Sequence record: SRR31156797_4827
Length of the DNA stretch: 64,000 nt
Direction: 5' to 3' (one strand)
Position numbers and translations under genes: made by a program
The notes under the pieces: model-generated
What the model saw: the letters and a program-made list of their open reading frames with translations, nothing else
The model's database searches: none
Told to the model about the DNA's origin: nothing
Shown here: positions 1-64,000 of the stretch, piece by piece
How the letters are laid out: every line of letters starts with the position of its first letter
Numbering within the stretch: position 1 is the stretch's first letter

Positions 1-37
1 CATGAAGCGATCGCTTCATGGAGGTTCTTTCCTTAGA

Positions 38-2035
38 TCATTCAATATACTTAAGGATTGCGACTTCTTTTGGTTTCAGAACTGCCAACTGTTTGGTTTC
101 TTTGGTTAGAAGGTCTTCTCCAGGGGCTTTCAGCTTCACTTCTGTTGTCTGCTCGGTATGGTTTAAGAAAAAGACGAGTGTATAGCCAGCACCTTTGCGA
201 CAGGTAACGGAGATTTCAGTAGGAGCAGCCAAGAAGTGCTGGGCATGAGTCGTTAATTTGTGATTTTCCAGAATGGTCGCTAAAAATGTAGTTAGTCCTT
301 CAAGAGACAATTCTGTTCCCACGTAATACGCATACCCATCGTCGATCCGGTTCATGGTAATGGCGGGCTTATCGGTCAAATAACCGGAATGGAAGGTTGC
401 CAAAGCTTTCGCACCTTTTAGATGGATGACTTCCTCCCATAGAGAATTGTCGTACCGACGACCTTGGAAGTCAATTTGGTGATGGGTAGCCGCTTTCATT
501 GGGTAAAACTCTTCTACAATGATCCCTAAGGTGTCCCTAAACAGTCCTGGATAGCCCCCAAGATAGACTTGGTCATATTCATTGACGATCCCACTAAAGA
601 AATTGGTCAAGAAGATGCCGCCTTGTCGCACGTAATCATGGATCTTCTTACCGAATGCTTCGGGTGCTGAATAGAGATTTGGGGCGATCACTAAAGGATA
701 GCCGCCTAGGGATTCGGAAGGATGGACAAAGTCTACGCTCAGATTTAACGCCCTAAGTGCGGCATACAGGCTGCGTAACTGATGAATGTATTTTAAGGTT
801 CTTGGTTTGGCATCCAATTCCAGCGCCCACCAATTTTCCCAGTCGAAGACAACTGCGACATCAGCCAAGAAGCGCGTCCCAACGATTTCGGATAGTTGCG
901 AAAATTCGTTGCCTAATTGTGCACATTCACGAAAGATACGGCTTGACTGAGGATCTCCGTGAGGCACCATCGCACTATGAAATTTTTCCGCACCGCCACG
1001 AGACTGTCGCCATTGAAAGAACATGATACCATCAGCACCATGAGCTAGCGCTTCATAACTCCAAAGACGCAACTGGTTGGGGGTCTTGGCCCCGTTGATT
1101 TGTCGCCAATTAACGGCGCTGGTGGCTTGCTCCATGATCAAGAATGGCTTTTTCTTCAAACTGCGGGTTAAATCGTTAGCAAGAAATTGCGGGTAAGGGA
1201 TTTTTTCAAAGGGATTCGGGTACGAATTCCAGCTGACCACATCTATTTCAGGTGCCCATTTAAATCCATCTACGTATTTGTGTAAGCCCATAAGATTGGT
1301 CATATAAGGAATGTCATGGGAATATTTTGCAATCGCCGCCTTTTCAATTTGATAAAGTTCCAGATTCATGTCGGAAAGAAACCGACGGTAGTCTAATTGC
1401 TGTGCAGGATTTTTGAAGGTTGGCATTGCCTCTGGTAAGAAAATTTCCTCCCAGCTGCCATAGGATTGACTCCAAAACTTCGTTGACCAAGCATCATTCA
1501 ATCCAGCGATGGTCAGATATTTCTCTGCTAACCATGTCTGAAATCTTTTCCGACAATGATCGCAATAACACTCGTGGATGTGACACGTATATTCATTATT
1601 GATATGCCACATGACCAGCCCTGGATGATTAGCATAACGGTTTGCGACTGCTTCAGACAAATCGGCGGCATATTGACGATAGATAGGGGAAGTCGGACAG
1701 TAGTGCTGGCGCGCACCATGAACCAGTCGATTGCCATGAATGGTCACAGGCAGCATCTCAGGGTGTTTTTGAACAAGCCAAGCGGGAGGAGAAGCTGTTC
1801 CATTGGCTAGGTCGATCATGATATTGTTTTCATATAAAAGATCCATCAACCAGTCCAGAAAGTCAAAATCATAGGTGGATTCATCTGGCTGCAGATTGAC
1901 CCAGCCAAAAATATTGATACTTACATAGTTCACACCTGCTTCTTTCATTAAGCGCATATCTTCAAGAATGACTTCTTTAGACCATTGTTCAGGATTGTAG
2001 TCGGCACCATAGTAAAGCTGACGTTGCGTTTTCAT
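38..2035 (-). CDS. GH42 beta-galactosidase
   Basis: [12 protein letters not shown]-terminus, WHINNEY acid/base motif, LIMEQ nucleophile motif, Cys cluster [14 protein letters not shown] at 2035 has AAGGAG 7 nt upstream. Confidence 0.92.
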
Positions 2036-2103
2036 CAAATCGCTCCTTTATAGACGTTTCTTTAGTATCAAGATACTTGAATCATATCAAATATTCATCT
2101 GTT

Positions 2104-2117
2104 TGATAGCGGTATCA
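2104..2117. promoter_or_regulatory. cre site (CcpA box) upstream of the beta-galactosidase
   Basis: TGATAGCGGTATCA matches TGWNANCGNTNWCA at all positions, about 70 nt upstream of a sugar hydrolase start. Confidence 0.75.
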
Positions 2118-2311
2118 TTTGAAAATCATGAAATGATCCAAAAAACAAAGATAGTTCAATCTGGTTTCGCAACTAGGGCTATAGTCCGCCAGTTCTTTTG
2201 CCTTGCTGTTTTTTTAACAAAAATATACAATTGAAAAAGGCGGTAAATTAAAACATCTAAAATTTATCTCTCTAAGTAGTTGTTTTTTTATTAATAGTTT
2301 CTTTATAAAAA

Positions 2312-2399
2312 AATGCATGTTTATAACCAACAGATCAAAAAAACTATTAAACATTAGCAGAAGATTACTATGAGTCAAAGAAATGAATAATTATGTGTC
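2312..2399 (+). promoter_or_regulatory. Two putative ARG boxes (ArgR/AhrC) upstream of arcA
   Basis: AATGCATGTTTATAACCA (2312-2329) and AATGAATAATTATGTGTC (2382-2399) resemble the TGMATWWWWATKCA core; both right halves are degenerate. Confidence 0.45.
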
Positions 2400-2466
2400 G
2401 AGGAGTCATAAACGAGGAATGACATAAGTTATTCCACAAAAAATGCGAAAAAGGAGAGACACGTCC

Positions 2467-3684
2467 ATGAACCAGCCAATACAGATCTTTTCTGAGATTG
2501 CGCCCTTAAAGCGGGTGCTGTTGCATCGTCCAGGAGCAGAATTGGAAAACTTGATGCCGGATTATCTTGATCGCTTGTTGTTCGATGATATTCCTTTTCT
2601 AGACCAAGCACAAAAAGAGCATGATTTTTTTGCCGAGACGTTAAGAAACAGAGGGGTGGAAGTCCTTTATTTGGAAGATCTTGCTGCAGAGACATTGTCG
2701 ACGACCGGTGCCAAAGAAGCTTTTTTAGAAGATTATTTAAATGAGACAACGATCCTTGATGAAGAGATTCGCAACGAAGTGCGCAATTTTTTCCTGTCGA
2801 TCAAAGATAATCGCTCCTTTATCGATCATACGATGGCGGGCTTGAAAAAAAGTGAGGTAGAAATTCCAAGAGCTAGCAAGTTAACGGCGATCGTTGAAAC
2901 GGAATATCCTTTTTTGATCGATCCAATGCCAAACTTGTATTTCACGAGAGATCCGTTTGCTACGATTGGTCATAGCGTTTCCTTGAATCGAATGTATTCT
3001 GCAACGAGAAGACGAGAAACCCTCTACGGAAAACAAATTTTTACGCACCACCCGATGTTTTCCCGCAATGAGACGAACTTTTTGTATCATCGGGACGAAA
3101 CGACGCGGATGGAAGGCGGCGATCAGCTGATTTTATCTGATAAAATCGTGGCGATCGGTATCTCTCAACGAACCGAGGTTGCTTCTATCGAAAAAATTGC
3201 CGAAACGATTTTTGCTACAGAACCGAGTTTTGAACATATCTTGGCATTTAATATTGGTGAAGAACGAAAATTTATGCACTTAGATACGGTCTTTACGATG
3301 GTGGATCATGATAAGTTCACGATCCATCCAGAAATCGAGGGAGAACTTTCGCTGTATTCAATCACTAAACACAAGGACGGTGTGCGAGTATATGAGGAAA
3401 AAGATACGTTGGAAAACATTCTTTGCCGTTATTTAGATTTGCCTGAAGTACACTTGATTCGCTGTGGTGGTGACGACTTAGCGGCAGCAGCCAGAGAACA
3501 ATGGAATGATGGTTCCAATACATTGGCGATCGCCCCAGGGGAAGTCGTGGTCTATGACCGCAATACCATCACCAACGGGTTGTTAAAAGAGGCAGGCGTC
3601 AAGTTGAATGAGATCTCAGGAAGTGAATTGGTTCGCGGACGTGGAGGTCCACGCTGTATGAGTATGCCATTTATTCGTGAGTAG
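2467..3684 (+). CDS. arcA: Arginine deiminase
   Basis: [36 protein letters not shown] and [11 protein letters not shown] motifs intact. ATG 2467 follows AAGGAG. Confidence 0.95.
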
Positions 3685-3760
3685 GACGAATCTTTGTTAT
3701 TTTAATTACGGATTTTTGCTTTGAAATTATGAAAGTTAAGAAATAGAAGAGAGAAAAATA

Positions 3761-3805
3761 AAAGAAAGATTTGAAACGGCATTCTGTTTCTAATCTTTCT
3801 TTTTT
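3761..3805 (+). terminator. Intrinsic terminator after arcA
   Basis: AAAGAAAGATTTGAAACGG / CTGTTTCTAATCTTTCTTT imperfect stem followed by a T run. Confidence 0.6.
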
Positions 3806-4068
3806 GTCATCATTTAACCCCCTATAAATTGAAAAGGATTTCTTTTTGTGAAAATGTGTAATTTTTGTGACTTTTATATGTAAAGACTATAAAAAAACGC
3901 TAGGAACCTTGTTCTATCGCTAAATTTATGGTACGGTTATATTAGAAAACGGAAATAGGTGAAGGTATTTGCCACTTATTGATTTTTGACACCCTACGAT
4001 CAGCGAATGCCATATGCTTGATTTGTAGTGGTTTTTTTTGCGGAAAAAAAGGGAAAGCAGGTGAGAAA

Positions 4069-4380
4069 ATGGCAGTAGATGCAATTCGATTATTACAAGA
4101 AGCAGAGCAATTTGCTGAAAATAAAAACCAAGAAGCGGAAGCAGAAAAAAAACAATTGGCACAAGAACGCGAAGAACGGTTGAAGGCGTTTAAAAAAGAG
4201 TTGGCAGAAAAAGAAGCCCAACAAAAAGAAGCAATCAATCAAAAAATCGCAGCTGAGTTAACACAGTCAAAAGAACCGCTCATGGCTAAAACGAAAGCAG
4301 AAGTGGAAACACTACGAACGATCCCTAATGAGTTAAAGGAAGAAGCATTGGCAATAATAATAAATAAGGTTGTGACATAA
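4069..4380 (+). CDS. ntpF: V-type ATPase subunit NtpF (peripheral stalk)
   Basis: Charged coiled-coil protein of about 103 aa, first gene of the V-ATPase operon. ATG 4069 follows AGGTGA. Confidence 0.8.
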   Translation: MAVDAIRLLQEAEQFAENKNQEAEAEKKQLAQEREERLKAFKKELAEKEAQQKEAINQKIAAELTQSKEPLMAKTKAEVETLRTIPNELKEEALAIIINKVVT

Positions 4381-6372
4381 ATGGCAATTGCAAAAATGCA
4401 AAAGTTCAGTCTGTTGACCTTTTACGATCAGAAAGAAGCTGTTTTAGAGCAGCTGCAAGACTTTCAGGGCGTAGAACTGCTTTCTTCGGAGAAATACTAC
4501 GATTCTGAAGAAACGACGGGTGTTTTGACACCGGTTCGCGAGGAACAGTCTGAAGAAGAAATGGAGAACCAGTTTGGTCAAGTCAACTGGAGCTTAAATT
4601 TTTTAGAAGAATATGTACCCAAAAAAGGAATGCTGGCACAACTGCGGCAACCAATCAAAAAATATACCCTTCAAGAATTGGCTGAAACAGCCCACACCTA
4701 TCCCTGGCAAGAATTATGCCAGACCCTTCGTAAACAAGACAAACGTCTTCGCTTGATCGATCAAGAAAAACGCGATGTATTAGCACAAGAAGCAGAGCTG
4801 TCGATTTGGAAGTATTTTAAAGAGCGTCCAGCGGTTTTAAAGGAATTAAAAAAATCAGGTGGCTTGCTAGGTTCGATTCCCACTTCTGAAATGGCTGACT
4901 TTACGACGAACAGTGAGAAGCTGCCGCTCGTCTATGTGGAAACTGTTTATCAATCACAAACAACCACTTATTTACTGGTCCTTTTCCACAAAGATGTAAA
5001 AGAAAAAGTAACTTCACTTCTTAAAAAAGTAGCCTTTGAGCAATACATCTACCCTTATGAGGGCATCCCAGAAGAAGATCTGCAAACGATGAAAGAAAAA
5101 TCCCAACGTTTAATTGATGAAGAAAAAGAGATCAAAGCCTCTCTTCGTGCAATGACAAACGAGCAAGAAACTTTGCGGATCGTTGCCGAGTATTTAGATG
5201 GAGCAATCACCCGCTTAAAAAGCAATAAGATGCTTTTACGTTCTACTCATGCGGTCTCGCTTTCTGGCTGGGTTCCTGTTGATGGAACGGCCGAATTAGA
5301 AAAACGCATCAAAAAAGGAACCACGGATAACTATTACCTCGAATACCAAGAAGTGACGGAAAAAGAGATTAGTAATGTGCCGATTTTATTAGAAAACGCA
5401 CGTTGGATCAAACCTTTTGAAGGACTTGTTCGGATGTACAGCTTGCCGCAATATGACGAGTTAGATCCGACACCATTTATGGCGCCTTTTTATATGGTGG
5501 CATTCGGGATGATGGTTGCCGATTTTGGCTATGGTTTGCTTTTGTTTCTGGCGACGTTTCTTGGTAAAAAGCTGTTCCACCTCAGCAAAGGGCTGGAACA
5601 AAACTTGACCCTCTTTCAGTTATGCTCGATCCCCACGATTATTTGGGGCTTGATCTATGGCAACTTCTTCGGATTTGAATTCTCATTCCAACTGTTGTCT
5701 GCCCAGGATGATGTCAACCAGATCTTAGTCTTATCCGTGATCTTTGGGTACATCCAGATTATGTTTGGTTTGGCGCTGAAATTCTATATTCTATGGAAGA
5801 AAAAAGACCAGAAACTGGCTGCGATGTTCCAAGCCGGTTCATGGATCGTCTTTTTGATCAGTGTGGCTTTTGTTGCCGCAGGAATGCTGCTTTTCCCTGA
5901 CACACCGTTACAAATGATTGGGATCGTAATGATCGCTGCCAGTCTATTAGCAGTGGCCATCGGAGGCAGTTTAGAAGGTAAAACCTTAGCAGGAAAAATC
6001 GGTTCTGGATTGTACGGATTGATGGATGTGACCAATTATGTTGGTGACTTGATCAGTTACACCCGTCTGATGGCGTTAGGGGTTGCCGGCGGAAGTATCG
6101 CCTCAGCCTTCAACTTGATCATCAGCTACCTGCCGCCAGCAGCCCGGTTTACGGTTGGTATCTTATTATTTGTGGCATTGCATGGCCTAAATATTTTCTT
6201 AAGTTACCTTAGTGCGTATGTTCATGGTATCCGTTTGCAGTATTTAGAGTATTTTGGAAAATTCTTTACGGGGGGCGGACGTGCCTTTGACCCCTTCAAA
6301 TCAAATGAAAACTATGTAGAGATCATCTCAGAAGAGAAGTTACAGGAGGACAATAATGGAAAATTGGATTAG
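4381..6372 (+). CDS. ntpI: V-type ATPase subunit I (a)
   Basis: MAIAKMQK start, ELDPTP, FGMMVADFGYG, SYTRLMAL, HGIRLQYLEYFGKFF. Confidence 0.95.
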   Translation: MAIAKMQKFSLLTFYDQKEAVLEQLQDFQGVELLSSEKYYDSEETTGVLTPVREEQSEEEMENQFGQVNWSLNFLEEYVPKKGMLAQLRQPIKKYTLQELAETAHTYPWQELCQTLRKQDKRLRLIDQEKRDVLAQEAELSIWKYFKERPAVLKELKKSGGLLGSIPTSEMADFTTNSEKLPLVYVETVYQSQTTTYLLVLFHKDVKEKVTSLLKKVAFEQYIYPYEGIPEEDLQTMKEKSQRLIDEEKEIKASLRAMTNEQETLRIVAEYLDGAITRLKSNKMLLRSTHAVSLSGWVPVDGTAELEKRIKKGTTDNYYLEYQEVTEKEISNVPILLENARWIKPFEGLVRMYSLPQYDELDPTPFMAPFYMVAFGMMVADFGYGLLLFLATFLGKKLFHLSKGLEQNLTLFQLCSIPTIIWGLIYGNFFGFEFSFQLLSAQDDVNQILVLSVIFGYIQIMFGLALKFYILWKKKDQKLAAMFQAGSWIVFLISVAFVAAGMLLFPDTPLQMIGIVMIAASLLAVAIGGSLEGKTLAGKIGSGLYGLMDVTNYVGDLISYTRLMALGVAGGSIASAFNLIISYLPPAARFTVGILLFVALHGLNIFLSYLSAYVHGIRLQYLEYFGKFFTGGGRAFDPFKSNENYVEIISEEKLQEDNNGKLD

Positions 6373-6829
6373 TTTCTTTTACGAAAATGGTGGAATTGTT
6401 TTTGCAGCTTTAGGTGTAGCGACCGCAACGATTTGCGGCGGTATCGGATCAACGATTGGTGTTGGGATGACCAGTGAAGCAGCGTCAGGCTTGATCTCAG
6501 AGCAGCCAGAGAAATTCGGACAAGCGTTGATCTTAGAGTTGCTGTCTAGTACTCAGGGGTTATACGGGTTCGTAATTTCCTTTATGATCTTTGGTCAAAT
6601 CAGCGGTTCGCTTTCATTCGATCGCGGATTGTACTTGTTTATTGCTTCATTGCCAATCGCATTAACAGCGATCGTAGCCGGAAAATGGCAAGGACGTGCC
6701 GCAAGTGCTGCGATGCAGATTTTAGCCAAAAAACCAGAACATGTGACCAAAGGAATTATCTTGGTAGCGATGATGGAAACGTATTGTATTTTAGGGTTCG
6801 TTATTTCCTTCTTGCTTGTCTTGAATTAA
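6356..6829 (+). CDS. ntpK: V-type ATPase rotor subunit K (c)
   Basis: Four hydrophobic helices; QPEKFGQALIL, TQGLYGF, METY motifs. Confidence 0.95.
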   Translation: MENWISFFYENGGIVFAALGVATATICGGIGSTIGVGMTSEAASGLISEQPEKFGQALILELLSSTQGLYGFVISFMIFGQISGSLSFDRGLYLFIASLPIALTAIVAGKWQGRAASAAMQILAKKPEHVTKGIILVAMMETYCILGFVISFLLVLN

Positions 6830-6845
6830 GAGGAGGGAAAAGTGA

Positions 6846-7436
6846 ATGTCTGATATTACACGTTTAACTGACAAAATAACCGCTGATGCGGAAAAGAAAT
6901 ACCAGCTGCAAATCAAAGAAGCGAAAAAAGAAAGTGAAAATCAAGAAAACTTGAAGCGAACGCAATTAGAAAAAGAGCTTAGTGAGCGGTTAGCTTTTTA
7001 TGAAAAAGAAAAACGTGCGGCGATGTATTTGGAAATCTCAGATGTGCATATTCAATCAAGAAACAAGGTCTTGGCAGCAAAGCAGTCGGTCTTAGATGAG
7101 CTGTTTACTGAGGCTTTGACCCGTTTAAATACGATGGATCAAGCAGCATTTTATGCGTTTATCGCTAATGGCTTGGCGAATGCAAGGTTAACTGGTGAGG
7201 TTGAGTTGCTTTTAGGTGAGAAGACCCGCCATTTAGTGGATGAGGAGCTCCTCGCTAAATTGCAGGCATCTGCCCCAGATGTTCAGCTGAAACTGGTAAA
7301 TAAAACGATCCCTCGTAAGGGTGGCTTTTTGTTGCGACAAGAAGCGATCGAGTTGAATTTTACTTTTGATGCGCTACTAGAAGCCAACAAAGAAGAGTTA
7401 AGCAATACGTTACTGCAATTGATTTTTGAACAGTAA
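6846..7436 (+). CDS. ntpE: V-type ATPase subunit E
   Basis: Operon position, coiled-coil N-terminus, GGFLL...IELNFTFDAL C-terminus. Confidence 0.85.
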   Translation: MSDITRLTDKITADAEKKYQLQIKEAKKESENQENLKRTQLEKELSERLAFYEKEKRAAMYLEISDVHIQSRNKVLAAKQSVLDELFTEALTRLNTMDQAAFYAFIANGLANARLTGEVELLLGEKTRHLVDEELLAKLQASAPDVQLKLVNKTIPRKGGFLLRQEAIELNFTFDALLEANKEELSNTLLQLIFEQ

Positions 7437-7450
7437 GCAGGTGCAAACAG

Positions 7451-8452
7451 ATGAATGACATCAAATACAATACCTTAAATACGAGAATTCGGACGTATGA
7501 ATCGCAATTATTCGATCGCAGCCGCTATGAGCGGATGCTCTCGGCTGCTAGCGCAGAAGAAATCTACGGTATGTTGCAAGAAACGGTTTATGGTGACTTC
7601 ATCAACGAGGATGATCGTGTACACGACTTTGAACATGTGTTGATGGCGGAGTTGAAACGGGTATACGACACGATGTATCAGCTGACACCGGAAAAAGCGA
7701 TCGTTGATTTCTTTGCTTTGAAATATGACTATCAAAATCTGAAAGTCTTGGTAAAAGCGGCGTACATGCAAGAAGATTTTTCTGAATATCTTGTCCCAAT
7801 TGGTACCCAGCCGCTTTCCGTCCTTAAGGATCTGGTCAAGACCAGAAAAAGCAATCTTGTTGCCAAAGAGATGGTTGATTGTGTGGAAGAAGTCTTCTCT
7901 TATATTGAGAACTACCATGAGGTCCAATCGATCGACATCATCTTTGATAACCACTATTGGGAACAATTGTGGACGATTGGCAAAGAATACGACGACGATC
8001 TGCTGCAAAGCTTGATTCGTCGACAAATCGATATTTTCAACATTTCAACAACGTTGCGCAGTTACGCGATGAAACGCAAGCGCGGCTTTATCAGCGCAGT
8101 TTTAGCCGATCATGGAAACCTGCCTGCAAAAGAATTGTTAGCTGAGATCACGACTTCCCTTGAGGCATTTGTGGCATATTTGCAAGGGACTCCTTATAAA
8201 GAACTGATCAATCACAGCTATGAAGAGTTGGTAGAGAAGAAGACCTTGAATACCTTTGATATACGCAAAGACAATTTTCTAATGGCGAAGCTCAAAGAAC
8301 ATAAAATTGTTCCTTTTGGCCCTTCAGCATTGGCAGGGTACTTGTACGCCAAGGAAATTGAAAGCAAGAACTTGCGTATTCTCCTGATTGGGAAAATCAA
8401 TAAGGTGCCGGAAGAGATTTTAAGAAGTCGGGTGCGTGATAGTTATGCATAA
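7451..8452 (+). CDS. ntpC: V-type ATPase subunit C (d)
   Basis: YNTLNTRIRTYE, YDYQNLKV, KEIESKNLRILLIGKIN, RVRDSY. Confidence 0.92.
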   Translation: MNDIKYNTLNTRIRTYESQLFDRSRYERMLSAASAEEIYGMLQETVYGDFINEDDRVHDFEHVLMAELKRVYDTMYQLTPEKAIVDFFALKYDYQNLKVLVKAAYMQEDFSEYLVPIGTQPLSVLKDLVKTRKSNLVAKEMVDCVEEVFSYIENYHEVQSIDIIFDNHYWEQLWTIGKEYDDDLLQSLIRRQIDIFNISTTLRSYAMKRKRGFISAVLADHGNLPAKELLAEITTSLEAFVAYLQGTPYKELINHSYEELVEKKTLNTFDIRKDNFLMAKLKEHKIVPFGPSALAGYLYAKEIESKNLRILLIGKINKVPEEILRSRVRDSYA

Positions 8453-8759
8453 AAAAATAGCAATGATGGGTGGTAAGAACTCGATCTTGCCTTTCAAAGG
8501 GCTAGGGATCGACATCTTTCCAGTCAGCGATTTGGATGAAGCCGCCCAACAACTAGAAGAAATGGCTGAAGCCTATGGGGTAATCTTTTTGACTGAGCGA
8601 CTGATCGAACAATTAGAACCGATCGTTCGCCGCTATGAAGAAGTACCGACACCAGCGATCATTCCGATTCCAAGTAGTACGGGTAGTTTAGGGATCGGCA
8701 TGGCACGAATTCAGCAAAATGTGGAAAAAGCGGTAGGAATGAATATATTAGATTCATAA
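8445..8759 (+). CDS. ntpG: V-type ATPase subunit F (NtpG in E. hirae naming)
   Basis: [32 protein letters not shown]. Confidence 0.92.
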
Positions 8760-8790
8760 CAGACAAGTCAGCCAGCTAGGAGGAATAAAT

Positions 8791-10566
8791 GTGGCATTTG
8801 GCACAATTGAAAAAGTATCGGGACCACTGGTCACCGCCTCAGGATTAAGTGGCGCAAAAATCCACGAAATCTGCAAAGTCAGTGACAAGGGCCTTATCGG
8901 TGAGATCATTGAGATCAAAAAAGGGCTGGTTTCGATCCAAGTATACGAAGAAACAGCGGGAATCGGACCAGGCGAGCCCGTGGAAACGACAGGCGCACCA
9001 TTGTCTGTCGAACTAGCACCAGGTTTGTTGACTCAGATGTTTGATGGGATCCAACGACCATTAGATACGTTTATGTCGCAAACAGAAAGTGATTTTTTGG
9101 AACGAGGGGTTACCATCGATCCACTGAATCGCCAAAAGAAATGGACCTTTGTCCCTCAAGTACAAGTCGGTGATACCGTACAAGGTGGCGACATTTTAGG
9201 TTCAGTACAAGAAACATCGGTGATCGAGCATAAGATCATGGTGCCACCAAACTATGAAGGAACCGTCAAAGAAATCATGGTAGGGAATTTTGCTATTACT
9301 GAAGTGATCTGTGTCTTAGAAACCATTGAGGGTGAAAAAAACTTGACGATGGTTCAGAAATGGCCGGTTCGTCAACCACGTCCCGTTACTGCTAAATTAA
9401 ATCCAGGCGAACCGCTGGTCACTGGTCAGCGCGTCATCGACACCTATTTTCCAGTGGCAAAAGGCGGCTCAGCTGCCGTTCCCGGACCATTTGGTGCCGG
9501 AAAAACGGTTGTTCAGCACCAAATTGCTAAATGGTCGGATGTGGATATCGTTGTCTATGTCGGCTGTGGCGAGCGAGGCAATGAAATGCGGGATGTTATG
9601 AATGAATTTCCTGAACTGATCGACCCAAATACCGGCAAGTCCATCATGGAACGAACGGTCTTGATCGCCAATACGTCGAATATGCCAGTTGCTGCTCGGG
9701 AAGCCTCAATCTATACAGGAATCACGATTGCAGAATATTACCGAGACATGGGCTATAGTGTTGCTATCATGGCAGACTCAACATCACGTTGGGCAGAAGC
9801 GCTGCGGGAAATGAGTGGACGATTGCAAGAGATCCCAGGAGATGAAGGCTATCCGGCGTACCTTGGAAGTCGAATTGCGGAATACTATGAGCGAGCAGGG
9901 CGTTTCCATTCATTAGGCACACAGCCTCGGGAAGGAAGCATTACCGCAATTGGTGCGGTTTCACCTGCTGGTGGAGACATCTCAGAACCGGTCACCCAAA
10001 ATACCTTACGAATCGTGAAAGTCTTCTGGGCATTGGATAGTATGCTGGCGCAAAAACGGCATTTTCCTTCCATCAACTGGATGAATTCCTATTCCCTTTA
10101 CGAAGATCAAATCAATTCTTATTTAGATCAATTATTAGGCGATCGCTGGTCGGAGCTAGTCAATGAATCAATGGCGATTCTCCAAGAAGAAAGCCGTTTA
10201 GAAGAAATCGTTCAATTGGTAGGGATGGATTCTCTTTCTCAAAGAGACCGTTTGACAATGATGACAGCCCGTTCTTTGAGACAAGATTACTTGCAGCAAA
10301 ACGCCTTTGATGATGTTGACACGTATACATCTCGCAATAAGCAGTTCAAAATGTTGGAGAATATTCTTTACTTTAATGAACAAGCCCAACGTGCACTGCA
10401 GCTAGGTGCTTACTTAGATGAGATCACAAAAGGAACGGTTGATCTGCGTGAGCGCATCGCCCGCAGCAAATACATTCCTGAAGAAGAATTGACCCGCTTG
10501 GATACGATCAAGCATGACATCAAAGAAAAGTTACAACGAATCATTGAAACTGGAGGTGTTCATTGA
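8791..10566 (+). CDS. ntpA: V-type ATPase catalytic subunit A
   Basis: P-loop [34 protein letters not shown] start after AGGAGG. Confidence 0.97.
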
Positions 10567-11954
10567 TGTTAAAAGAATATCGTACAGTTTCCGAAATTGC
10601 CGGCCCTTTAATGGTGGTCGAAAATGTTCGAGGCGTTAAATTCGACGAACTCGTTGAGGTCCGCATGGACACAGGCGAGATCCGTCAAGGTCAAGTACTG
10701 GAAGTCAGTGATGACAATGCTGTTGTCCAAGTATTTGAAGGTACCAGTAATTTGAGTGCTGAAGAAAGCAAAGCAAGGTTTCTAGGAACTGGTTTAACTT
10801 TAGGGGTTTCTCTAGATATGATGGGTCGGGTTTTTGACGGTTTAGGAAAACCAAAAGATAATGGCCCGAGAATCTTGCCCGAAAAACGCATCGATGTAAA
10901 CGGTGAAGCCATCAATCCGATGGCACGGGACTTCCCGGATGAATTTATCCAAACTGGGATCTCAACGATCGATCATTTAAATACATTAGTTCGTGGACAA
11001 AAATTACCAATCTTTTCTGCTTCTGGTTTGCCTCATAAAGAGATCGCTGCTCAAATCGCACGACAAGCAACAGTACCCAGCCAAGAAGGCAATTTTGCGA
11101 TCGTCTTCGCAGCAATTGGGATTCCGTTTGAAGAAGCTGAATTTTTCGTGGATGAATTCCGCAAAACCGGTGCATTAGATCGATCTGTTTTGTTTATGAA
11201 CCTTGCCAACGATCCAGCAATCGAACGGATCGCTACTCCTAAGATGGCATTGACTGCAGCAGAGTATTTGGCTTTTGAAAAAGGCATGCACGTCTTAGTG
11301 ATCATGACCGATATGACGAACTATTGCGAAGCATTGCGAGAAATCTCCGCTGCCCGCCGAGAAGTTCCGGGACGTCGCGGCTACCCAGGGTATCTATACA
11401 CCAACTTAGCTACACTGTATGAACGGGCAGGACGTTTGATGGGCAAAGAAGGATCGGTTACACAGATTCCGATCTTAACGATGCCAGATGGCGATAAAAC
11501 CCACCCGATTCCTGATTTGACTGGCTATATCACAGAAGGACAAATCATTTTGTCGCGGGACCTTTACAAACGCAATATCAATCCGCCAGTGGATATTTTG
11601 CCAAGTCTTTCTCGGTTGAAGGACAAAGGAACGGGAGAAGGTAAGACCCGTGCAGATCATGCGGCAACGATGAATCAAATTTATGCCGCCTATTCCGATG
11701 GGAAAGCTGCCAAAGAGTTATCGATCGTTTTAGGAGAGTCTGCCTTGTCTGATCTTGATAAAAAGTACGCGCGTTTTGCAGATCTTTTCGAAAAAGAGTA
11801 TGTCAACCAGGGATTTGAAACCAACCGGACGATTGAAGAAACGTTAGATTTAGGCTGGAAGCTATTAGCTACCTTGCCAAAACAAGAGTTGAGCCGTATC
11901 AAAGAAGAATTTATCGACGCCTATTACCCAACGGACGAGGATGTGAGTTCTTAA
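10566..11954 (+). CDS. ntpB: V-type ATPase subunit B
   Basis: [31 protein letters not shown]. Confidence 0.97.
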
Positions 11955-12598
11955 TGGCGATCTTAAATGTCAATCCAACTCGGATGGAACTAAGTCGTTT
12001 GAAAAAACGGCTGACGACGGCAACCCGTGGTCACAAATTATTGAAAGACAAGCAAGATGAGCTGGTGCGCCAATTCATTCAGCTAGTAAAGAAAAACCAG
12101 AAGCTTCGTAAAAAAATGGAAACTGCGCTGCAAGCAGGGATGGAAGAGTATGTGCTGGCTTCTAGTAGTATTCCCGATGTCGTTTTGCAAGAAGCATTTA
12201 TGATCCCTTTAAATAAAGTGACCCTAGATGTACAAAGTCGGACCATCATGAATATGGATGTGCCAGTGTTAAATCCTGTTTACGAAGAAGAGAGCTCCGA
12301 TGATGACTTTTCCTACGGTTTTGTAAGTACCACCAGTGAGCTGGATCTCTCGTTGTCTCATCTTGATCAGATGCTGCCAGTGATGCTTCAGTTGGCCGAA
12401 ATCGAGAAAACCTGTCAACTGATGGCCAATGAGATCGAGCGGACGAGGCGAAGAGTCAATGCGTTAGAGTATATGACGATTCCCAAGCTGACGGAAACCA
12501 TTCAATACATCGAAAGCAATCTGGCAGAAGACGAACGAGCAACATTGACCCGCTTGATGAAGGTCACAGATATCATTGCGGAAAATGAAGCAAAGTAA
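11954..12598 (+). CDS. ntpD: V-type ATPase subunit D
   Basis: NVNPTRMEL, RGHKLLKDKQDEL, TRRRVNALEY. Confidence 0.96.
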   Translation: MAILNVNPTRMELSRLKKRLTTATRGHKLLKDKQDELVRQFIQLVKKNQKLRKKMETALQAGMEEYVLASSSIPDVVLQEAFMIPLNKVTLDVQSRTIMNMDVPVLNPVYEEESSDDDFSYGFVSTTSELDLSLSHLDQMLPVMLQLAEIEKTCQLMANEIERTRRRVNALEYMTIPKLTETIQYIESNLAEDERATLTRLMKVTDIIAENEAK

Positions 12599-12625
12599 GG
12601 ATTTTGCCAATCATTTGGAAGAATC

Positions 12626-12668
12626 AAAAAAGGCACGTAGAAGGGGGTTCCTTTCTACGTGTCTTTTT
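12626..12668. terminator. Bidirectional terminator between ntpD and the ABC ATPase
   Basis: AAAAAGGCACGTAGAAGG / CCTTTCTACGTGTCTTTTT inverted repeat between convergent genes. Confidence 0.8.
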
Positions 12669-12673
12669 GCTTG

Positions 12674-13480
12674 TTAAGAGCGTAAGAGCAGTTGGTCATC
12701 TTTTAATTCAGCACCGCTATTTTGATGGAACATTTCCATCAATTCAGGGACGGTTAAATGTTGCTTTTGCTCACCGGCAATATCCACGACGATCTTGCCT
12801 TGATGAAGCATGATCAGGCGATTGCCATAGCGAATGGCATCTTCCATATCATGAGTAACCATGAAGGCCGTCAACTGCTGTGAACGAATCAATTGATCGG
12901 TCAATGCCATGACAGTCAACGAGGTTTTTGGATCTAGGGCAGCGGTATGTTCATCTAATAAAATCAATTTAGGTTGTTGCAACGTTGCCATCAAGAGGGT
13001 AATCGCTTGACGCTGTCCGCCTGATAACAAACCGATCTCGGCAGAAAGACGATTTTCTAAGCCTAAGTTTAGACTGGCTAATTTTTCTTGGAAAAACGCG
13101 CGATTTTTTGCTTTGACGCCTGTCGCAAACCCTCGGACTTGGCCCCGTTTGTAAGCAAGTGCTAAGTTTTCTTCAACAGTCAAACGAACCGCTGTCCCCA
13201 TACGTGGATCTTGAAAGACTCGGCTAATATCCTTTGAGCGTTTCGTAACGGATAAACGGGTGATGTCTTTCCCATCTAAGGTGATTTTTCCTTGTTCTGT
13301 TGGGATCGTTCCTGCAATACTGTTTAAAAGGGTCGATTTTCCGGCACCATTGCCACCGATGATCGTGATAAAATCTCCGGCATTCATCGTCAGGTCAATG
13401 CCTCGCAAGACATGGTTCTCATTGATCGTCCCTTTTTCAAAGGTTTGGTGTAGATTTTCGATTGTTAAGACTGAAGTCAT
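12674..13480 (-). CDS. ABC transporter ATP-binding protein (TrpZ-like amino-acid importer)
   Basis: GGNGAGKST, VFQDPRMGTA, LSGGQRQA, LLDEHTAALDP. Confidence 0.9.
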   Translation of the reverse strand: MTSVLTIENLHQTFEKGTINENHVLRGIDLTMNAGDFITIIGGNGAGKSTLLNSIAGTIPTEQGKITLDGKDITRLSVTKRSKDISRVFQDPRMGTAVRLTVEENLALAYKRGQVRGFATGVKAKNRAFFQEKLASLNLGLENRLSAEIGLLSGGQRQAITLLMATLQQPKLILLDEHTAALDPKTSLTVMALTDQLIRSQQLTAFMVTHDMEDAIRYGNRLIMLHQGKIVVDIAGEQKQHLTVPELMEMFHQNSGAELKDDQLLLRS

Positions 13481-14400
13481 TAGGATTGGCCTCCTTTGGT
13501 TTTTGGCAGCATCTTTTTAAGTCCTAGTTTTGAACGAAGCTGCGGTAACGAGAGGCAGATGACTAAGACGATTGCGGATGCCAGTTTGATATCATTGGCT
13601 TCGACATTGAACTCGAAAACGACGGCCAGGATAAAGCGATAAACGATCGCTCCAATCACGATGGTGATCAACCGCAAAAGCAAAGATTTATTGGCAAATA
13701 AAACTTCTGCAATAATGATCGATGCTAAGCCAATCACGATCGTACCGATTCCGGAGTTTAGGTCAGCAAAACCGTTGTTTTGGGCTAAAAGAGCACCTGA
13801 AAGGGCGATACAGCCGTTAGAGATCATGTAACCGATGATCTTCATATTATCGGTGTTGATGCCGTTGGCTTCACTCATAGCTAAATTATCGCCTGTTGCG
13901 CGCAATGCTAAGCCGATCTCTGTACGGAAAAAGAGGAACAAGCACAAAATGACGATAGCTGCGAAGAGAAAGCCCGCAAGAATCACGGCATTGTTTTTGG
14001 TCAGACCCATTGCTTGAAATTGGGTGAAGACCGTGTCTTGTCCTAACAAGGCAATGTTGGGAGCACCCATCACACGATTTGTGATGGAATAAAGCCCAGT
14101 CATCGTGATGATCCCGGCCAACAAGGCTGGGATCTTTAGTTTTGTATGCAGTAGTCCGGATACCAAGCCGGCTAACATGCCACCGCCAAAGCCCATCAAA
14201 CTGGCTAGTATGGGGGAGACGCCATTCGTAATACTGATTGCAGCGATCCCTGCACCTAATGGAAAACTTCCTTCTGCAGTTAAATCAGCGATATCCAGAA
14301 TACGGAAGGTCAAAAATACTCCGATTGCCAGCAATGCCCAAAGGATCCCTTGAGAGGTGGCAGATTGTAGTAATAGTAAGAACGTGTCGACTAAATTCAT
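13480..14400 (-). CDS. ABC transporter permease (TrpY-like, BPD_transp_2 type)
   Basis: FRILDIADLTAEGSFPLG, GLALRATGDN, GTIVIGLASIII. Confidence 0.9.
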   Translation of the reverse strand: MNLVDTFLLLLQSATSQGILWALLAIGVFLTFRILDIADLTAEGSFPLGAGIAAISITNGVSPILASLMGFGGGMLAGLVSGLLHTKLKIPALLAGIITMTGLYSITNRVMGAPNIALLGQDTVFTQFQAMGLTKNNAVILAGFLFAAIVILCLFLFFRTEIGLALRATGDNLAMSEANGINTDNMKIIGYMISNGCIALSGALLAQNNGFADLNSGIGTIVIGLASIIIAEVLFANKSLLLRLITIVIGAIVYRFILAVVFEFNVEANDIKLASAIVLVICLSLPQLRSKLGLKKMLPKTKGGQS

Positions 14401-14429
14401 ATGATTTCCTCAAATCTAAAATAGTATGG

Positions 14430-15407
14430 TTATTCTGGGGCAGTGATGCTGGCAGGATCAATCCCTAAAGCTGCAGCCATTTCTTCATTGACGACTAACT
14501 CTAAATTCTCCGCTGTTTCAACGGGTGTGGTAGCTGGTTCTGCATCGCCATCTAAAATTTTTGCTGCTAGTTTTCCTGTTTGAATGCCTAGTGATTTATA
14601 GTCAATACCATAAGTTGCTAGAGCTCCATCATCGACTTGTTCCACGGAACCTGCGACGATCGGTGTTTTGGTTTCTTTCGCCACTTCACCGACGATTGCA
14701 GCAGCAGAGGCAAAGGTATTATCTGTTGGAATATAAATGCCATCGACATCTTTTGCCAGGCTAGTGGTCACTTGCTGCACATCATTGGTGGTATTGGCGG
14801 TCAATACTTTAACGTCGACTCCAGCAGCTTTTAAGGCTTCTTCTGCCAAGTCTGCTTGAATTTTCGAGTTAGCTTCACCTGCATTATACATAATGCCGAT
14901 CGTCTTGGCGTCAGGGACGATGCTTAACAGCAAATTGATCTGCTGCTCAATGGGTACCATGTCTGACGTACCGGTGATGTTGCGACCGGGTTCTTCATTT
15001 GAGTCGGCTAATTTTGCCCCAACTAAGTCAGTAACTGCGGTAACCACGATTGGGGTATCAGTGGTTTCATTTGCTAACGAAACAGCAGCAGGCGTAGCGA
15101 TGCCCAATAAAAGATCAGGGTTGGCATTCACTAGGCGTTCGCTCATACTTTTTAAGTTGTCTTGACTGTTTTGCGCATTTTGGTATTCGATCATCAGGTT
15201 TTCACCTTCTGTGTAGCCCGCTTCTGCTAAGCCTTCTTTAAATCCTTCGTAGGCGGCATTCAAGGAGCCATGTTCCACGAGTTGCAAGACACCGACTGTT
15301 TTTGATCCGTCGTTTCCCTCAGAAGCATTGTTTGATTCCCCACAAGCTGCCAGTGCCAGTAGTGAAGCCGTTAATAATCCAGTTGTGATCCATTTTTTCA
15401 TTTTCAT
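14430..15407 (-). CDS. ABC substrate-binding lipoprotein (TrpX-like, aromatic amino-acid binding family)
   Basis: Lipobox LAAC; QLVEHGSL, IATPAA, TAVTD, NITGTSD, YIPTDN. Confidence 0.88.
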   Translation of the reverse strand: MKMKKWITTGLLTASLLALAACGESNNASEGNDGSKTVGVLQLVEHGSLNAAYEGFKEGLAEAGYTEGENLMIEYQNAQNSQDNLKSMSERLVNANPDLLLGIATPAAVSLANETTDTPIVVTAVTDLVGAKLADSNEEPGRNITGTSDMVPIEQQINLLLSIVPDAKTIGIMYNAGEANSKIQADLAEEALKAAGVDVKVLTANTTNDVQQVTTSLAKDVDGIYIPTDNTFASAAAIVGEVAKETKTPIVAGSVEQVDDGALATYGIDYKSLGIQTGKLAAKILDGDAEPATTPVETAENLELVVNEEMAAALGIDPASITAPE

Positions 15408-15456
15408 TGTAACTCCTCCTATAAACGTTTCTTTTTTAATTGGGGTTTACCTGAAC

Positions 15457-15491
15457 AAAAAAATCCATTCAGACAATCGTCTAAATGGATT
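15457..15491 (-). terminator. Attenuator terminator in the ABC importer leader
   Basis: Minus strand reads AATCCATTTAGAC-GATT-GTCTGAATGGATT then a T run, about 50 nt before the first ABC gene and downstream of its promoter. Confidence 0.8.
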
Positions 15492-15639
15492 CGATCCTAT
15501 ACCAAGCGTAAACGTATATTGGCAACCATTTAGAAGATTTTCTACATGGCTGCAAGTTCAAGTTAAAATGCTTTAGCCATCATAGATACAAACAAAACTC
15601 GTTTTGCGGTTTGCATCCATAATGTGTTATGAATACAAA

Positions 15640-15699
15640 CTATCTAAAGTAGCTAAAGTAAAAGATATTCAGTTGTGGGGACACGGTCGTTTTTAACAT
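15640..15699 (-). CDS. Phe/Tyr-rich leader peptide MLKTTVSPQLNIFYFSYFR (19 aa)
   Basis: Translated by hand. GGAGG lies 9 nt upstream of the ATG; 5 aromatic codons in the 6 before the final Arg; lies between the promoter and the terminator. Confidence 0.8.
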   Translation of the reverse strand: MLKTTVSPQLNIFYFSYFR

Positions 15700-15730
15700 A
15701 AAAAAGTTCCTCCATACTTGAATTGTTTTT

Positions 15731-15786
15731 AGTATAGACAAAAAAAAGCGGACTGTCAAATGTTTTTCCTGAATTATCTGAAAATT
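15731..15786 (-). promoter_or_regulatory. SigA promoter with adjacent CodY box for the ABC importer operon
   Basis: TTGACA (15759-15754), 17 nt, TATACT (15736-15731). AATTATCTGAAAATT (15772-15786) has 1 mismatch to AATTTTCWGAAAATT. Confidence 0.8.
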
Positions 15787-15907
15787 TTTGAATAACAATC
15801 AGAAAAAGTCTGAAAAAGATGCTTTGTTTCAACAAATTAAAAAGAAAGAAAAAAACTTTGTTTCATCAAGCTTTCTTGCTTGAAAATAAACAAAGTTTTT
15901 CTAAACA

Positions 15908-17068
15908 TCACTCGTTTTCTTCTTTATAATAACGAATGGTATTTTTGATTTCACGAATACTGTAAAGCAGATCATCCTCAAAGGATTGATCTTGATCAAT
16001 ATCGATGGTCTCATTGAACATTGCTTCGTATTCAGCGATCGTTAGTTTTTGACGGGCATCAAGTAACGTTTGGTGAGCAGCTTGTGCTAACTGTTTTTCA
16101 TAACCGGGTACCAATACGCCGCTGAAAAATTCAGCAACCGCTCCTGAGCCGTAACTAAACAGTCCTATCCGATCATTGGCTTGCAAGCTGGAGGAATTTT
16201 CTAATAAAGAGATCAAGCCTAGGTACAATGAACCCGTATACAAGTTGCCGGTCCGACGACTGTAAACGATCGATTCTTCATAGCGAGCCATCAGGCGTTC
16301 TTGTTGCGTTTCTTCTTCTTCGGCAAAAACAGCCAATAAGGCTTTTTTTCCCATTTTTGTATAAGGAATATGGAAACTCAATGCAGCGTAATCTTTTGCT
16401 GTGCGTTGCGTTTTTTCGCAATGGGCTTGCCAAACTTGTTTAAAGGAATCGATATAGACGGCATTTGACAAGTGGCCATCTACCATTGGATATTGATGAC
16501 CAACGGGACGCCAAAAATCATAAATGTCTTGCGTCAACATCAAATTATCGTTATCCAACTGCAAAATCGCTGGATCTGCAGAGATCAGCATAGCAACTGC
16601 ACCTACGCCTTGAGTGGGCTCTCCACCGGAAGCTAAGCCATACCGGGCGATGTCTGAAGCCACCACCAAAACTTTGCTTTTTGGATTGGCTTGTACGTGG
16701 GCTTTAGCAAACTGTAAGCCTGCTGTTGCGCCATAACACGCTTCTTTGATTTCAAAGGAGCGGGCAAATGGTTGAATACCCAATAGGCGATGCAAAACCA
16801 CTGCCGAAGCCTTTGATTCATCGATGCCGGATTCTGTGCCGACGATCACCATATCAATTGCTTGTAAATCTTCTTTTGTGAGGATATCTTTTGCCGCATG
16901 CATGGCAAAGGTGACGATATCTTGCGTTTTTTTATTGACCGCCATTTGATCTTGACCGATCCCGATCGTAAATTTATTTGGGTCGACCTCTCGGGCGTGA
17001 GCTAGATCAACCATATCTATAAAATAGGGGGGGACATAAAAATTTATTTTATCAATACCAACGTTCAT
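15908..17068 (-). CDS. mvaS: HMG-CoA synthase
   Basis: GTESGID, EIKEACYGATAG, FHIPYTKMGKK, GNLYTGSL, SYGSG. Confidence 0.97.
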   Translation of the reverse strand: MNVGIDKINFYVPPYFIDMVDLAHAREVDPNKFTIGIGQDQMAVNKKTQDIVTFAMHAAKDILTKEDLQAIDMVIVGTESGIDESKASAVVLHRLLGIQPFARSFEIKEACYGATAGLQFAKAHVQANPKSKVLVVASDIARYGLASGGEPTQGVGAVAMLISADPAILQLDNDNLMLTQDIYDFWRPVGHQYPMVDGHLSNAVYIDSFKQVWQAHCEKTQRTAKDYAALSFHIPYTKMGKKALLAVFAEEEETQQERLMARYEESIVYSRRTGNLYTGSLYLGLISLLENSSSLQANDRIGLFSYGSGAVAEFFSGVLVPGYEKQLAQAAHQTLLDARQKLTIAEYEAMFNETIDIDQDQSFEDDLLYSIREIKNTIRYYKEENE

Positions 17069-17260
17069 TCTGTCGCTCCTTTATGTTCTACGTACTTAGT
17101 AGGCTACACGTTCTAAGGTATCATATTTTTTGAAAAAAATGAAAAAGAATTGATTAGAATTTAAACTTTATTAAAGAAAGTAGAAAAGGGCACAGCAAGC
17201 TGATGTGGGGTATTCTTTTTTGGAGGATTTAATGATATATTTCAAGAGGAGGTGACGTAC

Positions 17261-19735
17261 GTGGAAGAAGTTGTCATTATCGACGCACTAAGAACGCCAA
17301 TTGGCAAATACCATGGGTCATTAAAAGAATATTCAGCAGTAGAATTAGGAACAATTGCTGCGAAAGCCTTGTTGGCAAGAAACCAACAAGCAAAAGAACA
17401 TATCGCACAAGTGATTATCGGAAATGTCCTGCAAGCAGGCAGTGGGCAAAATCCAAGTCGCCAAGTTTCCCTGCAAAGTGGGCTTTCTTCAGATATTCCA
17501 GCCTCAACGATCAACGAAGTTTGCGGTTCGGGAATGAAAGCGATTCTAATGGGCATGGAGCAAATTCAGTTAAACAAGGCATCAGTCGTCTTGACTGGTG
17601 GGATCGAAAGTATGACGAATGCGCCGCTATTCAGTTATTATAACAAGGCGGATGATCAGTATTCAAATCCAGTATCAACAATGATGCATGATGGCTTAAC
17701 AGACGCTTTTAGTAGCAAACCGATGGGCTTAACGGCTGAGACTGTTGCAGAAAGATATGGCATCACTCGACAAGAACAAGATGAATTTGCCTACCACTCC
17801 CAAATGAAGGCTGCCAAAGCACAAGCGGAAAAGAAATTTGAGCAAGAGATCGTACCCGTGACCGAAAAGTCTGCTACCGTTTCCCAGGATGAAGGCATTC
17901 GCGCCGCTACGACAGTCGAAAAATTAGCTGAACTAAAAACGGTTTTCAAAAAGGACGGTACGGTGACTGCTGGGAATGCCTCAACCATCAATGATGGGGC
18001 TGCCATGGTCTTGATCGCCTCAAAAAGCTATTGTGAGGAGCATCAGATTCCTTATCTGGCAGTGATCAAAGAGATCGTTGAAGTTGGCTTTGCCCCAGAG
18101 ATCATGGGAATCTCACCAATCAAAGCAATCGATACTTTGCTGAAAAAGCAAGCACTGTCGATTGAAGACATCGGTATTTTTGAAATCAATGAAGCCTTTG
18201 CAGCTTCCTCGATCGTAGTAGAACGTGAACTTGGTTTGGATCCCAAGAAAGTCAACCGTTACGGTGGGGGCATTTCCCTTGGCCATGCGATTGGAGCAAC
18301 CGGTGCTCGGATCGCAACGACCGTCGCTTATCAGCTAAAAGACACACAAGAACGTTATGGGATCGCCTCTTTATGTGTCGGTGGCGGGTTAGGGCTAGCG
18401 ATGCTGTTAGAAAACTCTTCGGCGGCAGCAAGTCAAGCCGATTTTCATGAAGAGTCGGCATCAGAAAAAACAGAAAAAAAAAAGTTTTACGCCCTTACGC
18501 CTAACGAACGACTAACCTTTCTTGAAGCACAAGGGGCGATCACAGCAGCCGAATCCTTGGTTTTTCAAGAAATGGCATTAGACAAGGAAACTTCCAATCA
18601 CTTGATCGAAAACCAGATCAGTGAAGTGGAGATTCCCTTAGGTGTGGGGTTGAATCTGCAAGTGAATGGCAAGAGATACAATGTCCCGTTAGCCACAGAA
18701 GAACCTTCTGTGATTGCAGCGATGAGCAATGGAGCAAAAATGGCTGGGCCCATTACAACGACCAGTCAAGAACGTTTGCTTCGAGGCCAGATCGTCTTTA
18801 TGACTGTTCAGGACCCGGATGCCATTTTGGCAAAAGTCAACACAGAGCAAGCGGCGATTTTTGCAGTGGCGAACGCGGCGTATCCCTCGATCGTAAAACG
18901 CGGTGGGGGCTTACGACGAGTGATTAGTCGGAACTTCTCGCCAACAGAATCTGAATTAGCAACAGCCTATGTCTCAATCGATTTGTTGGTTGATGTCAAA
19001 GATGCCATGGGCGCCAACATCATCAATTCGATTTTAGAAGGAGTGGCCGACCTCTTTCGGAAGTGGTTCCCAGAAGAAGAAATTCTCTTTAGTATTTTAA
19101 GTAATCTTGCCACGGAATCGTTAGTAACAGCCACTTGCTCCGTGCCTTTTGACAAACTGAGCAAGATCGGAAAGGGTAGACAAGTTGCCGAAAAAATCGT
19201 TCATGCAGCTGATTTTGCCAAGATTGATCCATATCGTGCCGCCACCCATAACAAAGGGATCATGAATGGCGTTGAAGCGCTGATTTTGGCTACCGGAAAT
19301 GACACTCGCGCCGTTTCGGCAGCTTGTCATGGCTATGCTGCCCGTAATGGTCGCATGCAAGGGCTGACTTCTTGGAAAATAGTAGAAGACCGTTTGATTG
19401 GTAGTATCACACTTCCGTTGGCGATCGCCACAGTCGGGGGTGCCACAAAAGTATTGCCAAAAGCCCAAGCGGCGTTGGCTTTGACCGGTGTTGAAACGGC
19501 GAGTGAGTTAGCTTCGCTGGCGGCAAGTGTCGGGTTGGCTCAGAATCTGGCAGCTTTGCGGGCATTGGTTTCAGAAGGAATTCAGCAAGGCCATATGAGC
19601 ATGCAAGCCCGTTCATTAGCTATTTCAGTTGGGGCAAAAGGAACTGAGATCGATCAGCTGGCAGCTAAGCTGCGAGCGGCGAGTCAAATGAACCAAGAGC
19701 AAGCCCGTAAATTTTTAACAGAAATACGCAACTAA
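17261..19735 (+). CDS. mvaE: Bifunctional acetyl-CoA acetyltransferase / HMG-CoA reductase
   Basis: Thiolase motifs (NEVCGSG, NEAFAA, GHAIGATG, CVGGG) fused to class II reductase motifs (ATEEPSVIAA, DAMGAN, RAATHNKG). GTG 17261 follows GGAGGTG. Confidence 0.97.
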   Translation: MEEVVIIDALRTPIGKYHGSLKEYSAVELGTIAAKALLARNQQAKEHIAQVIIGNVLQAGSGQNPSRQVSLQSGLSSDIPASTINEVCGSGMKAILMGMEQIQLNKASVVLTGGIESMTNAPLFSYYNKADDQYSNPVSTMMHDGLTDAFSSKPMGLTAETVAERYGITRQEQDEFAYHSQMKAAKAQAEKKFEQEIVPVTEKSATVSQDEGIRAATTVEKLAELKTVFKKDGTVTAGNASTINDGAAMVLIASKSYCEEHQIPYLAVIKEIVEVGFAPEIMGISPIKAIDTLLKKQALSIEDIGIFEINEAFAASSIVVERELGLDPKKVNRYGGGISLGHAIGATGARIATTVAYQLKDTQERYGIASLCVGGGLGLAMLLENSSAAASQADFHEESASEKTEKKKFYALTPNERLTFLEAQGAITAAESLVFQEMALDKETSNHLIENQISEVEIPLGVGLNLQVNGKRYNVPLATEEPSVIAAMSNGAKMAGPITTTSQERLLRGQIVFMTVQDPDAILAKVNTEQAAIFAVANAAYPSIVKRGGGLRRVISRNFSPTESELATAYVSIDLLVDVKDAMGANIINSILEGVADLFRKWFPEEEILFSILSNLATESLVTATCSVPFDKLSKIGKGRQVAEKIVHAADFAKIDPYRAATHNKGIMNGVEALILATGNDTRAVSAACHGYAARNGRMQGLTSWKIVEDRLIGSITLPLAIATVGGATKVLPKAQAALALTGVETASELASLAASVGLAQNLAALRALVSEGIQQGHMSMQARSLAISVGAKGTEIDQLAAKLRAASQMNQEQARKFLTEIRN

Positions 19736-19771
19736 AAAAGGTTCTCTAGGGAAATTCCTAGAGAACCTTTT
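19736..19771. terminator. Bidirectional terminator
   Basis: AAAAGGTTCTCTAGG / CCTAGAGAACCTTTT inverted repeat between convergent genes. Confidence 0.85.
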
Positions 19772-19773
19772 GT

Positions 19774-20478
19774 TTATCGTTTAGAAATCGCCGTGTGGGC
19801 ATACGCCTCGATCAATGGAATGACTTCTAGTTTAACTTTGTATTTGCGTTCTAGAGCGGTTTCGATGGTAAAAGTATCACTTTCTGTTTCAGAAATTGTT
19901 GCTAGAACACGATCTTCTTTCGGGGAAGCTTCGATCACGGTCGTTTCTCCTGAAGATTGTTTTGCAGAAAATTTAGGGAATGCTGCGATTTTTTCGGCAA
20001 ATGCTGAAAAAGTCATGGATTCGTCAGAATCATCAGCCGTTGATTTTTCCACTTCTTTAGTTTTAGTTGATGCAGGTATAGTTGGTGCCGTTTCTTCCTT
20101 CACTTCTGCTGGTTCTTTCGCAGGAGCGGAGGTAGGTGCCGCACTTTCTTGCGGATTGGTCGGTAACCAGTAAGCAGCGATCTCATCGACTAAGTTATCG
20201 CTGAAACGATCAAGTAAGCCAGCTTCTAAGCGTTGAATTCGTTTCACGACGATTTTGAAGTTCTCATCTAAAGGAACAGCGATTTTTTGTTCTTTGGGTG
20301 TTTCCTTCAACAATTCAATCAATAATTCCTCTTGATTTTTAGGATTGATATAAACAGTTGTCGGAAGGTCGAACTTATCTGCTGTTTTGCGCTCGATCGC
20401 TGTAAACAACTGTTGTCGAGCTGTTTCATAAGACGGGCGGAATTGTTGTTTCAATTTTGCTAATTGTTTCTTTTTCAT
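19774..20478 (-). CDS. Hypothetical protein (two domains joined by a P/A/E/T-rich linker)
   Basis: 234-aa ORF with GAGGAG RBS; no family recognised. Confidence 0.75.
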   Translation of the reverse strand: MKKKQLAKLKQQFRPSYETARQQLFTAIERKTADKFDLPTTVYINPKNQEELLIELLKETPKEQKIAVPLDENFKIVVKRIQRLEAGLLDRFSDNLVDEIAAYWLPTNPQESAAPTSAPAKEPAEVKEETAPTIPASTKTKEVEKSTADDSDESMTFSAFAEKIAAFPKFSAKQSSGETTVIEASPKEDRVLATISETESDTFTIETALERKYKVKLEVIPLIEAYAHTAISKR

Positions 20479-20592
20479 AATCTTCTCCTCTCGATCACTA
20501 TCGATTATAAGGAAAATTTGCAGAAAAGAACAGTCATTCTCATGAAAAAATACAAAAAAAATTATATATTTCCTGAAAAAACGCCAGCGCTG

Positions 20593-20874
20593 CTAAAGAA
20601 GCGGCGTTGGCGTTTCTACTAGATCATTGATTTGATGGTACTTAGGCATTAGGATCAAAAGCTCCTTGTCTCCAGTGGCGACTAAGTAGTTTTCCCAAAG
20701 AAAAAAGCGTACTTCCCCAGTGAGTTTCTCAGCCAGCATCTGCTGATAGTCGCTAGACGACCATTGACGCGCCGGAAAATGTTGGACTTTGTCTGGCCAT
20801 ACAAGAAAAACAAAATCAGCATGTAAGGCTTTTTGAACAGCAGGGGAGAGGTGAATCAAATCAGTTGTCTTCAT
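20593..20874 (-). CDS. Hypothetical protein (93 aa)
   Basis: ATG 20874 with AAGGAG RBS, directly downstream of the aldo/keto reductase. Confidence 0.7.
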   Translation of the reverse strand: MKTTDLIHLSPAVQKALHADFVFLVWPDKVQHFPARQWSSSDYQQMLAEKLTGEVRFFLWENYLVATGDKELLILMPKYHQINDLVETPTPLL

Positions 20875-20899
20875 AGGCTTCTCCTTATAGAGAGTAAAA

Positions 20900-21745
20900 T
20901 TAAAACCCTGTCGTATCTGGATTGGTCGCTTTCCCAACGACACCATCTAATTGATCGATCGTTTTCATGTCTTCTTCAGATAGCTCAAAATCAAAGACAT
21001 GGATGTTTTCTTCGATCCGACTCGATGTGACTGATTTTGGTAATGGCAAGAAACCATGTTGTAAAGACCAGCGTAATGCAACTTGAGCGATTGATTTTTG
21101 ATGCTTTTCAGCTAATGCTTTCATTTCTGGTACATCAAATATCTTCCCGGTACCTAATGGGCTGTATGCTTCAAGCAATACATCGTGTTCTTGGCAATAA
21201 GTTACCACTTCTTCTTGTAACTCGCCAGGTGCAAGGAAAATCTGATTGACCATTGGGAAGATGGTCGCTGTTTTTTTCAATTCTTCAAAATGATGAGGCA
21301 AGAAGTTGCTGACCCCGATCGCTTTGATTTTGCCTGCCTGATACAGTTCTTCAAAAGCGCGCCATGTTTCTGCATTCGCTGTTTGCCAGTTGTCACGAAA
21401 GGCTACTGGGTTTGGCCAATGGATTAAGAAAAGATCGATATAGTCTGTTTGTAGTTTCTCTAAGGACTCTTCAAAAGAAGACATCACAAGATCATAGGAA
21501 TGGTTCGCATTCCACAATTTTGTAGTCAAAAAGAGTTCTTCGCGGGGAATGCCGCTTTCTTTGATCGCTTGACCAACACTGGCTTCATTTTTATAGCCTT
21601 GGGCTGTATCAATATGGCGGTAACCTACTTCCAGTGCTTTTTTGACTGATGCTACGGCAACGTCGCCGTCTGGTGTTTGCCATGTGCCAAAACCTAACTC
21701 AGGGATGGTTACATTGTTTGATAACGTATAGCTGTTCATGTTCAT
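20900..21745 (-). CDS. Aldo/keto reductase
   Basis: GFGTW, GYRHIDTAQGY, TTKLWN, DLFLIHWP, IGVSNF, LPKS. Confidence 0.95.
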   Translation of the reverse strand: MNMNSYTLSNNVTIPELGFGTWQTPDGDVAVASVKKALEVGYRHIDTAQGYKNEASVGQAIKESGIPREELFLTTKLWNANHSYDLVMSSFEESLEKLQTDYIDLFLIHWPNPVAFRDNWQTANAETWRAFEELYQAGKIKAIGVSNFLPHHFEELKKTATIFPMVNQIFLAPGELQEEVVTYCQEHDVLLEAYSPLGTGKIFDVPEMKALAEKHQKSIAQVALRWSLQHGFLPLPKSVTSSRIEENIHVFDFELSEEDMKTIDQLDGVVGKATNPDTTGF

Positions 21746-21907
21746 TCCTCCGTTTTCTGTGATACCTTTAGTTTAGCAGACGAGGACGGATTTTCCAATG
21801 AATGCATCTTTCAAAAAGGAAGTGGCCAATAAGAAAAATGACGTTTGGCTCTTGTCAGTTCGCCTATTTTTTTTGTACACTAGACAAATGGATAAGGAGC
21901 GTAACTA

Positions 21908-22912
21908 ATGGATATTTATTTGAAACATGCGATATTACACATTATTGACCGTCAAACTGGTGATCCGGTTTTTTCTCAAGTTGAACTCGATTTGACCACG
22001 GAATACATCCGCGATTATTTGACGAAAAAAATACAGAAACTTGCAACACCGCAAACCAAAACAGGGCGTTTACTCGAAACATCAATGATCGCTCAACTGG
22101 TCAAACAAGCACCCGAAGACTTTGTCGCAGCCAGTGAAGCGATCGTCCAACGGTGGTATGAAGCGTACAAGGAAAGTGAAGATGCACCAAGTGCGGATGC
22201 CTTTGTGGTCTTGTATGAATTTGATACAAGAATGCAGTTGGCGTTTTTGAAGGTCAACTATCAAGACGGCTATACGCACTTTATTGATAATGGGGAAGCT
22301 GGGATCGAAAACAATCTGATTTTGCATCGTGCCTTACTAGCAGGTAAAACTCAAAAGGCCGATGAAGGGATCACAATTGATGTGGAGAGCTTAGACTTTG
22401 AACTGATTGAAAAGAAATATAGCTTTTCAGGTGAAAAATATGCCTACTTTTCAACGAAAGTCATTGATGCCGAACCGATTCCCTCGTTAGAAGAAAACGT
22501 CAAAGTCATCAAAAAAGTAGCGGAAAAAATTGGTCAGAAATTTGAAACACCTACCTATAACGTTGTTGCCGATCTAAAAGAAGCGGTTTACGACACGATC
22601 GAAGAGTCAGGACACATTGATGTCAGTGAAGTGGCGCAAAAAGTCTTTAAAGACAATATTACCGCTCAGCTTTCTTTTCAAGAAGAAGTGGCTGAAAAAG
22701 GATTTGTCAATCAGGCACCAATGATGCGGGATGTCCGTGAGATCTCAGAGAAAAAATTCGGGAAACAAAAACTAAAATTATCTAACGGGATCGAATTGAT
22801 CGTTCCTTTGGATGTTTACCGAGATCCAAATTTGATCGAATTTATCAATAATCCAGACGGAACGATTTCCGTAACGATCAAAAATGTAGAAGAAGTAATT
22901 AATCGGATGTAG
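21908..22912 (+). CDS. Nucleoid-associated protein (YejK/NdpA-like)
   Basis: AILHIID N-terminus, FLKVNY, KQKLKLSNGIELIVP, INNPDGTISVTIKN. Confidence 0.8.
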   Translation: MDIYLKHAILHIIDRQTGDPVFSQVELDLTTEYIRDYLTKKIQKLATPQTKTGRLLETSMIAQLVKQAPEDFVAASEAIVQRWYEAYKESEDAPSADAFVVLYEFDTRMQLAFLKVNYQDGYTHFIDNGEAGIENNLILHRALLAGKTQKADEGITIDVESLDFELIEKKYSFSGEKYAYFSTKVIDAEPIPSLEENVKVIKKVAEKIGQKFETPTYNVVADLKEAVYDTIEESGHIDVSEVAQKVFKDNITAQLSFQEEVAEKGFVNQAPMMRDVREISEKKFGKQKLKLSNGIELIVPLDVYRDPNLIEFINNPDGTISVTIKNVEEVINRM

Positions 22913-22964
22913 GACAAAGGTCTTATGTGTGGATGATGCGGAGCTAACAACATAGAACGAGCAC

Positions 22965-23012
22965 AAAAAAGCAGAGATTCCTCTTTAAGTAATGAGGAGT
23001 CTCTGCTTTTTT
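22965..23012. terminator. Bidirectional terminator
   Basis: AAAAAAGCAGAGATTCCTC / GAGGAGTCTCTGCTTTTTT. Confidence 0.8.
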
Positions 23013-23040
23013 TCTGGATATCTTTGATCAATATCAGCAA

Positions 23041-23400
23041 TTATTGATCGGTCAGTTTCTCAAGGGCGGCTTTGGGAATGTCTTCTTCAGAAACTTCTTC
23101 CCAGCTCAGAACACCTTTATTAGGATTGACCAATAATTTCAAATAGGCACCTTCTCTTAAAGGCGCGGAACGGTGCTCATTCATTTTGACCGTTTTGACT
23201 TCTCCAGAGGAACTGTAAGCGTCTTGTGTGTAACGGTAGACATCTTCGGCAACTCCGTTATCACTAATTTCCGTGTCGTGCTCGCCGGCATCCCTGATGA
23301 CTGTATAGTAGTCACTTCCACCATAGTAATAATGATAAGTAGCAAAACAGCCACCAAGGAAAATTGCTGCAAAAACCAGCGTTGCAATGATTTTTTTCAC
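23041..23400 (-). CDS. YxeA/DUF1093 family exported protein
   Basis: N-terminal hydrophobic anchor; YYGGSDYYT, PLREGAYLKL, KGVLSWEEVSEEDIP. GTG start after GAGGTG. Confidence 0.8.
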   Translation of the reverse strand: MKKIIATLVFAAIFLGGCFATYHYYYGGSDYYTVIRDAGEHDTEISDNGVAEDVYRYTQDAYSSSGEVKTVKMNEHRSAPLREGAYLKLLVNPNKGVLSWEEVSEEDIPKAALEKLTDQ

Positions 23401-23501
23401 ATTTCTCACCTCATCTTCTATTATTCATAAAAATTGTCCTACGTCCAATAGATCGAAAAAAGCAAAGAAATTCTTAGGGATTAGCAGACGAGACATCTCA
23501 C

Positions 23502-23529
23502 TTGACTTTGACTAATTTTGACCTATAAT
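23502..23529 (+). promoter_or_regulatory. tufB promoter overlapped by a CtsR-type operator
   Basis: TTGACT, 16 nt, TATAAT. 23507-23523 reverse-complemented is GGTCAAA-ATT-AGTCAAA versus the CtsR consensus RGTCAAA-NAN-RGTCAAA. Confidence 0.7.
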
Positions 23530-23644
23530 AAGAGTAGATTTAAACTTACAAAAAATAAGTTGATACTTATGAATTTGGAAGCGTAAATCGCAAAATATGA
23601 TTCGAGTCAAAGAACGACTCAACTTTCTCTAGGAGGGAAACAAT

Positions 23645-24832
23645 ATGGCAAAACAACATTATGATCGTAGCAAACCCCATGTTAATATCGGAACGATAGG
23701 ACACGTCGACCATGGGAAAACAACCTTGACTGCTGCTATTACCACAGTTCTTGGGAAAAAAGGACTTGCCAATCCGCAAGATTACGCAAGTATCGACGCG
23801 GCTCCTGAGGAACGCGAACGTGGTATCACCATCAATACTGCCCATGTAGAATACGAAACAGAAAAACGGCACTATGCCCATATCGATGCACCAGGACACG
23901 CGGATTACGTGAAAAATATGATTACAGGGGCTGCCCAAATGGACGGCGCAATCTTGGTCGTATCAGCGACAGATGGCCCAATGCCGCAAACCCGTGAACA
24001 TATTTTGCTTTCTCGTCAAGTGGGTGTGAAACATTTGATCGTCTTTTTAAATAAAACAGACCTTGTCGATGATGATGAGTTGATCGATTTAGTTGAAATG
24101 GAAGTCAGAGAATTGCTGACTGAATATGATTTTCCAGGTGATGACATTCCTGTGATCAAAGGCTCTGCCTTAAAAGCCTTGGAAGGTGACCCAGAGGCTG
24201 AAGCAGCGATCTTAACGCTGATGGATACGGTAGATGAATATATCCCAACACCTGAACGAGACACTGATAAACCATTATTATTGCCGATCGAAGATGTCTT
24301 TTCAATTACTGGACGGGGAACCGTTGCTTCCGGTCGGATCGATCGCGGAACAGTAAAAGTCGGTGATGAAGTAGAAATCGTCGGAATCAAACCTGAAACA
24401 CAAAAAGCAGTCGTGACAGGAGTAGAAATGTTCCGTAAGACGATGGACTTTGGGGAAGCTGGTGATAACGTAGGGGTATTATTACGGGGAATCACCCGGG
24501 ATGAAATTGAACGGGGCCAAGTGTTAGCAAAACCAGGTTCCATCACACCACATACGAAATTCCAAGCAGAAGTCTATGTGTTGACAAAGGAAGAAGGCGG
24601 TCGCCATACCCCATTCTTTAATAACTATCGCCCACAATTTTACTTCCGTACAACGGACGTAACTGGGAATATCGTTTTACCAGAAGGAACGGAAATGGTT
24701 ATGCCTGGTGACAACGTAACGATCGATGTGGAATTGATCCATCCAATCGCTGTGGAAAATGGAACGACCTTCTCCATTCGTGAAGGTGGACGAACAGTTG
24801 GTTCTGGTATCGTGACCACGATCGAAAAATAA
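23645..24832 (+). CDS. tufB: Elongation factor Tu, stand-alone copy (enterococcal tufB type)
   Basis: [19 protein letters not shown] (not DCPGH), [12 protein letters not shown]; not linked to rpsL-rpsG-fusA. EF-Tu identity is certain; the tufB label is an inference. Confidence 0.9.
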
Positions 24833-25038
24833 AAAACAGTGAAACAGTGCTTCCATTATCTGAAGGAGCACTGTTTCCTTTTTCATGTCAAACCAGCAAC
24901 AATTCCTTCATCAGCTTAGGATTGCTTGTTTTTTTCTAAATAATCTTGTGATTTTATTAAGGATTTTTTAGGAGAGAAAAAATTCTAGTCAGCCTGTTCA
25001 TTTCATAGTACGATAGATTCTGACTTAGAAAAGATGGG

Positions 25039-25677
25039 ATGTATTTGATGAGAAAAATTCGACGTTTCCTAGGATTTGTACTGAAGCTTGCACTCTTGGT
25101 GCTGCTGATTGGAGCAGGGGTTTGGGGCTATCGAAACTACACGGCATTGAAAGCTGTCTATGCGTATGAAGCGGAAATCGCACAGCAGACACAAGCCCAC
25201 GACATCTCTGAATATCAGTCTTTAGCAATGAGTATCATGCTGACGGAGTCAAAAGGACAAGGCAATGATCCGATGCAAAGTTCTGAAAGTGTATATGGAA
25301 AACAAAACCAATTTGATACGCCAGAACAAAGCATCGAACAAGGGGTTTCTTATTTAGCCGAGTTGATCGAAAAATCAGAGCAAATGAACTGTGATCTTTG
25401 GACCGCAGTCCAGGCTTATAATTTTGGTACAGATTATATTGATTATGTCGCTGAACGGGGTGGCGTGAACACCTTAGAATTAGCAGAAACATATTCCAGA
25501 GAGGTTTTATCCCCGTTATTAGGCAATGATACAGAACAAACCTATCGTTATTGGGGCATCCAATCGGTCTTTTATAATGGCGGTCATTTGTATCACAATG
25601 GCGGCAACATGTTCTATGCGGATCTAATAAAATTGAACCGATGGAAAATCGATGTTACGGCAGGGTTCTTTTCCTGA
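25039..25677 (+). CDS. Lysozyme-like (PvaA/YddH-type) membrane-anchored protein
   Basis: N-terminal TM helix; ESKG..NDPMQSSES, AVQAYNFG, YHNGGNMFYA. Confidence 0.85.
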   Translation: MYLMRKIRRFLGFVLKLALLVLLIGAGVWGYRNYTALKAVYAYEAEIAQQTQAHDISEYQSLAMSIMLTESKGQGNDPMQSSESVYGKQNQFDTPEQSIEQGVSYLAELIEKSEQMNCDLWTAVQAYNFGTDYIDYVAERGGVNTLELAETYSREVLSPLLGNDTEQTYRYWGIQSVFYNGGHLYHNGGNMFYADLIKLNRWKIDVTAGFFS

Positions 25678-25834
25678 TCGTCACAAAATAACTGAAGTAA
25701 AAAAGCTTGAAATACAAATAGAATATGGTAAAATCATTATGAGTGATTCCGTCTAATTATTCTTCGCACTGATACCTATTAGTGCGTTTTTTTACCTAGT
25801 AAACGATGAATACTTACCAAATGGAGGTGAGTGG

Positions 25835-27670
25835 ATGGCACGAATTCCTCAAACGATCATTGACGACATTCGCGAACGTAGCAATATTGTTGATATCGTG
25901 GGACAGTATGTCCAGTTAAAGAAATCTGGAAAGAATTATTTTGGTTTGTGTCCCTTCCATAATGAGAAATCACCTTCTTTTTCCGTTGCAGAAGACAAAC
26001 AAATTTTTCATTGTTTTGGTTGCGGTCGTGGGGGCAATGTTTACGGTTTTTTGCAAGAGCTTGAAGGCATCAGTTTTCCTGAAGCAGTCGTCAAAGTAGC
26101 AGAAATGAACGATATTCCTCTTGATCCGCAATACCAGCAATCAGAAGGCATCAATGAAGCGACCTCACAAACGAGTCAATTGATTGCGCTGCATGAAAAA
26201 GCCGCCGAGGTCTATCATCACATGTTGGTGAATACGGCTGCTGGCCAAGAAGCGCTTGATTATTTATTGGATCGCGGATTGACGATGGCATTGATCGAAG
26301 AATTCAATATTGGTTTTGCGCCGAATGAACGCTCGTTTTTGGAGAAAGTCTTTTTGAATGAACAAGCCAAAGCTGAATTTTTTCCTGATACAGGGCTCTT
26401 TGTTCAACGAAACGATGGCTCATTGGCAGACCGCTTTTACCAACGAATCATGTTTCCGATCCGTAATCCTCAAGGAAAAACAATTGGTTTTTCTGGTCGT
26501 TGGCTAGCAAGCGAAAAAGTTGGTGATCAAGACCAGCCGAAATATTTAAATAGTCCAGAAACGATCCTTTTCAACAAGCGCGAGGTTCTGTTCAACTTTG
26601 ACAAAGCACGCCGTGCGATGCGCAAAGATGGCCAAGTGTATTTATTTGAAGGATTTATGGACGTGATCGCCGCTTGGCAGGCAGGAATCGAAAATGGGAT
26701 CGCCTCAATGGGGACCAGCTTGACCAATCAGCAGATCGCCCATATCGAGCGAGTGGCACAAGAAGTGATTCTTTGTTACGATGGAGATAGTGCAGGGGTT
26801 GAAGCGACAAACCGCGGGATCGAGCTTCTGCAAAACAATAGTCGTTTGAAATTATCTGTGGTGCGAGTGCCGGAACGGATGGACCCAGATGAGTATTTGC
26901 GCAAATATGGGACAGAAGCTTTTTATAAACTAGCTGTCCACGGCAAAGAAACCGTTTTTGCCTTCAAGATGGATTATCATCGGATGAATCGCAATTTAGC
27001 CAATGAGAAGGAGCAACTGGACTATGTCCAAGTTGTTTTAAATGAATTGCAGCGTGTGGATTCTTTGTTGGAGCAAGACCGCTATTTGACTCAGTTGTCT
27101 ACAGAGTTCAATTTGAGTCGTGAGACCTTGCAGCAGCAGCTCAAGCAAAACCGGCAAGAGCAACGGACGATGCAAGATGTAGCGCCACCGCCGCCAACAG
27201 ACACCCCTGTGGTCTTTACGCCGCCTACACGGCAGCAGCCCAAAACACAGGTGGAAAAAGCGCAAGAATTATTATTGTACCGTTTGTTTCATGACAGTAC
27301 GTTAAACCATCGCTTTCGAGCGAGTGGTATATCCTTTATTCATGATCGTTATCAACAACTGTATCTGCTGTTTGATGCGTATATGGAAACAGAAGAACAC
27401 TTTGTTTTAGCAAAGTTCTTAGATTTTTTAAAAGAAGATTCAATGAAAAAAATGGTGATCGATATTGCAGATCTTAAAGCTTCTGAGGAAGGGACTGAAC
27501 AAGAATTTCAGGACATTCTGCAGGTCTTTCAAAAGTCGGGCATTGCTGAAGAAATCAATCAAAAACGAATCCAGCAGCAAGAAGCAAGACAAATAGGAAA
27601 CCAGCAATTAGAACTTGAACTTGCAATCGAAATCATTGATTTGACCAAACGGTTGAAACAAGCTAAATAG
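25835..27670 (+). CDS. dnaG: DNA primase
   Basis: CPFH...CFGC zinc finger, PKYLNSPET, EGFMDVI, CYDGDSAG, DPDE. Confidence 0.97.
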   Translation: MARIPQTIIDDIRERSNIVDIVGQYVQLKKSGKNYFGLCPFHNEKSPSFSVAEDKQIFHCFGCGRGGNVYGFLQELEGISFPEAVVKVAEMNDIPLDPQYQQSEGINEATSQTSQLIALHEKAAEVYHHMLVNTAAGQEALDYLLDRGLTMALIEEFNIGFAPNERSFLEKVFLNEQAKAEFFPDTGLFVQRNDGSLADRFYQRIMFPIRNPQGKTIGFSGRWLASEKVGDQDQPKYLNSPETILFNKREVLFNFDKARRAMRKDGQVYLFEGFMDVIAAWQAGIENGIASMGTSLTNQQIAHIERVAQEVILCYDGDSAGVEATNRGIELLQNNSRLKLSVVRVPERMDPDEYLRKYGTEAFYKLAVHGKETVFAFKMDYHRMNRNLANEKEQLDYVQVVLNELQRVDSLLEQDRYLTQLSTEFNLSRETLQQQLKQNRQEQRTMQDVAPPPPTDTPVVFTPPTRQQPKTQVEKAQELLLYRLFHDSTLNHRFRASGISFIHDRYQQLYLLFDAYMETEEHFVLAKFLDFLKEDSMKKMVIDIADLKASEEGTEQEFQDILQVFQKSGIAEEINQKRIQQQEARQIGNQQLELELAIEIIDLTKRLKQAK

Positions 27671-27693
27671 CGAACTGAAAGGGGCTTTCTTTC

Positions 27694-28800
27694 ATGGCAG
27701 AAGAAACAAAAAAAACGTATGACAAAGCAGTTGCCGAATACATCCGAGAAAACAAAACAAAGGGGCAAGTTGTTTACGATGACATTACCAATCGTTTAGC
27801 AACGCCTTATACTTTGGATGCTGATGCAATGGACAAACTAATTCAAAAACTGGAGGATTCCGGCATCAGTGTCGTGGATGAAAATGGAGAGCCTTCAGTC
27901 CATAGTTTAAAGAGTAATGAAAAACGACAAGAAACCCAACCTCAAGAAGATTTGTCTGCACCGACTGGTGTGAAAATCAATGACCCTGTGCGGATGTACT
28001 TGAAAGAGATCGGTCGGGTACCGCTTTTGACCGCAGAAGAAGAAGTGGCTCTCGCTCTGAAAATCGAAGAAGGCGACCAAGAAGCGAAACAGCGTTTGGC
28101 AGAAGCCAACTTACGTTTGGTAGTCAGCATCGCCAAACGTTATGTGGGTCGGGGAATGCAATTTCTTGATTTGATCCAAGAAGGAAACATGGGCTTGATG
28201 AAAGCCGTTGAGAAATTTGATTATCGCAAAGGGTTTAAATTCTCGACCTATGCGACCTGGTGGATCCGTCAAGCGATCACTCGTGCCATCGCTGACCAAG
28301 CTCGAACCATTCGGATCCCAGTGCATATGGTGGAAACCATCAACAAATTGATTCGTATCCAACGGCAATTATTGCAAGACTTAGGACGCGAACCGACACC
28401 AGAAGAAATCGGCGCAGAAATGGATTTGCCAACGGAAAAAGTTCGTGAAATCTTGAAGATCGCTCAAGAGCCCGTTTCATTAGAAACACCAATCGGTGAA
28501 GAAGATGATTCTCATCTAGGTGATTTTATTGAGGACCAAGATGCTACAAGTCCGGCAGAGCATGCGGCTTATGAGCTTTTGAAAGAGCAATTAGAAGATG
28601 TATTGGATACGTTAACTGACCGTGAAGAAAATGTGCTACGCTTGCGTTTCGGAATCGATGATGGCCGTACTCGGACCTTAGAAGAAGTCGGCAAAGTCTT
28701 TGGGGTAACCAGAGAACGGATTCGTCAGATTGAAGCAAAAGCGTTACGGAAACTACGCCACCCATCTCGTTCAAAACAATTGAAAGATTTCTTAGAATAA
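27694..28800 (+). CDS. rpoD: RNA polymerase primary sigma factor
   Basis: [48 protein letters not shown]. Confidence 0.98.
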
Positions 28801-28812
28801 TTAAGGTTTATT

Positions 28813-28847
28813 GACTTTCCAAAGACCCCCTTTGGAAAGTCTTTTTT
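28813..28847 (+). terminator. Intrinsic terminator after rpoD
   Basis: GACTTTCCAAAG / CTTTGGAAAGTC followed by T6. Confidence 0.85.
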
Positions 28848-29109
28848 GTTCAGGTTTTGTCATCTCTCCATAGGATAAGTAAAGAACTTAATAAAAACGT
28901 AACCAAGCAAGTGTTGGCTAATTGCCTAGAATGTGATAAATTTAATTTTGTGCATCTGCACAATTGAGTAATAAAAAAGAAATGCGAAAAAAGACCCATT
29001 ATTTGTCGGTCTTTGAAATAGGAAGCAGTGGGCGCATCAAGCGTTTGATCTGGTAGGGTACTGCTTCATAGAAGGAAATGCAAAAAACAAAAGGAGTCAG
29101 TTTGAATCA

Positions 29110-30999
29110 ATGAAGAAGACATGTCCTGAATGTGGATTTCAAGCAATAGAAGAAACACCCGTTTGTCCCAATTGCGGGTTTCAATGGAACCAAGCAAAGG
29201 AGAATGAACAGGAACCATCATCTGACTCTTCCGTTACGCCAGAAGAGCTACAAAACAAAAACGATGATATTCGCTGGTCTGACTTTAAAAATGTTCCGAT
29301 TGGAAAAATGGAGGAGCACTTAGGCGATCGGCCATCCTCGAATGAAGAAACGATCGACCTTGCACAGCAAGAGGCTTTTTCTGATGAGCAAAAAACAACA
29401 CTTGAATCAGAGTCTAAACAAGAACCAAAAACAGTGGAAAACTCTGAGTCTACAGAAGAACACACAATTTCAGCCAGTGAAGAAGTTAATGAGACCGATG
29501 CACTGAGTACGGATGAACAGCATGACTCTGAGATTTTGGCCGCTTATATCCGACAGCACAAACTTGATGAAGAAGCAAAGGCAGCAGCTGCTCTAGAAGC
29601 AGAAGAAACCGCCATTGATCTTTCCTCTGCTGAAGAGGAAAGTCAGATGCAAGCCAGCGAGGAACCTCTGCCGTCAAGCGAGGAGGAAGTGGTGACGGAG
29701 CCAGTTATTGAAGAAGCTGAGAAGCAGCCAGAACCAGTCATCGATCCAATTCCTGAACCAATCACCGCAGCGGATGAAACGCCACAAAAGGCGACTGCTG
29801 AAGAAGAAACATCTTCTTCCAGTGAAAGCAAGAAGAGCCCTCGCAAAGCACTCTATATTACAGCGGCTTGTTTGTTAGTGGCAGCGGGTGGTGGTTGGGC
29901 TTATTACTATCAACAGCAGCAACAAGAAACTGCCCGACAAACGCAACAGGCGCAAGAGAACCGTACGTTAGATCAGATCGAAAATGAGTTGAATGATTTT
30001 TATACAAATGATGAGCGAGTGTTCATTAAAAGCGACAAAACAGCAGAACAGCTGACGGCTGTGACGAATCAGTTGGCAGATTTTCAAGACCACGAACGAT
30101 ACGATATCTTGTCACAAGAAGCAGAGACAATTGCTGACAAATTAGCAGCTTTGACAGAGATCAATAGCTATTTCAGCAGTCCTGCAGTTGTGGAGGATCA
30201 GTTGGAAGAAGTCTCGTTGAAAGAAGCGACTGCTGTCACAATGGCGAAGCGTGAGAATGGGGATGCCTTTGATGAGTTGATCAATCAAGCCATCGACATG
30301 GGACAAAAAGAGTTCAGCGCGATCGAGGAAGTTCAAAATGCAGTGAAGAGCATGGTGGCTTTAAGTGGTGACGGTGAAGCACCGGCGAGTGTCACTCGTG
30401 AGAACTACAATGCCTTGATGAAAAAAATCCAAGCTTTGCCAATCGATTCACTGGTTGAAAGTCTTACGACGGAACTACGTAAAGTCGATACTGCCTTGAC
30501 GAAGCGTGAAACAGCTACCCAACAAGCAGCGGCGCAACAACAAGCTGCCCAAGAAGCAGCACAAGCGGCGGCTTCCGAGAACAACGCTTCCGCTTCGAGC
30601 AGCGGATCTACAAGCGCTGCGACGCCCGCGCAAAGTACTTCTGAAGAAGAGTATGTGCTTTCGCCGGATACACCAACAAATACCAACAATCAGCCAATTA
30701 TTCCAGCCCGCCAAAGTGATTTGAATGATGTAAACAATAGCGCCTGGGTGTGGGCAGATGGTGTCCAAGAAAAAATCATCGCCACAGCGATTGCTCGCGG
30801 TTATGTGGTAGAAGGCGGCTATACTTTTGAACGTGTACGAATCGTCAATGGTGAAGGCTATTACAATTTTTATGCGACAAATGCCCAAGGCAGCTTGCTT
30901 AAAGGAACGGATGATTCAGCGTTCCCGCTATACTTATTTACGGTAAACGCCAAAACTGGCTATTTCAGAGGCAATGGGAACGATCACACCGTTCGCTAA
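29110..30999 (+). CDS. mapZ: MapZ-family division-site positioning protein with N-terminal zinc ribbon
   Basis: CPECG..CPNCG, acidic cytoplasmic tail, one TM helix. C-terminal [41 protein letters not shown] resembles the streptococcal MapZ extracellular domain 2. Confidence 0.8.
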
Positions 31000-31117
31000 G
31001 TCTCCTGAGACACTAGAAAATTTTCAGAGTTATTACATGCACATGTGAAAAATACTTGTTTCCCCTCCTTGTTTTCGATATGATGAGAGATAATCGTTCA
31101 AACAAGGAGGGGTTTTT

Positions 31118-31825
31118 GTGCAGAAAATTGAGAGATATGATCGGTTTGAAGACGGGGTCATTGCTTGTGTACCAACGATTCTTGGGTACCTGGGCATTGG
31201 TTTTGCAATGGGGGTTGTGGGAAAAGGCGTTGGGTTGTCTATTCTAGAAATTATTTTAATGTCTATTATTGTTTATGCTGGCAGTGCTCAATTTATCATT
31301 TGCGCCTTACTAGCGATTCAAGCACCTTTCATGACAATCGTCGCAACAGTTTTTTTAGTGAATTTACGACACTTTTTAATGAGTTTGTCAGTAGCTTCCT
31401 ATTTTAAAAAGACACCGTTGCTTTCTGCCATTGGTATCGGGACACTTTTGACTGATGAGTCCTATGGCGTTTTGACGACGGCATTGCAACAAGACAAACC
31501 AGTCACAGCAAAATGGACCCACGGGTTGAACGTAATGGCTTATTTGAGTTGGATTTTTGCGACGTTTTTGGGTGGTTTATTGGGTTCCTTTATTCCAGAT
31601 CCAGAAGCGTTAGGCTTAGATTTTGCCTTAGTAGCTATGTTTGTTGGTCTTTTTTTATTTCAAGTAGAGCGACCGCTTAAGAAGAAAACCCAGCAAACGC
31701 TCTTGATACTAGGGACAGTTGTGGGGACCTTGATTTTATTTATGCGTTTTTCGACCGCAGAGATTGCGGTAATTGCGGCGACACTGGCAGGATGTTTGGT
31801 TGGGACGGTGACACACCATGACTAA
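31118..31825 (+). CDS. azlC: AzlC family branched-chain amino-acid transporter subunit
   Basis: YAGSAQF, VNLRHFLMS, LTDESYG, GLDFALVAMF. Confidence 0.9.
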   Translation: MQKIERYDRFEDGVIACVPTILGYLGIGFAMGVVGKGVGLSILEIILMSIIVYAGSAQFIICALLAIQAPFMTIVATVFLVNLRHFLMSLSVASYFKKTPLLSAIGIGTLLTDESYGVLTTALQQDKPVTAKWTHGLNVMAYLSWIFATFLGGLLGSFIPDPEALGLDFALVAMFVGLFLFQVERPLKKKTQQTLLILGTVVGTLILFMRFSTAEIAVIAATLAGCLVGTVTHHD

Positions 31826-32135
31826 TTTTGTTATACTGATGCTAGTATGTGGATTGGTTACTTGGCTTCCGCGGATCGTTCCTTTTTTATTTTCTAAGAA
31901 GCTCGTCTTCCCGGAAACTTTCACCGTTTTTTTGAGTTATTTACCGTTGTGTATTTTGGCGGCATTGTTGGTGCAAAATTTACTGACCTTTCGTGAAGGC
32001 CAATTCCCCATTTTGAAAGTTAAAGAAACCATTGCCTGTATCCCGGCATTATTGGTGGGGTATTATACCAAAGATTTGATGAAAATCGTTATCACAGGCG
32101 TTATTGCTATGGCGCTGTTGCGTTTCTTTTTATAG
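31818..32135 (+). CDS. azlD: AzlD family protein
   Basis: VTWLPRIVPF, FLSYLPLCILAAL; overlaps the azlC stop. Confidence 0.88.
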   Translation: MTNFVILMLVCGLVTWLPRIVPFLFSKKLVFPETFTVFLSYLPLCILAALLVQNLLTFREGQFPILKVKETIACIPALLVGYYTKDLMKIVITGVIAMALLRFFL

Positions 32136-32169
32136 GAACGAGCAGTTTTAAAGAAAAAGGAGAGAATAG

Positions 32170-33033
32170 ATGAAAGACTTATTAGCATCCGTATTCAGCG
32201 GATTGATCATTGATGAAAACGAACAGAATTATTTTGTTCAAAAAGGCGGGGTTACCTTCCGACTAGCCAAGGAAGAAGGCGAACATCATTTAGGTGAAGC
32301 CGTCGAAGGGTTTGGCTATCAAAATCAAAAGCAAGAAAATGTGCTCACTACGAATATTCCGAAAAGCCGCAAAGGGCATTATGCCTTTGGTACAGTCACA
32401 GGAAGCCGTCGCGACTTAGGCGTTTTCGTCGATATCGGTTTGAAAGACAAAGATATGGTGGTTTCATTAGATGAATTGCCAACAATGCGGGAACTTTGGC
32501 CCAAAAAAGGCGACCGTTTGATGGTCAGCTTGCGGGTCGATGACAAAGAGCGTATTTGGGCTTCATTAGCAGATGAGAAAATTTTTAAGGCATTGAGCAA
32601 AAATGGTACGGAGCAAATGAAGAATCAAGATGTTACAGGTAGCGTGTACCGTTTGAAGTTAGCGGGTACTTACTTGCTGACGGATGATTTTTATATTGGC
32701 TTCGTCCATCCATCAGAACGGTATCAAGAGCCGCGCCTTGGGGAAGTGGTCAAAGGGCGAGTGATTGGGATTCGTCCAGATGGTGTCTTGAACCTTTCAT
32801 TGAAACCAAGAGCCCACGAGGCGATCTCAAATGATGCCGCCATGGTTCTAACCTTTTTAGAACGAGCACCTGAGAACAAAATTCCTTTCACCGACAAATC
32901 AGCCCCAGAAGAGATTTTGCAAACATTTGGTATTAGTAAAGGCCAATTTAAACGGGCATTAGGAACCTTGATGAAACAGCGTTTGATTGAGCAAAAAGAC
33001 GGCTTTACGATTCTTATCAAAAAACCTAATTGA
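32170..33033 (+). CDS. cvfB: CvfB/YitL family S1-domain RNA-binding protein
   Basis: LGVFVDIGL..D, WPKKGD, LNLSLKPR, FGISKGQFKRALGTLMK; usual position upstream of fur-xerD. Confidence 0.88.
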   Translation: MKDLLASVFSGLIIDENEQNYFVQKGGVTFRLAKEEGEHHLGEAVEGFGYQNQKQENVLTTNIPKSRKGHYAFGTVTGSRRDLGVFVDIGLKDKDMVVSLDELPTMRELWPKKGDRLMVSLRVDDKERIWASLADEKIFKALSKNGTEQMKNQDVTGSVYRLKLAGTYLLTDDFYIGFVHPSERYQEPRLGEVVKGRVIGIRPDGVLNLSLKPRAHEAISNDAAMVLTFLERAPENKIPFTDKSAPEEILQTFGISKGQFKRALGTLMKQRLIEQKDGFTILIKKPN

Positions 33034-33061
33034 GAATACTTGTTTCTTTTATCGTTCTAAT

Positions 33062-33119
33062 TTATAATGATTACAATGTTTGTCTTGAGTGATTTTCACT
33101 CAGATTAGAATCGTTATAA
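33062..33119 (+). promoter_or_regulatory. Two Per-box-like sites upstream of fur
   Basis: TTATAATGATTACAA (33062-33076, 1 mismatch) and TTAGAATCGTTATAA (33105-33119, 2 mismatches) versus TTATAATnATTATAA. Confidence 0.6.
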
Positions 33120-33142
33120 ATTAACGGCATACGGAGGCAACT

Positions 33143-33595
33143 ATGAACACAACAGCAGCGTTAAAAAAGACCAAGAAACAATTGCACGAGTCGGGGTTTA
33201 AATTAACTCCTCAGCGAGAAGCGACGTTGTTGGTCTTATTAGAAAATGAGAAAGACCATTTATCCGCAGAAGAGATTTTCTTTTTTGTGCGAAAAAAAAA
33301 TTCTGAGATTGGCTTGGCAACCGTCTATCGAACATTGGAGATCTTAACGGATCTGAAAATTGTCGATAAAGTCAGCTTTAATGACGGTGTCGCTCGCTAT
33401 GATCTACGTAAAGAAGGTGCCAAACACTTTCATCATCACTTGTTGTGTTTGGAATGCGGCAATATTGAAGAAGTCGAAGAGGATCTGCTGGGCAGTGTCG
33501 AAGAGATCGTTGAACAAAAGTACCATTTTTTAGTAAAGGATCATCGGTTGACCTTTCATGGTGTCTGTCAAAAGTGCCAAAGCAAAGCCGAGTGA
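33143..33595 (+). CDS. fur: Ferric uptake regulator
   Basis: KLTPQRE, IGLATVYRTL, HFHHHLLCLECG, CQKC. Confidence 0.95.
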   Translation: MNTTAALKKTKKQLHESGFKLTPQREATLLVLLENEKDHLSAEEIFFFVRKKNSEIGLATVYRTLEILTDLKIVDKVSFNDGVARYDLRKEGAKHFHHHLLCLECGNIEEVEEDLLGSVEEIVEQKYHFLVKDHRLTFHGVCQKCQSKAE

Positions 33596-33827
33596 TTGTA
33601 CTTTGGCGATCTTAAATAAACGTTTGTTATCACCCGAATGATAGTCAGATGGTTTCCAATAGGAAGAGTGCTCTTTTTTCCGATTTGAAAGAAACCGAAA
33701 AATCTGCTATGATTCGGGTGTTTCCTTGGGCAAAAGATACGGGTAGATGCCTCTTTTTTATTGGCAAGCTACTATCTTAACGAGCCAGAATTTGATATGA
33801 TAAAAAAGCTGAAAGTAGAGGAAGCCC

Positions 33828-34718
33828 ATGAACGAACAAATCATTGATTATCTTCATTATTTGACCATTGAGCGCGGGCTATCCCAAAATACCCGTGCCA
33901 GCTACCAGCGAGATCTGCAACAGTATCTTGCGTTTTTACAAAAAAAACAAGTCACTCAGTGGCAGCAGATCGACCGAGTGATCGTTTTGTCTTTTTTGCA
34001 AAGTCTGCAAGAAGCGGGAAAATCCTCGGCAACCGTGATTCGGATGGTTTCCAGTTTGCGAAGGTTCCATCAATTTTTGCGTCAAGAACGGTTTACCGAT
34101 CATGATCCAATGCAGCATATTGATTCACCAAAAAAACAGCAGAAGCTGCCTGATACCTTGAGTTTACAAGAAGTGGAGCGGTTGATCGAAACACCGGATA
34201 CGCGAGCAGTTTTGGGCATCCGTGACCGAGCGATTTTGGAAGTGATGTATGCGACGGGCTTGCGAGTCAGTGAGTTGATCGGGTTAAAATTAAACGATCT
34301 GCATTTAAGTATGGGATTGTTGCAAACAACCGGAAAAGGCGACAAAGAACGGATCGTTCCATTAGGGGACTTAGCGATTCAATGGATCGAAACCTATCTC
34401 AGCGATGCGCGTCCGTATTTGACGAGAAAAACGCCGGATGAAAGCCATCTGTTTGTAAACAACCATGGTACGCAACTGTCTCGTCAAGGGATCTGGAAAA
34501 ATTTAAAAGCCTTGGTTCGACAAGCTGGGATCACCAAGAATGTGACTCCCCATACGCTGCGCCATAGTTTTGCGACCCATCTATTAGAAAACGGGGCAGA
34601 TCTACGAACGGTTCAAGAGTTGCTAGGGCACGCAGATATCTCGACCACTCAGATTTACACGCATATAACGAAGAAACGGATGACGGAAGTGTACAAGCAG
34701 CACTTTCCGCGCGCCTAG
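33828..34718 (+). CDS. xerD: Tyrosine recombinase XerD
   Basis: RDRAILEVMYATGLRVSEL, GKGDKERIVP, HTLRHSFATH, LGHADISTTQIY; fur-xerD-scpAB synteny. Confidence 0.93.
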   Translation: MNEQIIDYLHYLTIERGLSQNTRASYQRDLQQYLAFLQKKQVTQWQQIDRVIVLSFLQSLQEAGKSSATVIRMVSSLRRFHQFLRQERFTDHDPMQHIDSPKKQQKLPDTLSLQEVERLIETPDTRAVLGIRDRAILEVMYATGLRVSELIGLKLNDLHLSMGLLQTTGKGDKERIVPLGDLAIQWIETYLSDARPYLTRKTPDESHLFVNNHGTQLSRQGIWKNLKALVRQAGITKNVTPHTLRHSFATHLLENGADLRTVQELLGHADISTTQIYTHITKKRMTEVYKQHFPRA

Positions 34719-34732
34719 AAATCGAGGATGGA

Positions 34733-35482
34733 ATGGAAGAAATCAAAATAAAATTAGCTGTCTTTGAAGGACCGTTGGATTTGCTGCTTCATTTGATCAA
34801 AAAACTGGAGATCGATGTTTATGATATTCCAGTTGCTACCATCACCGAACAATACATGCAGTACATCCATGCCATGAAAATTTTAGAATTAGAAGTCGCT
34901 GGAGAGTATTTAGTCATGGCGGCGACTTTGATGGCGATCAAAAGCCAGATGCTGTTGCCTAAACAAGAGTTGATTGCTGAAGTCGAAGAGTACGAAGAAG
35001 ATCCGCGGGATATGCTGGTGGCACAACTGCTAGAATACCGAAAATTTAAGTACGCAGCCGAACAGCTTTCAGAAAAAGCGGAAGAGCGCAGTTTGTATTA
35101 CACGAAAGATCCGATGGATGTCGATGAATACAAAGAGGAAGAAGATCAATTAAGAGCCAATCAATTCAACACGATCGATCTCTTTTTGGCTTTTCAAAAA
35201 ATGATCGAGAAAAAGAAAAATCGCCAAGTACTAGAAACCAAGATTTCTCCTGATGAAAGCACCATCGATGAAAAGATGGCGGCGATTCAGTTGGAGATGC
35301 AACATGTGAGTGCTAAAAAAGGCCGCAGCTTTGATTCGTTTTTTACTTCTTACAATAAAACAGAAGTTGTGGTAACCTTTATGGCATTGTTAGAATTAAT
35401 GAAAAAAGGAACGATTCGAGTAGAGCAATCAGACAATTATGCGTCGATTCTGCTCTATCCAACAGGTAAAGAAGATGAGTAA
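34733..35482 (+). CDS. scpA: Segregation and condensation protein A
   Basis: FEGPLDLLLHLI, EYLVMAATL, VVTFMALLELMK. Confidence 0.95.
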   Translation: MEEIKIKLAVFEGPLDLLLHLIKKLEIDVYDIPVATITEQYMQYIHAMKILELEVAGEYLVMAATLMAIKSQMLLPKQELIAEVEEYEEDPRDMLVAQLLEYRKFKYAAEQLSEKAEERSLYYTKDPMDVDEYKEEEDQLRANQFNTIDLFLAFQKMIEKKKNRQVLETKISPDESTIDEKMAAIQLEMQHVSAKKGRSFDSFFTSYNKTEVVVTFMALLELMKKGTIRVEQSDNYASILLYPTGKEDE

Positions 35483-36059
35483 ATATAGTGAATTAGAAGC
35501 GATCTTATTCGTCGTCGGTGATGAGGGGATCGGACTTGAAGAACTGAGTTATTTAGTCAAAAGTAATACTGCCAGTGTCTATCAGCATTTGCAGGAACTA
35601 AATCAGCAATATGAAGAAAATGAACATACCGCGTTGCATATTCTAGAAGTTGGCAATCATTTTATTTTAACCACTAAAAAGCAATTTGCCCCTTTATTGA
35701 AGAAATACGCCGAATCACCGATGGGGAGTTCATTGTCGCAAGCCGCTTTGGAAACTTTGTCGATCATTGCTTATAAGCAACCGATCACTCGGATGGAAGT
35801 AGAAGAGATTCGTGGCGTTCAATCCAGCGGTTCTGTCCAAAAACTGGTGGCAAAGCGGCTGATTGAAGAAAAGGGACGCGTGGACGGACCAGGACGAGCG
35901 ATCCTATACGGTACGACGGAATACTTTATGGATTATTTTGGCTTAAAAAGTTTGGCTGAATTGCCTGACATCCAATCAATGGAAGATGAACTTGAAGAAG
36001 ATGCACCGTTTGATCTTTTTTACGACCGCTACAAACAAGCAGAAACAGAAGGAGAATGA
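35475..36059 (+). CDS. scpB: Segregation and condensation protein B
   Basis: LEAILFV, LSQAALETLSIIAYKQPITR..IRGV, YGTT..FMDYFGL. Confidence 0.95.
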   Translation: MSKYSELEAILFVVGDEGIGLEELSYLVKSNTASVYQHLQELNQQYEENEHTALHILEVGNHFILTTKKQFAPLLKKYAESPMGSSLSQAALETLSIIAYKQPITRMEVEEIRGVQSSGSVQKLVAKRLIEEKGRVDGPGRAILYGTTEYFMDYFGLKSLAELPDIQSMEDELEEDAPFDLFYDRYKQAETEGE

Positions 36060-36061
36060 AG

Positions 36062-36778
36062 ATGGAACGTTTGCAAAAAGTGATTGCCCATGCCGGCATC
36101 ACCTCAAGAAGAAAAGCTGAAGGATTGATAACCGAAGGCCGTGTGCGAGTCAATGGACAAGTAATCAAAGAATTAGGGGTCCAAGTCGGTTCAAAAGACG
36201 TCGTTGAAGTGGACGGCGTTCCGATCGAACAAGAACAACATGTCTATTATCTGTTCTATAAACCTCGTGGCGTGATCTCAGCTGTAACAGATGATAAAAA
36301 ACGCAAAGTCGTTTTGGATTATTTTGCTGAAGTCCCTGAACGGGTGTATCCAGTCGGCCGCTTGGACTATGATACCTCCGGTTTGCTGCTACTGACAAAT
36401 GATGGGGAATTATCACAGACACTGATGCATCCAAAACACGAAGTCGAAAAAGTGTATGTTGCCAAGGTCAAAGGCATTGCGGATAAAAAGCAACTGCTCC
36501 CATTGACAAAAGGAATTCGGATCGAAGGGCGTAAGACCGCGCCTGCTCGCTTTGAAATCTTATCGACAGACCAAACGGCACAATCTAGTATTGTGCAATT
36601 GACGATCCACGAAGGTCGCAATCATCAAGTCAAAAACATGCTAAAAGCAGTTGGTTTGCCTGTGCAAAAACTAAAACGGGAAAACTATGGTCCGTTAGAT
36701 TTAAAAGGTCTTCGTCCAGGGGAATACCGAGAGTTGTCGAAGAAAGAAGTCAGCCAGCTGAAAAACAGTGCAAAATAG
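36062..36778 (+). CDS. rluB: 23S rRNA pseudouridine synthase B
   Basis: S4 domain ERLQKVIA..SRRKAE, VGRLDYDTSGL, EGRNHQVK. Confidence 0.92.
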   Translation: MERLQKVIAHAGITSRRKAEGLITEGRVRVNGQVIKELGVQVGSKDVVEVDGVPIEQEQHVYYLFYKPRGVISAVTDDKKRKVVLDYFAEVPERVYPVGRLDYDTSGLLLLTNDGELSQTLMHPKHEVEKVYVAKVKGIADKKQLLPLTKGIRIEGRKTAPARFEILSTDQTAQSSIVQLTIHEGRNHQVKNMLKAVGLPVQKLKRENYGPLDLKGLRPGEYRELSKKEVSQLKNSAK

Positions 36779-36859
36779 TTGAAAAGTATCTGAAAACGTA
36801 ACTATTGTTAATTTTTAGATTTTGTGTATAATAGAACATGTAATAAATAGAATAAAGGT

Positions 36860-36980
36860 TCGTCTTCAGGGGCAGGGTGCAATTCCCGACCGGTGGTTAT
36901 AGTCCACGACCTATTTCTTCGGAAATAGCTGAATCGGTGAAATTCCGATACCGACAGTACAGTCTGGATAAAGAAGATAG
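36860..36980 (+). ncRNA. FMN riboswitch (RFN element)
   Basis: TCTTCAGGGGCAGGGTGCAATTCCCGACCGGTGGTTATAGTCCACGA...GGTGAAATTCCGATACCGACAGTACAGTCTGGATAAAGAAGA upstream of a riboflavin transporter. Confidence 0.96.
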
Positions 36981-37010
36981 AGCGTATTTGATTTGCTTAT
37001 GGCTATTTCG

Positions 37011-37052
37011 AATGCCCTCTTTTTTCCCTGTGGAAAAAAGAGGGCATTTTTT
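37011..37052 (+). terminator. FMN riboswitch expression-platform terminator
   Basis: AATGCCCTCTTTTTTCC / GGAAAAAAGAGGGCATT followed by a T run. Confidence 0.85.
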
Positions 37053-37132
37053 GTCTGGCGCCGACAAGAAAGCCGAGGAAATTTAATAGGTTCGTTTGAA
37101 GAGGAATCCTGAACTTAGGAGGATTTATACTG

Positions 37133-37726
37133 ATGAACAACAAAACAAGAAAAATGGTGACGATCGCCATGTGTGCTGCTATGGGAACAATTTTGCAATT
37201 TATCGCTTTTCCAATTTTTCCGGCATTCAGCTTTTTAAAGATCGATTTTAGTGATATTCCCGTGATGATCATGATGTTTTTATTTGGTCCTTGGAGTGGG
37301 GTAGTGACTGCCTTCATTCGTTCGGTCCTGCATTTGTTCTTATCTGGTTTTTCACCTGCTGATATGGTGGGAGATACGGCAAGCTTTTTAGCATCATGTG
37401 CCTTTACTTTGCCAATGTACTACTTTTTCCGCAAAGGTATCCACACCAAAAACAAAATGGTTGGTGTCATCAGCGGTATCTTGTCGGTAACGATTTTTAT
37501 GAGTGTGGCGAACCTATTTGTGATCACACCGCTTTATCTACGCTTTTTCGGGGTCACAGCCGATCAATTTTTAGGGATGTCTTTGCCGCAATATGTGGCG
37601 ATCGGGATTTTACCCTTCAATTTGGTTAAAGGAGCGATCGTCAGTGCCGTCTTTTTAGCACTACATGCCAAACTGCTCCCATGGTTGGCTCGTAAGCAGC
37701 CCCATCATTCTGCTATAGGAAAATAA
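37133..37726 (+). CDS. ribU: ECF S-component riboflavin transporter
   Basis: FLKIDFSDIP, ILPFNLVKG; preceded by an FMN riboswitch. Confidence 0.93.
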   Translation: MNNKTRKMVTIAMCAAMGTILQFIAFPIFPAFSFLKIDFSDIPVMIMMFLFGPWSGVVTAFIRSVLHLFLSGFSPADMVGDTASFLASCAFTLPMYYFFRKGIHTKNKMVGVISGILSVTIFMSVANLFVITPLYLRFFGVTADQFLGMSLPQYVAIGILPFNLVKGAIVSAVFLALHAKLLPWLARKQPHHSAIGK

Positions 37727-37783
37727 AAAATGAGCCGACTTGCTGTGGCAGACGAAAGGTCTGTTAATGGCAGGTCGACTTTT

Positions 37784-37999
37784 TTATTTTTCTATAAGGA
37801 TCGCTCTGGTGGGGCATTTGCGATAAGCAGTTTTGACTTTTTCTTGTTGTTCTTCTATGATAAACTGTTGCCGTGCACTCGGTTCTTGGGCAAATAAAAC
37901 GATCCCATCTTCATCATAATCGAAGATCTCGGGAGCATAGATCGCACATAGTCCACAAGCAATGCAGCGCTCAGGAACAATTTTACAGCGTTGTGACAT
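37784..37999 (-). CDS. fer: Ferredoxin
   Basis: CIACGLC...APEIFDYDEDG...CPTRAI; divergent from ypbB as in other Bacilli. Confidence 0.9.
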   Translation of the reverse strand: MSQRCKIVPERCIACGLCAIYAPEIFDYDEDGIVLFAQEPSARQQFIIEEQQEKVKTAYRKCPTRAILIEK

Positions 38000-38025
38000 T
38001 TTTTAGTCCTTTCTGGGAGGAAGAT

Positions 38026-39021
38026 ATGGATTCTTTTATTTTAGCGCTGTTTTCTGATACTGACAAGTTGCGTCCATCGACACTTTATCAAATTCTCATT
38101 GGTAAGCGCACTAGCTCTGTCTTGAGTTATGCCTTTTTTTATGATCGATTAGGTCTTTTTCAAGCGTTGCCACAGTTGAATGAGAGGGAGTATCAACAGA
38201 CGATCGCTGACTTGATCCAACAAGGGATGCTAAGTCGAGATTCAGATGGTCTGCTGCTCAAAAGGACCGCTGCAAATTATGAACAGTCAAAAGAAATGTT
38301 GTTGCATCATACGGATTATTTTCGGTATGGACGAACGACGGAGGAGGCGTGGCGTTTTGTTCGACTGCTGGTCCAAGCAGCTGCATATCAAGGGGTGACC
38401 AATCAGTATATTCCTGTTGAGAACACGCCTTTATATACAGAACCTGTGCGTCGACTGATCCATCAATACCCTGAAATCAAAAAGATCACTCATCGAGAAC
38501 TTTCGGCAGTTTTTGCCCAACTTCCCGCAGAAGTCGCAGATTTTTTAGCAGGCACCTTATCTGGTCCCGATCTTCTGGGGCAGGCGTTTTTCCAACTTTT
38601 GCCAGAATCTGTACAAGGTAAGCCTTGGGACAATCTTTATGTAGGAGCTGCGATCCATCAATTTTTAGCCCTGGTTGAAAAAGAGTCTCAGATGGTTCTG
38701 TTTCAAGGATTGTCGCCTTTTCTAAATAGGAATCTGAATCAAAGTATGCTGGAAAGTCGTGCATTGTTCTTGCAAGGAGCTTCTGTTGAGCAGATCATGG
38801 AAAAAAGAAGGATCAAACGAGGAACCGTTAATGATCATTTGATTGAGTGGGCACTGCTTGATCTGACATTTCCGTATCAGCGCTTTGATACATCATTGAT
38901 GAATAAGCTGCCAGAAACTTCTTGGAAAAACAGCTATCAAGAATTACAGGAGCTTCTTACGACTGATTTTTTGACGATCCGTTTGTTACAGATTGCTCAG
39001 AAACGGGGGATTCGATGTTAG
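38026..39021 (+). CDS. YpbB-like helix-turn-helix protein
   Basis: LYQILIGKRTSSVL, RRIKRGTVNDHLIE; overlaps the recQ start. ATG 38026 follows GGAGG. Confidence 0.8.
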   Translation: MDSFILALFSDTDKLRPSTLYQILIGKRTSSVLSYAFFYDRLGLFQALPQLNEREYQQTIADLIQQGMLSRDSDGLLLKRTAANYEQSKEMLLHHTDYFRYGRTTEEAWRFVRLLVQAAAYQGVTNQYIPVENTPLYTEPVRRLIHQYPEIKKITHRELSAVFAQLPAEVADFLAGTLSGPDLLGQAFFQLLPESVQGKPWDNLYVGAAIHQFLALVEKESQMVLFQGLSPFLNRNLNQSMLESRALFLQGASVEQIMEKRRIKRGTVNDHLIEWALLDLTFPYQRFDTSLMNKLPETSWKNSYQELQELLTTDFLTIRLLQIAQKRGIRC

Positions 39022-40397
39022 AAAACGCACTGAATCAGTACTTTGGCTTCAAAACATTTCGTCAAGGACAAAAAGAAGTCATCGAAAGTGTTTTAGCGCA
39101 GCAAGATACGTTAGCGATTTTGCCTACCGGGAATGGCAAAAGTCTCTGTTATCAGCTGCCAGGGTACCTCATAGATGGCATCGTAATCATTATCTCACCG
39201 CTTGTTTCTTTAATGGAAGATCAAGTCTATGGCCTACAAAAGCAAGGGGAAAAACGCGCGATTGCGTTTAATAGTCAACTAGACCCTACCGATCGTCACT
39301 ATGTGATGCAGCATTTATCGCAGTACAAATTTTTGTTCTTAAGTCCAGAAATGATCGTGCAAGAAGCCATTTTGCAGCAACTCGAACGAGCTAAGATCGC
39401 TATGCTCGTGGTGGATGAAGCTCATTGTGTTTCCCAATGGGGCATTGATTTTCGACCAGAGTACTTGCAGCTTGGTGAAGTAAAAAAACGTTTGAAGACA
39501 CCCGTCACATTAGCATTGACGGCTACTGCTACGGCGCAAGTCGAAGCAGATATTCGGCAAGTGTTGTTAGCAAAGAATGCCAATGTCTACCGTTATTCGA
39601 TGAACCGCAGCAATATCGGCTTGTTCGTAGAGAAAACGTCAGACAAAGATGCGGCATTAGCAGACTATCTCAGCCGCTTAGGCGGGGCTGGGATCATCTA
39701 TTGTTCCACAAGAAGCAAAGTCGAAGAAGTCTATAACAAACTGCGTCAGCGCTATTCGGTAGGCTATTATCATGGTGGTCTAGCGAGCGATCAAAGAAAA
39801 ACGTTGCAGCAGCAGTTTTCTCAGAATAAACTAAAATTGCTCGTCGCAACCAATGCGTTTGGGATGGGGATCAATAAAGAAGATATTCGTTTTGTGATCC
39901 ATTATGACTTGCCTGATTCGCTGGAAAACTACAGTCAGGAAATCGGTCGAGCAGGCCGCGATGGCAAACAAAGCAGTGCGATCTTGCTTTATCAGGAACA
40001 CGATGAGCAGATTCACTACTTCTTTCAGCGAGAAAACAAAGAAGAACGCCGTGCTTTAGAACGAATGGATCAGAAAAAGATGAAAGGACCTTTGACACCG
40101 CTGCAAGAAAAATGGCAGAAGAAGATGAAGGAGTTGGGGGCTGCGTTTTGGCTGGAAACGCTAAAACAAAACGAACAGCAAAAGCAAGAACAATTACAAA
40201 AAATGTTGGCTTATATTCATTTTACCGGCTGTCGTCGCCAGTTTTTATTGGCGCACTTTGGGGAAGAAGCATCAGCAAATCCTTATTGTTGCGACAATGA
40301 CGGGATCGAATTGGCAGTGGAAGAAGAGCTTTTAGAAAAAAAAGTCATCCTTCATTGGCAAGAACGTTTAATAAAAATTTTTAAAGATATAAATTGA
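39015..40397 (+). CDS. recQ: RecQ-family helicase (short RecS type, no HRDC domain)
   Basis: PTGNGKSLCYQ, DEAHCVSQWG, ATNAFGMGI, QEIGRAGRDG, CRR...CCDND. Confidence 0.9.
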   Translation: MLENALNQYFGFKTFRQGQKEVIESVLAQQDTLAILPTGNGKSLCYQLPGYLIDGIVIIISPLVSLMEDQVYGLQKQGEKRAIAFNSQLDPTDRHYVMQHLSQYKFLFLSPEMIVQEAILQQLERAKIAMLVVDEAHCVSQWGIDFRPEYLQLGEVKKRLKTPVTLALTATATAQVEADIRQVLLAKNANVYRYSMNRSNIGLFVEKTSDKDAALADYLSRLGGAGIIYCSTRSKVEEVYNKLRQRYSVGYYHGGLASDQRKTLQQQFSQNKLKLLVATNAFGMGINKEDIRFVIHYDLPDSLENYSQEIGRAGRDGKQSSAILLYQEHDEQIHYFFQRENKEERRALERMDQKKMKGPLTPLQEKWQKKMKELGAAFWLETLKQNEQQKQEQLQKMLAYIHFTGCRRQFLLAHFGEEASANPYCCDNDGIELAVEEELLEKKVILHWQERLIKIFKDIN

Positions 40398-40469
40398 ATC
40401 GTATTTTGCAGGACAGTTTTTATTTACCTATGGTATAATACATCGGAAGGAAACTAGGAGGGAATACGA

Positions 40470-41096
40470 GTGAGCAAGAAAGACAATGACTACAATTCAG
40501 AAAATCAAGAACCGTGGGAACAACCAATATATGATACAGAATACGATGATTCTGCATCAAGATCCCAACAAAGAAAACAAAAGCGTGGGAATTCACTCTT
40601 TTTGACGATCGTTTTAGTTTTGCTTTTCTTGATCGTGGCAATTCCGGTTGGTGCCGGTATTTGGGTATTGAATCATAACAGTGATGCCCCGACCGCAGCA
40701 AGTTCAAGCAGTACAGTAGAAAGTACGACAGAATCTTCGACAACCGAGTCATCAACAACGGAATCATCAACTGCTGAATCGACAAGTGAAACGAGTTCGT
40801 CAACAAGTGAATCAAGTTCTTCATCAAGCAGTAGCAGTTCTGCACCAGCTTCAACAACGCCATCAAGTAGTAGTGAGCCGGCTCAACAGGAAAACAATGC
40901 AGGGCAAGACACTACGCAAAATAATCAAGGGCAAGGAGCGACTGGTACCGAGGAATACACGACGGTGCAAGCAGGTGAAGGTCCTGAACAAGTGGCAGCC
41001 CGTACAGGCATCTCAGTTGAAACCCTATATCAATTAAATGGGATTGATCCAAACAACTACATGCTATACCCTGGCGACACATTACGAATTAAATAA
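40470..41096 (+). CDS. Membrane-anchored LysM protein (YpbE-like) with Ser/Thr-rich linker
   Basis: One TM helix, ESSTT-like tandem repeats and poly-Ser, C-terminal LysM (YTTVQAGEG...LYQLNG...LYPGDTLRIK). Confidence 0.85.
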   Translation: MSKKDNDYNSENQEPWEQPIYDTEYDDSASRSQQRKQKRGNSLFLTIVLVLLFLIVAIPVGAGIWVLNHNSDAPTAASSSSTVESTTESSTTESSTTESSTAESTSETSSSTSESSSSSSSSSSAPASTTPSSSSEPAQQENNAGQDTTQNNQGQGATGTEEYTTVQAGEGPEQVAARTGISVETLYQLNGIDPNNYMLYPGDTLRIK

Positions 41097-41201
41097 AAAA
41101 CCGCTTTGGCGGTTTTTTTTCTTGGTAGGAAGAAGCCAAGGTGAACGATAAGCAGAAACGATGAAGGAATACACATCGTTGGGAAACGAGGAGTAAGAAA
41201 A

Positions 41202-41873
41202 ATGAAAAAAATCAACATCGCTATTGATGGTCCGGCGTCATCTGGGAAAAGTACCGTGGCAAAAATCATCGCCAATGATTTAGGGTTTATTTATACAGAT
41301 ACCGGGGCCATGTACCGCAGCATCACGTATTTGGCCTTAAAAAGCGGCTGTTCATTAGAGGATGAAGCGGCGATCGCTGCTTTGATCGATCAATACCCCA
41401 TCACTTTTGAACCGACTGAACACGGTCAAGAGGTCTTTGCAGGAGGAGAGCAAGTCACAGAAGCGATCCGTCAGCCAGAAGTAACCAACGCAGTTTCGAA
41501 GGTATCGGCATACCCTGCGATCCGCGAAAAACTAGTCCAACAACAGCAGATGATCGCTAAAGATGGCGGTGTCGTGATGGATGGCCGCGATATTGGTACG
41601 GCGGTTTTACCACAAGCAGAAGTCAAGATTTTTCTGGTAGCAAGTGTGGAAGAACGGGCGCAGCGCCGTTTCAAAGAAAATCAGCAAAAAGGGATCGGTA
41701 CCGATTATGAAACTTTAAAAGAAGAGATTCAGCAAAGAGATTACTTGGATTCTCATCGGGAAGTCTCCCCTTTGAAACAAGCAACAGATGCCGTTCGAAT
41801 TGACACCTCCGGTTTAACAATCGAGCAAGTCGTAGAAGCGATCAAAAAAACGATCCAAGAAAAGATCGACTAG
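41202..41873 (+). CDS. cmk: Cytidylate kinase
   Basis: [28 protein letters not shown]. Confidence 0.97.
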
Positions 41874-42085
41874 CGAAAACAATGGGTGTTCCCCATTGTT
41901 TTTTTATTTTTCCTACGAAAAAGATGAAAGCAAGCAAGAAAACAGACGTGAAAAGACTTTTTCAACGAAAAAACCGTAGTTTTTTAGGAAAATAAGAGAA
42001 ATCGCTTTATTTTTTTTTCATTCTATTTTAAACTAAAAGATGTAGTGCAATTATTGCAGAATTGTTGGTTAGGAGGACATGAGAG

Positions 42086-43300
42086 ATGACAGAATTTGAA
42101 AATAATCAGGTTGAGAGTGGAAATGAATCAATGGAAGCCGCTTTAGACAATTTCCAAGAAGTAAAAGTTGGAGATATCGTTAAAGGCGAGGTATTGGCCA
42201 TTGAGGATAAACAAGCGATCGTAGGGATCGAAGGCGCCGGTGTCGAAGGCGTTGTTCCTGCAAAAGAATTATCGACTTTACCTGTTGAAGACATCAACGA
42301 AGCAGTCAAAGTAGGGGATGTCTTAGAATTAGTTGTGATTTCAGCAATTGGGAAAGACAAAGAAAATGGCAGCTATCTCCTTTCTAAACGTCGCTTAGAT
42401 GCGAAAAAAGTTTGGGAAGATATCGAAAAAGATTTCCAAGAAGGAAAAATCATCGAAGCACCAGTCACCAACGTCGTTAAAGGCGGATTAGTGGTTGACG
42501 TAGGGGTTCGTGGGTTTGTTCCAGCATCAATGGTCGAAGATCATTTTGTTGCGGATTTTGAAGATTACAAAGGGAAAACATTGACCTTTAAAATCGTTGA
42601 GATCGAGCCTTCTGAAAACCGCTTGATCCTTTCTCATAAAGCTGTTGTTGAAGCAGAAAAAGCAAAACAAAAAGAAGCTTTACTAGCTGATTTATATGAA
42701 GGACAAGAAGTAGAAGGAAAAGTAGCTCGTTTGACTGACTTTGGTGCCTTCGTGGACCTAGGCGGCATCGATGGACTTGTCCATGTCTCTGAAATTTCAC
42801 ATGGGCATGTTGGCAAACCGAGTGACGTTTTGTCTGTGGGAGATACCGTCAACGTCCGTATCTTATCTGTTGATGCAGACAAAGAACGTGTGTCTCTTTC
42901 AATCAAAGACACATTGCCTGGACCTTGGACCAATATTGAAGAGCAAGCGGCTGTTGGCAGTGTCTTAACTGGGACTGTTAAACGTTTGACAAGCTTCGGT
43001 GCGTTTGTGGAAGTCTTCCCAGGTGTTGAAGGGCTGATCCATATTTCACAAATCTCCCATAAACACATTGCGACACCACATGAAGTCTTACAAGAAGGCG
43101 ATGAAGTGCAAGTGAAAGTGCTCGAAGTGAACCCTTCAGAACACCGAATCGCATTAAGTATCAAAGCATTAGAAAAAGCAGAAAATACCAATGAAACACA
43201 AGAAGTTTCAGAGGATGATTATCAATTGCCAGAAGAATCAACTGGGTTTACCATGGGTGATATCTTAGGCGATGCCTTAAAAGACAGCGACGAAGAGTAA
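42086..43300 (+). CDS. rpsA: 30S ribosomal protein S1
   Basis: Four S1 repeats (FGAFVD..GLVHVSEIS); cmk-rpsA-der synteny. Confidence 0.96.
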   Translation: MTEFENNQVESGNESMEAALDNFQEVKVGDIVKGEVLAIEDKQAIVGIEGAGVEGVVPAKELSTLPVEDINEAVKVGDVLELVVISAIGKDKENGSYLLSKRRLDAKKVWEDIEKDFQEGKIIEAPVTNVVKGGLVVDVGVRGFVPASMVEDHFVADFEDYKGKTLTFKIVEIEPSENRLILSHKAVVEAEKAKQKEALLADLYEGQEVEGKVARLTDFGAFVDLGGIDGLVHVSEISHGHVGKPSDVLSVGDTVNVRILSVDADKERVSLSIKDTLPGPWTNIEEQAAVGSVLTGTVKRLTSFGAFVEVFPGVEGLIHISQISHKHIATPHEVLQEGDEVQVKVLEVNPSEHRIALSIKALEKAENTNETQEVSEDDYQLPEESTGFTMGDILGDALKDSDEE

Positions 43301-43463
43301 TTGTATGCCATCAGCTTATAACGATTCGATGTTTGAATTTGTTATAAGCTGATTTTTTGTTTGCCGAGAAAGCTTGCAACTTTCCATGGCTTTAGGTAAA
43401 CTAAGTAAGATTGAATACAAGAAGCAGCGTACAAGGACTGCTTTTTTAAATGGAGGGTAAAAA

Positions 43464-44774
43464 ATGTCAAATCCAACAATAGCGATCGTTGGACGTCCGA
43501 ATGTGGGGAAATCGACCATTTTCAACCGGATAGCTGGAGAACGAATTTCGATCGTTGAGGATACTCCAGGAGTGACCAGAGATCGTATTTATGCCACTGG
43601 TGAATGGCTAGGCCGTGAGTTTAGCGTAATCGATACTGGTGGGATCGATTTAAGTGATGAGCCGTTTATGGATCAAATCAAGCATCAAGCAGAAATCGCC
43701 ATCGATGAAGCAGATGTCATTGTTTTTATTACGAGTGCTCGTGAAGGAGTAACAGATGCTGACGAGCTTGTGGCTCGTTTGTTATACAAAAGCAACAAAC
43801 CCGTGATTTTAGCGGTCAACAAAGTTGATAATCCCGAGATGCGCAACGATATCTATGAATTTTATGGTTTAGGTCTGGGCGATCCATACCCAATCTCAGG
43901 AAGTCATGGATTAGGGATCGGTGATGTCCTAGATGAAGCAGTCAAACACTTTACCAATGAAGCGGAAGAAGAAGACGATTCCATTATCAAGTTTAGTTTG
44001 ATCGGTCGACCAAACGTCGGGAAATCCTCCTTGATCAATGCGATTCTTGGAGAAGAGCGAGTAATTGTTTCAGATATCGAAGGAACGACTCGTGATGCGA
44101 TCGATACCCATTTTACTAGCGAAAGCGGTCAAGAATTTACCATGATCGATACCGCCGGCATGCGTAAAAAAGGGAAGGTCTACGAATCTACTGAAAAATA
44201 CAGTGTCATGCGAGCAATGCGGGCCATTGAACGTTCAGACGTCGTCTTGATGGTCTTGAACGCCGAAGAAGGAATTCGCGAGCAAGACAAACGGATCGCT
44301 GGCTATGCCCATGAAGCAGGCCGTGGAATCATTATCGTTGTCAATAAATGGGATACATTGAAAAAAGAAACGAATACGATGCGTGATTTTGAAGAAGAAA
44401 TCAGAGATGAATTCCAATATTTGGATTATGCACCAATCATTTTCGTTTCCGCAGTGACGAAACAGCGCTTGAATAAGTTGCCGCAGTTGATCGAAGAAGT
44501 CAGCATGAATCAAAACATGCGTATTCCATCTGCGTTGTTGAATGACGTCATTATGGATGCGGTGGCGATCAACCCAACACCAACAGACAAAGGCAAACGT
44601 TTGAAGATTTTTTATGCGACGCAAGTGGCTGTCAAACCGCCAACTTTTGTTATTTTTGTCAACGAAGAAGAACTGATGCATTTCTCTTATGCGCGTTTCT
44701 TAGAAAATCAAATCCGCAAGGCATTCACTTTTGAAGGAACGCCGATTCGGATCATTCCACGCAGAAGAAAATAG
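43464..44774 (+). CDS. der: Ribosome biogenesis GTPase Der
   Basis: Two GRPNVGKS P-loops, DTGG/DTAG, NKVD/NKWD. Confidence 0.97.
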
Positions 44775-45008
44775 AGATTTTATCATACTTTGTTTCTTTT
44801 TACAAAGAAATCTGTCCTTTTCTAGAAAAATGGGAAAAAACCAAAAAAAAACCCCCTAAAAACGTTAAAATCCTTGATATTACAAGGTTCTTATGATAAC
44901 GTTATATCAGAATATTGATGGTAATCAATATTTGACAAAAACCTTGGACCACTCAAGATTTTTGTTGATGCATGACATCAAAAAAAATATCAGGAGGTGA
45001 AACCATCC

Positions 45009-45284
45009 ATGGCAAATAAAGCAGAATTAATCGAAAAAGTTGCAGCAGCTACTGACTTAACTAAGAAAGACGCAACTGCAGCAGTAGACGCTGTATTCTC
45101 AACAATTCAAGACGCTTTAGCTAACGGTGAAAAAGTTCAATTGATCGGCTTTGGTAACTTTGAAGTTCGTTCTCGTGCAGAACGCAAAGGACGCAACCCA
45201 CAAACTGGTGAAGAAATCAAGATCCCTGCTAGCAAAGTACCTGCATTCAAACCAGGTAAAGCTCTTAAAGACGCAGTGAAATAA
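45009..45284 (+). CDS. hup: DNA-binding protein HU
   Basis: [39 protein letters not shown]. Confidence 0.98.
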
Positions 45285-45571
45285 TTGAGTCTTGTAGAAA
45301 CCCTTGAGTAATCAAGGGTTTTTTCTTTTGTCTAACTAGGGACTGCCACCATACAGGCGGAACGAATGGGAAAAGAATCGGTTGTTATTGTCAGAAAATT
45401 CAAAATTATTTTTTGTTTTTCTTTTGATCTTAAAAAAACATGGGTTGCTGGCACACTTTAATTCTCAAGCAAGAATAAAGGTGATTTAAAAGTCATTTTT
45501 ATCAAAACAAGCAAGTGATTAAATGACATCTGATGTGAGAAAGGGTTCCTTAGAATTGTCATTATTGAAAA

Positions 45572-45617
45572 AAAATTCAGAAAATTCGTTGACAAGTGAT
45601 TTTGCAAAGGGTATATT
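45572..45617 (+). promoter_or_regulatory. ilv promoter with adjacent CodY box
   Basis: AAAATTCAGAAAATT (45572-45586), then TTGACA (45589-45594), 17 nt, TATATT (45612-45617). A second CodY-like TATTGTCAGAAAATT lies at 45386-45400. Confidence 0.8.
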
Positions 45618-45667
45618 GGTAAACAATTACAAGAACGTTACTATTTCTAATGAAGGAGCCATTTTCT

Positions 45668-45721
45668 ATGCGTAATTTTAATCAATATTTATTAGTCATT
45701 ATTATTGATACCAGGACTTAG
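45668..45721 (+). CDS. BCAA-rich leader peptide [17 protein letters not shown] (17 aa)
   Basis: Translated by hand. AAGGAG RBS, six consecutive Leu/Val/Ile codons, located between the promoter and the terminator preceding ilvD. Confidence 0.85.
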
Positions 45722-45786
45722 AACACGGAAGCAAAAATTATCCGTTTGTTTGAGTCCTATTTGCGTAAGTAAAATGGGATTCTGGC

Positions 45787-45825
45787 AAAGCATCCCAGTT
45801 TTTTATAACCGGGATGCTTTTTTTT
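45787..45825 (+). terminator. Attenuator terminator in the ilv leader
   Basis: AAAGCATCCCAGTT / AACCGGGATGCTTT followed by a T run, about 25 nt before ilvD. Confidence 0.85.
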
Positions 45826-45851
45826 ATTCCAAAATGCAGGAGATGATGAGT

Positions 45852-47540
45852 GTGAGAAGTGATCAAATTAAAAAAGGGATCGATGCAGCGCCAGCTAGGA
45901 GTCTGCTCTATGCCACAGGACAAGTTAAAAATATCCATGATATGAACAAGCCATTTATTGCGATATGTAATTCCTATATCGATATCGTGCCTGGGCATGT
46001 GCATTTACGGGAGTTAGCAGATATCGCAAAAGAAGCGATTCGTGAAGCTGGCGGCATCCCTTTCGAGTTCAATACAATCGGCGTAGATGATGGCATTGCT
46101 ATGGGACATATCGGTATGCGATATTCGCTACCTAGCCGAGAATTGATCGCTGATTCTGCAGAAACCGTCATCAATGCCCACTGGTTTGACGGCGTATTTT
46201 ATATCCCAAATTGTGACAAGATCACTCCTGGCATGATCTTAGCAGCCATGCGGACCAACGTACCAGGAATTTTTTGTTCCGGCGGTCCTATGAAAGCCGG
46301 CATTGATCCTCGGGGACATCAAATAACCTTATCTTCCATGTTTGAAGCCGTTGGGACGTACAAGACGGGTAATATGACAAAAGAAGATTTTGAGTTTATG
46401 GAACAAAATGCCTGTCCGACTTGCGGTTCCTGTGCAGGGATGTTTACTGCCAATTCAATGAACTGTCTCTTAGAGATCTTAGGATTGGCAATGCCAGGCA
46501 ATGGTACGATTCTTGCCGTGTCTGAAGAACGACGAGAACTAGTTAGACAAGCCGCCTTTAAGTTAATGGATCTTGTTGAAAAACAAGTGAAACCTCGAGA
46601 CATCGTGACCAAAGAAGCTATTGATGATGCCTTCGCTTTAGACATGGCGATGGGGGGGTCCACCAACACAGTGCTGCATACCTTAGCGATCGCCAATGAA
46701 GCTGAGATCGATTATGACTTAAGACGGGTCAATGAAATCGCTAAAAGAGTGCCTTATCTCTCAAAAATCGCGCCATCATCAGCCTATTCAATGCATGATG
46801 TCCATGAAGCCGGTGGGGTTTCAGCGATCATTAGGGAGCTATGTGATATCGAGGGAGCGATTCATCCCGATCGACCGACTGTTACCGGTAAGACGTTGCG
46901 AGAAAATGTCGCTGAAGCGAAGATCCACAACGAAGAAGTCATCCATCCGAAAGAAAATCCGTATAGTCCAGTTGGCGGTCTATCGATCTTGTACGGAAAC
47001 ATCGCCCCAGAAGGCAGTGTCATCAAAGTTGGCGGGGTTGATCCAAGTGTCCAAGTGTTCAAAGGGAAAGCGATCTGTTTTGATTCTCATGATGAAGCAG
47101 TCGCAGCAATTGACAATCATACCGTACAAAAAGGACATGTCGTAGTGATCCGCTATGAAGGCCCGAAAGGGGGGCCGGGAATGCCGGAAATGCTGGCGCC
47201 TACCTCAAGTATCGTTGGTCGTGGGTTAGGCAAAGATGTCGCCTTGATTACAGACGGCCGCTTTTCAGGAGCGACGCGGGGGATCGCAGTTGGACATATT
47301 TCTCCGGAAGCTGCAGCCGGTGGTCCATTAGGACTAGTCAACGATGGCGATGAGATCATTATTGATTTGCCAAATCGAACGCTAAATCTGCAAGTTTCAG
47401 AAGAAGAGCTTGCCAAGCGTGCGCAAGAACGACCGAAGTTTCGTTCAAAAGTAAAAAAAGGATGGCTTGCACGTTATACCGCTTTAGTGACCTCTGCGAA
47501 TACGGGCGGGATTATGCGAGTACCTGATGAGGAGGAGTAG
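45852..47540 (+). CDS. ilvD: Dihydroxy-acid dehydratase
   Basis: [48 protein letters not shown]. Likely GTG start at 45852 (MRSD...) after AGGAG. Confidence 0.95.
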
Positions 47541-47542
47541 CA

Positions 47543-49243
47543 ATGGAAAACATCGACTATCAAGCATCGCATCTAAGGACTGGCGCGCAAGTGTTAGTGG
47601 ACAGCTTGCAAGAGCAAGGCGTCGAAATGATCTTTGGCTACCCGGGTGGCGCCGTCTTACCGTTATATGACCAATTATATGATGCAGCGATTCCGAATAT
47701 TTTGACGCGTCACGAGCAAGGCGCGATCCACGCCGCTGAAGGCTATGCCAAAGCTACTGGCAATGTTGGGGTCGTTTTAGTGACAAGTGGTCCAGGTGCT
47801 ACGAATGTCGTTACTGGCATTGCCGATGCTATGAGCGATTCCGTACCGTTGGTGGTTATCACGGGGCAAGTGGCCGTACCAGGAATTGGCAAAGACGCTT
47901 TTCAAGAAGCGGATATTCTAGGTATCACGTTGCCGATCACGAAACACAATTACCAAGTCCGTTGTGTGGATGACTTACCGAAAGTGATCGCTGAAGCCTT
48001 TCACATCGCTTCAACTGGGCGTAAGGGACCTGTTGTGATCGACCTTCCGAAAGATATTACATTGCAAGAAACCGCTGAAACCTGCTCATTGCCGATCACA
48101 AGGAAAAGTTATCAACCGAATGCAGAGCCTTCCCGTCTGCAAATTGAAAAATTGATGCACGTTTTAGAAAAAGCACAGCGACCAGTGGTACTGGCTGGTG
48201 CAGGCGTGATCGCGGCTGAAGCTGCGGCTGAATTAAATGCATTTATTGCCAAGTACAAGTTGCCGACAGTCACAACGTTGCTCGGCTTAGGCTTACTGCC
48301 AAATGATCATCAATTTTTCTTGGGCATGGGCGGTATGCATGGAACGTATGCGGCGAACATGGCTTTATCAGAAGCCGATTTGATTATCAATATCGGCTCT
48401 CGCTTCGATGATCGCTTAGCGACTGCCGGCAGTCAGTTCGGTAAGCAGGCCATCGTTGCTCATATCGACATCGACCCGGTGGAGATCGGCAAGATTGTAG
48501 AGACAAAGATCCCAATCGTCGGCGATGCCAAGGCTGCTTTGAAACAGATGCTACGGTATCCGCCAACTAGAGGAACGTGGTCTACCTGGTCGGATCTATG
48601 TCAAAAACGGAAGACGGAAAAACCTTATCGCTATGATCGCACTCAAGCACAAGAAATCAAACCGCAAAAAGTCATCGAAGAAGTAGGGCGTTTGACCAAA
48701 GGAGAGGCTTACGTCATCACCGATGTTGGGCAGCATCAAATGTGGGTCGCGCAGTATTATCCGTTTCGCTTTCCTAAGCAGTTGATCACCAGTGGCGGAC
48801 TAGGCACGATGGGCTATGGTATCCCTGCGGGAATTGGCGTCCAATTTGCTCATCCAGAAAAAATGGTCGTGGTGTTTGTTGGCGATGGCGGGTTCCAAAT
48901 GACAAACCAGGAATTTGCTATTTTGAATGAGTATGGCTTGAATGTCAAATTTGTTTTGTTGAATAATCGTTCGTTAGGAATGGTCCGCCAATGGCAAGAA
49001 ACATTTCATGGCAAACGACGCTCTGCCTCTGTTTTTGCACAGCAACCTGATTTTGTTAAACTAGCACAAGCTTATGGCATCGAAGGCTGTCGGATCGATG
49101 AACCCACTCAGCTTTCTGCTATGCTAGCGGAAGCTTTTGCACATACGGGGCCGCAACTGATCGAAGTAATGGTCTCGCCCTCAGAGCATGTGTTGCCGAT
49201 GATCCCACCGGGGAAAGCCAATCATGAAATGATGGGGGTCTAA
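47543..49243 (+). CDS. ilvB: Acetolactate synthase large subunit
   Basis: FGYPGGAVL, RHEQGA, TSGPGATN, GDGGFQM..N TPP motif. Confidence 0.95.
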   Translation: MENIDYQASHLRTGAQVLVDSLQEQGVEMIFGYPGGAVLPLYDQLYDAAIPNILTRHEQGAIHAAEGYAKATGNVGVVLVTSGPGATNVVTGIADAMSDSVPLVVITGQVAVPGIGKDAFQEADILGITLPITKHNYQVRCVDDLPKVIAEAFHIASTGRKGPVVIDLPKDITLQETAETCSLPITRKSYQPNAEPSRLQIEKLMHVLEKAQRPVVLAGAGVIAAEAAAELNAFIAKYKLPTVTTLLGLGLLPNDHQFFLGMGGMHGTYAANMALSEADLIINIGSRFDDRLATAGSQFGKQAIVAHIDIDPVEIGKIVETKIPIVGDAKAALKQMLRYPPTRGTWSTWSDLCQKRKTEKPYRYDRTQAQEIKPQKVIEEVGRLTKGEAYVITDVGQHQMWVAQYYPFRFPKQLITSGGLGTMGYGIPAGIGVQFAHPEKMVVVFVGDGGFQMTNQEFAILNEYGLNVKFVLLNNRSLGMVRQWQETFHGKRRSASVFAQQPDFVKLAQAYGIEGCRIDEPTQLSAMLAEAFAHTGPQLIEVMVSPSEHVLPMIPPGKANHEMMGV

Positions 49244-49247
49244 GGGG

Positions 49248-49724
49248 ATGAAACGGGTATTAGCAGCAATCGTCCATAATGAAGCAGGTGTTTTGAGCCG
49301 CATCACGAGTGTCTTAAACCGCCGGCAGGTCAATATCGAGAGTATTTCTGTCGGCACAACGGAACGGCCAGAGTTTTCACGAATGACGATCATTGTCAAC
49401 GTGAACGATTTGGCAGAAACAGAACAAGTGACCAAGCATTTAAATAAACAAATAGATGTCTTGAAGGTTTCTGATATTACAGAAGTTCCTCATATCGAAC
49501 GAGAGCTGGTGCTGATCAAAGTCAATGCACCAACCACTAGCCGCTCGGAGATCCAAGCAGTGATTGATCCGTTTCGAGCGCACATTGTCGATGTCGCACT
49601 GAAAACGATCGTTGTGCAAGTTGCCGGCGATACGAAAAAGGTAGAAGCATGCATCGAAGTTTTGCGTCCCTACGGGATCAAACAGTTGGCACGAACGGGT
49701 GTCACTGGCTTTACAAGAGGGTAA
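49248..49724 (+). CDS. ilvH: Acetolactate synthase small subunit
   Basis: NEAGVLSRI..RRQVNIESI, LNKQIDV, ERELVLIKV, ARTG. Confidence 0.93.
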   Translation: MKRVLAAIVHNEAGVLSRITSVLNRRQVNIESISVGTTERPEFSRMTIIVNVNDLAETEQVTKHLNKQIDVLKVSDITEVPHIERELVLIKVNAPTTSRSEIQAVIDPFRAHIVDVALKTIVVQVAGDTKKVEACIEVLRPYGIKQLARTGVTGFTRG

Positions 49725-49750
49725 GTGCAATTTTGAATTGCTTAAAATAA

Positions 49751-50764
<1,014 letters not shown>

Positions 50765-50766
50765 AG

Positions 50767-52029
50767 GTGGCGCGTTTGTTGGTGACAGTTTCTGCAATCG
50801 AACAAGCATATGAACGACTGCGGGGAGCAGTTAGTCATACACCGCTGCAGTATGATCGCTTTTTATCTGAAAAATACCAAGCGACGGTTTTGTTGAAGCG
50901 AGAGGACTTGCAAAAAGTCCGCTCCTTCAAATTACGAGGTGCCTACTATGCGATCACCCAAGCAGATCCTGTGCAGACCAGTCGTGGCGTCGTCTGTGCC
51001 AGTGCCGGAAATCATGCCCAAGGCGTTGCTTATACCTGCCAAGAACAGCAGATCCATGCGGTCATTTTCATGCCAACAACGACGCCGCAACAAAAAGTCG
51101 CGCAAGTTCTCTTTTTCGGCGGCGACTACGTCAAAATCGAATTGGTGGGAGATACCTTTGATGCGGCGGCGCAGGCTGCCAAACAATTTGCAAAAGAAAA
51201 GCAAATGGCTTTCATTGCTCCTTTTGATGATCCCAATATTATCGCAGGACAAGGAACAGTAGCCGTGGAAATGTTGGCGGATGCTGAAAAAAAACAAGTA
51301 TCGATCGATTTGGTGGTGGCAGCCATTGGTGGCGGTGGTTTGATCAGCGGGACCGCAGCCTATTTGAAAGAAAAGCAGCCAAATATAAAAGTTGTTGGAG
51401 CAGAACCTGTAGGGGCCGCCTCGATGCAAGCAGCCTTTGATCACCAAGGACCGGTGGCTTTAGAGCATATTGAAACCTTTGTCGATGGTGCGGCAGTCAA
51501 ACAAGTCGGAGCTCAGACCTATGCCCATGCCAAACGCTATGTGGATCAATTGGTAACGGTGGAAGAAGGTGGAATCTGCCAAACGATTCTAGAATTATAC
51601 AGCAAACAAGCGATCGTCGCTGAACCAGCTGGTGCCTTGAGCGTGGCAGCTCTGGATGAGATCAAAGAGCAAATCAAAGGCAAGACGGTCGTCTGTATTG
51701 TGAGTGGTGGCAACAATGATAGTTCCCGCATGGCAGAGATCGAAGAGAAATCACTGATTTATCAAGGATTGAAACATTATTTTATCGTCAATTTCCCACA
51801 ACGTCCCGGTGCGTTGAAGGAATTTGTTAGCCATGTATTAGGGCCTGATGATGATATCACGAGGTTTGAATATACGAAAAAAATCAATCGTGGAACAGGA
51901 CCAGTAATGCTGGGAATCTTGTTGAAACAAAAAAACGATCTACCCGCATTACTGTCACGAATTGAACAGTTTGATCAAGGCTACATCAACCTTCAGCAAA
52001 ATCAATCACTTTACTCGCTTTTGGTTTAG
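50767..52029 (+). CDS. ilvA: Threonine dehydratase, biosynthetic (short Firmicute type)
   Basis: RSFKLRGA, ASAGNHAQG, GGGGLISG, FPQRPGAL..DDITRFEY. Confidence 0.95.
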   Translation: MARLLVTVSAIEQAYERLRGAVSHTPLQYDRFLSEKYQATVLLKREDLQKVRSFKLRGAYYAITQADPVQTSRGVVCASAGNHAQGVAYTCQEQQIHAVIFMPTTTPQQKVAQVLFFGGDYVKIELVGDTFDAAAQAAKQFAKEKQMAFIAPFDDPNIIAGQGTVAVEMLADAEKKQVSIDLVVAAIGGGGLISGTAAYLKEKQPNIKVVGAEPVGAASMQAAFDHQGPVALEHIETFVDGAAVKQVGAQTYAHAKRYVDQLVTVEEGGICQTILELYSKQAIVAEPAGALSVAALDEIKEQIKGKTVVCIVSGGNNDSSRMAEIEEKSLIYQGLKHYFIVNFPQRPGALKEFVSHVLGPDDDITRFEYTKKINRGTGPVMLGILLKQKNDLPALLSRIEQFDQGYINLQQNQSLYSLLV

Positions 52030-52073
52030 AAAAAAACATGGTTTCCTTTGTAATACAGGAAACCATGTTTTTT
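52030..52073 (+). terminator. Terminator after ilvA
   Basis: AAAAAACATGGTTTCCT / AGGAAACCATGTTTTTT. Confidence 0.85.
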
Positions 52074-52195
52074 GCTTTTTGGCATAGAATCATGGGACAA
52101 ATCGGCGAAAATACTTCCTAATGGTTAGCGATTTAGTAGGTGTTTCAACGGCTTCTTGCTATAATAGTAAGTAGTAGCAACAAAGGAGTGAGCCG

Positions 52196-53245
52196 ATGGA
52201 AGCTGTTTTTTACAGAAATGAGCAAGAAACCCAGATTTCTTACGGGGAAACATTGGCATCGGTCATGAAAGGACAGTCGATCGAGCCGCAGCAGGTGATC
52301 ATTTTGACGAATCAGCGTTATTATGACCGCTTTTCAGAAAAAGTAACCCGCCTGTTTTTGCCGCGCGAGGTCAATTGGTATATTTGTACCAACCAAATGT
52401 ATTGCAACAACTTTAGTGAATTTAAGGCCGCGATGGATTTCTTCGGTCGCTTTTCAAAGCAAGAGTCCTTGTTGATCGTCGGGTTTGGGAATGAAGGTGT
52501 ATTGGCACTGAGCAGTTTTATCCATGCGACTTCGGTCCTATCGACACAGCTTTGGTTGATTCCTGTTTCCTTGCGGGCCTTAGCCAAAAGTGTCAAAGAA
52601 ACAGCGATCGTTGTGAAAAAGCCAGATATCCCGATGCTGGAAAATCCTAATGCACCACAATTTGTTATTTTCGATCAGACGATTGCCGAAAAGCAAATCG
52701 ATGGGAAACTTGTCGACTTTTTGACCCTGATCCGTGGTGGCGTGCTTGCCGATAGCGATTTTTTAAAGGAACTTTATCGAACGTACCCCAGTCATCAGGC
52801 ATTGATGAGACACTCGTTGGCAGCTTATACCAATCAGCTGATCCAATTGTATCAGCAGTCGGGACGCGAATTAGAGGAGTTTGGGCAACTCTTTGCCGAT
52901 GCTGCTTATCAAACAGAAAATGGTCACTTGCTGTCTGATGCGATGAAATTGTTCTTTGGCTTTTTGTTTCATTTTATTTGGACAGTCCAGCAGCAGCAGT
53001 TGACTGTCGATCTGCCAGTATTTTGCCAATGGCTTGCACGATTAGGCTTTCCTATCGAATTGCCCGAGTCTTTTTCCTTAAGCGAATATTTCAGCCGTGT
53101 ACTAGAATTGCAGCAAAAAGAAAAAAAACTGTTATTTTTGGCAAAAGTTGGTACAATAGGGGGCAGAACGGAAATCGAGGAGAAAGATCTTGTCCAAACG
53201 ATGGAGACTTATCAGCGATTAATCAATGAGATTCGAGGGGTCTAA
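52196..53245 (+). CDS. Degenerate 3-dehydroquinate-synthase-like protein
   Basis: Length and motif spacing echo AroB (GFGNEGVL, IPVSLRA, PQFVIFD, LGFP), but the catalytic motifs are altered. Confidence 0.55.
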   Translation: MEAVFYRNEQETQISYGETLASVMKGQSIEPQQVIILTNQRYYDRFSEKVTRLFLPREVNWYICTNQMYCNNFSEFKAAMDFFGRFSKQESLLIVGFGNEGVLALSSFIHATSVLSTQLWLIPVSLRALAKSVKETAIVVKKPDIPMLENPNAPQFVIFDQTIAEKQIDGKLVDFLTLIRGGVLADSDFLKELYRTYPSHQALMRHSLAAYTNQLIQLYQQSGRELEEFGQLFADAAYQTENGHLLSDAMKLFFGFLFHFIWTVQQQQLTVDLPVFCQWLARLGFPIELPESFSLSEYFSRVLELQQKEKKLLFLAKVGTIGGRTEIEEKDLVQTMETYQRLINEIRGV

Positions 53246-54505
53246 ATGGAAACTTATAGTGAAAAAATGTTAAAAGCACTAGCCGCAGAAGAGTTGGCTG
53301 AAGCACAATTGAATTTTACCGAAGCACTGCAAAAAGATGATGATGAAACACTTGGCGCTTTAGGCGATGAATTACTGCAGATCGGTTTTTTAGAAGAGGC
53401 GAAAACGTTATTTGAAACCTTGCAGCAGCGGCATCCTGAAAATGAAGCTTTGCTGCTTCCTTTAGCGGAAATTGCGATGGAAGAAGACCAGATTGAAACA
53501 GCCTTCACCTATATCGATCAAATACCACCAACGAGTGAAGCTTATCTGCAAGCCTTGTTATTGAGTGCGGATCTCTATCAACTGATCGGTATTCCGGAAG
53601 TCAGCGAAGCCAAATTAAAAGAAGCGCAAAGCCTTGTGCCAGAGGAACCCTTGATTCGTTTTGCCTTAGCTGAGTTAGCTTTTTCAACGGATCGCTATCA
53701 AGAAGCTGTTGACCTTTATCAAGGATTGCTGGAAGAAGATATTACGGATATTTCGGGGATTTCGATCGTTGAACGGACCGGAACGTCATTGAGTATGGCA
53801 GGTAAGTTTGAAGAGGCGTTGGAATATTTTGAAGCAAGCTTAGAAGACGAACAGACGGACGAGCGTCTCTTTCAAACGGCTTTAGTCTATTTGCAGCTGA
53901 AGGAAAATGAACAAGCGATTCGCTACTTGCAGCAGTTGCGGGTCATGAATCCCCAATACCGGGCCTTGTATCTTTATTTGGCTGAAGCATTGCAAGAAGA
54001 AGAACAGCTGGAAGAAGCGCAACGTGTGATCGAAGAAGGGATTCATGAAGATCCATATCAAGTGGATTTCTATCATTTTGCTGCCGAGAATGCTTACCGA
54101 CTTCATGACAGTGAAGCAGCCGAGTCATTTTTACTTAAAGCACTGGAAACTGGTGAAAAAGAAGAGGATACATTACTGACTTTGAGTAATTTATACTTGA
54201 ATGAAGCGCGTTGGCAAGAAGCGATCTTGGCGATCGAGCGAATGGAAGACAATGAACAGCCTCACGCTTTATGGAATCTAGCGCAAGCCTTCAATGCGTT
54301 AGAAGATTTTGACAAAGCAGCAAAATATTACGAAGAAGCCAATGCTGATTTGCACCATGAACCGGCGTTTATGAAGGAATACGGCATTTTCTTACGTGAA
54401 GAAGGGCGTTTACCTGAAGCTCTTCATTTGCTACAACATTATTTGGCACACGAACCAGGTGATTTAGAAGTACAGTCGATCGTGGAGGACTTATTAGAAA
54501 GATAG
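53246..54505 (+). CDS. TPR-repeat protein (YpiA-like)
   Basis: Acidic helical repeats with TPR-like A/L/Y patterning; upstream of the ypiB-like gene. Confidence 0.85.
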   Translation: METYSEKMLKALAAEELAEAQLNFTEALQKDDDETLGALGDELLQIGFLEEAKTLFETLQQRHPENEALLLPLAEIAMEEDQIETAFTYIDQIPPTSEAYLQALLLSADLYQLIGIPEVSEAKLKEAQSLVPEEPLIRFALAELAFSTDRYQEAVDLYQGLLEEDITDISGISIVERTGTSLSMAGKFEEALEYFEASLEDEQTDERLFQTALVYLQLKENEQAIRYLQQLRVMNPQYRALYLYLAEALQEEEQLEEAQRVIEEGIHEDPYQVDFYHFAAENAYRLHDSEAAESFLLKALETGEKEEDTLLTLSNLYLNEARWQEAILAIERMEDNEQPHALWNLAQAFNALEDFDKAAKYYEEANADLHHEPAFMKEYGIFLREEGRLPEALHLLQHYLAHEPGDLEVQSIVEDLLER

Positions 54506-54514
54506 GTGAGAGAA

Positions 54515-55072
54515 ATGAACATCAATGTACAAGAAAAGAAAAAGTTTCTTAATTGGTTAGTTTCGACCGTTTCCTTCAGCCGCCGAGAAGTCTCTTGGGT
54601 GTTAAACTATCTGGCGAACCATGAAGCGATCTTGGCCAATGTTCATTTTGTAGAAGGGGCAGCCGCAGCCAAACGGGGCTTAAGTGTCCGCAGTACGGAA
54701 GTTGGAGGCGAACCCTTTGTCTTGAGTATCGAAGGACAGACCTTTTATGACATTGATCAGATTTTTCACGAGATTCGCATGAATTGGAAACAACCCTTGT
54801 ATCTTGAATGTCTCTTTCCAGATTCTTGGTCGCAATCCTTTTATTTAGCAGTTTTAGAAGACAATCCTTATGAACGTTGGAACGACCACTTGGATCAAGA
54901 AATGACCCAACATGTTACCCAGTACCTTGAAAAAGAAGAAGCAAAAACCAAAATTGATACCTTGTATCGGCAGATCGATCTAGCATTGGAAAATGGGGAT
55001 CGTGATGCCTTCTTGGAACTTTCCGATGAAGTAAATCGGCACTTGCTCCAACAAAAAGAAGAAAGCCGCTGA
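54515..55072 (+). CDS. YpiB/ReoY family protein (IDEAL domain)
   Basis: KKKFLNWL..RREVSWVLNYLANHE, FHEIRMN, YLAVLEDNP, QIDLALENGDRDAFLELS. Confidence 0.85.
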   Translation: MNINVQEKKKFLNWLVSTVSFSRREVSWVLNYLANHEAILANVHFVEGAAAAKRGLSVRSTEVGGEPFVLSIEGQTFYDIDQIFHEIRMNWKQPLYLECLFPDSWSQSFYLAVLEDNPYERWNDHLDQEMTQHVTQYLEKEEAKTKIDTLYRQIDLALENGDRDAFLELSDEVNRHLLQQKEESR

Positions 55073-55116
55073 CAAATAAAAAAGCAGTCCTTTAACCGGG
55101 ACTGCTTTTTTAGTCT

Positions 55117-56022
55117 TTATTTTGTTTTAGAGACCGCTGCTTTGCGCTGTAAGAACCGTGACTTAGGTCTTAAGTAGGTAAAGCCTTCGCCTTCGACTTC
55201 ATGGACATTGATGACAGAAACAAACGCTTGCGGATCAAAGTCATGAACAATGCGCTTGACTTCAGAAATCTCCCGTCCGCTGACCACCATATAAATGATT
55301 TGTTTCGATACTCTTGAGTAAGCCCCTTCGCCCTGTAAAAACGTGACACCGCGTTCCAATTCATCCATTAAAACAGGAGCTATCTCTTCGCTATGATTGC
55401 TGATCACTAAAATCCCTTTGGCTGAATAGCCGCCGTCTAAGATCGAATCGATCACACGAGTGAAGACATAAGAAAAAATCAAGGTATACATCATGCGGTT
55501 CAAATCTATATAGGTCAAAGAAAGCAACAGGACGAACACATCAAAGATCAAAAGCGACCGCCCGATCGTCACCCCAAAGTTTTTCTCTAAAATGCGCGCC
55601 AGTACATCGACGCCACCTGTTGTTCCACCGACTTTGTAGACGATCCCACTACCGATCCCTGCAATCAAACCAGCCAAGAGTGCGACGATCAGTAGATCAT
55701 GCTGTAGATCGATCAACAGGGGAACACTCTGCCAAAATGCCAACCAAAAAGACAAACCAAAGGTTCCTAAAATCGTATACACTAATGAGCGTCGACCAAG
55801 AATTTTGCCACCGATCAAAATGATCGGAATATTTAAGATCAATGTACTAATGGCAGGATTGATTCCCCATAAGGCTCGCAGGATCAAGGTGATCCCTGTC
55901 ACACCGCCTTCTGCTAAGTCATTTGGGATATTTAAATAGACTAGACCGAAGCCATAAATACTCGTACCGAAAATAATCAAAACAATGTCGCGAATCGTTC
56001 GCCATGAAAAAAATGCCCGCAT
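55117..56022 (-). CDS. YitT family membrane protein
   Basis: LAEGGVTG, GGTTGGVD, ERGVT..GEGAY, DPQAFV..EVEGEGF. Confidence 0.9.
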   Translation of the reverse strand: MRAFFSWRTIRDIVLIIFGTSIYGFGLVYLNIPNDLAEGGVTGITLILRALWGINPAISTLILNIPIILIGGKILGRRSLVYTILGTFGLSFWLAFWQSVPLLIDLQHDLLIVALLAGLIAGIGSGIVYKVGGTTGGVDVLARILEKNFGVTIGRSLLIFDVFVLLLSLTYIDLNRMMYTLIFSYVFTRVIDSILDGGYSAKGILVISNHSEEIAPVLMDELERGVTFLQGEGAYSRVSKQIIYMVVSGREISEVKRIVHDFDPQAFVSVINVHEVEGEGFTYLRPKSRFLQRKAAVSKTK

Positions 56023-56158
56023 CCTGTTTCCTCCGTTATTCAACTTCCACAAGTATCAATGTAGCACGAAATCATTGAATGTACAACAAATCCTGAGGGG
56101 GCTCTATCTAGGCAGGCAGCCATTCTTTTGGTAAGATAAACGAGAAAGGGTGAAGAAG

Positions 56159-56509
56159 ATGACAGATAAACGTTCCTTGGCATCGATGCAAGAAGAAGTC
56201 GACGCCTATATTCAACAATTTAAAACTGGCTATTTCAGCCCCCTCGCCCAAATGGCTCGTTTGACTGAAGAAGTTGGCGAATTGGCGCGAGAAGTAAATC
56301 ACTATTACGGGGAAAAAAATAAAAAAAGCGATGAAGTTGAAAAGACCGTGGCAGAAGAACTGGGCGATGTACTCTTTGTGACGATGATCATGGCCAATTC
56401 ACTAGACATCGACCTGACTGAAGTGTTTGAGGAAAATATGGCAAAATTCAATCAGCGGGATGCGTATCGTTTTGAAAGAAAAGATGGGAAAGTACATGAA
56501 GCTGACTAA
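56159..56509 (+). CDS. MazG-like nucleotide pyrophosphohydrolase (YpjD)
   Basis: GYFSPLAQMARLTEEVGELARE, EELGDVLF. Confidence 0.9.
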   Translation: MTDKRSLASMQEEVDAYIQQFKTGYFSPLAQMARLTEEVGELAREVNHYYGEKNKKSDEVEKTVAEELGDVLFVTMIMANSLDIDLTEVFEENMAKFNQRDAYRFERKDGKVHEAD

Positions 56510-57710
56510 ACTACCAAAAGAATTTGCAGAAGCTGCGCCACTCCTAAAAAAAATCGAAGCCGCGGGCTATGAAGCATACTTTGTTGGCGGCAGCGTGCGG
56601 GATACGATTTTAGGCCAGCCGATCCATGATGTCGATATTGCTACCAGTGCGTTTCCAGCCGAAATCAAGGCGCTTTTTCCTCGAACCATTGACATTGGTA
56701 TCGAGCATGGGACGGTGCTGGTCTTGTGGGAACAGGCGCAATATGAGATTACCACCTTTCGAACCGAAGCCGCCTATCAGGATTATCGCAGACCTGACAA
56801 AGTTGATTTTGTCCGTTCCTTGAAAGAAGATCTAAAGCGGCGGGATTTTACCATCAATGCATTGGCACTTCAAGAAGATGGGGTCATCATTGATCTTTTC
56901 GATGGTCTGGCAGATATCGACAATCAGATTTTACGAGCAGTGGGTCACCCGCAGGAACGTTTCCATGAGGATGCCCTACGAATGATGCGGGGGCTGCGTT
57001 TTGTCAGTCAATTGGGCTTTGTTTTAGAAACAGAAACATTGGCTGCTATCCATGCGAATCATGCCTTGTTGGGGAAAATCTCTGTTGAACGGATCATGAT
57101 TGAATTCGTGAAATTGCTGTTAGGCAATCATCGGAACCAAGCACTACGAGCACTAGTAGAAACCGAATGCTATATCTATTGCCCAGGCTTACGGGAATAC
57201 GGTGAGGCGTTACTGCGGATGGCAGACCTGCCAGCGATCCCATTAGAAAACGAAACGACGGCTTGGGTATTGCTCATTGACCAAATCGGTTTAGCTCCTG
57301 AGGCAGTCCGCAGCTTTTTAAAAGCTTGGAAATGTTCGAATGACTGCATCCGCCAAGTACAAACGGTCTATCAAGCACTGCTAATGCGTCGAAACGGCGA
57401 ATGGAACGATCTGCTGTTGTATCAGTTCGGTTTAGAAGCAACCTGTTTAGCTGAAGGATTATTGCGTTATGACAAGCTGCCCAATGATCCTGCAAAAATC
57501 AGTCAGCGCTATCAGCAGCTACCGATCCATTCACTGAAGGAGCTGGCGATCAATGGACGTGATTTACTGCAGACAGTTGATCGTTCTTCTGGTCCGTGGC
57601 TCAAAGAAGTCTTGGCCGCTGCCGAAGCTGCAGTCATCACACGAAAAATCCCTAATGAAAAAGAAGCACTATTGGCGTTTGCCCAAGCATATTTAGCGAA
57701 GGAGGGATAA
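56496..57710 (+). CDS. cca: CCA-adding tRNA nucleotidyltransferase
   Basis: VGGSVRD..DVDIATS, EITTFR, DLKRRDFTINA, RFHEDALR. Confidence 0.95.
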   Translation: MKLTKLPKEFAEAAPLLKKIEAAGYEAYFVGGSVRDTILGQPIHDVDIATSAFPAEIKALFPRTIDIGIEHGTVLVLWEQAQYEITTFRTEAAYQDYRRPDKVDFVRSLKEDLKRRDFTINALALQEDGVIIDLFDGLADIDNQILRAVGHPQERFHEDALRMMRGLRFVSQLGFVLETETLAAIHANHALLGKISVERIMIEFVKLLLGNHRNQALRALVETECYIYCPGLREYGEALLRMADLPAIPLENETTAWVLLIDQIGLAPEAVRSFLKAWKCSNDCIRQVQTVYQALLMRRNGEWNDLLLYQFGLEATCLAEGLLRYDKLPNDPAKISQRYQQLPIHSLKELAINGRDLLQTVDRSSGPWLKEVLAAAEAAVITRKIPNEKEALLAFAQAYLAKEG

Positions 57711-57717
57711 CTGAAGA

Positions 57718-58086
57718 ATGGAAAGCAAAAAAGACTTTCTCGTTGACCTTCAAGACACTGCGGCTGTTTTGGGTTCTGGCGGTTTAGCGGTTTTAGCAAC
57801 CCCTCGACTAGTCGCAATGGTGGAAAACACCTGTTGGGAAGCACTTGAGCCTACTTTAGATAAAGGGTTTACCACCGTCGGTACAAAGTTTTCGATCGAT
57901 CATTTGAAACCTTCACCAGTCGGAGCGACAATCACAGTTCTTATACAATGGGAAAAAGAACAAGGATTCCAGTTTGATTATCAGGTGACCGATGGGGCGC
58001 AACAACTCATTGCTAAAGGGACTCATCAACGAGCGGCGGTGGAAATCTCTCGGTTTATGAAAAAAGTCAACGAAAACCAAAGTTAA
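57718..58086 (+). CDS. Hot-dog thioesterase (FlK-like)
   Basis: GSGGLAVLATP..MVE, TTVGT..IDHLKPSPVG, GTHQRA. Confidence 0.85.
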   Translation: MESKKDFLVDLQDTAAVLGSGGLAVLATPRLVAMVENTCWEALEPTLDKGFTTVGTKFSIDHLKPSPVGATITVLIQWEKEQGFQFDYQVTDGAQQLIAKGTHQRAAVEISRFMKKVNENQS

Positions 58087-58153
58087 TTTGTGTCCCAGTA
58101 GCGACTATGTGTTAGAATTAAAATGTATTATTAATAAAAAGGAGCGTTTTGTC

Positions 58154-58612
58154 ATGGCTAGAGAAATGAAAGCTTTAAAATTTTATTTCCGTAATGGAGA
58201 AACATGGACGATCGAGCGCCGTTACATCGGTGACTTATGGATCAAACAAATCACGACCAGTTTTGGCCGTATCCACGGAAGCGAATTCGTTGAGATTCAT
58301 CCATGTGCTGGGTTCAAAATTGAAATCTTTCAAGAAGGCGATCATGTGGCAACACATGACATCAACTTAGGCGGACTTGAATTAGGGATGTTTGCTCGTG
58401 CGTTGAAATATGAAGATATTGAACGGATGGAAATTCTTTACCGTAACGGTACACCGGATCTTGTTTATTTCCCATACAAGGACAAAGATACGGAAGGATT
58501 GGATAATGTATACCAATCAACAAAAATCAGTGAAAAAACGAAGAGTCTGTATATCGTGATCGACCCAAATCAAACGGTTGATGATGTTTATCAAGAACAT
58601 TTCGAAGAATAA
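58154..58612 (+). CDS. Hypothetical protein (152 aa)
   Basis: ATG 58154 after AAGGAG; closed by a terminator at 58614-58648. Confidence 0.8.
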   Translation: MAREMKALKFYFRNGETWTIERRYIGDLWIKQITTSFGRIHGSEFVEIHPCAGFKIEIFQEGDHVATHDINLGGLELGMFARALKYEDIERMEILYRNGTPDLVYFPYKDKDTEGLDNVYQSTKISEKTKSLYIVIDPNQTVDDVYQEHFEE

Positions 58613-58613
58613 G

Positions 58614-58648
58614 AAAAACGCAGAACCAGTTGGTTCTGCGTTTTTTTT
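58614..58648. terminator. Bidirectional terminator
   Basis: AAAAACGCAGAACCA / TGGTTCTGCGTTTTT. Confidence 0.85.
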
Positions 58649-58923
58649 TAGAATGTTTCTTGGAACATATCCGTATACTTTTTTAATAAAAGATAATCTT
58701 CGGCATATTCATCCTTTAAAACGATTGTATCGCCAAAGAAACTCTTACGAGCATGTTGAATGATCCGATGCTGAATATCTTTTTCCAGAAGGTAATCGAT
58801 CTCAGACTGTTTCAGGTTTTGTGCAGCAGTCGCCCGATTCTTTTCTAAATATTGCAGCAAATCGTACTCAAGGTGTCCCGCACCATTGATGACTCGTTTG
58901 TATTCGATTTTGTCAATTTTCAT
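58648..58923 (-). CDS. Hypothetical protein (91 aa)
   Basis: ATG with AAGGAGTG RBS; converges on the terminator. Confidence 0.7.
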   Translation of the reverse strand: MKIDKIEYKRVINGAGHLEYDLLQYLEKNRATAAQNLKQSEIDYLLEKDIQHRIIQHARKSFFGDTIVLKDEYAEDYLLLKKYTDMFQETF

Positions 58924-59066
58924 CTGCTCACACTCCTTGCTATTAAAGTACCTTAGAAAGAAGTAAAGGGGGAGATGGGGGCCTCGAAATTACATAAATC
59001 TTTAAAAAATGGATCGTTTGTTAATGTTATCTTAAGATTTGTCATCGAAAAGGAAAGAAAAACGAG

Positions 59067-60461
59067 TCAAGTGCCAGTATTTTTTGAACCATCAGCAAAC
59101 GGTTCTTTTTCTTTTTGCTGATGGACAGGTCCTATGTTGGCGATCCCATCTAGACCACCAGCGTGACCACCGACTAATTTGCTGCGTGCAATGGCACGAG
59201 CGCCTTCCATTCGGCTTGTGGCATGAACGATCGAAGTGAAGCCGTATTTCTCACGAATCTTATCGATGATCAAATCTAATTTACGCTGGCGTAATTGCGT
59301 TTCTGCTTGCTCAAAAAGATCCAGCTGGACATTTTCTGTATAAACCAATTTTGAATAGGTGATACCGATGTGGCGAACGACTTGCCCGGTATAAAATTTT
59401 CGAAAGAGAAATAGGCAATGAGCAACAAGCTTACGTGTATTGTCAGTTGGCGGGATTTTCATTTGTCGGGAAAAGCCAGAGGCAGTTTCACCAAAGGCTA
59501 CGCCGATGTAAACATTGATACAAGCGGTCTGACAATGATGGCGGCGAATTCGAGCGGCAACTTGCTCTGCCATTTCCTTGATGACGATCTCGATTTCTTC
59601 TTGTAAATAATAATTGCGATGTAGGACCTGACTATTGCCGTAGCTTTTTTCCATGACCTGCGGTGTCGGTTCGGCTAAAATGGTGCGGTCAATGCCGTGA
59701 GCGTGATGGTAGAGCTGCTCACCAATGATTCCCATGCGACTGCGCAAAAGATCAGGACTGGCATGAGCCAATTGTTCAATAGATTCAATCCCCATCAAGT
59801 GAAGTCGTTTTTCTGTGCGTCGACCGATTCCCCAAAACTCAGTCATGGGGCTGATTTGCCAAACTTTTGTCGGGACATCTTCGTAGGTCCATTCGGCAAT
59901 CAAGGAACGGTTGTGTTTGGATTCGTTATCTAAAGCTAGTTTTGCTAACAAAGGATTGTCACCAATACCGATGGTGACATACAATTTCGTTGTTTCGTAA
60001 ATGTCTTTTTGAATTTGCTGGGCAATCAGCCAACGTTTTTCTTCGCGAGAAATCGTGTTATCAGGAATGAAAAGATCCAGTGTACGGGTCAGATCCATCA
60101 TCGTTTCGTCGATTGAATAGAGCAGCAAATCATCTTGTCCAACATATTTGCGAAAGACATCATTGACTTTGGTGTTTTCTTTGATATAAAAACTCATACG
60201 TGGCGATGCTTTGTACAAATCGGGATGCGTCGGCAGATTGTCATTGCGGGTCACATTTGAAATTCCTAAAGCCGATTTTGCCTTTGGGGAAGCCGCTAAG
60301 ATTAAGCCGTTTCCAGTATTGTCAGAATGAGACATGACGACCAGCATCGCTTGGATAGGGTCTAAGCCGCGCGAGATGCATTCGACAGAAGCATAAAAAC
60401 TTTTGACATCGATAAATAAGATATCGCGTTTTGGCTCGAGCGCATAATTAAAACCACCCAT
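59067..60461 (-). CDS. Y-family DNA polymerase (UmuC/ImpB/UvrX type)
   Basis: FIDVKSFYASVE, YSIDE, GIGDNPLLAKLALD, FWGIG, C-terminal QLDLF clamp motif and GGHAGG. Confidence 0.92.
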   Translation of the reverse strand: MGGFNYALEPKRDILFIDVKSFYASVECISRGLDPIQAMLVVMSHSDNTGNGLILAASPKAKSALGISNVTRNDNLPTHPDLYKASPRMSFYIKENTKVNDVFRKYVGQDDLLLYSIDETMMDLTRTLDLFIPDNTISREEKRWLIAQQIQKDIYETTKLYVTIGIGDNPLLAKLALDNESKHNRSLIAEWTYEDVPTKVWQISPMTEFWGIGRRTEKRLHLMGIESIEQLAHASPDLLRSRMGIIGEQLYHHAHGIDRTILAEPTPQVMEKSYGNSQVLHRNYYLQEEIEIVIKEMAEQVAARIRRHHCQTACINVYIGVAFGETASGFSRQMKIPPTDNTRKLVAHCLFLFRKFYTGQVVRHIGITYSKLVYTENVQLDLFEQAETQLRQRKLDLIIDKIREKYGFTSIVHATSRMEGARAIARSKLVGGHAGGLDGIANIGPVHQQKEKEPFADGSKNTGT

Positions 60462-60481
60462 TTTTATCACTCCTTACCGAG

Positions 60482-60511
60482 ATTATACGAACGTTTGTTC
60501 TTTTTTGTCAA
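60482..60511 (-). promoter_or_regulatory. SOS promoter with LexA (Cheo) box
   Basis: Minus strand TTGACA, 18 nt, TATAAT, with GAAC-GTTT-GTTC (60489-60500) between the hexamers. Confidence 0.85.
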
Positions 60512-60715
60512 GCGAACAGGAGCGGATGGGTGGATTTGTTTTTTTATAGAGAGATTATTTTTGGCTTATAATGATGGGAAACGTTGTTTTATAAGGGATA
60601 CATTCATTTCAGGTTATCAGAATCCGATTGGACATAAAAACGTGATTTTGTCTTTTTACCCGAAGGTGTGATTAAAAAAACAGCCGATCCATTGGACCGA
60701 CTGTCGTAGCTTAAA

Positions 60716-61102
60716 TCAATTTTCGGCAGGTAGCATTGCAAACAAACTTAAGAGATTGCCGTCTATATCTTTGACGATGGCATAGCGTTGCCCCCAAAAG
60801 GCACACCAAGGTTCTTTGAAAGACTGATACCCGGCAGCTACGACTTTTGCATGAAGGGCATCAACCTCTTCAGGGGAATCACATAAAAAGGCTAATTCAA
60901 TTGTGTCACCAACAGTCATTGGTGCATGTCCGTAGATCCCGGCAACCATCTGGCGGCTATTCAAAGAGATGCGAACCCCGTCGTTTGCTAATTCCATATA
61001 ATCTTCTGAGTGCTGACCTAATGGCGTGAAGCCAAGTACTTGATAAAAAGCCAGTGCCTGTTCCATGTTTTTTGTGATAATACCAACCATATCTAGTTTC
61101 AT
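60716..61102 (-). CDS. VOC/glyoxalase family protein
   Basis: DMVGII..ALAFYQVLGF, IELAFLC, EPWCAFWGQRYAIVKDIDGN. Confidence 0.88.
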   Translation of the reverse strand: MKLDMVGIITKNMEQALAFYQVLGFTPLGQHSEDYMELANDGVRISLNSRQMVAGIYGHAPMTVGDTIELAFLCDSPEEVDALHAKVVAAGYQSFKEPWCAFWGQRYAIVKDIDGNLLSLFAMLPAEN

Positions 61103-61166
61103 TGTTTTCTTCCTTTCTTGTGGGAATTCTTTCCATAACAGTCAATGCAGTTGCTAGCAATGAAGA

Positions 61167-61577
61167 TTACCTCGTTTCTGTCAGACGGTAATGGTGCAAC
61201 CGTTCAGCCAACGTACCAGTATGTAGTTCAAACAAATGGTTGTCATCGTCGTAAAAGTAAATGGAAGCACCTTCGCCTTTGATACGAGAACGATCTTTTT
61301 CGATCTTCAATCCTAGTCCTTGGATGCGCGTAATCAAGGAATCGATTTGAGTTTGATCGATTTTAAAGGCAATATGGTTATACGTTTTCGGCAGCTTCTG
61401 GGAGGCATCCTCCATAACAGCAAGCCATAAGCCATCGATCAAAAAGAATTTTTCTGGGAAGTAAGAATGGGGCTGGTCTCGGCTATCATAAATTTCCTCT
61501 GCTTCAAACAATGTTTCCAGCATCGTTGTCGTCTTTGCTAAATTCTGTACGATCAACGTGATATGGGAAATCTCCAT
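61167..61577 (-). CDS. fosX: FosX-family fosfomycin resistance hydrolase
   Basis: SHITLIV, AEEIYDS, EKFFLI.GLW, TYNHIAF, GEG.SIYFYD.DNHLFELHTGTL.ERL: the FosX signature with His/His/Glu metal ligands. Confidence 0.88.
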   Translation of the reverse strand: MEISHITLIVQNLAKTTTMLETLFEAEEIYDSRDQPHSYFPEKFFLIDGLWLAVMEDASQKLPKTYNHIAFKIDQTQIDSLITRIQGLGLKIEKDRSRIKGEGASIYFYDDDNHLFELHTGTLAERLHHYRLTETR

Positions 61578-61647
61578 CGCATCAACACTCCTTCGTTATG
61601 ACGAAATAGGGGAAAGAGAAACAATTAGTATCAAAATAAGCATTATG

Positions 61648-61899
61648 TTAGTGATTGTAAAATACCAATAGGAAGAGCAGAACATAAAACAGTGCATCAG
61701 TTGTGCAAGGAATAACTTTCTTCTTGTATTTTGTCCAAAAGAAGACATTTATTAAGAAGAGGATAATCACTGTCGGTAAGCTAAAGGTCCAAGCAGGGTG
61801 TTTAATGAAAATGAAAAGCATATTTCCAATAAGAGCAAAAAGAAAAGCGCCATAAAACAGACGATAGTTACTAGGTAGATACGTAAAATTGCCAAGCAT
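61648..61899 (-). CDS. Small three-helix membrane protein (83 aa)
   Basis: AGGAGGTG RBS; three hydrophobic segments. Confidence 0.65.
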   Translation of the reverse strand: MLGNFTYLPSNYRLFYGAFLFALIGNMLFIFIKHPAWTFSLPTVIILFLINVFFWTKYKKKVIPCTTDALFYVLLFLLVFYNH

Positions 61900-62175
61900 G
61901 GGTTCACCTCCTATAGGCAGTATAGCATGAAAGGATCGACTGGCACTCAAAGTATATTGAAAGGACAGCTAGAAGAAAAAGCTAGTTCATGTTCTATGTG
62001 CCGCCTTTGTTGAACATTAGTTTCTTTTTTACATTATACATTAAAATTTATTTATACGTCGCTTCAAAGAAAAAGTTGGCTCAAAAGTTCAAAGCAAATA
62101 AGTGAAAATAGGGGAGTGGTTGTGTAAAGAGGGAAATAAAAATGCAGCAGCTATCATTGCAAAATGTCTGAAAAA

Positions 62176-62220
62176 AAGAAGTTCGCAAACGCCTTGGTTA
62201 TCAGCGTTTGCGAACTTCTT
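62176..62220. terminator. Long inverted repeat downstream of rpmG (terminator)
   Basis: AAGAAGTTCGCAAACGC / GCGTTTGCGAACTTCTT, with a T run on the minus strand. Confidence 0.8.
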
Positions 62221-62228
62221 AAATAGTA

Positions 62229-62378
62229 TTATTTTGTTTCGCGGTGTAAAGTAACTTTTCTTTCACGTGGGCAATATTTTTTCTTTTCCAAACGATCAGG
62301 ATTGTTACGTTTGTTTTTGTTTGATAAGTAGTTGCGTTCTTTACAAGAAGTGCACTCTAATGTGATGTTTACGCGCAT
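62229..62378 (-). CDS. rpmG: 50S ribosomal protein L33
   Basis: Translated by hand (below the ORF-track cutoff): [49 protein letters not shown]. Confidence 0.96.
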
Positions 62379-62515
62379 GATTTTCCCCCCTAACGATACA
62401 AGAATCCTCTAAGAAATCTCTCAGACTAAAATATAATAGCATGTTTTGTGCGGGAATGCTAGCTTTTTCCTGAAATTTGTTAAGTAGTTTTACTTGACGA
62501 ATTACTTGAAACGCA

Positions 62516-63475
62516 TTAGTCCAATTTGCTCTGGATATCTTCGATCATTTTGGTATAGGCGATAGGACCGTTGTAGAGCCAGCTTGATTCAGGACCGAAT
62601 TCCCATAAATGATTGTTTTTGACTGCATCAAGATTTTGCCAGACTTGTTCGCTGAAAAAATCAGCGCCTTTATCACTATTCACTAAAATCAAGTAATCGG
62701 CATCCAATTCTGCCAATTTTTCCAGAGAAACGGCAGACCAGTCAGCAGTGGCACTTTCACTGATTTCTGAAACAAGCGAGGGAACTTCAAAACCGAGTTC
62801 GTGATACAGCAGTTGACCACTTGATTTTGTTTCTGAAACCATGAAGACAGAATTATTGACCACCCATAAAACAGCAATTGACTTGCCTTGGATTTGATCA
62901 GCGTACGTTTCCTTGGTAGTAGCGACTAAGTCATCATAATCAGCTTCTACTTGGGCAGCTTCCTCTTCTTTGTGTAAGACCTTTGCGATATCTGTCAGAC
63001 GTTCACGCCAGGTTACTTCCTCGCCATTTGTGACCACATAGGTCGGCGCGATCTTACTGTACTGATCATATTTGTCGCCTTCCACCATGGAATTGCTATC
63101 CATCAGCAGCAGGTCTGGCTCAAAGCTCAAGACATCTTCATAGGGCAGATCATAGTTGATTCTTGGCACATCTGCTAGTTTGTCTTGCAAGTATGCTTGA
63201 TCACTGTCATTGCCGACTGTCCATTGAGCAACCGGGGTTACCCCTAAAGCGACCAAATAATCTTCCAAGTAACTACCGATCACCCGTTGTGGGTTTTCGG
63301 GAACAGTGACTTCATTTCCCATCGCATCGGTAAAGGTTGTTGCTATTTCTGAAGAAGTAGTGGCTGATCCACTGCTATCCGTTGAGTCATTATTCGTACC
63401 GCAAGCACCCAGTAGAGTAAGGGAGCAGGCTGCTAGCAGGGTAAGCCAAGTACTTCTTTTTGACCATTGTTTCAT
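62516..63475 (-). CDS. Iron-siderophore ABC substrate-binding lipoprotein (FeuA/FhuD-like)
   Basis: Lipobox LGAC; VPENPQRVI, ALGVTPV, SKIAPTY, WQNLDAVKNN; Fur boxes upstream. Confidence 0.9.
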   Translation of the reverse strand: MKQWSKRSTWLTLLAACSLTLLGACGTNNDSTDSSGSATTSSEIATTFTDAMGNEVTVPENPQRVIGSYLEDYLVALGVTPVAQWTVGNDSDQAYLQDKLADVPRINYDLPYEDVLSFEPDLLLMDSNSMVEGDKYDQYSKIAPTYVVTNGEEVTWRERLTDIAKVLHKEEEAAQVEADYDDLVATTKETYADQIQGKSIAVLWVVNNSVFMVSETKSSGQLLYHELGFEVPSLVSEISESATADWSAVSLEKLAELDADYLILVNSDKGADFFSEQVWQNLDAVKNNHLWEFGPESSWLYNGPIAYTKMIEDIQSKLD

Positions 63476-63522
63476 AGAAAAACTTCCTCCTTTGTTAAAA
63501 GATGAGCACTTATCATTTTAAT

Positions 63523-63655
63523 TGAGAATAATTCTCATTTGCTGATTGCTATTATTACGGAGAAACGCTGATTTGTCAATCTTATTTTTTTATTTCCTTT
63601 TTTTAGAACTATTGACGAATAGTAGGATTACATTCATAATTGATAAGCATTATCA
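63523..63655. promoter_or_regulatory. Fur boxes in the divergent promoter region
   Basis: TGAGAATAATTCTCA (63523-63537) and TGATAAGCATTATCA (63641-63655) fit the 7-1-7 TGATAATnATTATCA. The second abuts TTGACG-17-CATAAT. Confidence 0.85.
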
Positions 63656-63677
63656 ATCAATTATTTTGGGGACGAAT

Positions 63678-64000
63678 ATGGCGAAATTACGAACAGTTGA
63701 CTTGAGTGTCGGCTATCAAAAACAAAAAATTGTGCAAAATCTAACAATTGAGATTCCAGAAGGGAAAATCATCGGCTTGATTGGTCCGAACGGCAGTGGA
63801 AAATCGACATTTTTAAAGGCACTCGCCCGAATTTTACAGCCTTTGTCTGGTGAGGTCCTATTAGATACACAAAACCTCCAGAACATCAAAACCAAAGAAG
63901 TGGCTAAAAAGATTGCGCTGCTTTCACAAGTTAGCGACTCATCGATTGGCTTGACGATTCGCGAAATTGTTTCTTACGGTCGTTTTCCCTATCAAAAAGG
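63678..64000 (+). CDS. Iron-siderophore ABC ATP-binding protein (FhuC-like), truncated by the window end
   Basis: Translated by hand: MAKLRTVDLSVGY...GPNGSGKSTFLK...KEVAKKIALLSQ...VSYGRFPYQ. Confidence 0.9.
   Translation, partial: MAKLRTVDLSVGYQKQKIVQNLTIEIPEGKIIGLIGPNGSGKSTFLKALARILQPLSGEVLLDTQNLQNIKTKEVAKKIALLSQVSDSSIGLTIREIVSYGRFPYQK

Follow-up and report, generated by a model that had tools for sequence, protein, structure and literature searches.

The element at 15457..15786, on the minus strand of a 64,000-nt stretch of sequence record SRR31156797_4827 (the window, by which we mean this whole stretch), is very probably a ribosome-mediated leader-peptide transcription attenuator, which would sense charged Phe-/Tyr-tRNA and control an aromatic amino-acid ABC importer. 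The preliminary description of this DNA had proposed such a reading (an attenuator with a Phe/Tyr leader peptide, in which a cascade of hairpins, each barring its neighbour, lies ahead of an ABC importer), and the comparative evidence presented here argues for it. Indeed, what characterises an attenuator can be found in the sequence: an upstream open reading frame (uORF) with its own ribosome-binding site, cognate codons, a terminator, conserved pairings that exclude one another, and an ORF end that overlaps the first pairing segment. Leader-peptide attenuation is a textbook mechanism of the enterobacteria; aromatic amino-acid control in the Firmicutes has been thought to depend mainly on T-boxes and TRAP. 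In enterococci, in streptococci (including S. pneumoniae records) and in their relatives, both the uptake of aromatic amino acids and the shikimate pathway appear to be under a ribosome-based system that had gone unrecognised.

Layout of the locus and the proposed relay

The promoter, Shine-Dalgarno (SD) sequence, 19-codon uORF, seven complementary segments and terminator of the preliminary description all lie on the minus strand, where it had placed them. The promoter, a sigma-70-type TTGACA-17-TATACT (15731..15759, minus strand; 11 of 12 positions matched), ranks first among the 8 promoter-like sites of the region 12400-16100, and similar TTGACA/TATACT hexamers are seen in related loci. Since neither these 8 sites (6.5 +/- 2.5 expected) nor the 4 terminator-like sites of the same region (3.5 +/- 2.5 expected) exceed chance, we put the weight on conservation and not on the scan. 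RNA contigs from two runs that span both the leader and the gene terminate at 15709 and 15690, and depth drops 3- to 20-fold in the contigs upstream, which hints weakly at a 5' end close to the promoter; being contigs (22 runs were found, four were examined), these data cannot resolve a 3' end at 15457 or the transcript level. Just upstream of the -35 hexamer there is a CodY-box-like site (15772..15786, minus strand), with 1 mismatch to the 15-nt sequence that we take to be the CodY-box consensus. Allowing up to 2 mismatches, this assumed consensus is matched 4 times in the window against 1.12 expected, and at -79 to -89 from the uORF ATG it is matched in 34 of 78 distinct related upstream regions, against 0.4% of shuffles.

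The uORF (MLKTTVSPQLNIFYFSYFR; 15640..15699, minus strand) runs for 19 codons from the ATG at 15699 to a TAG at 15640, and its SD sequence, GGAGG (15709..15713, minus strand), can be read 9 nt before the ATG. It ends in F-Y-F-S-Y-F-R-stop, and from the comparison of uORFs we take F Y F S Y F (15646..15663, minus strand) to be the sensor codons. Downstream, on the same strand, Pfam places a lipoprotein substrate-binding protein, predicted to bind Phe/Tyr (14430..15407; PF04392, E 1.2e-83), an ABC permease (13480..14400; PF02653) and an ABC ATPase (12674..13480; PF00005).

Eight segments of the leader, all on the minus strand, interact. Segment A (15641..15656), within the last uORF codons, is the 5' strand of helix P1 in the Rfam consensus structure. 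S1 (15629..15640) begins in the stop codon and has S2 as its partner; S2 (15609..15620) can pair with S1 or S3. The latter (15573..15593) is a hub, able to take S2, segment A (for which it provides the 3' strand of P1) or S4. In turn, S4 (15541..15553) can pair with S3 or S5, and S5 (15522..15534) with S4, giving the anti-antiterminator, or with S6, giving the antiterminator. Folding makes S6 (15479..15491) the 5' arm, and S7 with its U run (15457..15474) the 3' arm, of the terminator (15492-15457, minus strand), a 14-bp stem followed by a U run. Each of the six pairings of the preliminary description folds as described when taken alone: 1:2 at -13.4 kcal/mol (z -6.5), 2:3 at -14.7 kcal/mol (z -3.8), 3:4 at -12.5 kcal/mol (z -1.9; 10 of 200 shuffles as good), 4:5 at -14.8 kcal/mol (z -6.1), 5:6 at -13.2 kcal/mol (z -2.2; 6 of 200 shuffles as good) and 6:7 at -16.2 kcal/mol (z -6.8). 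The window's 3:4 and 5:6 beat the shuffles only modestly. Absent from that description was P1, in which the last uORF codons (15656-15641) pair with S3 (15588-15573) around hairpin 1:2; the P1 domain of the window folds at -25.8 kcal/mol (z -4.45), and this helix of uORF end and S3 would give a default termination state. The architecture is unusual, with a hub segment that has three alternative partners and a relay over one or two terminators.

How the relay might work can be set out as follows. Transcription would start at the TTGACA/TATACT promoter, where a CodY operator is probably present too. With the ribosome absent or released, P1, made of the uORF end and S3, would close around 1:2 and lock S3; with S3 locked, 4:5 would form, 6:7 would follow, and transcription would stop at about 15457. 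A ribosome at the stop codon would cover segment A and S1, S2 would take S3, and 4:5 and 6:7 would form and stop transcription as before. When charged tRNA is scarce, by contrast, the ribosome would stall on the Phe/Tyr codons, covering segment A and leaving S1 free; 1:2 would then form, S3 would take S4, and S5 would take S6 before S7 had been made, and the importer genes, with no terminator in the way, would be transcribed. The choice among these states would be kinetic, made during transcription, and not one of equilibrium.

A purely thermodynamic switch was considered and dropped: when full leaders were folded to equilibrium with the ribosome footprint masked, the terminator formed in 74-77 of 77 whatever the position of the ribosome, so that the model needs kinetic control. 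We also folded 76 leaders as truncated transcripts, cut before S7 and with the ribosome footprint masked. S6 was mostly held by upstream sequence in 10 of the 76 leaders without a ribosome; the number was 41-45 for a stall at the first four aromatic codons and 22 for a ribosome at the stop. For the window's own leader (entered as L032, of identical sequence) the values were 0.28, 0.56 and 0.26, respectively. A ribosome on the aromatic codons shifts these truncated folds towards the antiterminator, but the effect is partial, about 40% of the leaders not switching and the window's own value rising only from 0.26-0.28 to 0.56.

Conservation of the leader and of the genes behind it

The window element belongs to the Rfam family RF02863 (Enterococcus sRNA_2410), whose model matches it from 1 to 196 with 83.6 bits against a cut-off of 61 (E 3.6e-12; 15461-15656, minus strand); the two are the same RNA family. 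In E. faecium, sRNA_2410 is a 195-nt RNA for which Northern blots show two transcripts, and which daptomycin made 2.3- to 4.1-fold more abundant (Sinel et al. 2017, PMC5593968). The available part of that paper gives it no function, and Rfam files RF02863 as an sRNA gene, also without function, whereas we read the element as an attenuator. The RF02863 model has its first position 43 nt into the uORF and ends short of the last hairpin, that of the terminator, so that it lacks both the leader peptide and the terminator; the two transcripts on the Northern blots are as expected of a terminated leader. The preliminary description knew of no account of the element in enterococci. As regards an attenuator this agrees with our search of the available full texts, where no earlier description of that kind appeared; as regards the RNA it does not hold, since this was already catalogued as RF02863 and Northern-validated as sRNA_2410.

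RF02863 matches 130 of 134 genomes of the family, often with 2-6 copies each, 85 of 151 genomes sampled from the order, and 14 of 151 in the class sample, which fall in families of the order plus one further family; in the latter, outside the order, a locus (L108) has both the uORF and a binding-protein gene. In a pattern scan of species genomes, the downstream signature accompanied 51 of at least 120 matches, among the matches listed, and the named records with the element include, again among those listed, Streptococcus pneumoniae, S. mitis, several Enterococcus species and Terrisporobacter muris. The 69 listed matches, of at least 120, that are without the downstream signature look like chance matches to an AT-rich 17-mer. 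The element is order-wide and multi-copy, and not an enterococcal oddity.

An in-frame ATG is present in 80 of 80 related sequences, and a frame-blind search for an SD sequence plus ATG succeeded in 76 of the 80, with the ATG always in the frame of the aromatic codons. A clear SD sequence is missing in 4 of the 80 leaders. The distance from the ATG to the aromatic codons takes eight values, from 36 to 63 nt, all of them multiples of 3. Moreover, the six sensor codons hold 4-5 Phe/Tyr in every one of 71 distinct uORFs, and in the rest of the leader peptides Phe/Tyr make up 17 of 810 residues. Relative to the third sensor codon, a TTT (15657-15655) that served as anchor, the sites at -3, +6 and +9 nt vary only from Phe to Tyr or synonymously. 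The 71 uORFs, of eight lengths that all preserve the frame, display the conserved aromatic codons whose presence in relatives had been put forward as a check on the reading. Phe-only (FFFSFF) and Tyr-only (YYVSYY, YYGYY) leaders exist as well, preceding paralogous binding proteins. Upstream of the sensor codons, Q-L-N codons are conserved, but absent from two whole families that retain the element; these codons, and the very high nucleotide conservation, are left unexplained by the attenuator model.

The pairings were counted in an alignment of 63 related sequences, with slid helices as controls. P1 is paired in 97.1% and 99.2% of cells, and within the Phe/Tyr class it lacks compensatory changes; for 1:2 the figure is 96.3%, with both sides changed at 5 pairs; 2:3 is 95.1% paired (27-55% when slid), with both sides changed at 4 pairs; 3:4 is 96.2% paired (25-52% when slid), with both sides changed at 3 pairs; and 4:5 is 88.8% paired, with 4 compensatory pairs. 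The close similarity of the sequences explains why so few compensatory changes are seen, and since they are kin, the counts overstate independent support. For 5:6, the duplex has a mean of -12.3 kcal/mol against -5.8 for shuffles, with z < -2 in 53 of 68 leaders. In a few leaders with long loops (L057, L063 and L068) 5:6 is no better than shuffles, probably because the fixed search range for S5 missed it. A terminal hairpin and then a U run occur in 80 of 80 related leaders, and in the copies that precede aromatic-synthesis genes 4:5 is itself a terminator.

Pfam was searched with 44 of the 78 ORFs that lie downstream of the leaders, and all 44 encode proteins of aromatic transport or synthesis: a PF04392 binding protein in 29, shikimate dehydrogenase in 9, DAHP synthase in 3, chorismate synthase in 2 and prephenate dehydratase in 1. 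The closest solved chain to the window's own binding protein is 6hni (E 1e-67). At two selectivity positions it has Ser254, aligned with CD0873 Glu-263 and VC_1101 Ala-246, and Tyr270, aligned with CD0873 Tyr-279 and VC_1101 Tyr-262. The roles of the selectivity residues in PF04392 proteins, including SP1069 Gln-284, are taken from PMC6816091, according to which, in the solved relatives, Tyr at the second position excludes Trp and Gln admits it. Set beside the binders CD0873, VC_1101 and SP1069, the window protein shares the Pfam match and has the Trp-excluding Tyr at this second position, which favours Phe/Tyr and not Trp as the predicted substrate, as the preliminary description had it. At the position of SP1069 Gln-284, Gln is found in 16 of 16 binding proteins behind Trp leaders and Tyr in 56 of 57 behind Phe/Tyr leaders; in total, the codon class of the leader agrees with the selectivity residue in 72 of 73. 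Leader codons would offer an inexpensive way to predict what a transporter carries, and solved structures back the division into Trp and Phe/Tyr binders. A preference for Phe over Tyr, or the reverse, was also sought in the first selectivity residue and the idea was rejected: this residue is Ser or Ala in 57 of 57 binding proteins behind Phe/Tyr leaders, independently of Phe-only or Tyr-only leaders.

Alternative explanations

A riboswitch, or a protein-binding leader, could sense an aromatic compound or a factor directly, the short ORF being incidental. The very high nucleotide conservation, with its many invariant columns, and a P1 without compensatory changes in the Phe/Tyr class would suit such a device, and the trpB motif, to which we return below, was rated a strong riboswitch candidate by its authors, who nonetheless could not rule out a classic attenuator (PMC11109978). 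We consider this explanation very unlikely: the ORF is open and in frame at eight lengths, its sensor positions vary only between Phe and Tyr or among synonymous codons, the identity of the codons (Trp or Phe/Tyr) fits the selectivity residue for 72 of 73 binding proteins, and, as the segments have two or three partners each, alternative pairings alone account for the conservation. It is likewise highly improbable that the nascent peptide (..QLNNFYFSYFR) arrests the ribosome on free Phe/Tyr or on another small molecule, in the manner of TnaC and with no sensing of tRNA charging. Residues other than Phe/Tyr are indeed conserved (Q-L-N upstream, Ser and Arg in the tail), and Q-L-N recurs in some Trp leaders; however, the Ser and Arg codons sit inside helix P1, so that RNA pairing explains their conservation, Q-L-N is dispensed with in the two families mentioned above, and arrest by the free amino acid would turn importer and biosynthetic genes on at plenty, a response of the wrong sign.

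In other bacteria, terminated leaders can have effects in trans, a point in favour of regarding the 195-nt RNA as chiefly a trans-acting sRNA, with its location ahead of an importer as secondary. That it is a discrete, abundant and Northern-validated RNA in E. faecium, up 2.3- to 4.1-fold with daptomycin, points the same way (PMC5593968). Nevertheless, the element lies directly upstream of the first long ORF, and is co-oriented with it, in 80 of 80 cases, the 44 scanned downstream proteins all belong to aromatic transport or synthesis, the 2-6 copies per genome each precede such a gene, and a role in trans would add to the role in cis instead of replacing it; the chance that the trans role is the main one seems to us very slight. 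Related streptococcal PF04392 importers (trpX) are T-box controlled (PMC9382623), and a divergent T-box, with direct reading of uncharged tRNA, deserves mention on that account, but we regard it as extremely improbable. The T-box check proposed in the preliminary description came out in favour of its reading, with no T-box among the 18 Rfam matches at E <=10 in 15350-15900; T-box models had no match in 20 related loci at E <=0.01, and the leader, of about 240 nt, is without any T-box stems.

A scaffold shared with the trpB motif and its place among known attenuators

The trpB motif (RF04312; Narunsky et al. 2024, PMC11109978), of which over 900 representatives are known, provides a sibling of the leader-peptide attenuator. 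The window element seems to work like RF04312 and looks homologous to it, although by the curated threshold it is not a member (29.4 bits against 59, E 0.044). Both have in common the uORF end, S1, the hairpin 2:3 with an inner hairpin, the S3:S4 antiterminator and the 4:5 hairpin; RF04312 and RF02863 share sequence words, and each model matches loci of the other below threshold, with copies that precede chorismate synthase genes reaching 43 bits for RF04312, below the cut-off. The regulated genes are alike (PF04392 importers), with trpB in addition for the trpB motif. In 20 of 20 trpB-motif loci we found, at the homologous place, a uORF with Trp codons, which lies outside the published model. 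The differences are that the trpB motif has Trp codons (..W-x-x-W-R-R) where the window element has Phe/Tyr, and that its 4:5 is the terminator, without the 5:6/6:7 relay. The Trp class reproduces this layout in other letters, and its P1 shows compensatory changes. Its 3:4 is 80% paired, barely above shuffles.

The best explanation of these data is that the element is one copy of a regulon with mixed, Phe-only or Tyr-only copies, and that the trpB motif is its Trp-codon sibling. Going further, we think it rather probable that an ancestral attenuator scaffold was re-coded by codon swaps into Trp, Phe/Tyr, Phe-only and Tyr-only sensors matched to the importer or pathway, and that it forms the main aromatic regulon of the lactic acid bacteria, reaching the Clostridia. 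If this is true, the trpB motif would be a leader-peptide attenuator and not a riboswitch, 'sRNA_2410' would be the terminated leader of an attenuator, and functions would be suggested for two catalogue entries, an 'sRNA' of a hospital pathogen and an orphan riboswitch candidate. In addition, the extra 5:6/6:7 stage would be a relay by which one stalled ribosome disarms two terminators in series, and the codon content of each leader would label the substrate of its PF04392 transporter.

In the enterobacterial pheL-pheA, pheM-pheST and trpL systems, cognate codons abound in a short ORF, and this overlaps the first member of a series of alternative hairpins which an intrinsic terminator closes; the window element would obey the same principle. 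Unlike them, it combines codons for Phe and Tyr, its interacting segments number eight (A and S1-S7) instead of four, and its class precedes importers as well as synthesis genes, in Firmicutes; Rfam Phe_leader and other leader families have no match in 15350-15900 at E <=10, nor have the enterobacterial leader families in 20 related loci at E <=0.01. Nearer at hand, some copies of the Leu/phe leader, a peptide leader in the same order, carry Phe codons before a transporter. This peptide-leader RNA of Lactococcus lactis (RF01743; Weinberg et al. 2010, PMC2864571) is a separate family, which matches neither the window element at E <=10 nor 20 related loci at E <=0.01. Finally, the ilv-leu operon of Staphylococcus aureus, controlled by CodY plus a leucine-rich attenuator peptide (PMC5794164), differs in its amino acid, in its RNA family and in being limited to synthesis genes, and yet it provides a Firmicute precedent for the combination that we propose here, a CodY promoter followed by a leader-peptide attenuator.

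Anatomy and neighbourhood of the leader

The leader is laid out on the minus strand as the preliminary description had claimed, with promoter, GGAGG, 19-codon uORF, seven complementary segments and U-run hairpin all in place. The CodY box also claimed corresponds to a CodY-box-like word (15786-15772) upstream of the -35, conserved at the promoter of relatives; then come TTGACA-17-TATACT (15759-15731, 11/12 positions matching), the Shine-Dalgarno (SD) sequence GGAGG (15713-15709) and the uORF MLKTTVSPQLNIFYFSYFR (ATG at 15699, TAG at 15642-15640), near whose end lie the six sensor codons F-Y-F-S-Y-F (15663-15646). These are followed by S1 (15640-15629), S2 (15620-15609), S3 (15593-15573), S4 (15553-15541), S5 (15534-15522), S6 (15491-15479) and S7 (15474-15457), with a 14-bp hairpin plus U run detected by the terminator scan at 15492-15457, and, past this terminator, by a second SD and the lipoprotein gene start at 15407. 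Folded in isolation, each pair of neighbouring segments forms the pairing that had been described: 1:2 at -13.4 kcal/mol (z -6.5), 2:3 at -14.7 (z -3.8), 3:4 at -12.5 (z -1.9), 4:5 at -14.8 (z -6.1), 5:6 at -13.2 (z -2.2) and 6:7 at -16.2 (z -6.8). The Rfam consensus structure adds a helix that had been overlooked, P1, which joins the final codons of the uORF (15656-15641) to S3 (15588-15573) and encloses hairpin 1:2; the domain so formed has a folding energy of -25.8 kcal/mol in the window (z -4.45 against shuffles). Because promoter-like and terminator-like sites in 12400-16100 are no more numerous than in shuffled sequence, the element's claim to be more than chance is its conservation.

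Downstream, Pfam identifies minus-strand genes for a PF04392 substrate-binding lipoprotein (15407-14430, E 1.2e-83), a PF02653 permease (14400-13480) and an ABC ATPase (13480-12674). The upstream gene, for HMG-CoA synthase (15908-17068, minus strand), ends before the promoter; with the divergent fused thiolase/HMG-CoA reductase gene (17252-19735, plus strand), it places a mevalonate pathway arrangement next to the leader.

A conserved reading frame and conserved helices

With 79 loci fetched from relatives, the window makes a set of 80 sequences, and in 80/80 there is an ATG whose frame includes the aromatic codons. A frame-blind search (SD-like word 4-14 nt before any ATG) gave a candidate in 76/80, including an in-frame one in all 76 and an extra out-of-frame one in two; in four leaders, belonging to two families, the SD is represented by weak purine-rich words only. 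Eight spacings from ATG to aromatic cluster occur, ranging from 36 to 63 nt, and each is divisible by three. In every one of the 71 distinct uORFs, Phe or Tyr occupies four or five of the six sensor codons, and only 17 of 810 peptide residues elsewhere; relative to the anchor TTT (the third sensor codon, 15657-15655), the codons at -3, +6 and +9 nt are aromatic in 71/71, changing only between Phe and Tyr or synonymously. The F/Y-rich uORF is kept across relatives, in the comparison that had been proposed.

The Q-L-N codons before the sensor codons (15675-15667, minus strand) are near-invariant to the nucleotide in most families with Phe/Tyr leaders, recur in some Trp-class leaders and are missing from two families that retain the element. 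Neither pairing nor sensing, as modelled, accounts for this conservation.

The helices are likewise conserved. Counting paired cells over 63 aligned Phe/Tyr-class sequences, the two halves of P1 are 97.1% and 99.2% paired (no pairs changed on both sides), 1:2 is 96.3% paired (five such pairs), 4:5 88.8% (four), 2:3 95.1% (four) and 3:4 96.2% (three). Sliding the partners by 1-3 columns reduced pairing to 25-55%, a control that any structure derived from the same, very similar sequences tends to beat. The Trp class (20 loci of the trpB motif) has the same five helices in different letters: P1 90% paired (three pairs changed on both sides), 1:2 87% (three), 4:5 95.5% (four), 2:3 95.8% (five) and 3:4 80% (four), the last not clearly above shuffles. 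In L095, a GC-richer Trp leader, the S2, S3 and S4 words have changed together. The terminal hairpin and U run are found in 80/80 Phe/Tyr leaders, and the S5:S6 duplex averages -12.3 kcal/mol against -5.8 with S6 shuffled (z < -2 for 53 of the 68 distinct leaders). In copies before synthesis genes a U run directly follows 4:5, and these leaders therefore carry two terminators in series.

Regulated genes and the identity of the sensor codons

In 79/79 loci, as in the window, the element lies directly 5' of the first long downstream ORF and is co-oriented with it. The 44 of 78 such ORFs submitted to Pfam, near-duplicates left out, encode PF04392 binding proteins (29), shikimate dehydrogenase (9), DAHP synthase (3), chorismate synthase (2) and prephenate dehydratase (1). 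In L031, from the nearest genome compared, a second copy precedes a shikimate dehydrogenase gene. At two loci (L035 and L047) the shikimate-dehydrogenase-like frame of sister loci appears shortened or broken 200-500 nt past the leader; there, the first long ORF encodes a DAHP synthase that carries a ferredoxin-like domain.

The codons follow the regulated function. Some genomes carry paralogous binding-protein genes with Phe-only (..FFFSFF) or Tyr-only (..YYVSYY, ..YYGYY) leaders, in tandem in two genomes. At these tandem loci (L074 and L070) each gene has its own leader, with a spacing of about 1.4 kb between the copies. The two leaders of L074 differ in their codons, a Phe-only leader being followed by a Tyr-only one; judged by sequence, the tandem loci look like adjacent uptake systems specialised for Phe and for Tyr.

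The sole other suggestive Rfam row in 15350-15900 is the trpB motif, RF04312 (29.4 bits, well below the cut-off of 59), and the models of this family and of RF02863, to which the window's leader belongs, cross-match each other's loci below threshold. RF04312 matches 90 of 151 genomes sampled in the order, 26 of them over cut-off. It has been described as a strong riboswitch candidate with >900 representatives, mostly before an uncharacterised ABC transporter, by authors who could not exclude a classic attenuator (Narunsky et al. 2024, PMC11109978). Immediately upstream of the stretch covered by the Rfam model, 20/20 fetched loci have a uORF ending like ..W-Q-N-W-R-R, with two Trp codons in most and one in three loci, at the position homologous to the Phe/Tyr sensor codons; these leaders precede membrane-anchored PF04392-like proteins or trpB.

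Many of these Trp-class leaders have a second, unrelated-looking U-run hairpin before the gene, about 20-120 nt after the 4:5 terminator and with no obvious complementarity to S5, which may be an independent second control point. On contig C99 of G001, a genome of the window's family, a Trp-class leader (141544-141647) lies ~3 kb upstream of the Phe/Tyr leader (138306-138496) that precedes a shikimate dehydrogenase gene. Five other genomes of the family have the same spacing, an arrangement that would fit a Trp-importer operon with an aromatic-synthesis operon directly behind it.

The binding proteins divide in the same way. The closest solved relatives of the window's protein are 6hni (CD0873), 3lkv and 3lft. 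According to the sections consulted of Bradshaw et al. 2019 (PMC6816091), the two selectivity positions are Glu-263 and Tyr-279 in CD0873 (ligand Tyr), Ala-246 and Tyr-262 in VC_1101 (Phe) and Ala-268 and Gln-284 in SP1069 (Trp), and a Tyr at the second position keeps Trp out, a Gln there letting it in. The residues at these positions in the window's protein are Ser254 and Tyr270, and the substrate is accordingly predicted to be Phe/Tyr rather than Trp, as had been proposed. The second position is Gln in 16/16 proteins behind Trp-codon leaders and Tyr in 56 of 57 behind Phe/Tyr leaders (His in one), a split that coincides with that of the leader codons, in counts that are not independent events because the proteins are kin. 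The first position, Ser or Ala throughout, does not separate Phe-only from Tyr-only leaders.

A catalogued RNA and its proposed mechanism

An Rfam gathering search of the whole window returned two matches, an FMN riboswitch (RF00050, 36858-36982, plus strand, 101.6 bits against a cut-off of 66.2) and, at 15461-15656 on the minus strand, RF02863, 'Enterococcus sRNA 2410' (83.6 bits, cut-off 61). The founder of the family is an E. faecium Aus0004 RNA of 195 nt, detected by RNA-seq and running as two transcripts on Northern blots, to which the text consulted assigns no function (Sinel et al. 2017, PMC5593968). The preliminary description knew of no account of this element in enterococci: the RNA was in fact already catalogued, but our full-text literature search found no account of the family as an attenuator. 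Because the RF02863 model begins 43 nt inside the uORF and stops before the final hairpin, the leader peptide went unnoticed.

RF02863 is found in 130 of 134 genomes of the window's family (121 over cut-off; usually two, up to six copies per genome), in 85 of 151 sampled in the order (by family 20/20, 18/19, 14/19, 12/19, 6/18, 13/18, 2/18, 0/18 and 0/2) and in 14 of 151 sampled in the class, comprising families of that order and one further family (4/4, weak scores), of which one locus (L108) has a full uORF, MKNQNVSLQLNQYYFSYFR, upstream of a binding-protein gene. A pattern scan of one genome per species matched at least 120 stretches; among the 120 matches listed, 51 have the downstream S1/S3 signature, the named records including Streptococcus pneumoniae, S. 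mitis, S. parasanguinis, several Enterococcus species and the clostridial Terrisporobacter muris, and the remaining 69 look like chance matches.

In public RNA data, 22 runs hold the stretch, all as contigs, and four were compared with the window. In two metatranscriptomes the contigs covering gene and leader end at 15709 and 15690, and the upstream contigs are 3- to 20-fold shallower; a third run has a contig bridging this region, and the fourth may be the DNA's own source. These contig ends hint weakly at a 5' end near the promoter and have no bearing on a 3' end at 15457. A 126-nt contig of depth 230 (run X2, record 4) matches only the S3 region (15566-15600), with different flanks; it is probably a paralogous or foreign leader copy, highly represented in that metatranscriptome.

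As to other modes of control, a permissive Rfam search (E up to 10) brought up neither a T-box nor any leader family from other taxa in 15350-15900, so the T-box check that had been called for came back empty. A thermodynamic switch is ruled out, because at equilibrium the full leader forms the terminator in 74-77 of 77 leaders whatever is masked. Since the decision must fall just before S7 is made, we folded transcripts truncated there and measured the share of S6 held by upstream sequence, assuming that the ribosome's footprint reaches 12 nt past the first base of the codon in the A site. The mean share is 0.18 without a ribosome (above 0.5 in 10 of 76 leaders), 0.47-0.51 when one of the first four aromatic codons occupies the A site (41-45 of 76), 0.34 when the last Phe codon does (25 of 76) and 0.30 with the ribosome at the stop codon (22 of 76). 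The window's leader, identical to that of one relative (L032), gives 0.28 without a ribosome; with one, the share is 0.43-0.56 when the A site holds the second or third sensor codon, and 0.26-0.28 when it holds the fifth, the sixth or the stop codon. Masked folding thus shifts the truncated transcripts toward the antiterminator on stalling, whereas full-leader equilibrium folds are unchanged; the direction agrees with the attenuator model, and the modelled effect is modest and footprint-dependent.

Leader-peptide attenuation is a textbook mechanism. From the anatomy, conservation, reading frame and codon-to-gene match, all directly observed, we infer that a ribosome stalled on the Phe/Tyr codons would cover the 5' strand of P1 and leave S1 free, allowing 1:2, 3:4 and 5:6 to form and RNA polymerase to continue past the terminator. 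A ribosome at the stop would cover S1, and 2:3, 4:5 and 6:7 would form; were the leader untranslated or vacated, P1 would close with the same outcome. S3 would be the hub, with three partners, and the added 5:6/6:7 stage would let one event disarm a second terminator or, in importer copies like the window's, where 4:5 lacks a U run, shift the terminator downstream.

We rate the element as new in architecture and taxon range, and the attenuator reading as assigning a function to two catalogued RNAs. The literature search covered papers available in full text, so an earlier mention may exist; the main text of a survey of lactic acid bacteria regulatory networks (PMC3616900) contains none of attenuat-, leader, tryptophan, tyrosine, phenylalanine or T-box. 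There is a precedent in Corynebacterium, where, by the account consulted, a riboswitch candidate turned out to be a uORF attenuator (PMC10272879). Finally, the CodY-box-like word kept at the promoter suggests a second, global control layer, and the resulting CodY-plus-attenuator control would resemble that of the S. aureus ilv-leu operon, as described in the part consulted of PMC5794164.

Follow-up and report, generated by a model that had tools for sequence, protein, structure and literature searches.

A candidate CtsR operator on the promoter of a second, divergent EF-Tu gene, tufB, is widely conserved in a bacterial family

CtsR regulons have been described as consisting of Clp ATPases, ClpP and a few chaperones, and in other Bacillota CtsR loses DNA binding at high temperature. 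The CtsR operators of the class III genes of Bacillota (clpP, clpB, clpE and ctsR-clpC) are tandem heptads that flank a 3-nt centre and overlie the core promoter, and the site described here, on the promoter of tufB, has the same layout. It differs from known CtsR targets in that it is a predicted site and in that its gene encodes an elongation factor and not a Clp ATPase, a protease or a chaperone. A second tuf gene was reportedly described in enterococci by Ke and colleagues in 2000 and is thought to have been acquired horizontally. The tufB gene of the window (by which we mean the whole 64-kb stretch of DNA analysed) belongs to the same gene class: it lies outside the str operon, is about 80% identical to tufA and groups with streptococcal EF-Tu. 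What appears to be new relative to the known enterococcal tufB is a candidate CtsR operator conserved on its promoter family-wide. Escherichia coli and Salmonella likewise have two EF-Tu genes, tufA and tufB, one of them in the str operon, and both enteric copies serve bulk translation. At the nucleotide level, these enteric copies differ by <1.4%, according to PMC6822514. Unlike the enteric duplicates, the two copies considered here are 20% different in protein and sharply apart in codon bias and dS, and only one of them carries a candidate stress operator. In Streptomyces, tuf3 is a divergent additional EF-Tu gene with conditional rather than constitutive expression. The tufB gene resembles it in encoding a divergent additional EF-Tu with conditional, in this case predicted, expression, but it belongs to a different phylum and has different regulatory signals, and we know of no involvement of CtsR in the control of tuf3.

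In the window, tufB (23645..24832, plus strand) is a complete ORF for a 395-aa EF-Tu paralogue, with all domains intact (GTP_EFTU, 220 bits; D2, 67 bits; D3, 132 bits). The gene order around it is aldo-keto reductase (minus strand), NA37 nucleoid protein, divergent DUF1093, tufB, lysozyme-like, dnaG and sigA. Observations on ctsR and tufA come from the nearest genome, G001, which is 4.0 Mb in size and has 88% of sampled words in common with the window; its TufB protein is 100% identical to that of the window, and the 170 nt upstream of the gene are identical letter for letter. The other EF-Tu of G001, the str-operon tufA product, is 80% identical to TufB, and its gene has rpsL-rpsG-fusA upstream of it and lacks a box. 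Past the end of tufB, a 13-bp G+C-rich stem followed by a U-run forms an intrinsic terminator (24838..24885, plus strand) with a dG of -19.3 kcal/mol and a z of -4.4; 0/200 shuffles are as stable, and its loop is longer than 8 nt, hence it is missed by a simple scan. The preliminary description of this locus had presented tufB as monocistronic, with its own terminator and outside the str operon; the hairpin with its U-run and the separate EF-Tu gene behind rpsL-rpsG-fusA in G001 agree with this picture, and the coordinates and letters that it gave for the promoter and the repeat all proved correct when the sequence was read again.

The tufB promoter is composed of a -35 hexamer TTGACT (23502..23507, plus strand) and a -10 hexamer TATAAT (23524..23529, plus strand), separated by a spacer of 16 nt. 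The pair is an 11/12 match and the top of 8 promoter-like sites detected by a promoter scan in 22800-25400, and transcription is predicted to start near 23536. On the plus strand, positions 23501-23529 read cTTGACT-TTGACTAATTTTGACC-TATAAT, and the spacer is filled by TTTGACT-AAT-TTTGACC (23507-23523), whose reverse complement, GGTCAAAATTAGTCAAA, is GGTCAAA-ATT-AGTCAAA, that is, two heptads 3 nt apart. This candidate CtsR-type operator (23507..23523, minus strand) occupies the promoter spacer at about -29 to -13 relative to the start predicted from the -10, and it overlaps the predicted core promoter of tufB, a position by which membership among CtsR operators is judged. Considered as a direct repeat of RGTCAAA with 3-nt spacing, it has 0 mismatches in either heptad. 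A search for RGTCAAANNNRGTCAAA with at most one mismatch gave 1 match in the 64-kb window vs 0.15 expected, and in the shuffle control at least one match was found in 12/100 shuffles.

The textbook consensus turned out to be a poor ruler here, the canonical clp and ctsR boxes themselves showing 1-3 mismatches, and mismatch counts were replaced by a lineage-specific matrix. It was learned, without tufB, from 31 ctsR and 30 clpP upstream regions of genomes belonging to the same bacterial family, 60 of these regions being distinct. Motif discovery by expectation-maximisation, started from 40 random words and with no prior motif, recovered A-GGTCA[A/G]N-A[A/T][A/T]-[A/G]GTCAA, i.e. the CtsR heptad repeat, with sites of at least 19 bits in 59/60 distinct ctsR/clpP upstream regions. 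The matrix rests on these two gene families only, and a softened version of it was used for scoring. The tufB site, which the matrix places at 23508-23524, scores 24.0 bits, close to the canonical median of 25.1, and is thus ranked like a canonical operator. The second-best site in the 64-kb window has 12.3 bits, and among 495 background windows of 300 nt none reaches 15 bits and four reach 12. The single departure of the tufB box from RGTCAAANANRGTCAAA, at the central A, had been pointed out in the preliminary description; it is real, but it carries no weight in this lineage because the centre is T in 38% of ctsR/clpP sites (A in 60%), and the ctsR operator of G001 also has an ATT centre.

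G001 encodes ctsR (PF05848, 121 bits), followed by a clpC-like gene, and also clpB, clpE and clpP. Candidates from two pattern searches of this genome (19 and 18 places) were scored with the matrix, and the five highest are those of clpP (25.5 bits), clpE (24.4), clpB (24.3), tufB (24.0) and ctsR (23.6), the next one having 16.1 bits. Perfect matches to the heptad pattern occur only twice in G001, at the tufB promoter and at one intragenic site, which scores just 9.0 bits with the family matrix. The boxes of ctsR (GGTCAGA-ATT-AGTCAAG) and clpE (GGTCAGT-AAA-GGTCAAT) are forward and stand directly after the -10, whereas those of clpB (GGTCAGT-AAT-GGTCAAA) and clpP (GGTCAAG-AAA-GGTCAAA) are reverse-oriented and lie over the -35 and the spacer. 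The tufB box fits the textbook consensus better than any canonical box in G001, and the ctsR operator of this genome, GGTCAGAATTAGTCAAG, agrees with the tufB site at 15/17 positions. As at clpP and clpB, the tufB box is reversed over the promoter, and its matrix score equals those of the canonical sites. At tufB, however, the whole box sits within the spacer and a separate -35 precedes it; at clpP and clpB it is the distal heptad that supplies the -35. The ctsR gene is present in 132/134 genomes of the family and in 126/126 of the good-quality ones.

The 134 family genomes that we surveyed belong to 17 GTDB genera, and their EF-Tu proteins split cleanly by identity to the window protein, which is either at least 86% (tufB-type) or at most 82%. 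A tufB-type copy is found in 100 genomes, and the 300 nt upstream were taken from all 100. At a threshold of 13 bits, 94/100 of these regions have a site; 68/100 have one of at least 15 bits, 53/100 one of at least 18 bits and 31/100 one of at least 20 bits. The genomes are related and the counts overstate the support. By genus (g1 to g17), sites of at least 15 bits were found in all regions of g1 (8/8), g5 (11/11), g7 (1/1), g8 (2/2), g10 (1/1), g12 (3/3), g13 (23/23), g14 (1/1) and g17 (1/1), in 1/3 of g11 and in 15/19 of g4, where the others score 14.6-15.0 (one printed as 15.0 falls just under 15). In g3, one of 25 regions has such a site and the others score 10.0-14.2, and none is found in g9 (0/1) or g15 (0/1). 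The six tufB-type genes lacking a site of at least 13 bits retain only remnants of a forward box after the -10. Changes within the window's genus affect the centre, the flanks and the -35 of one species (TTGAT, against TTGAC in the other seven), and both heptads are kept in 8/8 species. By contrast, tufA-type upstream regions, taken from two-tuf as well as single-tuf genomes, have no site (28/28 at or below 6.1 bits). Upstream of Streptococcus tuf genes, scores are 2.1-10.5 bits in 3/3 regions among the matches listed, and a tufB-type gene of a Vagococcus MAG, also among the matches listed, has a 21.2-bit site.

Two promoter architectures can be defined among the tufB-type genes. In type I (70/100), represented by TTGAC-TTTGACY-NNN-TTTGACS-TATAAT, the box is reversed between the -35 and the -10. 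In type II (25/100, including all 23 genes of g13), a forward GGTCAGNGANGGTCAAT stands a few bases past TAYAAT, with a short leader, which is the same arrangement as at clpE and ctsR. Column information was calculated for 45 reverse-oriented (type I) promoters of 8 genera, genus-weighted and with g3 left out. It amounts to 1.98 bits per column in the -35, 1.75 in heptad A, 1.03 in the 3-nt centre, 1.67 in heptad B and 2.00 in the -10, the TATAAT of which is invariant in the 45 promoters; outside the promoter, it is 0.45 upstream of the -35 and 0.40-0.73 downstream of the -10. The conservation dip coincides exactly with the 3-nt centre between the heptads. Such constraint on its sequence is not usual for the spacer of an ordinary promoter. 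Neither this pattern of variation nor the existence of two architectures hinges on the genome counts.

The main result against universal conservation of the site is genus g3, represented by 25 species. In this group the distal heptad is intact. The -10-proximal heptad is either TCTGATG or TTTGATG, most -35 elements read TTGGAG, the -10 elements read TATTAT or TATGAT, and the sites score 10-15 bits. The altered sequence is repeated exactly over most g3 species, and 0/10 g3 loci with flanks share the neighbouring genes of the window. In g3 the promoter may be weaker and control by CtsR weakened or lost.

In a quick maximum-likelihood tree (no bootstrap), tufB-type and streptococcal EF-Tu are split from tufA-type proteins by a branch of 0.44 with SH-aLRT of 100, and the identity of tufB-type to streptococcal EF-Tu is 85-86% among the matches listed. 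The tufB-type genes of the family form one group (support 84), the sub-groups of which largely track genera; one long-branch Lentilactobacillus row is misplaced inside this group. Codon usage and substitution rates were compared over 8 species of the window's genus, dN/dS of tufB being taken from 5 species pairs. For tufA, Nc (the effective number of codons) lies at 30.5-32.9 and for tufB at 43.9-48.8, compared with about 35 for fusA and rpsG and 45-55 for neighbouring genes. Furthermore, dS is 0.08-0.21 for tufA and 1.2-1.8 for tufB, and dN/dS is 0.05-0.07 and 0.017-0.022, respectively. The low dN/dS of tufB indicates a protein that is in use and strongly constrained by purifying selection, not a copy in decay. 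Its gene does not, however, bear the codon signature of massive, permanent expression. This combination argues against a plain dosage duplicate and fits conditional expression.

The resemblance of the box to a CtsR operator has to be weighed against the possibility that it merely reflects the promoter in which it lies, in which case the three tandem TTGAC units would be nothing but parts of promoters, either overlapping -35-like hexamers or alternative promoters, and would resemble CtsR sites by chance. The reverse complement of the heptad, TTTGACY, does contain the -35 consensus TTGAC, and a weaker alternative promoter, TTGACC-17-TAAACT (23518-23546), can be drawn with the second heptad as its -35; moreover, G001 shows no enrichment of the loose pattern GGTCANNNNNRGTCA, which has 18 matches vs 18 for the reversed control. 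We nevertheless find this explanation very improbable. Both heptads are conserved and the dip falls exactly at the 3-nt centre, unlike in ordinary spacers, and no background window attains 15 bits. The ctsR operator with which the tufB site agrees at 15/17 positions does not overlap a -35, and in 25/100 tufB-type genes the forward box cannot be explained as -35 mimicry because it stands downstream of the -10, where it is unable to serve as a -35. That a genuine operator might serve the divergent DUF1093 gene (23041-23409, minus strand) and not tufB is scarcely credible, although the start of that gene is 98 nt from the box and the gene is a neighbour of tufB in 15/30 loci, including 8/8 in the genus. 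Relative to the -35 and -10 of tufB the box always keeps its register, and any plausible DUF1093 promoter has the box upstream of it, a location from which a repressor would leave polymerase unhindered; the type II box is downstream of the tufB -10, within the predicted tufB leader, and conservation is lacking beyond the -35 (0.45 bits per column upstream of it).

An operator acting on tufB could also have a different purpose, with CtsR mainly silencing a horizontally acquired, streptococcus-like EF-Tu whose real role lies elsewhere, for instance in a moonlighting or surface role or in altered sensitivity to EF-Tu-directed antibiotics. The grouping of tufB-type proteins with streptococcal EF-Tu and the codon usage of tufB, which is like that of ordinary genes, are in line with this idea, and moonlighting roles of EF-Tu are reviewed in PMC6822514. 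For plain silencing, however, a near-consensus promoter with a stress-released repressor, in two architectures and in many genera, would be needless, and the dN/dS of about 0.02 shows that TufB, with its three intact domains, is in use. We regard mere silencing as improbable.

The reading that we favour is that CtsR binds and represses tufB in the window's organism, which we consider quite probable on the evidence of the sequence comparisons, and tufB can be put forward as a well-supported additional member of the predicted CtsR regulon. A CtsR dimer occupying roughly -29 to -13 would keep RNA polymerase off the near-consensus promoter, and heat or other proteotoxic stress would inactivate CtsR and thereby free the tufB promoter, so that tufB would be co-induced with clpP, clpE, clpB and ctsR-clpC. 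The extra EF-Tu is likely to be switched on by protein-damaging stress and not to be a simple spare copy. Whether TufB is, in addition, a dedicated stress-time elongation factor seems to us evenly balanced. Its purpose would likely be to provide fresh EF-Tu, or a distinct isoform, while the house-keeping pool is damaged; alternatively, it could lie in the chaperone-like activity that has been reported for EF-Tu. The preliminary description had suggested that tufB may belong to the proteotoxic-stress regulon and not be a simple dosage duplicate, and had anticipated a repeat that is conserved upstream of tufB, absent upstream of tufA and recognised by a matrix built from clp promoters. The candidate site passes each of these computational tests: the family ctsR/clpP matrix ranks it with canonical operators (24.0 vs 25.1 bits), the heptads recur upstream of tufB-type genes in 8/8 species of the genus and, family-wide, in 94/100 genes at a threshold of 13 bits, with decay in g3 as the exception, and 28/28 tufA-type regions remain at or below 6.1 bits. 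Likewise, a codon bias far below that of tufA together with a dN/dS of about 0.02 supports the view that tufB is not a simple dosage duplicate. In the literature searched, with subscription journals and regulon databases outside reach, neither a CtsR-tufB link nor stress induction of enterococcal tufB was found. The same holds for the accessible parts of an Enterococcus faecium heat multi-omics study (PMC10046512) and of one supplement, and those of PMC11618144, PMC13148053, PMC3842655 and a bottromycin preprint contain nothing bearing on the CtsR-tufB link.

If the CtsR regulon does count a translation elongation factor among its conserved members, protein quality control would be coupled directly to how much EF-Tu is available; this abundant protein owes its name to its thermal instability (PMC6822514). 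If the proposed control is real, the core CtsR regulon would comprise, family-wide, four protease/chaperone operons and one translation factor, and the link would have been kept by selection throughout the existence of the paralogue, the operator having been rebuilt in a second architecture upon promoter replacement. In that case the proteotoxic-stress response would target elongation capacity directly and in a programmed manner, and this would be the reason why enterococci keep two divergent tuf genes. This offers a testable answer to a question standing since 2000, namely, why many enterococci retain a second divergent tuf. The group includes clinically and agriculturally important species, and a stress-induced EF-Tu isoform may bear on tolerance of heat and host stress and on antibiotics that target EF-Tu.

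Between the predicted start and the coding region lies a predicted 5' leader of about 109 nt (23536..23644, plus strand), whose fold has a z of -3.2 vs shuffles. It contains three hairpins, at 23544-23560 (ACTTA..TAAGT), 23604-23620 (GAGTC..GACTC) and 23624-23640 (UUUCUCU-AGG-AGGGAAA), the third of which overlaps the Shine-Dalgarno sequence AGGAGG (23631-23636). The consensus structure of 8 species has 16 pairs, one of them with a compensatory change, and the three hairpins are kept across the genus; in type II genomes the tufB leader differs. A fourU-like thermometer was considered, and it was found that pairs of the Shine-Dalgarno hairpin are broken in 2/8 species at two positions and that there is no covariation in the stem. 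An Rfam search of 23400-24950 yielded nothing above threshold and one snoRNA-like match with an E of 0.11. About 15 nt past the -10, there is an inverted repeat, CTTAC-N5-GTAAG, which recurs in most type I genera.

The two EF-Tu genes of the window's lineage differ sharply in codon bias and in synonymous divergence between species (dS). When tufB (23645-24832 on the plus strand of the window) was compared with the str-operon copy, tufA, of related loci L021 and L046-L052, the effective number of codons (Nc) was 44-49 for tufB versus 30-33 for tufA, and dS between species reached 1.2-1.8 for tufB, as against 0.08-0.21 for tufA. Immediately 3' of tufB lie a lysozyme-like gene and then the dnaG-sigA pair, encoding primase and the principal sigma factor (25039-28800), and this order is constant across the window's genus. 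The tufB neighbours are unlike those of the window in g3, a genus of the same bacterial family represented by 25 species, where both the -35 element and the -10-proximal heptad of the predicted CtsR operator have decayed (e.g. L058-L068 and L073-L084). Two g3 genomes (L093 and L105) carry a second TATAAT-like element closer to tufB, which may represent a CtsR-independent promoter.

The predicted tufB leader contains an inverted repeat, ACTTA-N7-TAAGT (23544-23560), ~8-25 nt from its start. The repeat is found at the equivalent position in L039-L045 and in most of the type I loci, that is, tufB-type promoters with the reverse-oriented operator between -35 and -10, and is retained in several genera, with the variants CTTAC-N5-GTAAG in other genera and GCTTA..TAAGC in one. 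Comparison of this repeat with Rfam gave no match; it could form a 5' stabilising stem-loop or serve as a second operator. Further downstream, within 23604-23640, a hairpin is predicted directly 5' of the tufB ribosome-binding site, with one compensatory change within the window's genus. In this interval a predicted weak U-rich stem, UUUCUCU/AGGGAAA, also overlaps the tufB Shine-Dalgarno sequence; it has some likeness to thermometers of the fourU type, of which it may be one.

Two sequencing runs recorded as RNA, X1 and X2, the latter from an ant metatranscriptome and differing from the window at 13 positions, were aligned to 23000-25300. In these runs the locus is embedded, at flat depth, in contigs 27 kb and 6 kb long; given such lengths and even coverage, both runs behave like DNA and are thus uninformative on tufB transcription.

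Elsewhere in G001, the genome nearest to that of the window, two weaker candidate CtsR-like sites were scored with the CtsR matrix derived from ctsR and clpP promoters, at C55:33003-33017 (L311; 16.1 bits) and C67:164932-164948 (L012; 14.1 bits).
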